A DNA stretch of 63,929 nucleotides, filler included, from Polymyxa betae A26-41 (taxonomy: Eukaryota > Protista > Endomyxa: Phytomyxea): NCBI GenBank assembly GCA_003693705.1. It is 10 parts of 10 records of this genome, joined end to end, with 100 filler letters (N's around TTAATTAATTAA, not from the genome) between each part and the next. Parts side by side here need not be neighbours in the genome. Positions count along the whole stretch, not along the records: positions 45,834 to 51,790 come from RBZT01000317.1; 9 more parts are not named here. One strand, written 5' to 3'. Both the position numbers and the translations under genes were made by a program. Every line of letters begins with the position of its first letter. Positions within the stretch are counted from its first letter, which is position 1. Below are positions 1 through 63,929 of this stretch, one piece after another. Below the pieces are notes generated by a model. The model did no database searches. It was not told the DNA's origin and saw only the letters and a program-made list of their open reading frames with translations.

Positions 1-1149
1 CCGATAGTACTGTTGTCGCCAAGTTGAATTTCTGGTCCTTCGGCAGATCTGATTTCTGTGAAGTAATTATCATCTTTGAGCATATGGGTTGAGCAACCAG
101 TGTCGATAATGATGGATCTATCGCTCGTACTTGTCAAGTTAGCTGTCGCTGAGCACAGTGACTGCAATGAATAAACTGAATGCTTAGACTGTTTATCATT
201 ATTTCGGTTTCGAAGTTCAGGATGGAGGGTAAAGCATGCGTCATCTCCTCCAGGATGGCGATGATGTGGAACACTGCATGTTGAGACTCCGGGCCTCTGT
301 CGGTACAACTTCGTAACTTGAACGCGCAGACCGCTAATCTCCTCTTGCATAGCTAGTTGGGCTGAGAACTTGCTCGAGTGAGAACGTGCCTGTGTTTCAG
401 CGTTTAGCAGCATGTTGGTAGCTTTCTGCATTGACACATCATCCAACGTGTCCAAGGCGGTAACGACTTCAGAATACTCGTCTCCGACATTCGCCAAAGC
501 GAGTGCGACCTTTAGCTTTTCAGGGCAAGTGACTCCCGCATTTGTTACTGCTTGCGCTCGAGATTCGATCAGAGCAATGTAGTCGACAACAGCCATGGAA
601 GATTGTTTTTCGGTGTGGATTAGGGCTTTAACGGCTGAAATGAGTGCCGCCATTGAACCTCGTTGAAACATTTCATGAAGTGACTTCCAAAGTGCATAAG
701 ATGTTTTGGACTTTTGAGCGATAACCAATATTTTGTCGTCGAGGTGAAGCTCGATTTTGGCCTTCGCACGTCGGTCAATCTTGATAAGATTGTCTTTGAG
801 AAAAGGGGCTTCAGGTGCAGGATTAAACGTTGCAGCGTCGAACCCCACGGGCTCATCATATTCTTTGTCGATTAGCAAAGAGCCCATCCGTCGTGCCCAC
901 TGTTGATAATTATCGCCTGTTAGGAGCGGTACACGGTCGTCTTTACCAATTGGGATCTTGGGACTCTTAATCTTTTGCTGAATCAACAGCTATTTGGTGT
1001 TGCCGGATAAGAGAATTCAGATTGATTATGAACGAAGTGTGGCTAAGGTACCAGAATCTCTCGTGCAATACACGGCCTTTTATTCAACTTCGATAAAAGT
1101 TTATTAATAATTGATTGGATATAAATAGCTGATGATAATGAAACTGACA
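1..1149 (-). mobile_element. Ty1/copia remnant: putative 5' LTR (~998-1149), gag and aspartic protease
   Basis: Minus-strand translation gives gag N-terminus VPLLTGDNYQQWARRMGSLL, a knuckle-like CSVPHHRHPGGDDAC and protease IIIDTGCSTHM (~80-115); frameshifted. Candidate LTR reads TGTCAG...GCAACA on the minus strand. Confidence 0.8.
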
Positions 1150-1214
1150 TTCTGGGACCTAACTCCGGCGCGCAGTTTTTGCTGCGCAGTTTTCTTGATA
1201 TGCAGGAACATCAT

Positions 1215-1880
1215 CTCGCGAGGACGGTAAGCCGATGAGAACTTCAACAGACAGCAGGTTCATGGTGACCGTCTCTGCTTTTATTGTGATTCTAAGTTGA
1301 ATGTCACTGAAGAGCTAAAAACTCAGTTTGCATTTTATAATGCCAGATTTGAGATTGAAGCAATTTTGGATGTTCGCCAAAATTCTCAATCTGGAGAGCT
1401 AGAGTTGCTCATTCACTGGAAAAGATTCAGTGATCTTGAAAATTCATGGGAACCTATAGATATTATCGTGACGGATGCGCCGTCGATGGTTCGAAGGTTC
1501 TATCGTGCACATCTTCATCATCCACTTGCAGAACGTCTGCAATTGGTAATCAAGAGTGCGGGCCTGAAGGTGTAAGTGACTTGGAGCAGACCTTTTCCCA
1601 TAACTTGCCACTTATGGTTTTTTACTGGTGCTCGGTCCCCTTCAAAATGTGCTCAAATCTCACTACAACCGCCTTAGTTTTCTTTGAAAACTTTTGGGAG
1701 GAGGAAGTGTGTAGTGCAGTAATAATTGCGAACACTTATTGCGCCCTACTGTAACTGTTATGTTACATGTTATGTTACATGAAGTCTTGGAAGGTCCCAT
1801 AACGAGAATTTGCATTCCTTTTTCTATATAAGGAGCACTAGTGCCGTGGCAATAAACAGATTACTTTTTCCATATTATTT
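1215..1880 (+). mobile_element. Ty3/gypsy 3' end: chromodomain, polypurine tract and start of 3' LTR
   Basis: ORF 1297-1575 FEIEAILDVR...LLIHWKRFSDLENSWEP is a chromodomain; PPT GGGAGGAGGAAG at 1696-1707 is followed by TGT. LTR end uncertain. Confidence 0.8.
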
Positions 1881-1979
1881 CTTATTTGGTTGAATCTCCG
1901 ATTCAAGCCACAAAGTCTACATTGGCGGCAACGGATGCCTTCGGCGTTGAAAAGGATGGACCGGCATGCAAACCCGGGT

Positions 1980-2560
1980 TTATTTCAAGAAAAAAACAAA
2001 GAGGCTCTAAGAAAATCAGGAACAGATGAGGAATTTAATCAGAGGGACGTTCTGCTGGCCGATATCGAAGAGCGGATGCGCGACTTCAAAGAGCATGCAG
2101 CAAGAAAATCTAAGATTGAACAGGATAAGAGCAAAGGACTCGAATCGTCAGGACTAATCCTGCGACGCAATGCAATGGGACAATGCGACACAGCACAGAT
2201 AAAGAATCGTCTAACAGTAATTCAGATTCGGATGAAAAAAATGCGCAGTCAATGCTTTTTAAAAAAAACATGCGCAGCTGGCAAAATGACACCAGTATCA
2301 ACCAAATCAAAACGAAAACGCAAACTCACCAGCAAAGAAAAACTTTATGGTTTGCTGTCAGCAATTAAGGACGGCATCAGCCAGAAATCCGAGACGGAAA
2401 AGAATAAGATGTCTTTGATGGAACGCCGGCTTGCGTTTGAAGAAAAGCAGGCAGCGCATCGTGATGAAGAATCGCAACGTCGTTATTCTCAGTTCCAGTT
2501 GTTACTGGAACGTTTATTGGGACGTGACTATAGTAGTCAGAGAAATCTGCTAACTAACCA
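1980..2560 (+). pseudogene. Harbinger-associated accessory ORF (Myb/SANT-type partner, C-terminal part)
   Basis: EALRKSGTDEEFNQRDVLLADIEE followed by an acidic/coiled-coil tail; lies immediately upstream of a Harbinger DDE transposase; frameshifted. Confidence 0.55.
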
Positions 2561-2841
2561 TGAGCCATCGAATTGTTTGTTGAATAAATTTTTTGTAAAT
2601 TACTATTAAGTATTAAGGTATTTTGGCTCAAACTTGGTGGAGGGGTTTGGAAATACTTGCTAATTTGATTGCCATATGCGGCTGTAAGCAGCACTAGGGG
2701 GTGTCAAAGTTCCGTGGGATGTTGATTTTCCCGGATTGAGTTTCCTATCGGAAACTCGATTTTCCTTGCAGCTAAGTTTACCCGAAAACGCATTTTCGGC
2801 AAGCAGATAAGTCGGGGGTATCAAACATCAAAATTTTACTT

Positions 2842-3960
2842 ATGGTGCGATTCTCAGAAAGAGAGCATTTGCTGAGAGATTTTGATGCCGCTTTGAAGGC
2901 TATGTCTGTTCAAATGGCGATCTATAGGAATTATAATCCTGAAAGATCATCTCGAGCCAAGCGGATCGCCTGCAATCTTTTTCCATTATAGCGCTTGCTC
3001 GACAAAGTCGTTATATCAATCTTAGAGAAAATCTATTAAAGATGCAACAGCATTAAATAATCTCCCTTTTCGAACTGTTAAAGAGTTTATTCAAGAGGTC
3101 AGAGTTTGCCAGGATACGTTCAGATATATCTTGAGTGAGATAGAGAGTAAGGATCGTCTTTTGTAAACCCTAAACCCTAAACCTTGTAGACCATGAAATT
3201 TTCCAGAACAACTCGCAGAACCCCCAACGCGAAGTATGGGCTCAACTAGCCTGTGCTCTGCATTGTTTTAGGACACTCAGGCACGGGGGCATCAATCGGT
3301 ATGGTTGAAAGAGCCAAAGGAGTGGGATACGGCACTGTCTGTCTCTACACAAAGCGAATAATCAAAGCGCTGACTGATTTAGCCCCAAAATACATCTTGT
3401 GGCCAGATGAATCGTTGCGTGCAGCTCTGAGCCAGTTGAACCACCAACGTTTTGGCTTCGAAGGCTACGTTTTATCAACTGATGGTGCACATGTTATGCT
3501 TCGTCAAAAGCCAGGCCTTGATGGGGAAGTGTTTTTCAACAGAAAACAATCATATTCTATGAATGTTTTGCTAACTTTCGATCGCAACCGACAGATTCGT
3601 TATGTGCTATCCGGTTGGCCTGGATCAGTTCATGATAGTACAATCTGGAACAGTGGACTAAGCAAGCAGCCATTGAAATTCTTCTCACCTGGGCAGTATC
3701 AGCTGGGCGACTCAGGGTTCTAGTTAATAAGCTCGATGATAGTGCCATACCGGCATCCGACTGCATCTTTGCCTATGAATCTGGAGTTTAATGAAAAGCT
3801 TTCAGCTGCACGGGTAGTTTCCGAACATGGCAACGGTATCTTGAAAGCTCGGTGGCAATCACTAAGGGCTTTGCCATTTTGCATTAATTCAGAGAGGGAC
3901 GTCCAGTCAGCCTGTGATTGGATAACGTGTATCAACTTATATTTTCTCCTAATGAAGTAA
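2842..3960 (+). mobile_element. PIF/Harbinger DDE transposase (DDE_Tnp_4-like), pseudogenised
   Basis: Motifs STDGAHV, FNRKQSYSMNV, GWPGSVHDSTIW, LGDSGF, FNEKLSAARVVSEHGNGILKARWQSL; internal stop and frameshifts; intron 3147-3189. Confidence 0.92.
3164..3183. repeat. Interstitial telomere-like repeat (TAAACCC)x~3 inside an intron
   Basis: TAAACCC TAAACCC TAAACC read directly (TTTAGGG on the minus strand). Confidence 0.8.
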
Positions 3961-3999
3961 TAAATACTGCGTCACAGCGCACTATTTAAACCACATTGC

Positions 4000-4099
4000 N
4001 NNNNNNNNNNNNNNNNNNNNNNNNNNNNNNNNNNNNNNNNNNNTTAATTAATTAANNNNNNNNNNNNNNNNNNNNNNNNNNNNNNNNNNNNNNNNNNNN
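4000..4099. other. Artificial contig spacer N44-TTAATTAATTAA-N44 (also 8479-8578, 18988-19087, 23104-23203, 37150-37249, 45734-45833, 51791-51890, 57669-57768, 61568-61667)
   Basis: Nine identical 100-nt spacers, each with a six-frame stop linker. Confidence 0.98.
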
Positions 4100-5617
4100 T
4101 TTTTCAATTTTGACTATCAATGTTTAAATATTCTCGTACAACCAAGGACCTAGTCGACCAGACAAATTGCAGATAAAGGATCTAATAATACTACCTAAAT
4201 CATTAAAACAATTTGGGAAAATGATGATTGTAATGTATTAGCAAAGAGATTCTTGGAACAATCTCGATTGGCACGTCGCAAACGTAGGACCAGATGGAGG
4301 GTACACTCCTTTTGAATGGAGTAAGAGGCGATAGTATGGTCCCATTCTGATCGTTTACCGGCAGTTATGAGGTGCCGCTGTTCAACAGGAATGCCTTCAG
4401 CATCTTCACGGATTGCAGGAGTTCCGTAACAAGAGCATTGAGCGGAACATCGATTTCACGCGTTTTGCCGGTGTGATAAACCAGGCCGAAAACACTGTGG
4501 AACGATAATGCATCAAATTGTTTATGAGGAGAAATTTTGAGAGAAAATCGGTGATGACTGATGATGGGCGGAATTGAGTCATTGATGTGGAGAGTCACGA
4601 CAGCCGGTCAGCGCCTTTAAAAGAAGCTTCATAAGACCTCACGACTTCAATTGGAGATGAGAATCCGGTCTGGGCCACCAGATCGGAAGAGTTTTGGAAC
4701 CTTCCGTAGGATACGGATACATGGCCCGATATCGGGCGGACTTCTCGGATTCACTCAGATACGGGTTATACTCTAACTCGATCTCATCCGAAATTTTCAT
4801 CCGGAATCGGTTGAAGTTCAGCTGAGTTCGCCTTGGGGATCGGAATTGGACAAGAAGCCGGCTGCTATCCTGTTCTCATCCCTTTTCACACCAATTCAGT
4901 CAGGCGATTTTCATAGAATGTAACGTTTACGCTTGGGATCTCTAGTAGCAGATCGGGTGGTTTTTTGCGGGTGATGTTTTAAATGATTTCATTCCGGTAA
5001 TGAAGAACCGTACAGAGGCGGGCTCGCATATATCGGCATGGGTTTTCGCCAACTCTTCACTATCCGTGATGCTCTTTTCTTGCGGATCATCCAGCAAATC
5101 TGTGATTTCGAGTAAATATCTCTGAATCTTCCAACATAAATGTGTCGCAGTCCCAAATCACATAAGAACACATTAAAGAAATCAGCAAATGTGCAATGGT
5201 CGGGTCTATTTTGCTTACAGAATCTTCACAGAAATTCGACATTGTAGATTGAGATAGTCCCATGCCCTATCATGGCGTCTCCTTCATCATCAGATAGGAA
5301 AATCCATGTAGGCGACCTAGCTGAGAGCCGCCCAGGAGCCGGTGTTCCACTAAGGCTCCGATCGGATTCTGGATTAAGGTCGGGTACCAATTGGATCAAA
5401 GTAGTGAACGGTACCCGACCTCGAACATCCAGAGCTCTGTGCAATCGAATCAACTGGAAAAAATTTAACAAAAATACATCTGAAGCTACCGGCTGACCGA
5501 TTTTGATTGAGATGCTTTTAAAATAACTGTCCTTGGATCATTCCTCCCTGAGTTCCGCTCATACTGATAGGAGTTTTTGCTGATTCTCTATACAGTATAT
5601 TTTTTTACATGATTATT

Positions 5618-5791
5618 CCGTAGACTTTCTTATAACTGATACGGTCGGTGGAGGGGTTTGATATCAATTATAAGCGAGTATCAATTATAAATATCAGTTA
5701 TAAGCCATAGAACGCATGTCGGTGGGCGCTTTCCCTATCAGTTATAAGCGCGAATCAGTTATAAGAAAATCATTTATAAGAGAGTCTACGG
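5618..5791. mobile_element. pogo/Tigger-type MITE (~174 bp)
   Basis: 23-bp TIRs CCGTAGACTTTCTTATAACTGAT / ATCATTTATAAGAGAGTCTACGG (2 mismatches); right flank TA; internal ATCARTTATAAG repeats. Confidence 0.8.
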
Positions 5792-6413
5792 TATCGAGAA
5801 ATCCACTTGTTCGCCAGTTTAAAAATTGGGTACAAAATTTAAACCTTGAAATAGCTTTTAGCGTTAAATTTATTGAAAAACGAATGTATAATAAATGGTT
5901 TGGAGATTCTAGCCCATTCACAATGTAATTTTCATTTGGAATGTAATTCTGCCCTTCAGCATATATGATAACAATAGATAGGCGTTTATAAATATACACT
6001 GTATAATTAGAAGATTGCTCGCACTGCGATTTCAAACAAAAAAGCCATGGCATCAATGAGAGTCGAACCTGTTATCTCTAATTTGTATTCACGGTTTATA
6101 CAGAGACGTTGACACAGAAATATTATCATTGCCTCCGAATTGAGGTTCAATCTTTACAGGTGACTAGTACAACATAGTCGAGCAAAGCCCAGCGTAATGT
6201 ACGTCTAATCTAACACTTTTTTATATATGCATAAAACACTAAACTGCAATGTCAAAAAAGATAACAAGAACGTTTATAATATGAACTTTAGCTGCTAATT
6301 GCTTGTAGAAGACAATGTTAGTTATTTGCACAGCAATTTGCAAATGAAACCCTCAAAGATGACAACAACCTTTAAAAAATATACCAGAAGTTGATAGTGC
6401 AAACTCTGTACGA

Positions 6414-7929
6414 ATGCGTTCAGAAAAGACACCCGCAGTCCGTGATCAACCTCGGGCGATCTTCAATGAGGATTATGATTTGCTTGAAACTGCAATCTCC
6501 AAAAACATAATTGTTTTTCAAAGATCGAATCGAATCCTTTCTAATATCGCTCGTAGGTGGGATCATGACGAAGGTCAGGCATTCTATGTCAAGATGTCCA
6601 ATGTATTCATTACGGGAAATTCGCTGAAAGCATATAATTGTCGTGCTGTGTACTTTGAAGGTGGATGTGCTCTGTCCCCAGACCCTTATCCCATTGAAGA
6701 GTTTCGGATAACCAATGGGAAACAAGTCACCTATATCGATCAAGCAATAGTCATATCACAGCATTTCGGTTTTGCTTATTATCACTGGCTAATCGAGGTC
6801 ACTTTGGATTTATTGCTTTCTCTTGAAACTTAATCATCGCAGCTGAATTTTCACTTTTTGTTTCATTTTGTGTAAGATTTTCAGTTATAGTGGGCGCTTG
6901 CTTCAAATTTGGGACAAACTTTCACAGCTTTGATCCTCCTTAACCCATTTATTTCATCGATCCATCAGTCTGTTTGCTTTCACAGTTTCTCATTTGATTC
7001 GTTTTGCTAATGAGCCGTTGTGTAGGCGCTGCCACGTTTAAGCATGCTCTATGACACTATCCAGGTCGATAAGGAAATGAAAATTATAATGTTCGAAAGC
7101 GAGGTCCCTGAAGTTGGGCCGACCATCCTACTGTTGCTGGATATCGACCCAAAACGAGTCATCTGGTATCATGCTGAGCAGGTCTATTACGTCCGAGATG
7201 TCACGATCCCTTCGCCTGCACAGTGTGGTAAAGCCATCTCACCCGCCATTTATTCGCTGAAAAAGATGTTACGAACCAAGCTGATGGAAAAATTCCCTAA
7301 AAAGGTCAGCATTGGAAAGCATTTCTCACAATTACTGTGATGCTCTGATGTTTGAAAGATCAGAAAGCCATATCTAACTGAAATTCAAATAGTTCAATCC
7401 AGAAGAAAAGCGAAAATGCCCTTTACCATTGTGGTGCAAGATCGCGGCGACGCCCGTCGATCTTTGTTCAACCACAACGAACTTGTTCGTGCCGTTCAAT
7501 CTGCACACACAGACGCTTTGATCCTCCAGTTTGGACCAAAGGAAGGCTTCCTTTCCATGGCCAGGAAACATTTCTACGCCGATATTATCGTAGGCCCGCA
7601 TGGTGCAGGCCTAAGCAACGTTCGTAAGAATATTGAACGTGTTTTCTTGGCTCAGATCAGCACAGGCTGTTTTGGCCCCAGATGGCGCGGCAGTTATAGA
7701 GATCCATCCCAATGAAGGGAATCAATATGATGAAGGTCCACATTATGTCAACAGCTGCCATCAAAGGACGGCTCGTCGGACCGGCTTGCGATCTGTTCTG
7801 CTTTTAGAAGATAATGGGGACACAGCACACCCGTTTTTCACCAATATATCGCGAGTCGTTGATACCATCAAGAAGATTCGAGCAGGCGATTTTGAACATA
7901 TCGATCAGTACGTCAGCTGGCAGCTTTGA
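6414..7929 (+). CDS. Glycosyltransferase family 61 (DUF563-like), multi-exon; 5' end uncertain
   Basis: YYHWLIE|ALPRL after splicing 6798-7025; ADIIVGPHGAGLSN and AVIEIHP are GT61 hallmark motifs. Confidence 0.85.
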
Positions 7930-10146
7930 TGGTTCAGCGTTGAGATGCTGAAGATGTACAGTTAAAGCAAGCTGAGTACCTCTCAGAAGAGCTGATAGAA
8001 GACAGAAAAATATTATTTATAGAAACCACCGAGTTGTTTCATCTGTTGTGTGTGAATCTGCTGTTTTGTTTGACAGGAATGCCCTCGAATCAATGCGCTC
8101 AGGCTTTGTGTCGTATAATTAGCAACGTATCAGTGATATCAACCCAGAAGAACCAACGACAGGACATAGAGTATTCGTGATAAAACAGTAGATTAAAGAA
8201 TCATGAAACAGGTTAAGAGAGGTCTGCCAGCCTGATATCAGCTTTCCAACGTTTCGGGACCATCACAGCTCTCCATCATAATCTGCCAACAAAAAAAACG
8301 AACTTTTGCTCTGACCAAACCGTTAACCTCTCATAATAAGCATCGCAATGCGAAGAGTGGTCTCTCATCAGAAATGCTTAGACTCGAAACTTCTCAGAAT
8401 CAAAATTTTGAGGTTGCACAACCAATTCCCAAAGATAATGCGACATCGAATGGAAAGTATTATCGATGTCAATGTGTANNNNNNNNNNNNNNNNNNNNNN
8501 NNNNNNNNNNNNNNNNNNNNNNTTAATTAATTAANNNNNNNNNNNNNNNNNNNNNNNNNNNNNNNNNNNNNNNNNNNNTTATCATCTGGATTGATGATTT
8601 ATTAGGATATGCAGATGAAGAGAAAACATGGTCTTGATCGGACCTTGGAATTAGCTGATTTTAATCTTAAAGTTAATATTGAAAAATGTCATCTTTTCTT
8701 GAAAGAGGTGAAATTTTGTGGACGAATATTTGGGACAACGGGTGTGAAACACGATCCTCGGAGGATTGCTGCGTTATCTGAAATGCCAATTCCTAAAAGA
8801 GCTAATGAGTTGCAGCAAATTCTAATGGCATCACAATGGATGGCTCGTTCCATCCCAAATTACTATTATATAGTTATATCTTTACAAGATATACTGGAAG
8901 ATGCAATGAAATTGCAATTACGCCGAACTGAAAAGGCCGCAAGTCGAGTTGACTTGCAGCGATTTGGTTGGAATGGAATTCATACAAAGGCTTTATTGAA
9001 TCAAAAAATGCTATTACAAATGCTGTTAAGTTAGCTTATCCTAGCGATCAGATGGTGCAATGTTTTTTGTGATGCCAGCCATCATGCTAGTTCATCAGGA
9101 GTGGTTTCTCAGATTCCACCTGAAAATATCAATAAGCCCATTCATCAACAAAGACATCAGCCTCTTGGCTTTGTAGGCCACAGATTTAATGGGTCTGATC
9201 TGAATTGGGCGACAATTGATAAAGAGGCTTTTGCCATTAAGGATACTTTGAAGAAGCTCTCTTACCTTTTACATATGCCTTCACCTTTCCATTTATTTAT
9301 ATACGGATCATAGGAATTTACTGCATATATATGTACAATCCTTTGAAGTGTGCTAAGCAAACAGCAGAAAGATTGATTCGTTGGGGGATTGAAATACGGG
9401 ATTGTAATTACCTAATTCATCAAATCTCCGGCGAAGATAATCATTGGGCTGATTTGCTATCTAGATGGGGTGCGGGTGTATGTGATGTCTCTGATAATTA
9501 ACCCATAATTCATGTCAGAGTGCTACGAATATTGGAAGATATTATTCCGACCGAACCAAATCGTTTATTGAATGATACTATTCGTGTACAGCCTTGTGTC
9601 TGGCCAGACAACGTCTGAAATTATGACGGAGCAAAATCTCCATTTTCCGAATAGCCTTTTTGCTAAAAATTCAGATGGACTTTTGGTTGATACACAAAAC
9701 AGAATAGCTATACCCATTCAAAGTGTTGACCTGATTAGGCGACTATGCATTATAGCACATGCTGGTTGTCATTGCGGTCATTTGTCTTATAAAAATGCAT
9801 TAGCTATGCTACAAGACTGGGTCTATTGGATCGGTATGCGACAAGACATCAAGGATGTCTGTTCCGCTAACGCGAAAAGGATTTCGTATCCCTCGTCCGC
9901 TTGGAACTGCGTGCCATGGAACAAAACCAATTGAGGTTTTGCATTTTGAATATTTATAGGTTGCATCCAAATTGAAAAGTTCCATGAACTTTCAATGGAT
10001 ATTTGTTATCCGTGATGATTTTTCAGGTCACGTTTTACTGAGACCTGTACTGTTGTTTTCAGTAAAAGTGAAAATTTTGCGATGGTTGCCCCGCATGTTT
10101 CCAGGGTTGCGCTGAAATATCGCACCATCGGTTCTAGGCAGAAACG

Positions 10147-11251
10147 ATGGAGGCGAGTGGCAATCAATCGACCTTGTCAAGCAGCTCAGCACACGAAGGA
10201 AGTGGTTCACCGCCTTTTAGTTCGGTCAGCCAAGCGCAACCAATTAAAGCTCGGCCTGCCGACGAACTATATCGTTTGAAATTCAACACTATCATCAAAC
10301 CTTACAAGAATGCGCAAAATCGAACCGGCGAAAGCCTTGGAATCATCAACATCAACGTGTCTTCGCTGGACGATTTGCGAGCTTCGGTTTTTGCGACTGT
10401 CTCCGATCATTCCAAGGCATTGCCACTCAAGAAGGCAGCGGCTTTTCGTTGAGATCTCAGCAAGTAAGTAAGCATTAATTTTCTGTGTAGATGCTTTCGA
10501 ATGGCTAATGACAATGCAAACGCAGGTGGCGCCAGCCGATCTAGAGCTTCTCGTGAGCTTCAAATCTCGAAATCACATGTATGCATATGAAGGTAAGACG
10601 AGTAAGATGTATTGAATCGATTTTATTTCACTCTGCATTCGGTGCCAGGCAGACCTTACAGGCTCCATTCTACAACATTGGTCAGCACGTTCTATCAATG
10701 TGGATATGTTCGTTTACAAATACGGTGCGAACCTTCAAACTGCATCCCAGCACACTTCATTTCAAGCATCTGCCGTCGCTCCAACCTCAACTGATCGAGC
10801 AGGCGCTGCTTCCAACGTGGCAGTTTTTGAAATTGTCAGTCGACTGAGAGACCGTTGGAGCACTACATATGTTTCTCAGAGTATTAACAGGGAGATCTGG
10901 GCCAACGAGATTGCTCAGAAGCCAACACATGAGCACGAATCTCTGATAAACCAGCCTCCTCCTCGCGACATTATCCATCTGTTTAGACATTCGCCAACAG
11001 ATGGAGATGCCCTTGTTTCTTCTTTGCGAACTGACAACAACATGGTTCTAGCCATTCTGGAAGACATGAAAGCGCAGTAGAAAGAGATCGAGCATGACTT
11101 CACGGCCAGATTTAACAGGATGTTTGCAGGAACTGATCGATATCGGCTGCAGGCGATTGAATTGCATAATGCATTACGACCTCAAGAGCATTCATTCAAT
11201 TCTGCTATACTCGAAACGATCGAAAACTTAGACGATTTGGATCATCAATAA
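10147..11251 (+). pseudogene. Uncharacterised cargo ORF of the Tc1-like element (spliced, damaged)
   Basis: Linked ORFs 10147-10452 and 10700-11080 plus continuation ending IENLDDLDHQ*; motifs TDRAGA, IWANEI, PPPRDIIHLF; two GT-AG introns near 10470-10650. Confidence 0.65.
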
Positions 11252-12530
11252 ATCAATTTAATCACAGACGGTTTATCAATTCGTTTGAGAACGATGTTCC
11301 TGGATTGAAAGCATCCCGATGTCGAGAATCCACAATGCTTGAAGAAATTTCGCATATTGTAATCGACAAAGCGATCTAGAATCGTTGATATCACCTTGGC
11401 AATGTCTTTCGGTTTGGTGGTCACCTCCTGGTACGTTCGCCGCATGTGCTTTTTGACAATCCCAAAGAAGTACTCAATCGGATTGTAGAAAGGATAATAA
11501 GCCGGAAGGAAGACTGGAATTATACCGAGCGAACGAAGATAATAAGTGAAACTTGGATGACAATGGATCCGGCACCGTCAAGAATCCAAACAGATCGAAA
11601 TCCAGGGTATTGCTGTACATGCCCTGACAATGCAAAAGATCTACAGCATCTGAGAAACGTTAGGCGATCAAATGTTCCACTGGTCATGAAAGTCTCGACA
11701 AGTCCACCACAATCGAGGAAACATAGAAGAGAGACTCTCGGTGAGCGTGTGAATTCCCCACGAAAGTGCAGCGCTTGGCCCTAGCACAAATTATTGTTAA
11801 AGATTGTAAAATCTAGATTAGGTACCTTCAAAGCGTATCATCGACGTCGCAGCATTCCACAATTGTCGAACGACACTTCGTCAGGAAAAACCAACGAATG
11901 ATGGGTCCAGTCGATAGCATTCAATTCGTGACAGAAACGAATTATATCTTTCCTGCTTATTTGGATGGCGCGACGCTCTATACACTAAGGCAAAACTTCA
12001 TTAGAAAAATTAATAATGTCATCCGATTAGGACAAAGCTCGTACTTATATGTCAGCTTGAGCTCTGCCATAATTCTCCAAATACTGGAGATGCTGATTCG
12101 TATACGCCATTCAAGGATAAAAGCTCGGCGTGTTTCGTCGAGAAACGATAACGGATGCCTCAAAACATAATCAAGAATCCATTGGCGCTGTTCAGGTAGA
12201 ATTCTTGCATGACTGCTTTGCGAACACCAGTTAGAAACATTCCCGGTCTCCCTGTATCGATTTCTCCATCGACTGATCGTCCCTATACCTTTCCTATATA
12301 CGCTGGCGACCTTAGCAACGGTAAACCCAAGTAAAAGTGTGCATAAATGGCATGCATCTTCGTATTGACCGACGCTTGCTGAGAATCGATGGCACTGCAT
12401 AGCCCCCGCTCCTGTGAAAGCACCATAAAGCTACTATGACGATATTTCCTGGCGCAGCCCTCCAAACATCGCGGAGTGCGACTTTTAACTATCGCGATGT
12501 TCCATTTCACATAAGAATCGCAGTACTTGT
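11245..12530 (-). mobile_element. Tc1/IS630-family DD34E transposase, frameshifted
   Basis: N-terminal HTH (VAKVASVYRKGIGTISRW; ISISSIWRI), VFPDEVSFD, WILDGA, FLPAYYPFYNPIEYFFG; 34 residues between second D and E after repairing a 1-nt deletion; intron ~11782-11826. Confidence 0.9.
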
Positions 12531-13381
12531 TCCTAATACAAATGTCACTTTTGACGCTCGGCTCCAATGGAGGGCCCTGTTTTAAACATCCAGAGTGTTT
12601 GTTTCCGATCAGGCATCATATTTTGTTTCAGAAGTTATGAAACATCTATCCCAAAAAATAGGAACAGAACAACATTTTGTGACTGCCTATTCTCACTATT
12701 CTAATGGAACCATTGAAATAGTAAACCGTAATATTATCAATTTATTACGATGTCTTATGTCTGAGTTACGATCTGATAAAGCGAACTGGCCTTGGTTTGT
12801 AAAGATAGTAGAACAAGCTTTGAACCATTGCCCGCAGCGCCGATTAGGAGGCAACGCTCCAATAACTGTAATGACAGGATTGCCTGCGGACAATCCACTA
12901 GATCCTATATATTACAATCCTCAAAAATTAACGATTAGCTCAGTTGATGTGAATTCTGAGCAGTTTTCAAATCGGGTTGAGAAACTCCAATTGAGTCTCC
13001 AAAATATGCATAAAGATGTCATATCAATTACAACATCTGAGCGGCAGTCTCACCGTGATTGTAAATCACATCATTGAACACTTGCCAATTTTGATATTGG
13101 TGATTATGTTCTTGTGGCTATACCAGAGCGTCAGTTTACGAATAGTAATAAGTTAGACTTTATTTGGCATGGGTCATTCAGAATAGTGGATGTTCACCGA
13201 GCTTATGTGTTTACAGTTGAGAACCTCCTTTCTGGGGAACCTCAAGAAGTACATGGTGACCGTATCCAATTCTATAGTGATAAATCTTTGAACGTCACTG
13301 ATGATATTCTGACACAGTTTCAGTATGATACATCTAATCGACAATTAGAGAAGAGTTGTGATGCTAGATTAAACTCAATAA

Positions 13382-14160
13382 CCTTGTTAGCCCGAAAATA
13401 ATACCCTGGTGCGATTGTCGAATAAAACACCAGGCAGGTGTTGTATTCGAAAACAACACCATGGTGTTGTAATTAAATTGATTTGAGCAACTTTTCTTCC
13501 ACTTGTTAAGGTCCCCTACATTACTCATCTCTTAAGTAAACTTTACTATCTGTTTCTCGAAATACACAATATTCACTGAAGTTCTAACAATGGCCGCGTA
13601 TTGAGTTACTTGAGAGATCTGTCTCAGTTACCTTAAGCCACAGATTCTTTCACAATCAATTTGAGCCACAGATTGGAACTTCTGGCTTGTCCAAAACAAG
13701 CATGGTCTTTGACAGGAAAGTTGCACCAGCAATGCCAAACTCGATATTATTCGGACGTACGAAATATGTGTAGTCGGTAAGGGCCTACCTGCCTTTGAAA
13801 AGCAAACCGGTATCAGTAGAGAAACCGTAGAAATTTTTGCTGGATCGGTCAACGAGAACCGGAACATTGAAGTGAAACCGCAGAGACTGGTTCTTCGTTT
13901 GTTTATTCAGTCGCAGCCTCAAATGAAGACGTTAAATTAACGCAATTAAACAATTATTAATTTCGCTGTTTGCATGATCTAGCTGCTCCCTTTGTTACAC
14001 TGTTGATATGATCTAGCAAGTGGTGATTTATTCGAATAAAACACCATTGTGTTATAAGCAAAGTGGTATTATATTTGGATTTATTGAAGATGTTTTGGGT
14101 GACTGAAAAATTTCACAATCTCGAATACAACACCATGGTGTTATTTTCGGGTTAAGACGG
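13382..14160. mobile_element. Non-autonomous pogo-like element A
   Basis: Imperfect TIRs CCTTGTTAGCCCGAAAATAATACCCTGG / CCATGGTGTTATTTTCGGGTTAAGACGG; subterminal CGAATAAAACACC repeats; TA at 14161. Confidence 0.8.
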
Positions 14161-14162
14161 TA

Positions 14163-14754
14163 CTGTTTTCCCCCGCACATAAGGCATATGCGTTATATTG
14201 AAGGGTGGATATTTTTTTGCCATTCTCGCCTACGGTAGTCTATCCCTCGAAGATAAGGCATATGCCCTGTATTCAAGGTAACGTAAAGTATGCCTTCTAT
14301 TCAAGGGTTCTAAATTCCATTGTTGGCGAATGTCCGTGTGCCTAATATCCGAGGTTTTTGACATTTGTTAGCATTTTGCAGCGCAGCGCAAGCTCTATAT
14401 TCAGAAGTATCTGGAAGACGCGCCGTCTAAATTTTTTATGGCCCGTTTACCTTAATGATAAACTACAACCATGTCTGACATTGCCGGACGTCCCGTCGCG
14501 CCGTCTCCTTCAACTGGATCCGCATTATACTTCTATTTCAATCTTTGCTCGGGGTTCCGAACCTCAATTTCAATAAAAAGAGCGGCACTAACGTTGAAAA
14601 ACCGCTTCATTTTATTAGGCTTCAAAACCCTCGAATAAAGGGACCAGAATCCAATCCCTTGAATAGTGCGCACACCACGCAGTTTTCGAATAGAAGGCCC
14701 ATGTGTCTTCTACTCAAAAACAAGGCACTGTGCCTTATGTGCGGGGGAAAACGG
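14163..14754. mobile_element. Non-autonomous pogo-like element B
   Basis: 24-bp TIRs C(T/C)GTTTTCCCCCGCACATAAGGCA (23/24 match), flanked by TA on both sides. Confidence 0.9.
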
Positions 14755-16005
14755 TAGCACTGATATTGAATGTTCCATTAAATGGAAAGGTTTTACTGAG
14801 TTGGAGAATAATATTCGTAAGCACTATCCAATGGCAATTCGTGAATTTTTGCAAAATTCTCCGAACAATCCATTTGCCTCAATTGTTGGCGCATCTTTAC
14901 CAAAATTTTAATTGCGCATATTTGTTTAGAGGTAGACCTTTTTTCCAAAACTCGATTTATCCCACAGGGTTTGCGGGTGCGGTTTTACTAGTGCTTCTAA
15001 CATGTATGATGAATGATATTTAACACAAATTTTTCCCTTCTCCCTCAAAATTTGTCTTGGGGGAGGTAGTGTATGGGAATTATAATAATAGATGAATTTC
15101 TCCCTGTTATTGATTGGACGTGGACACATCCCTAGATCATTGGTGATGAACAGCAAGGCGCGATCCCTGTGATTCTTATTCAACGGTTTATGAATACATA
15201 TTATTTTATCGTTCTCTTTAAAAGATCACACAAGGATTTAGCTAGACGCCGTCAATTGCGTCATTACAGGGCGCGGCCTCAGGGCTGTACTCTTACACAA
15301 GAGTCGCTCTCGATGAAAGCTGCTTTCAGTGTGTTCTTTATGGATCATTGACAGACAGTCTGCTGTGCCCGGAATCGCCCGTGTAAATGAATTCACGTAA
15401 AGTCTGAAGCTGCTGCATCATTGCAGATACAAACCGCAATGAACAATGGGTACCTGTTTTGCCTTCTTTAGTTCTTTGTCTTTTCAAAGATTTCTATCAA
15501 CTCCGTCACCACAGCCTCGGCTGTCAAGGCTTTCATTTTGATGTTGTTTCCGCGATCATGGTTTGTAACTGCGTTTTCAGCTGAGCATTAACTTCCTGCT
15601 TTGAAGGTGCCACACGACCCATACTATCTTCCCATTTAAGTTCGCGTTGGCTTTTTGAGCTTTCAACCATCGCAAACATCGATATTCCAAAATGACACAC
15701 TTTGGCTAAATCCTTATGGGATATCATTTCGTTGCCTTTCTATTCCTGTGCTATCAGCTTATTAAGTGACCATGACTCTTCAGTTTTCATCCCTGAAACC
15801 ACAGTTTCATAGCTTTAATGGTTCTCTTTGATATGGTATTCATTTTCAGACAACCTGTGAGGGAGGGAAGCGGTTTGGTCGCTGTGATCGAGCTTTGTAA
15901 GAGGGATGGAAGAGCATTTGATTCTGTATCTGAGATGAGCGTAAGAAAGCCCGCTGAACTTGTGATGCAGAAGAGATAAACGGGTCGTCATATGATATTG
16001 GCTGA

Positions 16006-16680
16006 TTGGCGCTGAGGTGTGATTCCAGGCCAGTGGCTGAGATGATCGATCAGCGTCCCGATTCCATCCATCTCCAGATCTTCAGCTTTCTCGGGCCGTA
16101 CTGGACCCGGATTGGACAGCTGGTCGATTCCCGCTTCCGCAATCTATTACGAAGCTCAGAATATGTGACAGCATGTCTCGGTGAGCAGCAAGATCGTGAT
16201 TTTAATCGACAAATTCGACGACATATTTATATGCAGCCGTTCTCGAATGCCGAATCCCCATGTGTGGAAGATAATGTAATTCCAGATGATCGTATTGTTG
16301 TTGGAGTAATGGCCAATTCGTATGGAGTATTCCTCCCATTTAGTCATATCGGCGGATATTTTGTTTTTGAATGCGATAATCTGCTGGGAACCATTGTGGG
16401 GCCCTTCATCCCTGACAAAAGTTTTTTCGATTTCAAAATCTGAAATTCCGGCGAAGGCTCTTCCGAGGGTCCCTATCTATGTTATTATCTAATGGGTCGC
16501 TTTCACATATCACCACGGTCCTCGTGGCTGGCCCAGGCATAGACGCCGGCACAATCCTCATTCTCGTTGATCTCGTCTTGATTGTGGCTGCCGCTGTGCT
16601 CTTTATGATCTTTGGCTGCCCCAAACGCAAGTGAGCGTTGCCCAGACGATGCAACCTGTTCTGCAATCCTCATATTGTAA
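16006..16680 (+). CDS. Small F-box-like protein with hydrophobic C-terminal segment (possibly degenerate)
   Basis: PDSIHLQIFSFLGPYWTRIGQLVDSRFRNLL resembles the F-box pattern; downstream ILILVDLVLIVAAAVLFMIFG looks transmembrane. Confidence 0.45.
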
Positions 16681-18390
16681 TAAAATTATTGATTCTAAAC
16701 ACACTCGGCCAGTCATCGGAAATTAAGCGAAAAGTATTTACTCTGAATGTAACGAAACAGGGCAAAGAGCAACATGACCGGAGCGGGATCAGATACTACG
16801 TACGATCAGGACCATCACCGGATTGACATACGGGGCCAGTACGACATGTGATCACGTGGCCATTATATCTGCCGGTGATGCATGCATACTCAGCTGCATT
16901 TGGTAAGTTGAGAGTGAGAAATGAGATCGGCTTGCTCCAAGCAGAGCAGAATGTCTAATAGTAGTCAAACGATTTTATTATATTGTCTTGAATTCATTTC
17001 ACCAAAGCCGTTGAAAGAAGGCTGTCGAATTTTTGGACAGAACAGAATCGCAACAAAGCTATTGAACAGACGACGGTCCCAGCTAGGCAGTCAATCTGCA
17101 TTCCTGTCGAAAATCTGGCAGCGTCGTCCGCGATCCGGACCATTACCAATCCGCCATCTATTGCCAGTCTGACGACGGCACGAACGGCGGTTCCAATCTC
17201 GGGCCCGATTTCGCTGCAGCCAATCCTTGCCATCGAATCCATTCCCGCCCCAACATATCGTGGCCGCCTTCGGTACTCTCTGTCCGATCTATGTGGCGGG
17301 GGGCGGTACGGCTCGACTTTTTCCACCCAGCTTATAAAGCTTGGCAAAGGAGCGGCTATCCTGCAAAACAAACTTTCCGTCCATTAGAGCCAGTACGCCG
17401 TCATCTATAAAGTTGGATCGTAAATCACTCGACTGCGATATCCGCTGCAAGAGGATACCGATCACCAGTTGGTGTTGGAAATCTCGCAAAATTTCGCAGG
17501 TGTTCCAGCCGCAGGTATGAATTTCGCACATGCGTCGTGCTGGAAGAATTTGCAGCGTCATAATCTGAATCGTACCGAATCGGTTGCGATGGGATTTGCG
17601 ACCGTCGTTGCGGACCTTGTAGAGCTGATGTTGGGTATACTGGATTTGATCCCGAAGATTGGAGATCTGATCAATCGGATCCGCCTGACTTTAAAGCTTC
17701 CGGAGGAACCATTTCACGAATGCGCGATGTATGATGGTTACTGGAACTCAAATCAAAAGCGATATGATGCCGATATGTGGGATTATCAACAGGACGTCTT
17801 GAAATGGTGTTCAAACGGGCAGTATCCGGGTTTTAATGATGCTGAACAGGTCCGAAGAAGCCGAGGTGGAATTTCACAGAATGCAAAAATCAATCGATAC
17901 CCTGGATGACAGGACTTTCAGAATCATTCTGTCAGTCTTCTACAGAAGCTCTATGAGGGAAACTGAACGGGGCCGTTTTAACGCATTGAAATGAGCTGGC
18001 CGAAAGATCTCGTTCAGCCCTATTGGATCGACTAAGAGAAGTTCGACCAGATCAGGCCGGTCGTACCCGCCCATTCGAACATTGACTCGAAACCATGTAA
18101 GTACTGTGATGATTTTATGAGTTCTGGTGTGGCGCGGCCTCGCACTGTCGTGGGTAGTCGTTGAAGACTGGGGGCGGCCTCCTGACATGATCATCACGCA
18201 CTGTCTTGTCCGCAGACAAGACACTCGAGCTTGTAGCCACTTCTTGCCTGGTGTTGCCCCCGTAAAAGTTCCATCTTCTCGATTCTGGCATTCGTTGTTT
18301 CAAGGCACACAGAAGGTCGCATTCCGCTCTCCTTTCTGTGTCTTGGACTGTTAGAAGCACCATACAAACTGTATTTTGGGATTTTCTAAG

Positions 18391-18551
18391 TACTCTCTTA
18401 TAGCCGATTTTGGACATTTTCATAGCAGTTATCAGATATCTATTAGAGTATCATTTATAAGCCATCGAACGGATATCTGTGAGAGCTCTCTCCATGAACT
18501 ATTAGGGCATATCAGATATATTTTTTTATCGGCAATAAAGAGAGCCGACTG
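18391..18551. mobile_element. Degenerate Tigger/pogo-like MITE
   Basis: CTCTCTTATAGCCGAT vs ATCGGCAATAAAGAGAG inverted match; right end ...GCCGACTG|TA. Confidence 0.45.
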
Positions 18552-18639
18552 TACAGTGATGAGTAATTACAAACTTCGCGCACTCGGTGAAGTCCGAAAT
18601 CCCCTCCCGCTCCATTGGTGAGCTCTCCATTCTCATTTC

Positions 18640-18987
18640 GATTCTGCAATGGCGATGATGACCCCAGCAACCGCAATCACGATCCTGCTCGGTCTATTGA
18701 TGGCCTTCTCTCAGTTCATGATTCCTGCTCTGTAAGTCCTTGTTCTGTTACATAGTCGCGCTCAACATATGCCTGTTGTGTGACTGTTACGCGGCCATGA
18801 GTGCGGTCATGTGTGACCTGCCATCCGAGAATCCGCTTGGCCTCCCCAGGATCTTGACCTTTAGGTGGCGGGAGATTGATGATTCAAATTCGGTAACGTT
18901 ACTTTCAGACTTGGATGCGATAAGCAGGTCGTCCACGTACGTAGCTATAAGTGTAATTCCGGACTTCACGGACATTTTAAAGAATAG
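18640..18987 (-). mobile_element. Ty1/copia reverse transcriptase fragment
   Basis: TLIATYVDDLLIAS...ISRHLKVKILG; truncated by contig end. Confidence 0.85.
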
Positions 18988-19087
18988 NNNNNNNNNNNNN
19001 NNNNNNNNNNNNNNNNNNNNNNNNNNNNNNNTTAATTAATTAANNNNNNNNNNNNNNNNNNNNNNNNNNNNNNNNNNNNNNNNNNNN

Positions 19088-19336
19088 GGAGAAAATATAA
19101 GTTGATACATACTGTAGATATTATTTACCAACAGCATAAAGAGCTGCTGGCTTGTAATCTCAAACTGATTGAGAAGAAGTTCGATAGATATTGTTTGGCT
19201 ATCTACTCACAAGGGGCACCCCTGCAAACATGCTGGGCCTTTATTGATGGCATGAAGCAATACGTTTGTAAACCTAGTGCTCGTCAGAATCCTCAGAGTC
19301 AGTACGAAAACTTGCAACGATCTGTTTATAATGGGT
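19088..19336 (+). mobile_element. Harbinger-type DDE transposase fragment
   Basis: CWAFIDGMKQYVCKP...LQRSVYNG; similarity stops abruptly, suggesting an insertion. Confidence 0.75.
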
Positions 19337-19896
19337 GTGTAGTAGGGCTGTCTCACATTCAAGGCAAATAGAACAACTGAGTCAATCGATGCTAATGATT
19401 GATTAGTGACATTGATCCATCGGAAGGTATCCGTGGAGAACCCTAACGTGACAGGGGAGACCCGAAAGGGCCAAATCGTCCCTGGGGGCCCAGGGGCCTC
19501 CGGAAGCCCGGAAGTACCCTGGCCTTCCTGGACCAGGCGTCTAGCTAAAAACTGAGCATCGCCGAGCGCAGAAATTGTTGGGCTATACGGAAGTGCGTGC
19601 GCATACAATATTGCGGTGGCAGCTCCTGCCTCATCATTCCGGCGTTATATAGAGTCGCCATTCCGCCGATCTACCATATCACCGTTCAAATTCTGATCTA
19701 GACGGGCTGGAATCCTACGAGATCCACGAGGCCGGATAAAGTCCCAAATTAGTAATTCCACTAAAGTCGATAATATACTGTATGGTTCCCGCTTTATATT
19801 GTGTGCTGTTATGGCAGATATGTTTCATCCTGTCGAGCGCGTGCCTACTATCGTTTCTCTAGGTTGTTGTTGCTGCTATTTCTCTGTCGCATAATC

Positions 19897-22800
19897 ATGT
19901 CAGTTTGCCCGATTGAATTCGGTGGACGGACGTTTTCCAAGCCTTATAATCTGAAGCGTCATTTACAATCCGCTCATCAAGAGGCAGAGCAAAGAGCCGT
20001 TTGTACCCAATGCGGGAAATCTTTGAAAAATGAGAGCTCATTATTACGGCACCGGTCTCGCTGCTCATCGGATTCCGGATTGGCAAAAGCGGGAATATTC
20101 AATTGTCCATATTGTGATGGAAATCTCTCTACGTTCGACCTATTCACCGGCCATGTGCTAGAGGTTGAACGCTATAAATTGATTTTTTATCCGGACTTTG
20201 ACTTTGTATGCAGCACCACCCAGAATCTCCTATTGAAGAAGAGCACTTGCAGTTCGCTGATATGGCTGCATTCGAAAATTGGCGGGACAGCTTCGAAAAT
20301 GCACAATACGTGACGTCCAGCAAAAGATTTCACGCCAACACAGGCAAAGAATACAAGACGTTCATCTGCAGGAGGTCGTGCGAGACTGCTTCAGTTCTGA
20401 AGCAATATGCATTGGGCGATCAGGACAATGAAAACTGTAGGCCGTCCCGAAGTAAGGCGTCTTGTAAATTGGATGAAGCCTGTGCGTCTCGTATACTCGC
20501 TACTGTTTTGCAGAATGGTTTTGCAGAATGGCAGCGTATCAGTTCGCTTTGTCCGTCAGCATACCGGACATGATCCTTCAAAGTCGGAAGAATTGCAGTA
20601 TTTACGGCTCTCCGCCTCTATTAGGCGGCAAATTACTATGCAAATACTGAGTCGAGTTGATGAAAAATCTATTGTTCGTGCCATCAACCAATCCTTACGG
20701 AATCGGAACGAAAGCGAACAAAATGTTTCGGTAATGTCAATTTTTTTACTCCGTCCTTATTACCGTTTGATTTAAAGCTGACTCACAGGCATCATCACGT
20801 AATGACTGGATTCCAATTAAGGATGTGAAAAATTTGAAGGCCCGTCTTGAAGGTCGCGGAACCGATGCTGTTCGTACTGACGTTTACGTCATGGCATTGC
20901 AAGAAGAGCAATTTGACCCTGTGCTGGTTTATAAGCGTCAGTCTTTCGCAGCATCACTGTATGAAATCCTTAACTTATAGGAGTATTCAGCTGCCGGAAT
21001 TGCGGATTAGACAGAATCTGGGTTCCAAATCCAAGAGTTTTTCCTTGCTATCCAAACCAAGTTTATGAGAGAAATGTTCATCAGGTATGTGAGAATGGTT
21101 TCGTTATTTGGGTTCGTTATTCTTCAAAATTAATTGTCCTTAATAAAACATATTGAGCACCTTTGTCGTTAGATATGAAGAACGCGTAGTGGTCGTCGAT
21201 TCTATTCATAATACAAACCAATACGGGTGCAAACTTAATTACAATATCCGTTGTGGATCCAAGAAATAATCGGGGCTACCCGGCCGTGTTCTGCATCAGT
21301 TCTCGCGAAGATTCTAAAGCATTAGCGGCTTTGTGGAAAACTTTAAAAGTAGGAGACAAATGTCGAAATGCAACGTCGAAAGTTAATGAAATTTTTCCAC
21401 CAACGATACCCGGAATTTGAGCCAAAGATATTATTGCAAGATGACGACATTGTCCCATGGAACGAAGCTAAACGAGTATTTCCGTCTTTAAAAAACAGGT
21501 ACCTATGTGTTTGGCACGTGGACAAAAACTGGAAGGAAAACGTAATAATTGACATTTTAAAAATTTGACTCAACCCTAAAGTATTAATCGATGCGAAAAA
21601 AGTGTGTAAGGCCAGAACATCAAAGTCCATTATGCCAGGAATTAAAAAAAATACGGACAGAGCGAAGAGTGGAAATTGTAAAAGCTGCAATCGAGAACTT
21701 TATCACAGATTGGAAAGAAAAAGAACCACAATTTGTAGACTATTTCAACGAACATCATGTTAAACGAAAAGAACAGTGGGCTGTGTGCTACAGGAATGTT
21801 GCAATACCTGATACAACAGCCCACGCAGAAGCTTTTCACAATCTATTAAAAAGAGTATATTCAAATAAGCGAATCAGATACATGAGAACATTGCTCGAGA
21901 AACTGATGCAAATTGAAGAAGATTTCTTCATAAAATACAAAGGGTAATAATATGATCATTCAATGGATAAAATCTTAAATACTTACAGGAGCGAATTAAA
22001 TTTGCTTCCGGGGTCGGGTTGTAGCGCAACCTTAAAGAATCGAATCAAGCGCGTACTGAAAATGCATCCAGAACAGGTTTCAAAGGTGCCATTTGGCTCG
22101 GTTCCAGATTCCTATATTTTTAGCGGTACCGAAAAAAGACACCTAGTCAAGAGGATACCAGGAATAATTAACAACGTATGTCCCGGATTCCATCAGCATC
22201 AGCTCGAGAGTGACGAGCTGGATTTGGAAAATACAATGGAGCCGTGTAAGGCGTACGAAATCATCAATGCGTGCCAGCATACCTTTTGTTGTGAATGCCC
22301 GGACTACAATAAAGGCAACGACTGCAAACACATATTGCTAGGTAACCACAATTCATGCAAAACAAATTTGCTCAATGAAAAAATAGTTGCGTACGCCATG
22401 GGACTTTGGGAACCTGTGAAAATCAACATCGGAACTCGACCAGCACCTCCTGAGAATGATCAACGGTCAGATTCACAGCGTGCAGCATCAAGGTGCGATT
22501 CAGCATAAAACTCGCAGAGATTTATGAAAAAACATGCGCGAAAAATGCTACATTGCTGCAGATAATATCAGAAAAAGAGGTGTTACGAGATCAGAGAACA
22601 GTTGCCGTATTAAACGAATGCATTGCGAGATCAAAAATCAATCAGCATAATGATGCACCACCTCTTCCTGAATTTAACGAAGAGGATGTACAGCATTTCG
22701 GGCAACGAGCGGCTTATCAAACGCAGTTACGATCACCCTGGGCGAATAACAGAATCAGACAGACAGCGCATGAAGAATTGGAGCGACAAAGGGCCAGCGA

Positions 22801-23011
22801 CCGAACATATAATGCAGCAAGAGGTGGCTTACCAGTCTCCACAACATGCACATCCAACGGCAACCACACCGTTACCGGGCACACTGCCGATTCAGCAAGA
22901 TGCCCATTCCACGTACATAGCGATCCTTACCGACGACATTCGCGCACAGCCGCTGAGCTGAACGCGATGCAATATGCTGTCGAGTCCGATATCTTTCACG
23001 GTCATCTTTAA
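19897..23011 (+). mobile_element. Mutator/MULE transposase with N-terminal C2H2 zinc fingers and SWIM domain, multi-exon, damaged
   Basis: C2H2 fingers (FSKPYNLKRHLQSAH; CTQCGKSLKNESSLLRH; CPYC), WRKY/FAR1-like C..C..HTGH, VVDSIHNTNQY, LQDDD, YLCVWHV, DTTAHAEAFHNLLK, SWIM CECPDYNKGNDCKHI. Confidence 0.9.
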
Positions 23012-23203
23012 TAAAACAATATAGGATCCCTCTTCTCTTCGAGCGCTCTCCTTGCCTCTCTCCCTGTGTCACTCTATCTTCCTCACTATCTCTCTATGGT
23101 TGCNNNNNNNNNNNNNNNNNNNNNNNNNNNNNNNNNNNNNNNNNNNNTTAATTAATTAANNNNNNNNNNNNNNNNNNNNNNNNNNNNNNNNNNNNNNNNN
23201 NNN

Positions 23204-25220
23204 AGTTGGAGGTGAACTCTCCTCCGCTGTCGGTTTGGATCACGCTGACCTTATTGCCGGTGAAGGTTTCGTACTGACGGATGCATTTGAGAAGGAGTTC
23301 TGCCGCTTCGGATTTACGTTTCATGAAGAGCACGGTGACGAAGCGAGAGTGCTCGTCAATTATGGGCATGCAGTATTGATTACCTTGGATGCTGAGCTCA
23401 GGGTAGGAGCATAGATCGGTGTGTAATACTCTCCCTGGCTTCGAACTGCGGTGATCTTCATCTCGCGTTGGGAAGGCTAGTCGACACAGTTTTCCAGTTT
23501 CGCAGGCCTCGCACTTCCTATTGGGACCATGCTCTATTCCGATTGCGAGTTTCTTCGTCTCCATCTCGTGCAGGGTGCGTTCAGGAATGTGGGCGAGCCT
23601 TTTGTGCCAAAGCTCCGTTTGAGAAGCCGCATGAACCCATTGCTCAACAGAATTGTGGTCGAGCTCGTACAGTCCATTGTTCTTCTTGGCGGTCGCGATT
23701 AACCTGCCGGCCTTATACAACCGGCACCCGGTCTTGTCGAAGGTTGCGCTGTCTAAATCCCCGTCATCACAAGCTTTCCCTATAGACAGTAAGTTTCGGC
23801 TCGCTGATGGTACACATAACACGTCGCTGATCGTGAAACCGATGTTCGCAGATCCGTGTCCGNNNNNNNNNNNNNNNNNNNNNNNNNNNNNNNNNNNNNN
23901 NNNNNNNNNNNNNNNNNNNNNNNNNNNNNNNNNNNNNNNNNNNNNNNNNNNNNNNNNNNNNNNNNNNNNNNNNNNNNNNNNNNNNNNNNNNNNNNNNNNN
24001 NNNNNNNNNNNNNNNNNNNNNNNNNNNNNNNTTCTTGTCACAAATGTTGCAGACATTATCCTTCGCTAGACACTCGGCGAATGTGTGTCCGTCGCGTTTA
24101 CAGTGCCTGCATGACTTCTTCAACGTGGCCGTGTTCGCGTACTCAGGGTGTTTGGTCGATGGGTTATTTTTGGCGTAGCTGATTAGGGTCTGTTCCAGAG
24201 AAGCCCATGTCTGACGTTCGATTGGTCCGTATAGGATGGTGTCCTTGATCACGTTCATCTTCGGTGGTAGTTTGCGAATGATCGTCTGGAAGAGTTTTTG
24301 GTCGCTGATGGGTGCACCAGCGCTCGTCAGTGTTCTACATATTAAACGCACTGAGTTCAGGAAAACGAGTGTGTCGTCTTTGTCTGAGAGGCTGAGATTG
24401 TTCAGTTCGGCTTCCGCGGCGAGAACGTCGGCGGCGGCCTTTCCTTCGAAGTGTTGCTCCAACTTGTGCCATGTTGATGGAAGATCGATGCAGTTGATCG
24501 TGAGCATTTTGTAGTTCTCAGAAAGGGACATGATCAACATGTGGTACGCCAGGTCGTGGCGCCTGTCCCAGTCTGCTACATCTTCAGGTCCTTTCTGTGT
24601 AGATAGTGTCAGCTGTTGTTCCTCGAGAGCGTTGGAGTAGTCATTCGTTGCGTCTTCAAGTTCAGCTTGGGCTGCGTTCAGGGCTGCCGAAGCTTTCTCG
24701 TCATTTGGGGCTGCCTTGAGTTTCATTTTGGCTGTTACGAAGTTGATAGTTTTCTCCGAAAGCCGAAGCTGCGCGCTGTGCAGCTCCTTTGACTCAGATT
24801 GTAAATCGAGTGCTTGAGAGGGTCTGGGTTCGTCGCCCTTCATGATAGCGTAAGCGTTCACGCGTCTCATACCGATGATCACCTCTCGTTGCCACAGTTG
24901 CCAGTTAGAGTCGGATAAAACGTAGTAGTGAGTTACATACTTGATACCCGTGTTTCAGCCATCTGCTGTGTTGCTGGGCCCATAACCTGATATTGGAGGT
25001 AGCTATCTAGCGATAAACGCAGTGAACAGAGATATTTCCTTTTTATAATATATTATCTGTATCTACAGGCACGAGTTCGTTTGGTCATGGCACGCGCCAG
25101 CCATATTGATTTTATGCCATCAATGGTAACTTGATTGGGCGGGTACGCTGGCTGGACCCATGCGCAGCCCGCACCTCTGGGTCAGAAAGACTGCGTGGCG
25201 CAGCCACCGCAATCATAACA
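23204..25220 (-). mobile_element. Ty1/copia element 5' half: LTR (24988-25220), PBS, gag, GAG-pre-integrase, integrase
   Basis: LTR TGTTATG...AATATCA followed by GGTTATGGGCCCAGC (internal tRNA-iMet PBS); gag with CRHCKRDGHTFAEC; LWHKRLAH...CEAC; LHTDLC, IIDEHSRF, QTDSGGEF. Reading frames open. Confidence 0.95.
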
Positions 25221-25877
25221 TCACCATCATAATCCAACAGGTGCTCGAGCCCATGTATCATATCCATTCAAGTCTCCTCTTCTGGTGATCCAGCCAGCTT
25301 ATCAACTAATAATTCGATTAATATAATAACATCCGTGATTGTCTGCTGCAGTAAGAAAGTTCGCCAAAAATCTCGCTTGTTTTTAGGGTGCTGTATTAAA
25401 GTCGCGATTCTTTGAAATTTTGCACTTTATGAGTTAACTCTCAATGATTTCGGTTGGTCGATTACCATTCGACATGTATCTTCTAATTCCATACAAATGT
25501 TCTTAAGAAGCAACGACCTCAGGAGCGCTCAAGCACTTTCATAATATCTGGATTGGAGGAGTGCTCTGCATAACTTGATCAAAAGCTGCGCTAGGGTTCC
25601 GCAGCTCTTGATCAAAGAGATTTAACAGTTCCCATACCTTTTGTATCTATCCCCAATGAAAAAAATGAGCTCAAAATGCCTGAACTAGTCAATTAGAAGA
25701 CTTTTGTTGAGTAATTTAGAAAGGTTGCGAAATTTGCGTTCTAGAGAATGAATTTGTATTAATCAAATGGTCTGAAATTGATATCTCGGTCTACAGATTT
25801 CCTGCAGATAGAGCAGGACATTGTCCAGTTCATAGAATATCTCAATAGACAATGAATACGGCCTCCTCTATCCAAAA

Positions 25878-28203
25878 CTAATTGTGATTTGAGCGAATAT
25901 TTCCTCTTGTCACGGGTAATGAGTGTCTCATATCCAGATTGTTTACTCTTGCCTTTGTACCTAGAACAGCGCGTTTCAAATGCGCAAACGGATTTCCCCA
26001 GCGAGATTGCCAAGTCCGAAGATCATTCTGACAGCATATCTGCAAACAGACCAATACCGGGAGATAGGTTCTCCGAAGCCAATGATTACATCCTTCACGT
26101 TTTAGGCTTAATTTGGGATCGGTGACCTTGGCCCGAACTATTTTTAGACATAAACTGGCCACTAATATCAACTTCTGTAACGTGGTCTCCGAAGAAGATA
26201 TTTCCATTGTTTCAGTTAATATGAGCTGATCATTGAGAACTTTGATAATAATAGGGGCTTTTAAAGCTAGATTTTTGCAGATTGATGAGGCCGAAATGTT
26301 TGTATCAGTAATAAACGCGTACTCATCATCATCAGGCAGCTTCTTCTGTAATACAGATTGAGTGTGAATTCCGCATTGAATAAGAATTAAGCTCACCAGA
26401 AAATAACACAGAGTAGTGTAGTCTGTGATGCTCTCGACATTGAAATCAAAAAAGTCCAGATAGTTAAACACATCGCAAAGAGCTGGTAGAGCGGGACCCG
26501 TTGGTGGCGAACTAAATTTGTTCCCTTTTACGGACAGATTTTGGTCACTCTGTAGAGCATGACTGTCAATAAAGATGAAATAGTTATCTCGGATCAGATT
26601 CATAGACTGATGGGCTGTTAACAGTTTGGAGCGACATTCATCTCCAGAACATTTCTTATGGAGTTTCCAATGATTGAAGGGATTCCCCCAGACGGTTTGA
26701 AACATCCGGAGATCTTTCTCATAGCATTGAATGACACATCGTAGTACAGGACGACACACCTTATACAGCCAATGCCGTATTTGAGAATCAAGTTTTCTCC
26801 AAGTCCATTCATATTTCCGAGAGGCCATAATCAATTTCCGATACAAATTCGCTATCAGAATCAGCTTTTGTAATGTGGTCTGAGCAGAGCGGATTCGTGG
26901 GATTTCGCTGAAATCCAGATCATGTCCTTCCACATTGATAATAAATTGAGAGTTGATCATTGAGAATTGAACTGCATCACCATCGGACTTTGAAGACAGA
27001 AAACGAAGTTCTTCATCATTGGGCTCTTTGATCTAATTTCCATTCAATATACTGCATGATTGAAAGGCTCCTGAAACATCACCAGAAACTTGCAGAGACT
27101 TTTATAATCAGTGATCTCGTCATCGAAGGAACATGAAAAGTCGGTTGGCGATGACGTCTCGTCAACACGAGGACGTTTTCGGGAGAGATTTGCGACTGGT
27201 TCATCATTCTGGTTATGAAGAGATTCAGGACATGAGACTGGACAAGGACACATTACGTTGAAAGTTTCTAGAATAGGAAGAAAAACCGGAACAGTTTCTG
27301 TATGGGGTAGAACAGATGTTAATGTTGGTAGAGTTCCAATATCAGGCACCGTGTCGAATATTTCAAGAAAGTAATCGTCAGTGGAGATCTGAAATTATAA
27401 ATCAGTATCACAGTTATATAATCATTTCATACAAGAAAATTTCCATCCAGATCGAATGAGGAATCGAAGAGGTTGTTGGAATAAGGAAGATCAGAGAAAT
27501 TTTGGATTGAATCATAGAAAATCGGTTCCTAGAATGCATGAGAAAGGTGCCTTCTTTCTGACAGAGCGATCTTACCCCGGGCTCTGTAACATGGAGGTCG
27601 AGTGGAGTGACAGTAACATGAGTCTCTTCAGATGAGTTGGTGGCCTGACGATGCCCATCAACCTGAATATTCTTAACGGTTTCTAAGATATCAGACTAAT
27701 TAAGGAAGCTTTACATTGATAGTTTTTTTGAATAGGAGGTAAACCCGGAACATTATCTGTATGATGTAATAAAGATGTTGATGTTGGTAAAGTTCCAATA
27801 TCAGATCGAGTGCCCAACATTTCACGAATTTCATCCCCAGTAGACATCTGAATAAAAATCAATATCAAAATACAACAAATATATTGTATAATCATTTCAT
27901 ACATTAAAATATAAATCCAGATCAAATGAAGGATCTAAGAGGTTGTTGAAATTCGGATGATCAGAGAAATTTTGAATTGGATATGAATCATAGACAATCG
28001 GTTCCTAATAATGATTGTTAAAGAGAGGCGTCTTCTTTCTGACAGAGCGATCTTACGCCGATGTCTGTAACGTTGAGGTCGAGAGGAGATACAGTAACAT
28101 GAGACTCTTCCAGATAGTCTGTAACATTACCAGGCCCAGAACTGAATGCAGCCAAGCACTCAGATAATCTCAGTATGAGGAAGACAAACGCTGGTCCAAC
28201 CAT
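25878..28203 (-). CDS. Multi-exon candidate secreted protein built from duplicated modules, with NLS-like motif
   Basis: MVGPAFVFLILRLSECLAAFSS signal-peptide-like start; duplicated exon-intron unit (27250-27640 vs 27720-28120); duplicated C-terminal domain (ITDY..LC.FL, TTLQKLIL, WGNPF.H); RKRPR; one extra A in a homopolymer near 27725. Confidence 0.65.
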
Positions 28204-29004
28204 TTCTTGACAAATCCTTTGCGTGGTCATGGCGACCGGCAACTCTGCGCGCTGTTTTTCTGGTGGCCGAGATCCGGATCTGATTTTGAAGCAGACATTA
28301 GAACAATCTCGGAGATGATGCCTCAACTGAATGTTATTGTTGTAAGACGCCAAAGCAGTATGTCACGATTTCAGGTTGAACAAGTGCATTGATAATGATG
28401 TACTATAATCTTGAAATATATCAAAGATATATTCGATATTTCTATGTAAATTTCTCTGCTCTTGTTAGATCAAGTATGGAACGTGACATATATTACGCAT
28501 CCACACATAACTCCGTTCGATATTCGATTGGACTGGATTTAATTGGATAACATTACTTGTTGGGACGTTTCGGCGAGCAGGGCGGTACAAAGCCAAGTAG
28601 AGAATGCAGATAAAAAAGCGAAATTTATTCAATATACTTGTACATAAGCATCAACAGCAACAATATTTTGAATATATTTTTTGAGAAATGTGAAGTATGA
28701 AGCTGCAGTAACAACGTCCTCTTTAACTTTGTCCAATTTGTGTTCTATAAAATAGCGCGCGATCTTCTTTGAAGGGGATATTTGTGAATCTATCTCCATG
28801 TTTGACTCTAAGATATTCATCCCGAAGTGGAGCTTGGCTCGGGTAGTTTTGGAATTGGCTTCTTTTAACGTTTGTTCTTCACAAAAATCTTGCTTAGGCT
28901 TTTTTAACCTTACTCAATATACCTTTGTATGATGAGATGACTGGATCATGTTGAATATCGTCTCCCATATCAGCCGCCCTTCTACCCAAGTCATCAACCG
29001 CATC

Positions 29005-29115
29005 GGTTTAGGGATTTATTCTTTAAAACATATATCTTGTTGTTTTGAAAAAGATACAATTACCTTTATTTTCTTCTCAATGGCGGGTATTCCACCTCTA
29101 ATTAGATTTTTTGCT
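29005..29115 (+). pseudogene. nad2: Small mitochondrial insertion (NUMT), nad2 fragment
   Basis: AT-rich patch translating FIFFSMAGIPPLIRFFA, matching the conserved Nad2/NuoN FSMAGIPPLxGF motif. Confidence 0.65.
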
Positions 29116-31064
29116 ATGTGGGAATTTCGAAGCTCAACAAAAGCTCTTCGAAGCGACGGTCGCGTTTATTACCGTCCAGAAGAAATGTCTAGAAAACCCT
29201 AAAGACGATATGTTAGCCAAAACGTTCCAAAACGCACAAGCGGACCTTGAACGGACGAGCGACCACTATACATTCTTCTAACGACCAATTCCCCATCCAA
29301 AACTTCGATTTCCGACGCATCAGCGGAGAGAGACACTGCAGACTGGGATCGACGACATGACAGTGACTCTGTTTGCTTCTTCAATGGTATTTCGTTAGTT
29401 TTGACAACGGATTCTGATTTGAATTGAATAATTTTATTGAGGATTTCTGCGTGGCGAAACGAGGCCGCAAATTGCTGAGTGCGCGGCTTTATGCGGAAAA
29501 CAGAACGCCACAGCTGTCCGATCTTCATCGACTTTAGCTTCAAAATGGGGAAAACTGTGATGTTCGGGTGGTCTTCAACTGCTTTGACGATCTGTTTAAT
29601 TTCCCTAGAGCTCCTTCAATTTTCAGTAATTTCGCTGATGAAATCGCATCTTTTACCAGGTTTCAGCCTGTGAACATCACTTTATCCGTGGTCGGATATC
29701 CGTCGCTCTTATACCTAGCTATAGAGAATTTTACGTAAGTGGAAACTAGGCTGCGCTAGAGACAACAAGAACGATTGCTAGGTCTCGCCAATGTGGTCCG
29801 GACTCCGTTTCTGATCCGTTCTCATCCAAAGCTGGCCTCAAGCTGAACTTTTTGCATTCCAGGATGAATGAGTCTGAGAGCGTTCTCGGCGGAGTTTTTA
29901 CAGAGCTCATGCAATTCCTCTTCGTGCTTGGCTAGTAGAGCGAATCTGTCAAATGCCATTTCATTGTCATTCGAACAATGATTCGATTTATCGGCTTTAA
30001 AACTGCTCCCAGTGGTGAAATTTCGGCAGCTGTGCAATTGTGGGAATCCTCTTGATCGCTGACAACTTTTCGCTTGCTCCCCATGTCTTCAGATTGTTCT
30101 TCATTACAACTGCCCGTTACATTATATTGATCGTGTTAATGGGCTGGCTCGTTATCGTATTTTAAATCATCGACCATGACTTTGCAGATGGCATTACAGG
30201 AAGAGACCCTTCGTTATCATTGCCACGATAAGCGGCAGCTGCAAGCGATACAGCGGACTCGCACCGGTTGTTGGTGGAAAACAGAGTCCAAGGCCACATG
30301 CCCACGTTGTCAAAAGAAGACTGTTGTCCCAATAGAGGGCGCAGCCCAATTCCGGTAACTCCGTCCGCCGGATGCGCGTTTCATTCCATTTAGGATATCA
30401 TCTCCATTTTCTCTGGCTAAAATCTGCTCGAGATCATTCTAGCTAGTGTGTAGTGCTGTTAAAGTAGGCCTTGGACTAACGGCTGTGGAGCTGTTATTGT
30501 ACCTTATTGTCAGTTTGTTTGCGGTGAAGTCCAGGTGCAGTTACTACAAACAAGGAAACGTGCTTTCACAGTTAATCTTTTCAACACGGTTATCGGGTGC
30601 TTAATTCTAGGGATTCCATTTTTGATGCAAGCTTTCATTAATAAAAGCTGTGTTATAATTACTCTCATTTCGAGGCTGATACTGAGGTAATTAATGGCTG
30701 TCTGACGATTGAATCCAGAGTCTTACTATTCTTCTTTAACATTTTGTTGATGGTCAGTTGTTTTTTGGTGATATGGTTGCTCGGTGATGTTGAACTGATT
30801 CGTTTCCGATCTATCTGTCCTTCCGTCGGCATTTCTTATAATCGATTCTTGTTGCATAACCTCTATCTGACATGATTCGGAATATTTTTTTTGAGTTTTG
30901 GGAAACCTGTGTTGGTAGAGAGGGGATAAAGTGCTGGGACGGTTGTGACTTGTATCGACCCGAGACGCTGAATGTGGTTGCGTAGTGCTGTCCAAGTGTT
31001 GAGCATAGAGTCAGTAACGTGTATATGAGCAAGGGCTGCGCGTATTTCGGTTTCGTATCGTAAG

Positions 31065-32519
31065 TGTAAAGAACCTGCTGCTTGAGTGACTCCGTCAAGG
31101 GGCCGAATCGTTGGCCGAAGTTCGTGTTCGCATGCGCGACCCACGGAAAACAGTCCGTGTTTCAAACCAGGAACAAATAAAACGTTATCGATCGTGATAC
31201 TGCCGTTAACTCCGCGCAATCTAATAGATCCGGCCACTGTTGATGTAATCGCCCTTCCGTCAGCCATAATCACATTCGTTGGTTCGATTCGAACGAGGTC
31301 GTACAGCGTGCCGCGGTCCCCGGTCATGTGCGATGTAGCCCCGGAGTCACAAATCATATAATCAATTGAGATCATCATCATTTAGCGTAGATGCTGAATA
31401 TCCGGTCTCCTCAGTCATGTTCGCTTCCTGTTTGCTGTTCTTGTTGTTTGTTTTGCCCTTCTCTTGATTGTTACCATCCTTGTTATCATTCTTCTTCGTT
31501 CGTTCGGGCTTGCGGCAATTTCGTGAGAGATGACCAATACTGTTACAGTTGTAGCATTTTCTGTTTTTGTTTTCTGGGTTGCGTTGCGGAGAATCCAGGT
31601 TCCCGGCGTTCCGACCCTCCGCGCTCTATTTCTTGTTCTCGTAATAGAAGCGCTGCACTTAATTCATCAAAAGACGGCAGCAGAGTGCGGCCAGCAGTCA
31701 GAGCTGCAATCGTGTGTTCATATCGTTTGTCCTTGACGCTTATCAAAATCGCAGATGATAATTCGGCGTCGTGGATATCTCATCCAGCCAGTCGTAGCCG
31801 AAGAGCGAGCTCCTTCATCTCCATTAGATGTTTCCGCATTCCATGTTTCGAATTCAAAGCCTTGTTTACAACGTCTTGTTTCATGTACTGAACTTGAGAA
31901 AAGGTCTTGGCTCTGCGTGCATTTTCTAGTGCGCTCCATGCTGCATGCAGCTGGTGTACGGCATTCGATCACAATCATGACTTGACTTGGCTCAAGGTTG
32001 TTCACAATTTCGGCAAAACATGCGTCGTGATCATTTACATTCGTTCAGACTCCAAAATGTTCCAAAATCGAATGGACTTCAAGCGGACTTTCATCTAAAA
32101 CGCCCACATTATGTAGTTCTCGTCGTTGAGTTTGACTCTTTTGTATGATTTCGTCGAATAGCCGCTCGGTTGTGCCGTCGTTTCAGGTGTCGCAACAATG
32201 TCTGGGCCATAACCTGTAAAGGACCTGCTGCTTGAGTGACTCCGTCAAGGGCAAAATCGTTGGCCGAAGTTCGTGCGTAACGTGCGGAAGCCGTTCGTTG
32301 TGTCAGAGCAGTTCGTCGTGTTGTGGTCATCGTATTGACCTTCGTAAAAGAGGAATCGTAACTAGTATCGGTATCAAGGAATGAGCAGTATATTTCCGGT
32401 TGTACACGTGAATCATAAAATTGACTCACGCGGATGCTGGCGCTTCCTTAACCGAAAGGCTGTTTAATTTATCTATGATCGAGGTCGAGATTTGTAGCTG
32501 TTAACAGAGGACTACAACA
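31065..32519 (-). mobile_element. Internally deleted Ty1/copia element: 5' LTR, PBS, gag, protease joined to terminal 62 bp of 3' LTR
   Basis: PBS GGTTATGGCCCAG at 32202-32214; protease MICDSGATSHM and DNVLFVPGLKHGLFSVG; 31065-31126 matches LTR end 32215-32275. Outer LTR boundary uncertain. Confidence 0.85.
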
Positions 32520-34202
32520 TCGCGATCGGAATTTGATTTGCTAGCTTCTTAGAGATAGTATATTCGATATAGGTTTGAAACTATAATTTCGATGATATTA
32601 CATATGATCGTAGTGGGAGTGTATTTTTGTGTGGAATTTGTTTTTGTGTCTCTCTGCTATAGTAGCTTTGAGACCAGCAGGGTTATACAGTAGTGTATAG
32701 TTGCTTTGGTAGTGCTTGGAGTGCCATAAGGCCAGTCAAGCCCCTGTCCCCGCCGCGCTTTGATCAAAATAGCATACTACTACCTGAGCCCGCTCCCGGG
32801 GAAGGTAAAGCCTCGTTGCAATACAGGCATAACTTTAAGGCCTGTGCCCTTCAGGCCGACCCCAAACGCTAGGAGCACAAGACGGACGGTGCTCGTCGCT
32901 GACGACACCTAGTTAGGGCACCTGAGACAAACTGCGCATAAACAGATAGAAAATTGAAGACCAAACCTTCTGATAAGAGCGGAAAATTGCCCCTTTTGTT
33001 AATCTTGGCTTAGCAACACAAAGAGTCCAACCTGTCTGATTCGTGAGCAAAGGTGACCATCTTACGAGCCAGCAAACTCGTGTCCATCTCACAACTAGCA
33101 ACACCCCTGCCTCATGTTACAATCTCTGCTCGTATTCGATAGGATCCTCGCTGAAAACCTTCTGCCAGACGGGGGCATATCTGGACCAACTCGGGGCCGA
33201 TGACGTGAAATGCTGGACAAATCGTCATCAATTTCGCAACATTTTGTTATCAAACGCCACCAAATCGCTGAAGATGATTAAAAAATCCAAAAAGCCAGTA
33301 GCGTACTTTGCCTTTAACTGATTTACGTCTAAAAACTCGATATATCTGCAGCGATGACAGCCAGATTGAAGAATTAAAATCGACTCAGTCGAGATCGAAC
33401 AGATCATCGGTTCTGGCAGAACCCAAAGTTCAGCCATGGACCCATTTCATCATTGAAGTATCTGATACAATAAAGAACTACAGAGTAAAGTGGATTATTT
33501 TGGATTGGATTCAACTACCACAGTACTGGACCGACATTCCCGCTGGACCTGTTGTTGAATATGAGGAAGGCGTCCAGAGCTCATCCAACAATCGGGCTCA
33601 CTTTTTTACTGGGATGGATTTTAAGCGATTTTATACAATAAAAAAATCTGATTTTACCAAAATGACTATATGAGCCACCAAGCGGAAAATCTGCTATTGC
33701 AAGGTCGACCCAAATTCAAACATCTCAAACCGTGGCCAAAGTCAGGCTTTACAGAAAAAAAGCGCCGTCTTCTTGCCACATAAATTGCGAAGAATCAAAA
33801 CTGCGAGCCTCTGCCATTGGAGAGAAGCTGCATTTTTCGGCGCAGGTCAATGACGGGATGAGAACCGGCACCGATGAGTGTCCTTCCCACTCAGTAACCA
33901 GTCATCCCTACCAGTGCGACCACAGAAACATTAAAGGGCCACTCAATCGTCACGCATTCTTCCATCTTTTCAAGAGCGCAGACATATTATTGTGAAGGGA
34001 TAATATGTGCGGCCTTTCAGCCTTCCAGACTACCTGTATACTGTATTGCATGAATGTCTCAAATGACAATCTGAAGCAATAAAAGATCAATGAATGAGTG
34101 AGGTTTATCTAGAATTTGCAATAGCATCAGACAGACTGCGGCCTCCGCAAGTCCGGAATGGGATCTCTCAAAGGTCGGCTCAATTGTTTCATGACAGAGA
34201 TC

Positions 34203-35523
34203 ATGAATATTGCTATTGTGATCACTGCTCTCCTGTTCGTGACGGTCTCTGCCACCAAGAGCGACCCCGAATCCAGCCATGGTCGCGTCCCTGCCAGCGA
34301 GGTCAACATCGAGACGAGTTCCAGCCTCGGTGCTGCAGTCATCGATGCACCCACCGTACTGGCCCCGTCCCGCCGGTCGCCTGACTTGCCCGAACGTCAT
34401 CTCGAGCTTGAGCTCATTATTAAGAACGCAGAGTTCGGCCTGAATTTGTTTTCGGCGTTCGCCCATCTCAGCAAAACAAGCTACGAGCTTGTCCGTGGCC
34501 GGGCTCGCGATGTGTGGCGGAAAGCGGTCGTCGGATGGCGACTTCCCTGAGACATGGAGGCAGCTGTTTTCGCGTTCGGCCTCCATTTTCTCCGACATTT
34601 TCACCGACGAAACAGCCGCCTTTTTCTTAAGCCGGCTCCAGGTGTCAGCGCGTCATTCACCGGACGCCGTGCTGGATCTGTTCACGAAGAGCGGAATCGG
34701 ACGGATCCCATCTGTTGGCAGATTGATTCCCGGTTGGATCGCATCCATCGAATTAGTGAATTATTTCTCCGCTCGAGGAGCAGTTCTCACCAACCGATCT
34801 GGTGAAATATTGAAGTTAATTCCTGAGGAATGTGGCTCAATATCCACGGACAATATTCCTGTTGATGTTCTCGCAATACTCCAGCAAGATGACGACTATG
34901 ATTACGACCAATTCGGCACCATGCCAGGATCTCTCAAAAAACGCCATTGGACGGTAATCAGGGTTTCCAAGATTGTTGCAGCACAATATATTCGATCCCT
35001 CCCAGATCTCCCCCGAACTCTGTACTTTCTCGGGTTCCCTCTTTATCTGCCGTTTGTGAGTCTCTCACGTCTCACGACCTCCGACCTGCAGCGTATTTTG
35101 CCTTTTGTTCTATATTCGGACCTTGCGCTGGCAGACAAGATTAAAGTCTTAATCCAACGAGGACGTTCCGATGTGATCTCCGCCATCATTCAGTGCGAGA
35201 ACTTCCGATTCGGGTCCAGTAAATCAATTTACAGAATCATGCTGCACCTGATCGTCATCGAGAGACATCACGGCTTCTTACGCGCTCTGCTGCAGACGAA
35301 GTTCAGGGACGGCCTGCTCCATAAAGTCGCATCTAGAACATCTCCTATTCCGATTCTGCATCATGCCGTACAGGTCCGTAATGCCGCCGCCGTTCGTGAG
35401 CTGCTCTTAATTGAGGGTCTGTTCGATTTGAATCTTCTCGACAATAAGAACCGCACTGCCCGTTCTTATGCTGAAGAAGGCTCGGAGATCGCTATGTTAT
35501 TGGATGGTCCGAGCTCTGTGTAA
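34203..35523 (+). CDS. Candidate secreted protein: signal peptide, F-box-like motif, C-terminal ankyrin repeat; one frameshift near 34530
   Basis: MNIAIVITALLFVTVSA; DLPERHLELELII...FAHLSKTSYELV; PILHHAVQVRNAAAVRELL...DLNLLDNKNRTARSYA. Overlapping ORFs 34158-34550 and 34489-35523. Confidence 0.7.
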
Positions 35524-35622
35524 TATCTTGATGAATGTTGTGATGCTTGATAAATTGGCTCTTTTCCGATAAACTCCTCCTTGTTGTAAATCCGACTTCT
35601 GAGACTGTGCTGTGTTACTATG

Positions 35623-36790
35623 TGTTAGAACTAGGGGTTCTACTTGGTAACGTAACAGCGTCGGGGAAGCGTCAAGATAGCCCTACTGCCATGAGAGCAT
35701 GCGTTAGATGGGGCCTAACATCATGTCTGATTTTGTATTAGGGCTATCTTGACGCTTCCCCGACGCTGTTACGTTACCAAGTAGAACCCCAAGTTCTAAC
35801 AGGTTATGGGCCCAGCTCAAGGGGGCCGGGCGGCTCGGGTTTGGTGCTGCCGGTGCGGTCAAGTTGAGATCTCCTTTGGGGATAACTTCGGTGATGGAGA
35901 TGCTCGTGAAAGCGAACTGTCAAGATGATGATCGTCAAGGATGAATGGAATGAACTCACGGAGAAGTTACGCCGCGAACAGAGGGCTCCGCTGAGGTCGC
36001 AAGGACTCGGTTGGAGTATGCATCGTTCGGGCGGGAGCTGAAGAAGCCGCGTCGGATAAGACAGAAGAGGCCATGGTAAAAGGGCTACGCGAGGAACAGG
36101 CAGCGTCCCAGGAGGCCGCAGGGAAGCGGCGGGAGCAACGTTCGAGCGGGAGCTGAGGAGGCCGCGATGCTTAGGAAGTCCGCGCGCTAAGGGATTTACG
36201 GAGAAGATAAGTCGGACTGAAACCGGGGAAGGCGCTGCTGCGGACAGGAGGTCCGCGGGTCGCAGGCAATGAAGCTGGTGTCGACTTACGCCGTAACGTA
36301 AAAGAAATCGTGATGTTCGAGTGAGGAGAAGATGAGGACGGTCTAACGACGGAAAAGGGGCAAGAATTTGAAGAAGATGAAGATGGGAATGCGATGAGGT
36401 GCGGGATGGACCAGGCAAGTCATAAGGTGGGAGACTGCAGAGCCTATAACTCCAAGGGTCGGAGTCCGTCGGAAACGGAGGCGCAGTTACTGTATTGTTA
36501 CACAGTCGTTGTCCAAAGTTTGATTGCTGGTGCCGGAGCTGCTGAAACCTGAAGTCGCAGAGGCGTGCCGTTTTGTACGATCGCCGATTCGTCTGGGCGG
36601 GAGTGTTGGAGTTGTCAGACTCCGTGTGATCACGTGCTATCGATCGTACGGTACTAATGGGGCATGCGACCCTAATAAACAATCAGACATGATGTTAGGC
36701 CCCATCTAACGCATGCTCTCATGGCAGTAGGGCTATCTTGACGCTTCCCCGACGCTGTTACGTTACCAAGTAGAGCCCCAAGTTCTAACA
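35623..36790 (+). mobile_element. Small non-autonomous copia-type LTR element (TRIM-like) with palindromic rearranged 5' LTR
   Basis: TSD CTATG at 35618-35622 and 36791-36795; TG...CA ends; PBS GGTTATGGGCCCAGC 35802-35816; PPT GGGCGGGAG before 3' LTR 36604-36790; 5' LTR 35623-35801 has 63-bp inverted arms. Confidence 0.92.
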
Positions 36791-36795
36791 CTATG

Positions 36796-36817
36796 AAACC
36801 CTAAAACCTAACCCCCA
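36796..36817. repeat. Degenerate telomere-like repeat
   Basis: AAACCCTAAAACCTAACCCC immediately after the TSD. Confidence 0.45.
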
Positions 36818-37676
36818 TGACAAGCTTGGGATTTTTAGCCCCACTCGTCGTTATTTAAAAGTATAGAGGTCACCCCTCTCGACTCATCTTCCAGTACGGC
36901 TCCTGTTAAGAACGTCCTTGGATTACGGCATCATCATTGAGTCGGTATGACCAATACACTGTGCGTTACTGTCCATCACATTTTAGAAAGCAGTGCGGAG
37001 GCCCTTTGGAGAGCTGTTCCTTCTGTCTTTGAGCGACTGATGACAGATTCGGAGCCGCCGGCCAACCTGTGCTTAGTTCTCTATCTCTATCAGGATGGAT
37101 ATTCGCCCTTTGGTTGTGTCCGGTGTTGTTGGATTAGCTCAATCCACATNNNNNNNNNNNNNNNNNNNNNNNNNNNNNNNNNNNNNNNNNNNNTTAATTA
37201 ATTAANNNNNNNNNNNNNNNNNNNNNNNNNNNNNNNNNNNNNNNNNNNNTTTCGGAGAGAGCTCAGGAGATCGATTGAGCGAAGGATTGGGCTCATTCGA
37301 TCCGGAAGCTTTGATGGACGTCAACGGCTTCGGAGGCCGCTCCTCGCCATTCATAGTAGGGAGACGAGGGGACCCGCGCAGTCCATGACAGTTAGGGCTC
37401 TTCCCCTATAGGAATCGTCAGAAGGGGCGCAGCCCTCTGCGCAGCCCCTCAGGAAGGGCCAGTACGACTGTCTGGTGGTCGGCTGGGCGGCTGCGAGTAC
37501 TGTCATGCTCAATGGGCATGACACTGCCATCATGACAAATTTTCTTCAGCGTCGACGAAACGACATGACGGCTGGTATCGACGCAAACATAAATGAAGGT
37601 GGCGGTTGGCAAGGTGATTTTTGATTTATTATACCTCTAAAGCAATAAAAGCTTTGCCTTTTCCATGAATTCTGAT

Positions 37677-38745
37677 TCAGAAATTAGCCCTATTTCTCGT
37701 GCCTTTTGAAGATTTGAAAAGTTTGGCGCTATTGGCCTGAGCCACTATGGCTTCCTCGTGGAGCCTGCTGAATCGCTCGCAGAGCTCGACACTCTTCCTA
37801 AGATCTGCAGCAACATCTGCCATCGATTCAACCTGCTGCTGGAGACAATGCGCCTTCGACAGCTTCCCCGGTTTTTTATCAGCCGAATCACCGGTTTTGG
37901 CCTCAGGCATACTTTTGGGCGCCGACGAAGCAGTGCCTTCGGCGGACACCAACTTCTTCGCGCGCTCAGCCAGAATATTTCTGCAGGCATGACGATCGCC
38001 TTGACGGATTTGCTCCATCATATCGACAGGCTGTACGAGCACCTTCCCAGAGGAATCATCAGCACCTCCTGTTTTTAAGGATTCGTTCTCTTTCCGAACG
38101 TGTGATTTCAGCTGCTCCTCGGTAATTGCACAGGTGGGGAATACCTGCTTATAATCGGCGTAAATCTGTACATTCGAGACTTTATTAGAAAAAATACGGG
38201 TCTTCACGACGCCAATTTACTTTTGTCCAAACTTCGGCTGGAAGAAGCTGCCGGCCTGATGTTTTTGCGATTCTTGGACCAGGCCGAATAGTGATTAGTA
38301 TGCGATGCCATCAGCATGCTCAGCTTCTCAGAGGTGACGGTCTGACGCACTGCTACACTAGTTTTTGCCTTCTTCGCCGAAGGAGGGTCTGACCGTACGA
38401 TCACCCGGTTCTCTACTCCATCGTCACTGTCGATGCTGGGCAACGAGCTGAGAGCGCTGTCGTCGCTGGACGTGCTGGCCGACATTGTCATAAATTGCAA
38501 TCTAGAAGCCGTCAAATTTTGCCACGGCCTCCGCCGGGGTTCGAAATTGCTTCAAAGCTTTTCACCAAGGTTTGTAAGGGTAGAAAACTTCGGCCAAGTT
38601 TCGCCACGGACCAAAATTTGCGAAGGCTGCGCCACCAAACTTTGGTATCAATGTCCGGCGAATGGCCAGTCTTTGAAGCCATTAACGGACATGTTTAAAA
38701 TATACATCAATTTTCACTGGGGGTACAAAGTCCCGCACTATACGG
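37677..38745 (-). mobile_element. pogo-like DNA element end carrying an uncharacterised (Myb/SANT-like?) ORF, inserted in the gypsy 3' LTR
   Basis: Terminus TA|CCGTATAGTGCGGGAC on the minus strand; subterminal TTYGCCACGG repeats; ORFs 38204-38515 and 37677-38207; other end not on this contig. Confidence 0.55.
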
Positions 38746-38747
38746 TA

Positions 38748-41700
38748 GTAACATTTCAGTATCACCCCTTTAGACCGGATGGTTGGGGTTTTCTCGGGTA
38801 TAAACGGTGGAAGTGAAGTGCTGCTTGGCGCAGGCCTGCGGTTCCATTGAGGATGTTCTGGTCGGGTTCCCAGGTTCGGTCGAAGTCGGCATAGCCTTTC
38901 CAATGAAGTATATAATCCACGGACGTTCCATTCCGCCGAGAATCGACAATGAAATCCACCTCATACATCGGCTCGCCTTCATCATCTAGACAGTATGGGA
39001 GCGGATCCGGTTGTTTCCGACTCACTATATCGTTTGGGGTGTAAGGAATCAATAACGATGTGTGGAAGACGGGATGTAGCCGTGTGCTCGCAGGCAGATC
39101 GAGTTCAAACGCAACGTCATTAATAATCCTGACAACGCGAAAGGGACCAAGTCGATCGTCGTCGTTCTGAGAGTTTCTCGCAAGGTCTTTTGGTTCTGAT
39201 TTCGGCTCGGATCAACCAGACCTGATCCCCGACTTTATAAGCCGGGCCCGAACGTCTGTTGCGGTCAGCGAATTTCTTCATGTTTGCAATAGAAGCGGCA
39301 GTAGAGGATTGAGGTGGTCGTGAACGTTGTGCAGCTCATTTAATCGTTCCGAAGCGCAAGGATTAACGGAATTGATACTCGATTCGAAATCAAATCTTGG
39401 ATGATATCCATAATTAGCAAACAATGGAGATGTGCGCGTAGACGAGTGGACCGCGTTGTTATAAGCGAGCTCTGCCATTGCGGTAAGACCTGCCCAGTCA
39501 TTTTACAACAAATTGACATAACATCGAAGGTACTGCTCGAGCAACTGGTTAACGCGCTCGGTTTGTCCGTCTGTTTCAGGGGGCCTTGCGGACGAAAGCT
39601 TCCGCTGGGTCCGGAGCTGTTGAAGAAGGTGTTGCCAGAAACTGGAAACGAACTGTGGCCCACGGTCGGAAACGATATCATCTGGCAGCCCGTGGAGTTT
39701 TAAATACGTGATTCAAAACGAGAACAGCAAGGTCAGGTCCTGAACAAGTTTCGTTACAGTTGATGAAATGGGCCATCTTCGTAAAGCGATCGAATACCAC
39801 TTACACGGTGCTGTCCATCCAATCGCGGTCATTAGTTACCATCGTAACCTGGAGTGGTTCATGTCCTCAAAAAAATCTCAACCGCCGACAAGTGCGGTGG
39901 TCATTCTTCTTGGCCGAATTCTCGTTTATCATTCGCCATCGACCGGGCTCTTTATCGACAAAGCCTGATGCCTTGTTTCGCCGCATCGATTTTGCCCAGA
40001 AAGGGAATCGCTCTGGACTCAAACCGATATTGGCTCCTCAGTTGTTCGTTAGCACTATGGCCATAGATGCTTCCGACCAGCCTAAACTCAACCATGACGC
40101 CATGATCCAAGCTTACCTTGACCGCCACAATATATCGATGTCGAACATCTGTGACTTCTCTCTAAAGGGCAATACCCTTTACTACAGGAATCGCAAATTC
40201 ATTCCTGGAAAGGATCAACAACTTCGCATTCTTCAACGACGACACGACTCGCTGCTCGCAGGACATTTCGGCGTCACTAAAACCTTGAAATTAGTTGCAC
40301 CTGATGTTTGGTGGCCGGGCTTAGCCTCTTTCGTCCGAAAGTTTGTCAATTCATGTGACACCTGTGCACGTTCGAAGTTACCTTGAAGAAAGCCTGCTGG
40401 GAAAGAATGGCTCCCAGATGTGAGGACTGGGACAGGACGAGGAAGATTAACAAAGGCTACGGAGAAGCAGGCGAACAAGACTTAATAAGAATCGAATAGA
40501 TTCGAGAATGATTGTATTTCGATAAACAGAGAAAGCAAAGGNNNNNNNNNNNNNNNNNNNNNNNNNNNNNNNNNNNNNNAAGTAGTGAATCATGACACCA
40601 GAGCGAAGTCGGATGGGTCGGCCTCAACTATTATTGGGAGATCTGGTCGGAAATTTCTCAAAATAGGGTTGCTTGAAGATGCTGATTTTAATTTTATTTT
40701 GAAGGCGCTCAAGACTCGTCCATCGGAAAGTGCTGTGCCGCGTCAGTGCATACAATGGAAGCGCCATATGAGAAAAATTCGGGATAAAATTGCGGTAGAA
40801 ATTAGCAAAACCCAAGAAAGATTGTACTTGTTTGATAGACCTCGGAATAGGCCACCTGATAACAGCTGAAACGCGGTTGGGATCCACCTTCAGGTGTGCA
40901 TGTGAGAACACGAACCCTAGAAAGTGAACTTCTCGTAGGTGAAATTCACATTTCTCCAATTTGGCAAACAACCCTAACCCTAACAAGCGCCCTAGGACAA
41001 TCTTCACGTGAGCGGAATGTTCAACAAGGGTTTTAAAAATATAAGGATGTCGTCCAGATATACTACGACCTGGTGTCCGATCATATCCTGAAAGATGTCG
41101 TCCATAAAGCGCTAGAGTCAATACGGGGCAATGGATATCGGTTCTTTATCGTCATAACATTCAGCTTCCGATAATCAACGCAAAGGCGAAGGGTGTTGTC
41201 TTTTTTTGTGGCAAACATTGCTGGTGAGCTACACGATGATGTCGATTTTCTGATAATTTCTTTTGCTAAATTTTCAGAATTATATCGACGAAGTTCTGCC
41301 ATTTCCGGGATCGACAACAGATAGAGAGGTCCGAAGGGGGGAACAGAGTCGTCCTTAAGCTCGATCGGACAATCATAAGCACGATGCGGTGGGAGTTTGT
41401 CGGCACGTTTTTCTTAAACACAGCACTAAACGTGGAATACTCGCTCGGCAGATTTTGGGGGACCTTGTTGGCGATTGCTGGTAGGCATTGAAGGATTGTA
41501 ATGTGCGAGTATGGTCGAACCTGTGCCAAGCTGAAGTCGCATACCTGTTCATGATCGAGGCGAATCTTTGAAGTTCTCCAATCGATAACTGGACTGTGGT
41601 ATCGCAACCAGTCCAATCCCAAGATGATTTGGTGGGAGCATTGGGGTGAAATATACAGCTGTAAACGACAGCGGTGGCCTGCGACGAATAGCTTCACTTT

Positions 41701-43230
41701 GTCGGTGGAATAGTGAATCGAAGTCGAAGACCCATCGTAAGCAGAAATAGCAATAGGTTGTTGTAATTTCGGCGATCGAAACTGAAGTCTGTTAACAAGA
41801 TCGGATGCGATAAAGGACGATGCGGATCCGCTGTCAAGTTGTGCTGAAGAACAGGTTGATAGCTCAGATGAAGTAATTGTGAAAGGAGTGTAAGCAGGGG
41901 ATAAGGGTTCTGACTGGTGCTGTTTATTCCATGATTACGACCTTTTCGGGCAATCGCTGGACAAGTTTCGAAAGGATGTTGCTCTCCACAGTGACCGCAC
42001 AATCCCATTGCTCACATTACACGGCGCCGTGCTTTCGCAACATCAGAAAGTTTCGATCTTGCGCCACTCTGCGTGATGGGCTGGTCTTTCTCGTACGACG
42101 GGGCTGTGGGGCCATTCCGCTGAGCTCGGAGCGGTGCCAGCTGGCAACCAAAACGAAACGTTGCGGCGATAATTTGATCAAGGCGAGTAAATATGGTTCC
42201 AGCTGCCTCTATGCCAATTTGCATGGTTTTAAGATCTGGCTGTAGACCTCGGTAAAAATCCACTACGAGATCTTGCGGCCATTTCACAGCAGCGGCGATG
42301 GTGCGGAACTGAGTTAAGTATTCTGTGATGCTTGCGAAATCTGCTTGCCGAAGGTCGCTTAATTGACGACCAGATGAGGCTGCTCGTTGTGGATCGCCGA
42401 ATGTAGAGGATAACGCCCGTATCAGAGAATCAAAGTTATTAAAGGACAGGGTCATTCGTTTCGATGAGAGAAGATGCCCAAACCAGCGCAGGCCCACGAA
42501 GTAGACTGATGCATAGTCGACAGCGCTTTGGATCATCAATGACGTCCTGGGCGGATAAGTAATTTTGGACTTGGCAAAGCCAAAGAAAGAATTCACTTCG
42601 GTTGCCATTGAAATGAGGCGGTTTTGGAATGAGATCGGCAGCTGTACGCGAAGCGGTTGAAACAACACTGGCAGCAGACGTTAGGGGAGCAGTGCCTGAT
42701 TGTTGGAGTTGCTGCTGAAGCTGAGCCAGCTGAACCTGGAGCTGCAGAATTTGTAGGTCGGCGTCACGATTGTTCTCGGCTGAAGTAGAATCGTTTGGGT
42801 GTAATAGAGGAGCATTCATGGGAGTGCGAGCGTCGGGGCGAAAAAGGTTAGCAGATTCGAAATCGGAGCTTGGCGTTGTGTCAGGCGTCCTCGAATCTTG
42901 CAATGGTTCGATCGTGTTTAGTGGCAACATGCCGATTTGTTCACAGTCGGTTCTGTCGATTTGTTTATACTCAGTTGGATCAAAATGTAATGATCGCGAC
43001 AACCAGCTACTTCAAGGTTCAAAAGCTCGAGAAAGGAAGGCTGAAGGGCAAAACAACGTTGATCCAACTGTGTAAACTGACCCAGTTGGACCCACTTAAG
43101 TGTTAAGTGTTTATTGGAAACATAAACGGCAGGCGGGACCAGCTAATAACATTACAATCAAGAGATATGTGACGGGCATCAACACATTAGAACAATAGGC
43201 AAGCAGAAAAATCTAACATTTTACTGACCG
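38748..43230 (-). mobile_element. Ty3/gypsy chromovirus (gag-PR-RT-RH-IN-chromodomain), decayed, with internal inversion
   Basis: Gag IPKPPHFNG and CGHCGEQHPFETC; protease LDSGSASSFI; [13 protein letters not shown]...KNRYPLP; [21 protein letters not shown]; chromodomain YEVDFIVDSR...HWKGY..TWEP; PPT AAAGGGGTGATAC. Confidence 0.95.
40419..40597. mobile_element. Solo LTR (contains an N gap), same family as 60400-60661
   Basis: TG...CA ends, TSD CCAGA at 40414-40418 and 40598-40602; high similarity to 60400-60661. Confidence 0.85.
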
Positions 43231-43351
43231 GAATTGTTAGGACCTACTTTCCGAGTTTGTCTGCAATCGTATTAAGTGCAGCCAGCATCGAATGCAAAAG
43301 GGTTGTCTGCTCGCTAGCTTTGGCCTGCTGATCGGACTGCAGACTTTCTAT

Positions 43352-44392
43352 CTTCGCTAAGATTGTGATGACTGTTCAAAGAAACGCAAGGATGGACCCT
43401 GAAATAATGCATGAGTGGATCAACCCGGTTTGGAAACTGTGAATTACTGCTCGACAAGTTACTTCCACTTATTTAATGATGAATAGTTTCTCAGCGCATC
43501 TCGAGCCCAGCGTCACCGATAAGCTATCTGAGCCTGGAACAGAGGCTCATCATCGTATTTTGTTGTTCCTAATCATATTGCTAAAATGATATTTGGTGCG
43601 AAATTATAGTTGCCGGTTATACATCCAAATTGCAAGTCTTAGATATTGGTATTAACAGACCTTTCTCAAACAATATTTCCATAACAAACACATCGATTTT
43701 CTTATGAATATTACCGATAATCGCGAAAAGCCTCGTCGTGAGGACATCGACCATTGGGCCGTCCATCCATGGAATCAGATTACAAATAAGCGATCACCAA
43801 TACGTGGCGACACGTCGGAATTCAGTCAGCGGAACAATTATTAAAATGAATTCTTTGAGCCCTTTATTCAGTCCAGCTCTGGAATCGTATCCAGAAGAAT
43901 GCAAGACACCATTCCACTGATTCTGGCATCTTTTCGACGTTTATGTGAATTTTCTGAACCTGAATACAACTCTACGACTTGTGCGAATTTCCCAACAAAG
44001 CGATCTCGGATGGATTGACAGCTTTTGGGGAGACATGCAACCCGTCATGAATCGTAACCATCAGAAACAACATTGGCAGCGATAGCTTCTTCAACCCGCC
44101 CGTTATCTGTTTCGTGCATTGATCAGCATATTTGCATTGTAGCTGTAATTGGGGAACTTTTTACGATAGTGAGTTTGAATCGAAGTAGCGTTCCAGCAGA
44201 GACGATCGAGCCACACGACTGAGTATGGCGAAGGCATGAACGGCCGTTTTCAGGCTTTCGAAGGCCAACGATCTCCACATTGGCCGCCGACATCGATTGG
44301 ATAGAGAAACTATACTCCGTGGAGCTACGCACAAAAAATGTCGAACGGTAGTGGCTATTTTGTCAAAGGGGCTATTTCGGCAAAGATTACGG
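43352..44392 (+). mobile_element. pogo-family element right half: DDE_1 C-terminus plus convergent cargo ORF and TIR
   Basis: VQRNARMD...WINPVW, LMMNSFSAH, GYTSKLQVLDIGINRPF; terminus GGGGCTATTTCGGCAAAGATTACGG|TA. Confidence 0.8.
43868..44293 (-). pseudogene. Small cargo protein, possibly HIRAN-like with C/H cluster
   Basis: VEIVGL...GRSCLRHTQSCG...LLRFK [intron] EEAIAANVVSDG..*RVACLPK...FAQVVELY; one internal stop. Confidence 0.5.
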
Positions 44393-44394
44393 TA

Positions 44395-45430
44395 GTACAA
44401 CTTGCTAGTTGTAAAACTCCGTGGTCGCACAACTAGCAGCCTTAATACAACAAACCGGTTTCGTCCATGTTGAACAAGTCTGAAAGATGATATTGACTGA
44501 TGACTTTTTGCAAGACCGGCAATTCGCAATTTGGCAGCATCGACATCGAGCTGAAAACCTCCGGATATTTTTCATGCTTTTCATATTCCAAAGATGCAAG
44601 AATTTTAGGAGCCATCCATCAGAGAACGCAGGACGATCGTCTTCAGGAACATGGAGCTGGTCAGAGATCAGAGCTGCGTTTTTTTAGGACCGCCCAATTC
44701 ACTGCAATCCCTTTTTCCTGGTAGAGAATAGTCCATTCTGCCTAGGCATCATCTAAGTCTTTCAGCTTCGCAACTCTGGGCTTCTTCAAATGCAGATCAT
44801 TCGCAGAAGTATCAGCTTGCAACTTCCTTTTATCATTGAGAATATGCGATACTGTAGCTTGAGCTGGAGCCTTCAGCAACTTGAATTTTATTTGGGCCCA
44901 TTCTGAGAGTTTTTACTGCGACAATTTTCTCTCCGATATCTTTTTCTCGCGTATTATCAAGCATTGATCAATTGTTAGGTTGCCGCTCTTCGCCTTTGTT
45001 ACTATGAAATCTTTCAGTGCATTGCTTATAGTCGCCTGAGTTAAATTTTCAAAATTAAACTCATTTCTGGCCAATTCAACTAGATCGGCTGGTGATCTTT
45101 TTGGATTAACGTGACGAATTTCCCAGATGCGGGAGAGTTTCGGCGGCGAAAGTTTGTTTCTGTGCGAAATTAGGAAAGCCTCAGGAAACGACGGCGGATC
45201 AGAAGATGAATGCGGGCATCGCTCTGACATTGTCCACCAATCACGCTGACCATAACCTTCAGCGTCTTCGATAAAAGGAGTTCCACAAACAGGATGAACG
45301 CAACGGTGACAAGCTGGTCATCCGTTGTTCAGGATTTCAAACGCTGAAAGACTGATCTATCGATTTTAGAATAGATATCGATGAGCGCCGCCAACAGTGC
45401 CTTTACAATCTGCACAGATGTCTATATCAG
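44395..45430 (-). mobile_element. pogo/CENP-B-like transposase N-terminal half with zinc-finger and duplicated HTH
   Basis: CADC...GAH / HPVCG...EGYG; two HTH units (LTQATISNALK; PAQATVSHIL); FSDGWLLKF; LFNMDETGLLY. Confidence 0.85.
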
Positions 45431-45494
45431 TCCGCCTGACAAGAATCAAATTACACACTGCAAGAGAATAACAGCGAAGATGCATGTGATCTAG

Positions 45495-45733
45495 TAGAGC
45501 GGATTCTTCAGATCGCGATTTCAGGTTACTACAAAATCTGGCAGCACTTCGGTCAGATCGTAATGAATTGTGTTTTATTTCCAGCTCGAGTCCCAGCTTC
45601 ATTCAGCTCTGTCCGTACGGACACCGTACGGACCTCTGGGAATTGAGCCCATTATAATTAGAGTAGGTCTTCATACTTCATCAATGTTCGCATCTTTTCT
45701 ACGCATATGCGTCAGTCTTCGAGTCTTATTGCG
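45495..45733. repeat. Dispersed repeat, copy 1 (copy 2 at 57350-57595)
   Basis: ~240 bp near-identical sequence beginning TAGAGCGGATTCTTCAGATCGCG; both copies run toward contig ends. Confidence 0.9.
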
Positions 45734-47624
45734 NNNNNNNNNNNNNNNNNNNNNNNNNNNNNNNNNNNNNNNNNNNNTTAATTAATTAANNNNNNNNNNN
45801 NNNNNNNNNNNNNNNNNNNNNNNNNNNNNNNNNTTATTGCTGTTTAGGAACGCTTAAGCACCACCTGTTGACAACGGTCAGCGGATAGGACAAATCCAAT
45901 CCAATCCAACTGCTTCAGAATCCACAACCTGTTGGTTCAAATCTCGCAACTGATCATATACCTTTCAAACGAGATCTCGAGCTGGCCAGGGCCTCAGCAG
46001 CAACGTTCTTCCGAAGCAGCAATATGTTACATTCCTTAAGATATCTTATTGTGAGTTAGGGCACCAGATGCTGATAAAGCTACAGTTGCATTCACACGAT
46101 ATATATTTAGTGTTCGAAGGCTGTTTTTTCTTCAGTAAAGTTTTTTTATCACGAATATCGCTGTTGATAGAAGACTTATCGATCTATATAACCTCTTTCA
46201 ACGTCGTCGACATCAGAAATTTCTTCATAGATTTCGGCGGTGATGTACGATCAAATGCCCATCAGCATTAGATCGCAAATCGTGACAGCCTCAGTCTTTA
46301 GAAAGATTCCTTTCGGCAAAATGCCAAAATCATTGTCATCCCGCCCGTCAATAAAGTCCGAAACTTTTCGTATGGGGATATTTGAGGATTAAGACCGCCG
46401 GTAGGGTACTTGAACCGCCCTCTAAACATTTGTTGAAACTGGGAGTCCCCCATTTAGTGTGGTCCACACTAATTACTCTGAACATATCAGCTAGTTATTA
46501 TATCTCATTGCATCAACAACGCACCGCTTATCACTTCTCTAATTTTAAAATGCTATATTCAACTACTACCTGAAGCTCGTAACAAATGGCTTTTAGATCC
46601 CGCACTCGGGTAACTGTGCCGCCCACCCGCAATCCAATCCAATTCAATCCAATGAAAAAATCAAGGAAAAAATACGCAACTGTAAAGTGTCAGCTATAGA
46701 ACAGATTGTTTATATTAGTTGATCGCTTTCATCAAAGGAATCGATGATCTTATCACGACAGGTAGATTGCTGAGCGCTACGTGCTGGAGGCTTCTTGATG
46801 GCTGCAAAGTAATCTCTATCGATTCCCTCTGATTGCGGCTCTCACCTCGAAATAAGGTGAAAATTCAGCATCCGATTTAGTGAACAGTTGTCGGGAAAAG
46901 TCTAAGCAAAAATTCCTCGATGTCGTTTCGTTGAACTATATCGAACACTTCCAGCTTAATTTGGCTGTCGCTTATGGTCGGCAGCGATAGAAGGAAGTCC
47001 TTTAATTGTAACAAAAATGTTTTTCACAGACCTTATCTACCAATCATCAGAATTTGATATAGATCTATCTGCTGAATAGTTTGCACATCTTGTAACAATC
47101 CTCCAGTTCAAGAGCATTATGAATCTATGCTAGTTGTACATTCTATTGGACTAGAATGCAGCCGCTCTAGAAGCGAATCGTTCATCTGATGTTGATCGGA
47201 TTAGCCAGACATTAAATCGCGTATTAATACAGTCTGGTACCTGTTTAAAAGTAAGTGTTGCAGCGTTACATTCAGTGGATCAGCAGCAGCTTTACTACCA
47301 CAATTCCCAATATAATTCAAAGAGGATCCAGGTTCGGGAATAAATACTCCCAACGGAACTCAGCGAACCTGCTTGGTGGATGCCAGTACATCACCAACTG
47401 AAGTTGGTTGCATAAGGACAACAAGAGCGCGAAGATAATTTTTGAATGGATTTTCGGCCCATTTGTAACGCAGGACTAATTCGTACTTGCAAAGCGCCAT
47501 TTGAGATAGTCTGTTGAAATATAATGTCAACAATATTTCTCAATGGATTTTATTGTTGAGGATGATCATGGTTGTTTGAGATAAAGTGACGCAGTTTGGT
47601 GCATCCAGGAAGCTATTCGTCATG

Positions 47625-49212
47625 GCGGGCACGACTAAGCTCATTCGTAACTTGAATCAGCTGAGATGCGGATCGCCGATTTCAATTCGTGACTGGATCC
47701 GGTCCATAAGTCGCCATAAAGATACCAGCTTCCTTGTTGTTAAATCGACGGGTAGAGATGCGATTCTGTCAATATGCTGCTCATTGCTTTCGAACAGAAC
47801 CAATATGGAAGAGTACAAATCGTTTACAAGAAAGGCAGTGACGTTGCCGATAAACTCATTAATCGTGCCGCCATCGTTATCTCTGGAATGCTGATGAAAT
47901 GTCCCTTTTTTCGGCGTAATTCTGGTCGCGAGATCATCGCTGAATCGACTCGCATTGTTGGCCCATGCATTGCATCTGTGTATCCTGTCCAAAAGAATTA
48001 TCATACAAATGTATGGTTCTACCTGAACGTATTCTTCTCGGTTGTGATCATGAAGGCAGGAATTCCTACGCCGGAACCAGCACCTTCGTGGGCGAACCGC
48101 CGAATTCAGCTCGACAATGAGATGTAGCAGCGCTGCACAAGCTATCCACAGTTTCTTCAGCAATCGCCAGTTTCAATGGATTCATGCCCCCATCATAACA
48201 GCTGGAGATTGCGAAGGCGCAGGGGAGGTGTTTGAAGTTACGCCAGCCTCAGAGCAACAATCGCCTACACGCGATGAAGCAGAAGTCTTTGGGACTCGCG
48301 CTTACTTATCGGTCTCAGCTAAGCTGCATGCAGAAATATTCGCATGCTCCATTGGGTGACCTCGATTCGCTGTTTTGCACCTGGATGACGGTTAGGCCGG
48401 TATACACATTCGGCCCGACATTCCGTTTAGAGAATTCGAATCCAGCCGGCATCTTGCAGAGTTCTGGATTGTGGAACCAGAGATTCCCTACGCCGACCTT
48501 GATGTCCTTTGCAACACTGTACAGGATCTCGTTAAACATTTTGTGACCAATGCACTGACTAATAACGAATCCGATCTGGATCAGCTACTTGGTGACAAAA
48601 ACGAAGATCGAGCGTCGTTGATAACGTGCTCTGAAAAAGACTTCGCTAGAATCACTTATTTTGAAGCCATCCAGGTCTGAAGATCTCGGCATCTCTTGCA
48701 ATTTCTCTGATCAGCAAATTACAGATTCTCCCAAACTGCTTCTTTAAGTTTTAGCATCAGTCAGTATGGGGCAGAAGCCTTCAAACCGAGCATGAGCTGT
48801 ATCTAGCATCCCATCATTTTTTTCAAACAGTTCGTAAGCTTTCACGAATGCAACTGATGTTTCATATTCTCTTTTGCAGTCCAGTGTTTATGACCGACTA
48901 TCCTGTTGCTATAAAGCCATTTTACATGAAGAGATTCAAAATCGGATCCGACCGTCGCCTGTCTCGATTTGCTTCTACCTTGAATTGGTGAAGTCGTTGG
49001 CGGAAGTGAATGTATCAATGACGTCAACGAGCGGATAACGGTGATGCATACCCGCAATATCGACAAGTCCAAAATGGATTGGTATATTGATCTAAGAAGG
49101 TGGAAGTCTCTTAACCAAAAACGACGATTCCTATTTACGAATTGCTTAGGTTTGGATCTATACCTCATGGTGGCTTTGGCCTTGGATTCGACCGCCTAAT
49201 CCAGTTCATCGG
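47625..49212 (+). pseudogene. asnS: Asparaginyl-tRNA synthetase (organellar/bacterial type) pseudogene, 3'-truncated
   Basis: PIITAGDCEGAGEVF, AYLSVSAKLHAE, VYTFGPTFR, HLAEFW, DYPVAIKPFYM, GEVVGGS, WYIDLRR|FGSIPHGGFGLGFDRL; introns, frameshifts and a stop. Confidence 0.92.
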
Positions 49213-49215
49213 AGC

Positions 49216-49830
49216 CTAGAAATCGCCAAAAACTTGGTCGTTGCTGGTGTAAACAGCATTGTTTTAGTAGATGCTAATCCTGTTTCGATTCGAGATTTGG
49301 CATCTGGTGTGAGTCGCTCGCTTACTTCTTCATGACGTTGTCATTTCTCAAGATTGCAAACCTAGTATTATTGTTCGGAATCACAAGTTGGCTGTGTATC
49401 TCTCGCGCTGAAGCTCCATTTCCTCATCTGGCGTCACTTACTCGCTTTGTGCATGTAGCTCTACATTATGGGTATTACTGAATGTTCAACTAACAAATTG
49501 CTCAGGCAGTTTTGATAATCGGGCTGATATCGTCGTGTACTCCGGTTGCTGTTCTATTATGGGCAGTTGATCATCCTATCGTGCATGATGCATTACTAGT
49601 CAATGAATACTGTATTCACAATATTAAATTCATTCAGGCTGATGTTTTTCGAATTTGCGACATGGTTAGCTACGTATTTGAACCTAAAATTTCAAATCTA
49701 ATGCTGTTTAGGTATTTGTTGACAATGGAGACGAGTTCGTCGACCAAGATTGTGATGGCGATCCTGGTCTGGAAGGACTCATTTTGCACACATATCTAAA
49801 GAAGATAATGCTGTTGTTACTTGTTTTAAT
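49216..49830 (+). pseudogene. Ubiquitin-activating enzyme E1 (UBA1-like) internal fragment
   Basis: LEIAKNLVVAGVNSIVLVD...IRDLAS; SRAEA; NEYC..IKFIQADV; VFVDNGDEFVDQDCDGDP...VVTC; GT-AG introns retained. Confidence 0.8.
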
Positions 49831-50248
49831 TCATCAGAAAACATTCCAGTTCCTGAATTTACCATGTAGGTATTCAGCTAAAGCATCCCTCTATCGGTCT
49901 TATAGTCAATGGCAGTGATTGACAGAGAGTGGCGATATTAAGCTTTTCATGATACTGACGAGCCGTCGGGCTGGCATTTCGACGCCGAACAAGACGTCGA
50001 TTGCAGCGTCAGTGTCCATTTCGATAAGCGAGGGATGGGTTGCTTCGGTCAGCCGCGCCTGCATTCCAGGCCGCTGTATTTGATGAAGTCGAGCTTGGTT
50101 GTCAATTGCGATCTGGTTTCGTTCTGCATTGATTCAGCTAGGACCCATACAGAATGGATCGGCCATCATTTATCTGTAAGTTCTGTAGCTTTATACATTG
50201 ACATTTTGATCGAATGATTCTAATGCTAGAGGTTCTATTTCAGGAAAC

Positions 50249-51075
50249 ATGAGAGGAGGGATCGTTGCTGATGGAAAATTTCAGAATCTGCTGCTTATGG
50301 TTTAAAAATTTGGGTTTTAGATACGGGACTCGGCAAAACTGCTCAAATGATCGCTTTGATTCTCACCTCGTTGCCATCGGAGTCAGCTTTAAAACAGTCA
50401 CAACCTGAACTTCCGCTCCATTTGAATCCAAACGCTGAATCCTACATGGTTAAAACCGTCTCCGCGACCACTTTGATTGTGTGTCCTCTAGTCTTCGTCA
50501 ACCAGGCAAATATATCAATTTCATTTATTAATTGGCTGTTCTGACTTTCCTTAGTGGCATCAGAAAATTCAACGACATACCGTCCCAAACAGTCTTCCAG
50601 TTCATATCCACCATGGACATAGTCAGCTTGAGGACGTTTTAAAAGCAACCGAGTTTGAAGTTATAATTACGACATACCATGTTTGGAATGTAATCGAGGC
50701 TTCAACGCTTTAATCTTCGGAGCCAGACAGTATTATCGTCAGGGTTGCTGGATGCTATTCATTGGTTTTTCGAATTGTTCTTGATGTATGTATCGTAACT
50801 TGTTTCGAAAACCAGATTTAACTATGGAATCTGGTAGGAAGCGCTCGTTATCAAGAACCACAATACTGCCATCGCAAAGGCCGTTTTTGGTCCAGAATCG
50901 CAAACGAGGTAGCTATACGTTGGTGGCCTTCCCAATCTGATGCTGAAATTTATTTGTGTAACAGGTGGTTAATGTTAGGTAATGTCTCAATATCGCCATT
51001 TGTTCTTCTTGATTTGTGTATTTATGTTATCGATTTAGCGATTCCCTTTCAGAACGAATTACGAGAAATGTTTTC
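50249..51075 (+). pseudogene. SNF2-family (RAD5/RAD16-like) ATPase N-terminal fragment
   Basis: RGGIVAD|..GLGKTAQMIALI, TTLIVCP, VIITTY, FRIVLD|EA.VIKN, PFQNELREMFS across short introns. Confidence 0.85.
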
Positions 51076-51370
51076 GGCGTTTCCGTTACTTTCCTTTCTG
51101 CGACGAACGTGACTGGGTTTCGCTCTTCGGTGAGCCCCAACCGTTAAAAATTCGCTCAAAGTTTTCTTATGAACGGTTTGTGTAAATCATTGAGGACCTT
51201 TGAAGGAGATTATAGCGCATTTCGATGTCGGGATGGATTCTTCGCTGCCAGTCTGCAGTCACTGAACCTCCCAATATCGATTCCAAGTTGGATCGTCGCG
51301 GATTTGTTTATCTTTCGCATATGCTCATACACCAAGCTAAAAAGCATAAGGTATGCAAGAGCTTTACTCT

Positions 51371-51495
51371 TTGATTAAGGCATCAACTAAGGTAATTCTA
51401 TCCACTTGAGTGATTGAAATTGGAAAACCGACTTGTGCTTCTTATAGGCTCCCATCATGTACATTTGTAATGACAGAAATAGTCCTAAGGTCAAG
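51371..51495 (+). pseudogene. Replication factor C large subunit (RFC1-like) fragment
   Basis: LIKASTK|APIMYICNDRNSPKVK after splicing 51392-51447; resembles the RFC1 PIICICNDR motif. Confidence 0.6.
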
Positions 51496-51890
51496 CAAGA
51501 CCTTGGCAAATTATTGTATTTATTTACGATTCAGTAGGTATCCTTACTACTGAATTAAATGCTATTTTACATCCCTAAATCCTCCTTTGAAAGGCCGATG
51601 GCAAATCCGGCCGCTCAGAGGATTCTTTCTTTTGCTAAACGAGAAGGTACTTGATGTCTTAGTGCTTTTCGATATCTTCTGACTCAATCTAAAGTTAAAT
51701 GTGTTGCTCGATCGTGATCGAAAGAGAAGGCCGTCCGCTGAGACCCTTCTGAAGTCGCTCTTTTGTATATACGCTTTCTTCGATATCTGANNNNNNNNNN
51801 NNNNNNNNNNNNNNNNNNNNNNNNNNNNNNNNNNTTAATTAATTAANNNNNNNNNNNNNNNNNNNNNNNNNNNNNNNNNNNNNNNNNNNN

Positions 51891-52857
51891 GTCACCGGTC
51901 TACTGTCGAATTCGTTTTTACAAGACGGTGTCCGAGACTGCAGTCTCGCAGCCCATTTTATCGGCCTGCTGGTCCGTGACGGCAACACCCCTCTGTCAGA
52001 CACGTTACAGGCCGTGAGACGCTCTTTGCCAAGTCCATCTCCGCATCCACGAATCCACACTACGCTCATTAACCGAATCCGCCAGTTATTGTTCGCTGTC
52101 CCGGACAACAACCGTCATCTCATCTTCGGAGACGTCATCGGACTTGCTCCGGACATTCGTAACGTCAATCACCTGGCCGTACTGGCCTTCATTCACGACC
52201 CCGTGCTCAGCCAGATTCTGAAATCTACGGACAATTGCGCCTTCGTCGCTGTCCGTCGCATTGCCAGGGCGCTGTTCCGCACGGCTCCGGGCGTCGTCCA
52301 GGCGCTGACGTACTGGACCCTGCAGAGCGAATTGCCGTATCTGTTCCGATCCGACGATCTCGATGTCGCTCGAGGTCTGCGGAATTGTTCACGGAGTTTG
52401 TTGGGCTGAAATTGGAGCTACAGATCGGCATTTGTACAGTTATCACTCGTTTGGTGATATGAAAAGGCTGCTGACAGCGTTGTCGTCGCGTAATACGATT
52501 TCCCCGAATGTCCGTCTGTTCCTGGACTGGACTTCTGTAAACCTTCCGATTCCCGAGGTTGTGCTTCCCAATTCTTATTTGGAACTTTCTTTTCATTTTA
52601 CTTTGATTTCTTCGTGCTGGTTATCTGAAATGGTTTTTTTGTTAAGGCTTCGATTGAACCGTGACTATCAGGCCGTGTCTGATACCTGCTGTATCTGCAT
52701 GGAGAAGATAACCGACGATATCTGCTGTGATCTGGAATGCCGCTGCCAGCTCGTCTTCCATGAAGAATGTCTGAAGCGATGGTTCGTCCAGCAGCCCACC
52801 TGCCCGACCTGTCGTCGAAGTAACCTGGAAGTCAATTTCAAGTTCATTTGTCAATAA
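51891..52857 (+). CDS. RING (C4HC3) protein, 5'-truncated by contig end; paralogue of 54191-56417
   Basis: Shared domain NHLAVLAFIHDP...IARALFRTAP; RING CCIC-x13-CRC-x4-HEECLKRW...CPTCR; intron with GTCTGC donor at the same site as in the paralogue. Confidence 0.85.
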
Positions 52858-54190
52858 TAAAGAACCTGCCACAATATCAATCATGTTTCAGTATTATCAT
52901 ACAACAGGCCACTTCTCATTTTTTCAAAATGCGCCTTCTCCCTTTAGTATTGTGGCTTTTGTTTTCAAGCGAGGACGTCTACAATATATCATTCAGAGAC
53001 TTGATTGGCTGTCATGAATCGTCACATATTATTGTATGCATTCTGGTGGATGAACTCCATTTGGGTGTGTAAGACTGGCCCTAGAACAAACAGTGAACGA
53101 ATATGAGGCTAAAAAACATCCGCAGGAAATCATAGTTGCAGATGCATTCGCGAAAATGCAAATTCAATCTGAGAAATCGCAAGACTCTCTCCAAGCACAG
53201 GAATATTCAGCTTATACCATTGGCACAATATGGATAGACAGAAGCTTCACTAAATCCGGCATTGAGGGTGAGATGGAGGAAGGCGCAGCAGCCATTAGTC
53301 AAGGACCCTCATATCACAATCTTCAAACTTCACATCAATATAGATCTGAAACAAGAACATGAACAATGTCATCTTTGAGAAAGAGATGATCGCCTTATAG
53401 GCGGGATTAGGGACTATTCTCTTACACTCATCTTCTGGATGATACATTCATAGCTTCTACATATCATGGGTACAGCAACCTTATACTTATTCTGCCAATT
53501 CTGATAGAGATCCTGATGTTGGATAAAGATTAGTATGAATGAGTCATGTCAGGATTCTACTTTATTAAATGGTTTCCATTCGGATCATGATCTCTTCCTC
53601 TCAATCGGAAATACCAAATTGTACGGACCGCAACTGAGTACAGACGCGATCCTCTTCGATCCTGTATTACTGCCTGGCAGTCTTAGGCCTTAGAGTTCAA
53701 GTCCGATCGCTGAGAGCTTTCCAAAATCGTCACAATGTAGTCCGACCCAATCCAACACGAAAGCATAACAACAATGAAAGAATGTTTATCATTGTTTATG
53801 TTACTCTACAGCAGAAGTGAAGTAACCTGAATTAGAATTTATTGTTAGACGATGGAATACCAGGGAGGCCAAACGCTCGGTAATTGATGGAAATTAGAGT
53901 TGTTGTATTGATTGAATAGTATCACGGATAGACAAGGGCTGGAATGTTCTACTCCTATGGAATCTGGTTGCTGTTGCCAGGGGAACCCTGACGATTTGGA
54001 CAGTCGGAGTCCCCGGAGGCCGCGCCGGTGTTTTCCACAGTATTGCGCTAGATGTGCGGATGGTGAGCATCAACAGAAGGGGATGAGTCGACCACCAACA
54101 GTCTCCAGATTCGTTTTGTCCAACATTCACTATTGATTCATAGAGGACGCCACGGACTGGGCAATTGACGAGATTTGACCAACCGATTTT

Positions 54191-56417
54191 ATGATCTGGT
54201 CTACACAACTGGTGCTGGTCGTGCTGGCTCTGCTTCTGAGCAGTGGCCTTCCTGCCTCACCTAATGCTGCTGATCGGATCTTGGAACCGGATCATCACGC
54301 TTATATTGTGAAGTTGATAGGCGATGTGCGCTATTACATGCAGCGTAGTTCGCATTCATCGTCCTGTAACATACATTGGGACTCTCTGCGGGATATGATA
54401 CAGAGCCTGCCGGCGTCCTCGATTATAACCTGGCATAACGGTGATTCGATACTTCTGGCATTGTCGGAGGCCGCTCTGAGACCTCAACCTGTCGATTGGG
54501 ACTTCTCGAAAACGCTGCGAGAGATTCCTCCATCTGCGCTTGCCAAACCAAATCATTACAAAGAGATCCAACTTGTCAGAAATCTGGTCAGGTATACAAG
54601 CTTAGTGAAAATTTTCCAGAAAATTTATCCCAAAACAGTATCAGTTTTTTTGATTCAATTTTTCCGCAAACGTTTTCTAGATTTTTGGCCAGCTATTTCT
54701 GTTAATGATAATGTTACAGGATCGGAAATTTCAGCTTTCATCCTGAATTTGCTCTCGAGTTGCTGTTTTCTCACGGTCAATGGTGAACTTCAACACTGTT
54801 CTAACGTCTGGTGAATAACACAATTCGTTAGGGTTTCCGATTCCAGCAGTGATCCCTATGTGTACTCTATCCTGCGTAATATTGATGGTCACACAAAATC
54901 CACATTTCTCTATAAATGTGTATTCCCGAGATGGTCTGTTTACGGAAATATTCATCTGAATCTTTGGTAACATTACTTGTGATCAACAGGATGATGTATT
55001 TTCGCAGTGGATCATGTCCGTACGGGCCCAAATTCGATTTTGTATTAGCTCGGACTGCTCAGCTGGCACTGATGTCCGAGCCCTTTAATGAAGATGTTCT
55101 AAGCAATGTCCCCGGTGCCCGCCCTACTGAAATGTTACATATGTGGCGTATCATTATCGAGGAGTCCGTCCTTTGCTTTAGAATCCATAACTTTCCCAAT
55201 TAACGAGAAATTTTGTATTTTTTAAATTCTTTCATATCTCAGATCCGCGCAGATCTGCTTAAATCTCTTCACGAATATTTCATTTTCATTATGTCTATTG
55301 CTCGATTTTGGCTTACTTTTTGTGGCAGATACTTAGATTATCGGTTCTATGTATTCCGCGATTTAATACTGGATGATGAAACAATCATCGCTAAACTGCT
55401 GGAATATTTCCCTGAGAATTGTGATTCTGCTCACATCAGTTTCACTTCAAATTTCATTGCTCATTCAGTACGCGCTAGCTACATTTCGATCGCAGAAATA
55501 CTCCAGCTCGTGAAGCAATATTTAACGTCAGACAATGCTCTGTCCTCGCTAATCACGCGGGTTTTAAGGCTATCCTCGCCTGGTAAAGCGCTCTACTTCG
55601 GACACGTCATTGGATACAATCCGAGGAAGTTCGGCGTCCACAACATCAATCATCTGGCTGTTCTGTCCTTTATTCATGACCCGACACTCCGCGCGATTGC
55701 CAAGTCCGACAACGATTGCGCGTCTCTCGCTGTGTGTAGCATTGCCCGAGCCTTGTTCCGCACCGCTCCCAGCGTCGTCCGGGCCCTAACCTTCTGGACC
55801 GCCGGCACCGCTCTATCGGCTTTCAAAACATCTCCCGAATTGGATTCTATCAAAGGTCTGCACATTGATCTGTTCCTTTGGCATCTCTAAATTTGGAATT
55901 ATAGAGCGACATTGGGATAGCAATGCATCGTCAGATGATATGAAGAGATTACTGAACGGGTTGCGCTCTCGAAAACAAAGGTCGCTCAAGGTCCGTAATT
56001 TCCTGCAGTGGACCTCAGAGCAAGTTGATGCTTCTTTGGATGAAACCTCACCTGATGCTTCTTTGGATGAGACTTCACCTAATACTGTAATGTTACATTG
56101 TGTCATCATTTCAAAATTTCACAGATTCAAACTGGATCTTTTGCTTTCATTCTCTATTGCCTAATTCGCTTTTTTTCCATATTTTAATCGTTTTCTTCTC
56201 TTCTAACAAGATGTGTTAGTGTGATGAATGTCCTATCTGTCTGGAGCCCACGACATTACAAGATTTGATACCGAAATGCAAATGCAATCAGAAATATCAC
56301 GCTGCCTGCCTGCATTCGTGGCTCGAACTTACACTCACTTGTCCGACATGTCGTACTGACATATCATACCTATCGCGAACAGACCCTTCTTATTTGCAAC
56401 AATTTCATCAGCAATAA
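54191..56417 (+). CDS. Candidate secreted RING (C4HC3) E3 ligase, multi-exon
   Basis: MIWSTQLVLVVLALLLSSGLPA signal peptide; NHLAVLSFIHDP...IARALFRTAP; last exon 56220-56417 CPICLEP...CKCNQKYHAACLHSW...CPTCR; 27-bp tandem repeat (DASLDETSP x2) near 56026-56080. Confidence 0.8.
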
Positions 56418-56899
56418 AGAATCTGGCAGATATACCTCCTGAGGTCTCCTGAATCTGAAGTCTCTAGATTCAAAAGCAAGATTTTAATATGTTGTTTGAT
56501 TACGTTCGCAGATTCCTCGAATTCTGAAAGTCTCCTGAATTGCAGAACGAACTGGCAGGTCCTTGTTCATCAATAACCGCTAAGCTTGCGCCATTCTCTG
56601 AGATGAGAATGTGAATCGGGAATTCAAGCAGGGTTATTCTTTTTACAACAATTCATGCCATTCGTCGTTCCATATACTGTTCTTCAAAATGCACAGTCAA
56701 AATCGCCTACTATCCCAGGCCCCGCTGGAAATTATTACCAGGGGATGCAAGATATGGGCTAGCGAAAAATTGCTTGACATCGTTTCGTGGAGTAGGATAT
56801 CATTTGAAACATGGGGGCAAGCAAACGAAAAATATGCAGATTTTTGATGCTATGTTTACCTAAAGTTGCCTGATCGACTATCTCATTGACTTATAGGCA

Positions 56900-57320
56900 A
56901 GGCCTAAGAGCGTTGAAGAGCTGTTCAATCTTCGCCACTCTTCGTTCAAGCTGATACTAGCCCTGTGTGCTCTGCATAACTTCATTCGAAGGCCAGGAGG
57001 CGATGACAAATTTGTGCAGCTTTATGATCAAGATCGGAAACTTTCAATCCAAAAGCGTAAAGTCTTGAATGCTGTACTGGTTCTATGTAAATGGGTGATT
57101 CGACAATTATGTACTGGCGGAAACGAATAGATGATACCATGTGGAGTGACAAACTTGAAGTGTAAACGGAAATGACTCTAAAATGATTGATGTCGTCTGT
57201 TTAAGGAGCCAGATATCTCTTGCTGCTCCCCTACGCATGGTCCAAGAGCTTCTTGCAATAATTTCATTCTCCATCATCTCACAGGCGATAGCCATTTCTT
57301 CATCAACACTTCATCTGAGT
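56900..57320. mobile_element. Harbinger remnant: transposase C-terminus (+) convergent with accessory ORF end (-)
   Basis: PKSVEELFNLRHSS and ALCALHNFIR on +; AIACEMMENEIIA...ARDIWL on -. Confidence 0.6.
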
Positions 57321-57919
57321 ATTACTGTTCGTGTATTTTAAGTGCCCGTTAGAGCGGATTCTTCAGATCGCGATTTCAGGTTACTACAAAATCTGGCAGC
57401 ACTTCAGTCAAATCGTAATCAATTGTGTTTTATTTCCAGCTCGAGTCCCAGCTTCATTCAGCTCAGTCCGTACGGACACCGTACGGACCTCTGGGAGTCG
57501 AGCCCATTATTATTAGAGTAGGTCTTCATACTTCATCAATGTTCGCATCTTTAGTACGCATCAGATTTATGCGTCAGTCTTCGAGTCTTATTGCGGACGC
57601 AGTTCCATCAAACTGCGTACGCTATTTTTTGGGAAAATCAGAAGTTTTATGTAATTTTTAATAAATCTNNNNNNNNNNNNNNNNNNNNNNNNNNNNNNNN
57701 NNNNNNNNNNNNTTAATTAATTAANNNNNNNNNNNNNNNNNNNNNNNNNNNNNNNNNNNNNNNNNNNNGATACAAACGGAAAACTGCTTTTTAAAACGAT
57801 GGTCGCCCTCCAGATACTACTGAAAGTCTGCTTGATGAACCACCCAAAAAAGCAGCAAAGAAAGCAGGACGACCTAGAGGGGCCAAGAATATTGCAAAAT
57901 GTCCCTTGACCACTTATCA

Positions 57920-59003
57920 ATCGTACAGCCACTTTAACAACACCTGTTACATAACTGCGTTACTTGAAATGTTAAGCGCGTCATTAACACGCATACAGTT
58001 ACCGACAGCAGGTAACATCCGTCTGTTATGGACCGGCGAAAATGTACCCACCCTATATAGGTTTTGACGGGAAGAGTATTTTCGTCAAACTTCTTGATCA
58101 TCTGCATTTAAGAGAAAAAAAATCAGCAAAGGAAGGCGCAGCTTTGACCAAAGAACTCAATCGCGGCTGCGACTTGATCGCAAACTGGATCATTTTTGAA
58201 CGAAACTTATTTGCTCCTGGGCAGTATGGGAATCCTTTCGAGGCTTTGTATCATATATTGCAAGACGTTCCGGCCGTTTTGCAGCCCAGTGTGATTTCTA
58301 AAGCACAGGTACATATATGCGTACGACATGTTGGCCTGGTTGGTACTTTGAATGATAGAAAAGTTTGATCTGTTCGAACGGACACGTTTTGAAGGTCGTT
58401 GATCTGAATTGGCCAATTTTGGTAAAACAACAAACCCCAACGATATTGCTAGCGACTAAGTGTCATACAGCACATCACGGATAGTATGATTGCCAGCAGC
58501 GGATCAATGTCTTTGCAGACAATTCTTGAAAAGCTAGCAGGTTCGGAAGGTGCTCAGTTCAGACTAGCAAGAAGCTGCCAGGATAAAGGATGCAATGAGG
58601 TGAATATACACTTAAATTTGAAACTTGCCCCGTTGTCGCTATGTAACTGAACGTTAACCAGGAGCTTGATGAGTACATCAAGATTGTAAATCTTCCATCT
58701 AATGTCTTGTTCATTGAGCTTGGATTGAGTGATGATCAGATGGAAAAACGATTGGGTACCATCGATTCGGGCAAAATTAATTGCCCTCAGAGAATCAGAG
58801 TCAACGACAATGATTGGATACTCACTGGAAGAATTAGTTCAACCAGTCAAGAAGGCAGTCACTTCAACGGACGAATATCTGGTGGATACTATTATTCCGA
58901 TGATCTTCACAATCAAGAAAGAGCGACACATGTTGACACGGATCTCTCGTTCCGGAAGTGGTCATATTACTTGGTGTATACCAAAAGCAGCGACACAATG
59001 TAA
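57920..59003 (+). pseudogene. USP/peptidase C19-like deubiquitinase domain (spliced, damaged)
   Basis: Cys box FNNTCYITALLEML; GQYGNPFEAL; IVNLPSNVLFIEL; His box WILTGRISSTSQEGSHF...YYYSDDL. Confidence 0.6.
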
Positions 59004-59094
59004 CGAGAATGCACATAGTCAGATGCAGAGTGAATACAGCATGAGAATATACAGCTGAAAGTATTATCTCAAGCTAGACTGTCTAGTAGTTCGC

Positions 59095-59302
59095 TAAAAT
59101 AGTTAGTGTCTAGCAAGCGCAGCCCACCATACAATTGTCGGGAGGCTGCGTTCAGCCTGTCTACCTAGGGTTTTTGTGCCAGTGTCAAGCCTGTCTACCT
59201 AATTCTGTAGCCCACCATTAAAAAGGTAGACAGGAAGAGGTAGACACCCTCGCATTTATCTGCCTGTCTACCTTTTGCCTGTCTACCTTTTTCTGTAGGC
59301 CC
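59095..59302. repeat. DNA-transposon-like terminus with subterminal TGTCTACC repeats
   Basis: At least six direct/inverted TGTCTACC or GGTAGACA copies; ends ...GTAGGCCC|TTAA. Confidence 0.65.
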
Positions 59303-59399
59303 TTAAAAAAAATTCTATTTGATACTGTGAAGACGAAAGATTCAATCGTCGATGACAAATTCGAATCCGCAAAGGGTGGGGAATTTCGGAGCGAAGCCA

Positions 59400-60304
59400 G
59401 TCACGATCGCATGCGGAACCGCAAAACCCGCGTTGGCGAACGGTTAGCGGCTCGGCCGCTAACCTGAAATGCCCGACTCTATAAAGATAAGGAATAAAAT
59501 GTACCCGAAGAATAATTGCTCTTTAAGGCCGGACAACGGTTTGACCGACCCGGTCAACCTTATGTCCGACCTCATTCACGATGGGAATTTGGTGAAATTA
59601 AATGCTGTATTGTGAAAGTTGAGAGTCATTTTCAGTGTTTTGAGTTGCACTTTGACTGACTCCAGCACCTTCTTTAATTCGTTTTTCGAATTGTTTTCCT
59701 TCAGGAAAACATGTTTGTATCGCCCACCCGGTCCAATTTTGAGTCAAATAAGAACAGTATCGATTGAGATTCTCGCGTAATGGTACTAATGGATCATAAT
59801 AATCGTTAAAGAACTCTTCAATTATGATTTGAGATTGTTTGTTGGAATCCTTTTTATTGTCCATCATAATCGAATACGATCGATGCGACGGCGTCCATTG
59901 GTGAGTATTTATCGACATTCTGAAGCTGAGTTGTAATCGCGCGTTTGAACGATTTTCTCTCGTTTTCGTCGCCGGGTTTATGGTGACATGAGTTCAATGC
60001 TTTACTTATATCGTTGCGTTCGCGTCCGGTGAGTTTGTTGTTGCGATATGTGGGCAGCCTCTTTTTCGCGGCGATTGGTCGAACAGGGTGTTCGCGCATC
60101 GCCATTTGATCAATCGTTTCAATGTCACTGTTGATAAGGTTTCAAATTAATCGAGATCTAAATGAATTATAGATGGTTGACGAACAGGGTTCGAAGGCAT
60201 ACTTAGAAAATGATGAAAAATGTCCGTCTCTATTCGGTCAAAAGCGGCCGAGCCGCTAACCGTTCGCCAACGCGGGTTTTGCGTTTCCGCAATGCGATGT
60301 GACC
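59400..60304. mobile_element. Element bounded by ~60-bp GC-rich inverted repeats enclosing an unknown minus-strand ORF
   Basis: GCGGAACCGCAAAACCCGCGTTGGCGAACGGTTAGCGGCTCGGCCGCT at ~59414-59460, reverse-complemented at ~60243-60290; ORFs 59598-59918 and 59854-60105. Confidence 0.7.
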
Positions 60305-60316
60305 ACAGTTCGCGGG

Positions 60317-60915
60317 CCTCCTACCTCGCTCGATCACCGACCCGCTGACGTACCCCGGTGATGTGCTCACAGTTGTCACAATCAGCGAAGCCACCTCTTT
60401 GTAAGGCCTGGAACAGGGCGAGGAAGGATTAACAAAGGCTACAAAGAAGCAGGCGAACAAAAATTAATAAGAATCGAATAGATTCGAAAATGATTGTATT
60501 TCGATAAACAGAGATAGCAAAGGTTCGAAGTTGTGAGACACAATACTTGAGTCAACAGGAACTTGGACACAATACTTGAGTCAACAGGAACTTGGAATTG
60601 ATGGTAGATGACTCATGAGGTAGCTTGGAAGCTGAACGGAAGTAGTGAATCATGCATGACCCTCTTACCTCGCTCGATCACCGACCCGCTGACGCGGGTA
60701 CCCCGGTGATGGGCTCACAGTTGTCACCCCAACGAAGCCACGGTCCATGCGTAAATGCCCTTCGAATTTGACGAATGTTCATTTTTCAGTGTAACGTAAA
60801 GTCCGCGGGCCAGTATGTTCCAGGTTGTCCCCAACGAAGACACAGACCACGCGTAAATCCCCTTGCCGAATTTGCATTTTTTCAGTGTAACGTAAAGTCC
60901 AAGGGCCTGTATGTA
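60317..60915. repeat. Two tandem repeat pairs (~80-bp and ~105-bp units), the first interrupted by a solo LTR
   Basis: CCTCYTACCTCGCTCGATCACCGACCCGC...CGAAGCCA x2; TTGTC(A)CCCCAACGAAG...CAGTGTAACGTAAAGTCC x2. Confidence 0.8.
60400..60661. mobile_element. Solo LTR
   Basis: TSD CTCTT at 60395-60399 and 60662-60666; matches 40419-40597; internal 29-bp tandem duplication ACACAATACTTGAGTCAACAGGAACTTGG. Confidence 0.85.
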
Positions 60916-61201
60916 CGAAGTTGGCCGAAACAGGCTCGAAAAACGGGACTTTTTCAATGTTTTTTGAGCAAAATACGTGATTGCACTTTATCGCTATAAC
61001 AATTTGTCAGGTCGTTGGCTGGTACAGTCGACGGAAACCCTAATTTGCAATATTCGTTTTTCGTACTGGCCCAACTCTGTCAATATTTGCGTGACGCCGA
61101 CGAAACTTTCCAAATCCACGCACTTTATGATACACTGTCGATTGTGGCAATCTGTCGTTCAAGCCTGAGACGATTGCACGAAGAAATAGTGAAGATGAAT
61201 C

Positions 61202-61567
61202 TGTATTAATTATATGCGTATTCAAGCCCTTAGTAAATCCAGAAATTCATCGGAGTTGATTGATAGCCAGAGTATGCGTAAATTAGAGCCATACAATATC
61301 CAATATTGTTACACTCCCCTTCTTCTCTTAAATCAATCTCCGAGAACAAGAAGCACCTGGGAAATTACAGTAAGCAGCGGCATTAAAAACCATCAGGGCT
61401 CTAATGGAAAAGCATGCCACTTAAAGCAAAGTCCACTTCTTAATACTCTCTAGGACCATGTCTGCCAAAGGGTGGCGAGACAACTTTAAACTCTTATGAT
61501 ACTTCTGGACTAAGACAGGAACATCTTTCCAGAGATTCTGTAAGGGCTCCCAAGTACTCTCTGTTTG
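61202..61567 (-). mobile_element. Ty3/gypsy 3' end: chromodomain tail, PPT, LTR start at 61313
   Basis: ESTWEPLQNLWKDVPVLV...HPLA; PPT AGAGAAGAAGGGGAG then TGTAAC. Confidence 0.75.
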
Positions 61568-61667
61568 NNNNNNNNNNNNNNNNNNNNNNNNNNNNNNNNN
61601 NNNNNNNNNNNTTAATTAATTAANNNNNNNNNNNNNNNNNNNNNNNNNNNNNNNNNNNNNNNNNNNN

Positions 61668-63929
61668 AGACGTGGGGCCAATCCGAAAAGTTCAACAGGA
61701 ATTCAGATGTTAACGCTCGCAGCACAAAGAGAACTTCTCGATTCTGGCGTTCAATCGTGCCATTTGGCCAATGCAAATATGGCAGACAGAAATGATGCTC
61801 CTAATCTCAAGGATTCGTTCCAAATCCTCCATCACCTTATTCTTGAAATGTGATCCGCTATCAGATACATGAATAGGCACAACTCCAAAGCGCATAAACC
61901 ATTGAAGCAGCGCCTTCACAACGACAGAATTTTCTGCTTCGACAGCAGGAACAAGCTCCTTAAACCCGGAGAAATCATCCATCAAAACTAAGACGTACTT
62001 GAAAGAATGTGTAGCTGATTTCGGTGGTTTCGAAATGAACAGAAAATCATAATGAATGACCTGGTTAGGTTTCGCAGCATGCATGGCATGTCTATGCGGT
62101 CTCGCGATAACCTTATCCTTGATAGCCAGACAGTTCAAACATTGTCGGACGAACAGCTCGACGTCCCGCGACACTGTTGGCCACCAGAAACGCTTTCCGA
62201 TCTCCATCAACGTGGCATCGACACCACGATGTCCAGCGCTAGCACAGTGGGCTATAATACTTAAACGAACCCTCAGATGCTCAGTCGGCACCCACGCGCG
62301 GCCTTCTTCATCCGTATAGAGACCAGAATCTTCATCAACCGACAGACGAGACTTGGTCGCCTCTTCCAGACTATCTAACATCTCCAGCTGAGACGCTTGA
62401 ATAGATACCAACGTTGGCCAGACCGCATCCTTCCAGTCCTTCCAGACTATGCCTGGTCGAAACGTCATTCCAGGCTTCTCTCCGGCCTAAAACGAATTCA
62501 CAGAGACAACAGGCGACTTCCAACGGCTCAGAATATCAGCCCAAATGTTAGTCTCTCCAGAAATATGGTAAATCATGTACCGGAAAGGACTTAATCTCCA
62601 GGTCCACCTCTCCAGCCGATCGCTGGTGTGCTTCGCTTCATTCACAGCTCGGCGTTCCGGGTCGAATATATAGACCAAATTCCTATGGTCAGTGAAAATC
62701 GTGAACCCTTTGTCCCTTAATAAGAAATGCTTCAGGCGAATCGTAGCCTCCATAATGGGAAAGGCTTCTTTCTCAATGATGGTCCATCTCTGCTGAGCGC
62801 CTCGAAACGTACCACTAAGAAAGGCCAAAGGCTCGTGCCACTGGTCGGCGATATCCCTCTTCTTCAGCATCTCCGGATCTGTTTGTGTCAGCATGATACC
62901 CCAGTGATCTTTGCTGGCGTCAGCAAACAAACAAAACATCGTGTCATCTTTAGGATTCGCCAAGGTCACAGCCTTCGCGATCACATCCTTACAATCCTCG
63001 AAACAACAAGCATGCTTCTCGGAAAATCCAGCTGTAGTTAACGGTATGGTCGATAGAGCTTTTCGTGTGCTCGAATTCGCTAACTGCATACAATGCTTTA
63101 GTAGATCCTGCAGCGGCGCTACGATTGTCGAGAACTTCGGGATCGACGTTCGCATCCAGCTCAATCCACAGACGAACTTCTGCAGATCCGCTGCGGTCGC
63201 CGGCGGCGGTAAGGCCACCAAACCATCGATCATGGCCTTGTCAAAAGCCACTCCACGTTCCGATATCGTACGGCCACACCACTTCGCCTCGGTCGTGTAC
63301 AACACGCACCGTGTCGCATTCAGCTTAATCCCAAATAAGCGTAAGCGTTCGAAGACCTTTCGTAGGGCCTGCACTAAATCTTCGTCAGATTTCGCTTTAA
63401 CCAGCAGGTCGTCAATCCATATCAGAACCGAACTATAGAGTAACTCATCCCCAATAGCTTCCTGCATTCCGGCCTGAAAATGTCCCACTGCGTCAGTACT
63501 TCCTTGAATAACACGATCCGATGTGAAAACACCATCATGCGTCATAAACGAGAAGTACTCCTGGCAATCAGGGTCCACTGGGAACTGCCAGTAACCTTTG
63601 AAAGCATCCAGAACCGCGAACCTGGCGGCTCCAGATAGATGAGCCATAACCACCTCGAATATAGGCATCGGCCACGAAGACGGGATCGTGATCGCGTACA
63701 CAGCACGCAAATCCACGGTCATGCGGTAGCCCCGTTTGCCTGGCTTCGCGACAACCAGCGCGGGAGAGGAACAGCATGCATTCGGGTTCCGTCGCACGAA
63801 CCCGTTCCGTTCCAGCTCCGACACAATTTCAGAAAGAAACGCCCTGTGGTGGGGCGGATAACGTCTCGCTCGCGCCCTCGGCAGCTCAGCATCCTGTTTG
63901 ATGCGGATCTTCATTGGCGTAATCCGAGC
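61668..63929 (-). mobile_element. Ty3/gypsy pol (RT, RNase H, integrase), largely intact
   Basis: ORFs 62487-63914 and 61710-62468: YRMTVDLR, LDAFKGYWQ, WIDDLL, FADAS, IEKEAF, TDHRNL, H-H-C-C, DDFSG, SDSGSHF. Confidence 0.96.

What the first reader, a model, noticed from the sequence alone, without database searches (positions are those of the whole stretch)
35618..36795. Integrated LTR element with U5 at both ends: palindromic 5' LTR
Seen: the 3' LTR (36604-36790) is normal, with a PPT and AATAAA. The 5' LTR (35623-35801) is instead the reverse complement of the last ~120 nt of that LTR, joined through a shared TAGGG (35739-35743) to the last 63 nt in normal orientation. This makes a hairpin with 63-bp arms, and U3 is absent. 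Perfect CTATG TSDs and TG...CA ends indicate that integrase inserted the molecule as a unit. Inference: during final strand-displacement synthesis the nascent minus strand switched at the CCCTA/TAGGG microhomology onto its own displaced 5' end, giving a cDNA with two U5 att sites. If the structure is multi-copy it would be an unusual inverted-LTR TRIM family and a hairpin/siRNA source.
Basis: partly seen in the sequence, partly recalled or inferred. Interest (0 to 1): 0.8.

Follow-up and report, generated by a model that had tools for sequence, protein, structure and literature searches.

The report
Copia-type retroelement with fold-back 5' end
A small non-coding copia-type LTR retrotransposon was inserted with a hairpin of inverted R-U5 sequence in place of its left LTR; this looks like the trace of one reverse-transcription accident and not a new kind of element.

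Summary
Bases 35623-35743 are the reverse complement of the last 121 nt of the 187-nt 3' LTR (36604-36790). They join through a shared TAGGG (35739-35743) to a direct copy of the last 63 nt (35739-35801). This gives a hairpin with 63-bp arms and a 53-nt loop. U3 is absent on the left, the ends are TG...CA, and CTATG flanks both sides.

New evidence shows it is a real LTR retrotransposon of the Ty1/copia kind:
- The 15 nt after the left U5 copy (35802-35816) exactly complement the anticodon stem-loop of initiator tRNA-Met, the copia/Ty5 "half-tRNA" primer site.
- The same 15-mer follows the LTR of a coding Copia element 10 kb away.
- Contigs from public runs show the LTR is multicopy (about 15-25x) and ends at AACA with other flanks.
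- U3, R and U5 are about equally deep, so normal LTRs predominate.
- A paralogue of the flank lacks the insertion, with its break exactly at 35622.

Best reading: one aberrant cDNA with U5 at both ends was integrated in a single event. [quoted passage not shown] A propagating inverted-LTR family is not supported. No independent read confirmed the palindromic junction.

The parts
35618..35622 (+). Left copy of the 5-bp target-site duplication, CTATG
   Evidence: A contig from a paralogous flank copy aligns up to 35622 and then skips the element in runs X1, X2 and X3.
35623..35743 (-). Inverted R-U5: reverse complement of LTR positions 67-187. It starts with TG, the reverse complement of the U5 terminal CA.
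   Evidence: 121 nt, 96.7% identical to the reverse complement of 36670-36790.
35623..35685 (.). Left arm of the hairpin
   Evidence: pair I2, 63 nt, 98%; fold.
35686..35738 (-). Hairpin loop, 53 nt: reverse complement of LTR positions 72-124. It includes the inverted poly(A) signal, here changed to AATACA.
35739..35743 (.). TAGGG microhomology shared by the inverted and direct parts; this is the join
   Evidence: TAGGG and CCCTA each occur only once in the LTR.
35739..35801 (+). Direct copy of the last 63 nt of the LTR (U5, positions 125-187), forming the right arm of the hairpin
   Evidence: (family D1, 98%).
35802..35816 (+). Primer binding site GGTTATGGGCCCAGC, complementary to the anticodon stem-loop of initiator tRNA-Met
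   Evidence: an exact 15-mer inside the antisense tRNAiMet oligonucleotides printed in PMC1797187 and PMC5648532; the same 15-mer follows the LTR of the Copia element at 24973-24987 on the minus strand.
35817..36594 (+). Purine-rich internal region with no coding capacity. It contains a degenerate 115-nt-spaced duplication and two extra PPT-like motifs (36023-36037 and 36138-36152).
   Evidence: longest plus-strand ORF 61 aa; no Pfam hit; no similarity to the neighbouring Copia gag; families D2 and D3.
36595..36603 (+). Polypurine tract GGGCGGGAG (one C), abutting the 3' LTR
36604..36790 (+). Complete 187-nt 3' LTR, TGTTGGA...TCTAACA. AATAAA lies at 36674-36679. Inferred layout: U3 about 1-66, R from about 67.
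   Evidence: word depth rises about 5-fold in the bin that holds 36604, and a contig of run X9 loses similarity upstream of 36600.
36791..36795 (+). Right copy of the target-site duplication, CTATG
   Evidence: The junction is spanned without mismatch by an X1 contig covering 36745-36950.

Best explanation
[quoted passage not shown] It was integrated once, as a single aberrant cDNA carrying a U5 end at both termini. This core claim I hold at about 0.8.

The most likely route is inferred, not shown, and I hold it at about 0.45:
1. Minus-strand strong-stop DNA (the reverse complement of R-U5, LTR positions about 67-187) failed to transfer to the 3' R.
2. Its 3' end ...TAGGG folded back onto the only CCCTA within itself.
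3. Reverse transcriptase extended that end to the 5' end of the strand and on into the primer RNA. This made a hairpin that ends in a plus-sense PBS.
4. After primer removal, the hairpin acted as a substitute plus-strand strong-stop DNA. Its PBS annealed to a full-length minus strand made from the co-packaged RNA.
5. Extension of both strands gave a blunt duplex: inverted R-U5, direct U5, PBS, internal region, PPT, normal LTR.
6. Integrase joined the two CA-3' U5 ends to the target and made the CTATG duplication.

The copy has no U3 promoter on the left and is dead on arrival. The hairpin has no demonstrated function.
For: Shown:
- The repeat geometry and the 5-nt join.
- The inverted part ends exactly at the U5 terminus next to the duplication. 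This is expected if synthesis ran off the 5' end of a minus-strand DNA, and is hard to obtain by DNA-level rearrangement.
- An exact 15-nt primer site for the tRNAiMet anticodon stem-loop directly follows the direct U5 copy. The same site occurs in a coding Copia element nearby.
- The LTR is multicopy, and other copies end at AACA with other flanks (loose ends at 35800, 35801 and 36767).
- U3, R and U5 bins have similar depth in X2, about 4200, 4050 and 4540 against about 189 for single-copy contigs.
- A paralogue of the flank breaks at 35622.

Consistent with the self-priming route:
- The candidate strong-stop DNA folds with its last 23 nt unpaired.
- The left copy allows 5 bp, then one mismatch, then 3 more pairs at the fold-back point.
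- Stronger 7-nt fold-back sites exist for ends at LTR positions 54 and 59 but were not used. This fits a template that ended near position 67.
- AATAAA begins 4 nt downstream of position 67, a plausible place inside a short R.
Against: - No read or contig spanning the 35738/35739 junction was seen, so the palindrome rests on the assembly alone.
- The RNA 5' end of this family is unknown. An RNA starting with C at positions 67-69 would be somewhat unusual.
- 16 of about 183 possible stop positions offer a 5-nt fold-back, so the microhomology alone does not single out position 67.
- The four sequence differences between the copies do not separate the routes.
- Self-primed products are described as dead ends and were not detected in endogenous reactions (PMC6088434).
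No tRNA gene lies in the piece.
Confidence: 0.45

Rival explanations
1. After the second strand transfer, the nascent minus strand copied U5 of the plus-strand strong-stop DNA down to position 125. It then switched at TAGGG/CCCTA onto the displaced 5' end of the minus strand and ran off at the U5 terminus.
For: It predicts the same minus-strand sequence, the same 5-nt microhomology and the same exact U5 terminus. Reverse transcriptases can switch templates on very short complementarity (PMC4668388).
Against: By inference from the standard reverse-transcription scheme, the plus strand would still begin with U3-R. It would not match the new minus-strand tail. The tail would also occupy the template that the plus strand needs to finish the right LTR. 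A duplex left end would need further unexplained steps.
Confidence: 0.2
2. Two separate cDNA molecules each gave one U5 end to a single concerted integration. The free inner ends were then resected and joined by microhomology-mediated end joining at TAGGG.
For: It explains two U5 ends, one 5-bp duplication and a 5-nt microhomology join. To my knowledge, integration of two U5 ends is efficient in vitro.
Against: It requires loss of all but 121 nt of one cDNA and 124 nt of the other. It needs more independent events than a single aberrant cDNA. It gives no reason for the inner breakpoint to lie next to the poly(A) signal.
Confidence: 0.1
3. An assembly or sequencing artefact created the palindrome; the real locus has a normal left LTR.
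For: No contig spanning the junction was listed. The region is repeat-rich. In run X1 the only contig over 35879-35897 differs from the window at 5 positions.
Against: - The join shares only 5 nt, too few for a graph or overlap collapse.
- The inverted part abuts the target duplication exactly at the U5 terminus.
- The arms carry their own private mismatch, and the loop carries two differences from the 3' LTR.
- The 3' junction and flank are reproduced in independent runs.
Confidence: 0.07
4. It is a DNA-level structure: a transposon with terminal inverted repeats, a DIRS-like element with inverted repeats plus an internal complementary region, or a rearrangement after integration.
For: 121-nt terminal inverted repeats with a 5-bp duplication look like a TIR element. 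Inverted ends plus an adjacent complementary piece recall DIRS.
Against: - An exact tRNAiMet primer site follows U5, and a PPT precedes a TG-initiated LTR.
- Similarity in another genome stops at the LTR start (run X9).
- To my knowledge DIRS elements make no target duplication, whereas one is present here.
- A replication fold-back would have no reason to stop exactly at the U5 terminus.
- A deletion between two opposed elements would need identical duplications by chance (1 in 1024). It also conflicts with the contiguous paralogous flank.
Confidence: 0.04

Closest known systems
Drosophila copia and yeast Ty5 (Ty1/copia elements primed by an internal part of initiator tRNA-Met)
   Same: The primer site is complementary to the anticodon stem-loop of tRNAiMet and sits directly after the LTR. 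The LTR has TGTTGGA...ACA termini and a 5-bp duplication. PMC5371799 names the copia half-tRNA primer and cites the Ty5 paper. The copia and Ty5 details are from my own knowledge.
   Different: There is no gag or pol. The internal 0.8 kb is non-coding, and the left LTR is replaced by a fold-back.
TRIM and other small non-autonomous LTR retrotransposons
   Same: The LTR is short (187 nt), the internal region carries a PBS and a PPT, there is no coding capacity, and the family is multicopy (definition in PMC6934838).
   Different: The element is 1168 bp (the canonical form would be 1176 bp), above the 1000-bp limit. This copy lacks a direct left LTR.
Self-priming of HIV-1 minus-strand strong-stop DNA (TAR-dependent, suppressed by nucleocapsid)
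   Same: The 3' end of the R-U5 minus DNA folds back and is extended on itself into a hairpin (PMC6088434, PMC4668388).
   Different: The HIV-1 product is an in vitro dead end driven by a stable hairpin. Here the fold-back rests on 5 bp, and the product appears to have been completed and integrated in a genome.
5' inversion of L1 insertions by twin priming (own knowledge; 5'-inverted L1 copies are mentioned in PMC2912911)
   Same: A single retrotransposition event leaves an inverted 5' segment joined by microhomology, inside one target duplication.
   Different: Twin priming depends on target-primed reverse transcription at a chromosomal nick. Here the ends are integrase-type U5 ends of a cytoplasmic cDNA.
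DIRS retroelements
   Same: They have inverted terminal repeats plus an adjacent piece complementary to an end.
   Different: To my knowledge DIRS elements use a tyrosine recombinase and make no target duplication. Here a 5-bp duplication, a PBS, a PPT and a normal 3' LTR are present.

Membership tests
LTR retrotransposon, Ty1/copia kind with half-tRNA priming | Primer binding site complementary to a tRNA, directly after the 5' LTR | tested here: met
   35802-35816 matches 15 of 15 the antisense initiator tRNA-Met (anticodon stem-loop) printed in PMC1797187 and PMC5648532. The host's own tRNA was not available.
LTR retrotransposon, Ty1/copia kind with half-tRNA priming | Two direct LTRs | tested here: not met
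   Only the last 63 nt of the LTR are repeated directly on the left. U3 and most of R are missing there. Depths suggest that other family copies have whole LTRs.
LTR retrotransposon, Ty1/copia kind with half-tRNA priming | TG...CA termini and a 4-6 bp target-site duplication | tested here: met
   TG at 35623, CA at 36790, CTATG on both sides.
LTR retrotransposon, Ty1/copia kind with half-tRNA priming | Polypurine tract abutting the 3' LTR | tested here: met
   GGGCGGGAG at 36595-36603. It is short and has one pyrimidine.
LTR retrotransposon, Ty1/copia kind with half-tRNA priming | gag and pol genes in copia order | tested here: not met
   No ORF above 61 aa on the plus strand and no Pfam hit. 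The element is therefore non-autonomous. A coding Copia with the same PBS lies at 23204-25239.
TRIM | Total length under 1000 bp with terminal repeats of 100-250 bp | tested here: not met
   The LTR is 187 nt, but the element is 1168 bp. Definition from PMC6934838.
   U3, R and U5 word depths are about equal in X2, which argues for normal LTRs. The junction itself could not be counted. Metagenome scans found nothing.
Self-primed minus-strand strong-stop product | Outer end at the primer/U5 junction, and an inner join by base pairing of the 3' end with the strand itself | tested here: met
   The inverted part begins at the exact U5 terminus. The join is TAGGG on CCCTA, followed by three further pairs after one mismatch.
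Self-primed minus-strand strong-stop product | The inner end of the inverted part coincides with the 5' end of the element's RNA | not testable with these tools
   The single run search and the single read-laying run were used on DNA contigs. No RNA data were read.
DIRS | No target-site duplication; tyrosine recombinase | tested here: not met
   A 5-bp duplication is present and no coding capacity exists.
microRNA precursor (MIR408, MIR859) | Score at or above the Rfam gathering threshold | tested here: not met
   29.8 bits against 64, and 32 bits against 130. These are generic hairpin matches.

The most novel reading that the evidence does not exclude
This insertion is a natural in vivo record that self-primed minus-strand strong-stop DNA, regarded as a dead end, can be rescued as a surrogate plus-strand strong-stop and finished into an integration-competent cDNA with two U5 ends. 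Its inner breakpoint (36670) would then mark the RNA start of the family. A further untested possibility: the 63-bp hairpin lies 100 nt downstream of an ankyrin-like ORF on the same strand. If it is read through, it could make double-stranded RNA against the family's U5, in the manner of the maize Mu killer locus.
Probability: 0.35. Interest if true: 0.6.

Novelty: new variant of a known kind. Interest (0 to 1): 0.45.

Why it matters
Errors of reverse transcription are mostly known from test-tube reactions and from defective proviruses. A cleanly bounded genomic insertion lets the order of events be inferred: exact U5 termini, one target duplication and a 5-nt join. It shows that integrase accepts two U5 ends in vivo. 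It also suggests that a fold-back strong-stop product need not be a dead end. The reading makes a sharp, cheap prediction: the RNA 5' end of the family lies at LTR positions 67-69. Apart from that, this is one dead copy of an ordinary small copia-type family, with no shown effect on the host.

Tried and rejected
- Two exact-pattern scans of metagenome contigs found nothing: a U5 24-mer, and the LTR end plus PBS plus 8 nt. No further family copies could be fetched.
- The listed contigs in read laying did not span the palindromic junction or the 5' junction.
- Attempts to name the organism failed:
  - The 360-aa ORF is not on record.
  - Atlas searches gave only generic ankyrin and Copia-gag clusters.
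  - No tRNA gene lies in the piece.
- The internal region shows no gag remnant by tblastn against the neighbouring Copia gag or by Pfam.
- The 292-aa minus-strand ORF (35804-36682) has no Pfam hit, lies opposite a purine-rich strand, and is taken as spurious.
- A Tf1-type self-primer was considered and rejected by eye: the sequence at the inferred R start is not complementary to the PBS region, and an exact tRNAiMet site is present.
- Rfam miRNA hits lie far below threshold.
- Literature searches for inverted or palindromic LTR insertions found no precedent. This is a limited search and no proof of absence.
- One search call failed on a two-letter term, and one paper was not held.

Full report
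**Observation**

- 35622-35743 pairs with 36670-36791: 122 nt, 97% complementary.
- 35739-35801 repeats 36728-36790: 63 nt, one mismatch.
- 35623-35685 pairs with 35739-35801: 62 of 63, with a 53-nt loop.
- A script placed the differences at LTR positions 75, 77, 172 and 177.
- CTATG lies at 35618-35622 and 36791-36795, and the ends are TG and CA.
- TAGGG at 35739-35743 is shared by the inverted and direct parts.
- As single-stranded DNA the 179 nt fold at -81.8 kcal/mol, z = -22 against shuffles.
- A 40-mer of U5 occurs three times in the window against none expected.
- No similarity to U3 (36604-36669) exists at the left end.

**Why it is an LTR retrotransposon of the copia kind**
- The 3' LTR (36604-36790, 187 nt) begins TGTTGGA and ends TCTAACA.
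- It follows the purine run GGGCGGGAG (36595-36603) and holds AATAAA at 36674-36679.
- A sensitive self-comparison of the piece gave one unexpected short hit. The last 5 nt of U5 plus the next 15 nt (35797-35816) match 24973-24992 on the minus strand.
- That place is the LTR end and leader of a Copia element. Its gag (Retrotran_gag_2), pre-integrase and integrase core domains were found by Pfam.
- The shared 15-mer GGTTATGGGCCCAGC occurs exactly inside antisense initiator tRNA-Met oligonucleotides printed in two papers (PMC1797187, PMC5648532). It corresponds to the anticodon stem-loop.
- This is the internal, "half-tRNA" mode of priming known for Drosophila copia. PMC5371799 names it and cites the Ty5 paper.
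- The internal 0.8 kb has no ORF above 61 aa on the plus strand, no Pfam match and no similarity to the neighbouring gag.
- The element is therefore non-autonomous. At 1168 bp it is slightly above the TRIM size limit given in PMC6934838.

**Evidence from public runs**

One run search and one laying call were allowed. All four runs laid were contigs, so word depth is only a rough guide.
- In run X2, single-copy flank contigs have depth about 189.
- In X2 the LTR bins have about 4050-4740, and the internal region about 450-2400.
- In run X1 the figures are about 17 for flank against 200-340 for the LTR.
- The LTR is thus present at roughly 15-25 copies, and the internal region at a few.
- The bins for U3 (36623-36673, 4208), the middle of the LTR (4053) and the U5 end (35756-35806, 4539) are similar. 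A family built like this copy would show U3 much rarer than U5.
- Loose ends show other copies that end at AACA and run into different flanks (35800, 35801, 36767).
- A contig of run X9, from another organism label, loses similarity just upstream of the LTR start (36600).
- A frequent variant joins 35824 to 36113 and diverges after 36136, so other internal forms exist.
- The flank itself is repeated. One contig, 86% alike, covers 35450-35622 in X1, X2 and X3 and then skips to 36876. About 68 unaligned letters stand where the window has 80 nt of right flank. This is a paralogous site without the insertion, broken exactly at the left boundary.
- The 3' junction is spanned without mismatch in X1 (36745-36950). 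An X3 contig (36775-36950) reaches it with only 16 letters on the LTR side.
- No listed contig spans the 5' junction or the join at 35738/35739. Independent proof of the palindrome is lacking.

**Ruling out DNA-level origins**
- A deletion between two opposed elements would need two identical 5-bp duplications by chance. It would also conflict with the contiguous paralogous flank.
- An in-place inversion would put the wrong end next to the flank.
- A replication fold-back would not stop exactly at the U5 terminus.
- A TIR transposon or a DIRS-like element does not fit the tRNA primer site, the PPT, the normal 3' LTR and the target duplication.
- An assembly collapse cannot be built on a 5-nt overlap. 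The three U5 copies also carry private differences.

**Mechanism**

The exact stop at the U5 terminus means that a polymerase ran off the 5' end of a minus-strand DNA. Two routes give the observed sequence.

It gives the right minus strand. However, the PPT-primed plus strand keeps a U3-R head that does not match it. The new tail would also sit on the template that the plus strand needs.

The route I prefer starts earlier.
1. Minus-strand strong-stop DNA (the reverse complement of LTR positions about 67-187) does not transfer.
2. Its 3' end ...TAGGG pairs with the only CCCTA in the strand.
3. It is extended to the 5' end and into the primer RNA, which gives a plus-sense PBS.
4. This hairpin then serves in place of the plus-strand strong-stop DNA on a full-length minus strand from the second packaged RNA.
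5. All later steps are normal, and the product is a blunt duplex with CA-3' U5 ends on both sides.

Self-priming of strong-stop DNA is well documented in vitro. It is regarded there as a dead end (PMC6088434; PMC4668388).

Points that fit the self-priming route:
- The candidate strand folds with its last 23 nt free.
- The left copy allows 5 pairs, one mismatch, then 3 more pairs at the fold-back.
- Stronger 7-nt fold-back sites exist for ends at positions 54 and 59 but were not used. This is expected if the template RNA ended near position 67.
- AATAAA begins 4 nt downstream of position 67, a plausible position in a short R.
- Contigs diverge from this LTR upstream of position 98 (loose ends at 36701 and 35712). 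That fits recombinant LTRs exchanged in or near R (PMC6894440).

None of this proves the route. Sixteen of about 183 possible stop positions offer a 5-nt fold-back. The four base differences do not discriminate between routes. A third route also remains possible: two cDNAs each give a U5 end to one integration, and the inner ends are then joined by end joining.

**Consequences**
- The copy has no U3 on the left, so it cannot make a proper genomic RNA and should not propagate.
- The copies differ by 1.6-3.3%, so the insertion is not very recent.
- The hairpin lies 100 nt downstream of the stop of an ankyrin-like ORF on the same strand (34489-35523). Whether it is transcribed or yields small RNAs was not tested.
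- Rfam matches to plant miRNA precursors are far below threshold and reflect only hairpin shape.

**Limits**
- The organism could not be named, because run and organism names were coded.
- Literature searches found no earlier description of an LTR element inserted with an inverted R-U5 in place of its left LTR. This is a limited search and does not prove absence.

**Verdict**
- This is a structural variant of a known kind of element: one fossil of a reverse-transcription accident.
- It is of moderate interest, because it gives a testable prediction about the RNA start and about rescue of self-primed strong-stop DNA.

Noticed in passing
window 23204-25239, minus strand: A coding Copia element is cut by the piece edge. 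Its LTR runs from about 25239 to 24988 (TGTTGGA...TCA). The tRNAiMet half-tRNA PBS is at 24987-24973. gag (Retrotran_gag_2) lies at about 24882-24032, and the pre-integrase and integrase core domains below 23862. Its LTR is otherwise unrelated to the 187-nt LTR, so it shares the primer but is probably not the direct parent.
   Followed up: partly
window 23863-24031: A run of 169 N lies inside the Copia gag/pol region. ORFs listed across it (23148-24056 and 23767-24882) are joined artificially.
   Followed up: yes
window 30863-31381, minus strand: A 172-aa ORF has a strong Pol_BBD domain (E 5e-18). This is a second Copia pol fragment, so the piece is rich in transposons.
   Followed up: no
window 27265-28138: A unit of about 470 bp is duplicated in tandem. 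Its segments are 77-84% alike.
   Followed up: no
window 25878-26960, minus strand: A 360-aa ATG ORF has no Pfam hit and an internal duplication: the motifs TTLQKLIL and WGNPF each appear twice. It is not on record in the gene-position index.
   Followed up: partly
window 34489-35523 and flanks 35450-35622, 36876-36924: An ankyrin-like ORF ends 100 nt before the insertion. Its downstream sequence is a multicopy family in the runs, with many variant contigs about 86% alike. A motif of about 40 nt near 36883-36924 recurs at joints with several paralogues.
   Followed up: partly
window 36796-36816: Directly after the right CTATG lies a short, degenerate telomere-repeat-like stretch (units of the CCCTAAA / CCTAA type). 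Its meaning is unknown.
   Followed up: no
window 36023-36037, 36138-36152, 36589-36603: The PPT-containing 15-mer occurs three times in the element at 87% identity or better. Two of the copies lie within a degenerate internal duplication spaced 115 nt apart.
   Followed up: no
window 35824/36113 and 36136: In runs X1, X2 and X3 a very abundant variant joins 35824 to 36113 and then diverges after 36136 into unrelated sequence that contains an ATG. In X3 its depth is about 1865 against 2-5 for single-copy contigs. It may be the leader of the autonomous or main form of the family.
   Followed up: no
window 36657-36716 (LTR positions 54-113): Two 7-nt inverted matches (positions 54-60 with 96-102, and 59-65 with 107-113) could form a stem that encloses the AATAAA signal. 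The stem could form only at the 3' end of an RNA that starts near position 67.
   Followed up: no

What the first reader, a model, noticed from the sequence alone, without database searches (positions are those of the whole stretch)
47625..51770. Chain of intron-retaining fragments from 4-5 unrelated housekeeping genes on one strand
Seen on one contig, all on +: an AsnRS pseudogene runs directly (~49212) into a mid-gene UBA1-like E1 fragment, then a SNF2/RAD5-like ATPase fragment (50249-51075), an RFC1-like 2-exon snippet (51371-51495) and possibly kinase subdomain XI (LLDRDRKRRPSAETLL, ~51700-51765). All are truncated, and the first four keep GT-AG introns, so they were copied from DNA rather than retroposed. 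Established: serial same-orientation capture of gene pieces is typical of Helitrons and Pack-type DNA transposons. Inference: this is the cargo region of a gene-capturing element, a possible exon-shuffling source in this lineage. No element ends or Rep/Hel gene are visible.
Basis: partly seen in the sequence, partly recalled or inferred. Interest (0 to 1): 0.78.

Follow-up and report, generated by a model that had tools for sequence, protein, structure and literature searches.

The report
Transcribed chain of captured gene pieces
In an unidentified eukaryote, broken intron-bearing copies of six different genes lie fused head to tail on one strand, and part of the chain is still transcribed and spliced; it is likely the cargo of a gene-collecting transposon, a known kind of thing, but no transposon ends were found.

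Summary
The chain is real and longer than reported. Public DNA and RNA runs hold separate donor copies (5-9% diverged) that leave the contig at sharp, mostly mid-exon junctions: AsnRS | E1 | an unnamed spliced gene | SNF2 | an unnamed piece | RFC1-like | kinase-like. Zero-difference DNA contigs cross four junctions at single-copy depth. RNA contigs of another study carry this copy's letters, spliced. Sister copies share the 3' module with other neighbours, which points to stepwise build-up. All 6 pieces of known strand are on +. AsnRS, E1 and SNF2 have tool support; RFC1 and kinase rest on recalled motifs only. The vehicle is not shown: the 5,957-bp contig has no mapped element end, the window has no Rep/Helicase hit, and junction overlaps (0-2 nt) are at chance level. 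Best reading: cargo of a non-autonomous Helitron-type element (0.5); rivals are a TIR Pack element or a repair-made patchwork. The scan noted similar co-oriented patchworks in other genomes (e1-9043746, e1-7470507). A new member of a known kind.

The parts
45857..46408 (.). Repeated segment of unknown identity, likely two or more copies
   Evidence: DNA contig 45857-46295 at depth 304, about twice the single-copy level; other contigs leave at 46403 and 46408; an RNA contig carries 921 other letters before 45857
46455..46494 (+). 8-bp-stem hairpin, 18 nt spacer, then CTAG followed by T: weak Helitron-3'-end-like motif
   Evidence: matched in 4 of 60 shuffles; not at a mapped boundary
46542..47182 (.). 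Copy of an expressed, unidentified sequence (about 7% diverged)
   Evidence: RNA contig 46542-47182 with 45 other letters; no Pfam hit; 0 hits in 1.84 billion proteins for one minus-strand frame
47240..47395 (.). Short piece with an expressed donor; start approximate
   Evidence: Shared differences in DNA and three RNA runs end at 47395 (table 3)
47396..47621 (+). Likely AsnRS upstream DNA and 5' UTR
   Evidence: Donor RNA starts at 47587; DNA depth 402 against RNA depth 0-7 in bin 47426-47624; assignment to the AsnRS donor is inferred
47622..49212 (+). Bacterial-type (likely organellar) AsnRS pseudogene, 6 introns, at least 3 frameshifts and 2 stops, last ~21 codons missing
   Evidence: donor mRNA 86 differences in 1148 listed exon letters and donor continues past 49212
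49214..49825 (+). N-terminal part of a ubiquitin-activating E1, 3 introns, frameshifted
   Evidence: donor leaves before 49214 and behind 49825; 26 differences in 471 letters
49824..50251 (+).
   Evidence: RNA joint 49865>49916 GT..AG; RNA leaves at 50180 with letters matching 50245-50251; 14 differences in 265; no Pfam or Atlas family
50252..51188 (+). SNF2-family ATPase piece, 6 whole introns including one beside a 14-nt micro-exon, plus part of a seventh
   Evidence: 8978-nt donor contig with 83 differences in 937 letters; this copy is spliced in RNA
51189..51197 (.). 9 unassigned letters at the junction
   Evidence: SNF2 donor ends at 51188, sister contigs begin at 51198
51198..51349 (.). 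Unidentified piece shared with sister copies; 3' limit inferred
   Evidence: DNA and RNA contigs join here with another upstream sequence; RNA contig 51198-51393 has 4 differences
51350..51702 (+). RFC1-like piece, 4 exons and 3 introns; name from recalled motifs only
   Evidence: RNA joints 51393>51450 and 51643>51692; another copy leaves at 51702; searches gave no family
51703..51770 (+). Kinase-C-terminus-like exon end plus intron start; name from a recalled motif only
   Evidence: Matching RNA leaves at 51753, matching DNA at 51770; blank
51791..51890 (.). Artificial contig linker (N44-TTAATTAATTAA-N44); the same linker lies at 45734-45833
   Evidence: neighbours across linkers show no genomic order

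Best explanation
The contig is a mosaic of intron-keeping DNA copies of separate host genes, fused head to tail and decaying, and it is likely the inside of a non-autonomous Helitron-type element that probably gathered the pieces one step at a time. Shown: each piece has its own matching contig elsewhere that runs on past the junction; the joins are in reads; the 3' module occurs with other neighbours; part of this copy is transcribed and spliced. Inferred: each piece was copied by template switching or gap filling during replication or repair of the element, with 0-2 nt of overlap; the element was re-copied between captures, giving sisters; the shared strand reflects the sense bias reported for Helitron cargo. 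The products are likely non-coding.
For: Donor contigs leave at 49212, 49214, 49824/5, 50252, 51198, 51702 and 51770. Zero-difference DNA contigs: 50196-51242 (depth 155) bridges two junctions fully; 49183-49366 and 49796-49928 (depth 141, 173) cross two more with 30 letters on the short side. Sisters: an RNA contig at depth 43.5 has 140 other letters, then 51198-51393, spliced on to 51450; other DNA contigs join at 51485 and leave at 51702. One DNA contig joins 47395 to 49824, as a sister without AsnRS+E1 would (depth 166, side 30, weak). 6 of 6 pieces of known strand are +: chance 0.03, or 0.24 under the 78.6% sense bias of maize Helitrons; that preprint found no bias for Pack-MULEs, and 68% of Helitrons with 2 or more pieces (10.1101/777037, passages). 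Stepwise capture by Helitrons: PMC3288121, PMC4224331, PMC6544945 (passages). This copy has T/A where other contigs have C/G at 109 places against 73 the other way (p 0.009), as a decaying copy would.
Against: No 5' TC or 3' hairpin-CTRR at any mapped boundary; the one motif (46455-46494) has an 18-nt spacer against 10-13 in PMC4683698 and appears in 4 of 60 shuffles. No Rep/Helicase family in Pfam scans of this contig or of 97 long and 150 of 173 short frames elsewhere in the window, whereas hAT, DDE_Tnp_4 and DDE_3 transposase remnants are present. No old termini lie between the pieces, which simple end-bypass would often leave. Overlaps of 0, 0-2, 2 and about 1 nt match chance (0 nt 55%, 1 nt 28%, 2 nt 11%). 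Strand is unknown for four unnamed pieces, and the splice-site scan leaned weakly to minus for some. Sister copies are known only from contig ends.
Confidence: 0.5

Rival explanations
1. A transposon-independent repair patchwork: repeated template switching or end joining at a fragile or subtelomeric site pasted gene pieces together, and ectopic recombination spread modules.
For: No element ends; near-blunt joins and a 9-nt unassigned stretch; sisters share modules, not shown ends. Earlier scan notes read similar chains this way (e1-9043746, e1-7470507; unchecked).
Against: Does not predict 6 of 6 on one strand (0.03). No telomere-like tandem array in the contig. Nearly all captured DNA is genic.
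Confidence: 0.22
2. Cargo of a Pack-type TIR element (MULE, CACTA, hAT, Harbinger or Tc1), filled by gap repair.
For: TIR-transposase remnants lie in the window. Pack-TIR breakpoints have a median 2-nt microhomology (PMC8277862, passages). 50% of maize Pack-MULEs carry 2 or more pieces. Transduplication is reported in a fungus (PMC3538342, passages).
Against: No inverted repeat pair was listed in the contig among the 25 longest of 61. Pack-MULE cargo showed no strand bias in maize. The contig is at least 6 kb with about ten pieces and no end in view.
Confidence: 0.2
3. A decayed segmental duplication: the donors were neighbours in this order, and deletions fused them.
For: Divergences of the older pieces are of one order (5.3-8.9%). 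Donor positions could not be mapped: no genome is held.
Against: SNF2 (83 of 937) and E1 (26 of 471) differ in divergence (Fisher p 0.027). The SNF2 donor contig has 7050 letters upstream and no listed piece or joint ties them to the other fragments (tables cut). The 3' module has other neighbours in sisters.
Confidence: 0.04
4. An assembly chimera, or an RNA-templated chimera made by reverse transcriptase switching between transcripts.
For: The contig lies in a pool of small unplaced contigs; the best DNA run may be the source sample. RNA templates would explain the shared strand.
Against: The copy differs 5-9% from donors, so it cannot be donors mis-joined; junction-crossing contigs have depth 141-173; RNA of another study carries this copy's letters and crosses 51702 with no difference (short sides 19 and 11). 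No intron loss was seen in any piece.
Confidence: 0.04

Closest known systems
Non-autonomous gene-capturing Helitrons (maize PMC3288121 and 10.1101/777037; bats PMC4224331; moths PMC6544945; passages read)
   Same: Several DNA-level gene pieces, stepwise gain with sisters sharing blocks, sense bias, chimeric transcription
   Different: No TC or hairpin-CTRR end mapped, no Rep/Helicase partner seen, no old termini between pieces; host is an unidentified eukaryote with 40-64-nt introns
Pack-MULEs and Pack-TIRs (PMC8277862, PMC5861414, PMC3538342; passages read)
   Same: Intron-keeping pieces, short or no microhomology, multi-donor chimeras, transcription
   Different: No TIR or target-site duplication seen; strand bias is not reported for maize Pack-MULEs
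Repair-made patchworks (FoSTeS/MMBIR-type complex insertions, subtelomeric duplicons; recalled, and named in unchecked scan notes e1-9043746 and e1-7470507)
   Same: Near-blunt joins of unlinked templates, partial amplification
   Different: Strict co-orientation is not expected; no telomere repeat here

Membership tests
Helitron | 5' TC end | tested here: inconclusive
   The 5' boundary of the repeated segment (45857) starts AGC, not TC; the true end may lie outside the contig
Helitron | 3' GC-rich hairpin 10-13 nt before CTRR | tested here: inconclusive
   One motif at 46455-46494, spacer 18 nt, 4 of 60 shuffles, upstream of the chain and off the mapped boundaries; none at the 3' end
Helitron | Insertion between A and T without target-site duplication | not testable with these tools
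   No flanks and no genome
Helitron | Rep/Helicase partner in the genome | tested here: inconclusive
   None in the window frames scanned; the genome is not held
Helitron | Multiple DNA-level captures, sense-biased, stepwise (typical, not defining) | tested here: met
Pack-MULE / Pack-TIR | Terminal inverted repeats | tested here: inconclusive
   None listed within the contig (25 longest of 61 pairs shown); ends likely outside
Pack-MULE / Pack-TIR | Target-site duplication | not testable with these tools
   No flanks
Pack-MULE / Pack-TIR | Microhomology above chance at breakpoints | tested here: inconclusive
   0, 0-2, 2 and about 1 nt at four junctions; chance gives the same
Processed (retroposed) chimera | Loss of introns | tested here: not met
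   Introns that donor RNAs skip are present in the window
Subtelomeric duplicon patchwork | Position beside telomere repeats | tested here: inconclusive
   No tandem array in the contig; position in the chromosome unknown

The most novel reading that the evidence does not exclude
A family of gene-collecting elements with no Helitron or TIR ends that captures host DNA strictly in the transcribed direction (for example the displaced strand at transcription bubbles), swaps modules between copies, and yields spliced multi-gene RNAs in a poorly sampled eukaryote lineage.
Probability: 0.1. Interest if true: 0.8.

Novelty: new member of a known kind. Interest (0 to 1): 0.42.

Why it matters
If the vehicle is a Helitron or Pack element, this extends maize-style serial gene capture to a compact, intron-dense eukaryote with no close relative among the protein hits, and it gives clean junctions, donors and sisters for testing end-bypass against gap-filling models. 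It also warns that such genomes hold transcribed, spliced decoys of core genes that can mislead annotation and expression counts. It matters less as a source of new proteins, since every identifiable piece is broken.

Tried and rejected
No whole genome is held, so donors and element ends could not be mapped. The first AsnRS homologue search found nothing; the second gave 844 hits, the 120 listed all 37-42% identical with prokaryotic names where named, so the organism was not identified. Whole-frame PDB searches of 49200-51790 gave 0, 2 and 1 chance-level hits. E1 exon 49494-49796 gave no E1 hit. RFC1 tests were blank; kinase tests were blank. The unnamed gene gave only Atlas scores of 0.76 with low recognition. 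The 46544-47182 minus frame gave 0 hits; the Atlas was not run on it. Rfam: 0 matches in the contig. Metagenome scans: 0 loci and 3 loci that are 21-22-nt chance matches in 66-70% GC DNA. No RNA holder was listed as such; X2, X3, X5 and X6 are taken as RNA because they skip introns. X2 and X3 have no cover at 96% or more over 49000-49751; this proves nothing, but one continuous transcript is not shown. A 5'-to-3' age gradient was considered and rejected: 7.5, 5.5, 5.3 and 8.9% are not monotonic, and the kinase-like match (1 difference in 49) is too short. The splice-site scan could not orient the unnamed pieces (background 2.4 hits per kb). No second patchwork was recognised elsewhere in the window (23 of 173 short frames not scanned).

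Full report
Setting. The window is a string of small contigs joined by an artificial linker. The finding lies in one contig, 45834-51790, so nothing beyond the linkers shows genomic order. Other contigs are mostly transposon remnants: Gypsy, Copia, hAT, DDE_Tnp_4 and DDE_3 domains. No genome is held. The organism was not identified: the 120 listed AsnRS hits are 37-42% identical.

Identity of the pieces. AsnRS is firm. It keeps its start codon and six introns, has at least three frameshifts and two stops, and stops about 21 residues short of a bacterial homologue's end. E1 is supported by TIGR01408 (E 2e-4, positions 37-66 of 1008) and weakly by PDB; a second E1 exon gave no E1 hit. SNF2 is supported below the Pfam cut-off; the RAD5 subfamily was not tested.

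Donors exist and mark the junctions. Fifteen runs hold words of the contig; I laid five. At 80% likeness (X1, X2, X5, X6) three runs skip introns and so behave as RNA. Their contigs match AsnRS exons with 86 differences in the 1148 letters listed. DNA contigs match E1 with 26 in 471 and SNF2 with 83 in 937. These contigs leave the window at sharp places: behind 49212 (AsnRS runs on in frame), before 49214 and behind 49825 (E1 runs on both ways), before 49824, before 50252 and before 51198, and behind 51753 and 51770. One is a spliced gene at 49824-50251: its RNA skips 49866-49915, and its letters behind 50180 match the window again at 50245-50251. The other is 51198 to about 51349. The 5' part of the contig also has separate matching contigs (45857-46408, 46542-47182, about 47240-47395). 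The tables were cut (178 pieces, 77 loose ends and 9 joints not shown), so the anatomy is a lower bound.

The joins are real. At 96% likeness over 49000-51790 (X1, X2, X3), zero-difference DNA contigs cross four junctions. 49183-49366 and 49796-49928 (depth 141 and 173) have 30 letters on the short side, one under the rule, which is what a graph branch at the junction gives. X1 may be the source sample. In another study, RNA contigs with no difference from this copy are spliced in the SNF2 piece (50503>50553, 50785>50838, and through a micro-exon), at depth about 5-6. Two zero-difference RNA contigs cross 51702 in both X2 and X3, with short sides of 19 and 11 letters. One spliced contig ends exactly at 50244, the first base after the unnamed gene's acceptor; this hints at splicing from that gene into SNF2 but does not show it. 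A mis-join of donors is excluded because the copy differs from them by 5-9%. The copy carries T/A where other contigs have C/G at 109 places against 73 (p 0.009; all other contigs pooled).

Sisters. An RNA contig (depth 43.5, 4 differences) has 140 other letters, then 51198-51393, spliced on to 51450; a DNA contig has the same other upstream. Further DNA contigs join at 51485 and leave at 51702. The one leaving at 51702 meets a stop within a few codons in all three frames (read from its loose end), so it is likely a sister, not the intact gene; no intact RFC1-like donor was seen. One DNA contig joins 47395 to 49824 (side 30, letters between unknown), a weak sign of a sister without AsnRS and E1. 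Modules with changing neighbours are what stepwise capture leaves (PMC3288121, PMC4224331, PMC6544945; passages).

Mechanism. Introns that donor RNAs skip are all still in the window, so the source was DNA. Six pieces have a known strand, all +; chance is 0.03. A maize preprint reports 78.6% sense cargo for Helitrons and no bias for Pack-MULEs (10.1101/777037, passages; its supplementary figure S11 was not seen). That tips the odds to a Helitron. Against: no end is mapped; the only hairpin-CTAG motif is upstream, has a long spacer and occurs in 4 of 60 shuffles (canonical ends from PMC4683698, passages); no Rep/Helicase family was found in the frames scanned; no old termini lie between pieces. 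Overlaps at four junctions, read from donor loose ends, are 0-2, 2, 0 and about 1 nt, which fits gap filling (median 2 nt in Pack-TIRs, PMC8277862, passages) but equally chance. So internal template switching is likelier than plain read-through, whatever the vehicle. In the fungus Pleurotus, Helitron cargo was described as unlike the host-fragment capture of plants and animals (PMC4289320, passages); transduplication by TIR elements is reported in Pyrenophora (PMC3538342, passages); chimeric Helitron transcripts in maize are cited in PMC5861414 (passages).

Novelty. Multi-gene, co-oriented, transcribed cargo is known. Six paper searches (listings only, apart from the passages named) cannot tell whether this lineage is covered, because the organism is unknown; I make no claim that it is not in print. 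The scan noted like chains in other genomes and read them as repair patchworks (unchecked), and no look-alike of this sequence.

Verdict. Real feature, observation partly confirmed and extended. Helitron-type cargo 0.5, repair patchwork 0.22, Pack-TIR 0.2, the rest 0.08. New member of a known kind; interest 0.42.

Noticed in passing
window 35622-35801 and 36670-36791: A roughly 180-nt LTR-like repeat whose two ends (about 63 nt) are near-perfect inverted copies of each other, followed by a Copia-like primer site (recalled), about 870 nt with no Pfam hit, and a second partial copy: a small non-autonomous LTR element with a palindromic LTR.
   Followed up: partly
window 50965-50978: A 14-nt micro-exon in the SNF2 piece is still spliced in by transcripts of the dead copy.
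   Followed up: partly
window 50506-50554: A GC-AG intron in the window copy that is spliced in zero-difference RNA contigs.
   Followed up: partly
window 51479-51593: RNA contigs join 51479 to 51536 and to 51591, which suggests a cryptic donor near 51490 and alternative splicing in a sister copy (table 5c).
   Followed up: no
window 46378-46408: A DNA contig leaves at 46403 with 26 letters that are nearly the reverse complement of the preceding stretch: a fold-back in another copy, or an artefact.
   Followed up: no
window 45890-45910 and 46631-46655: Short CCAAT-type repeats occur twice in the 5' part of this contig; the 10-letter double motif occurs nowhere else in the window.
   Followed up: no
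window 52309-52857 and 56220-56414: Two RING-finger domains in one contig, likely paralogous genes.
   Followed up: no
window 34444-35523: A 359-aa intronless frame with weak C-terminal ankyrin hits next to the LTR element.
   Followed up: no
window 45495-45706 and 57350-57561: A 212-nt repeat (96% identical) near the ends of two contigs.
   Followed up: no
window 4198-4455 and 7356-7715: A ubiquitin-family frame on minus and a glycosyltransferase-61-like frame on plus in one small contig.
   Followed up: no
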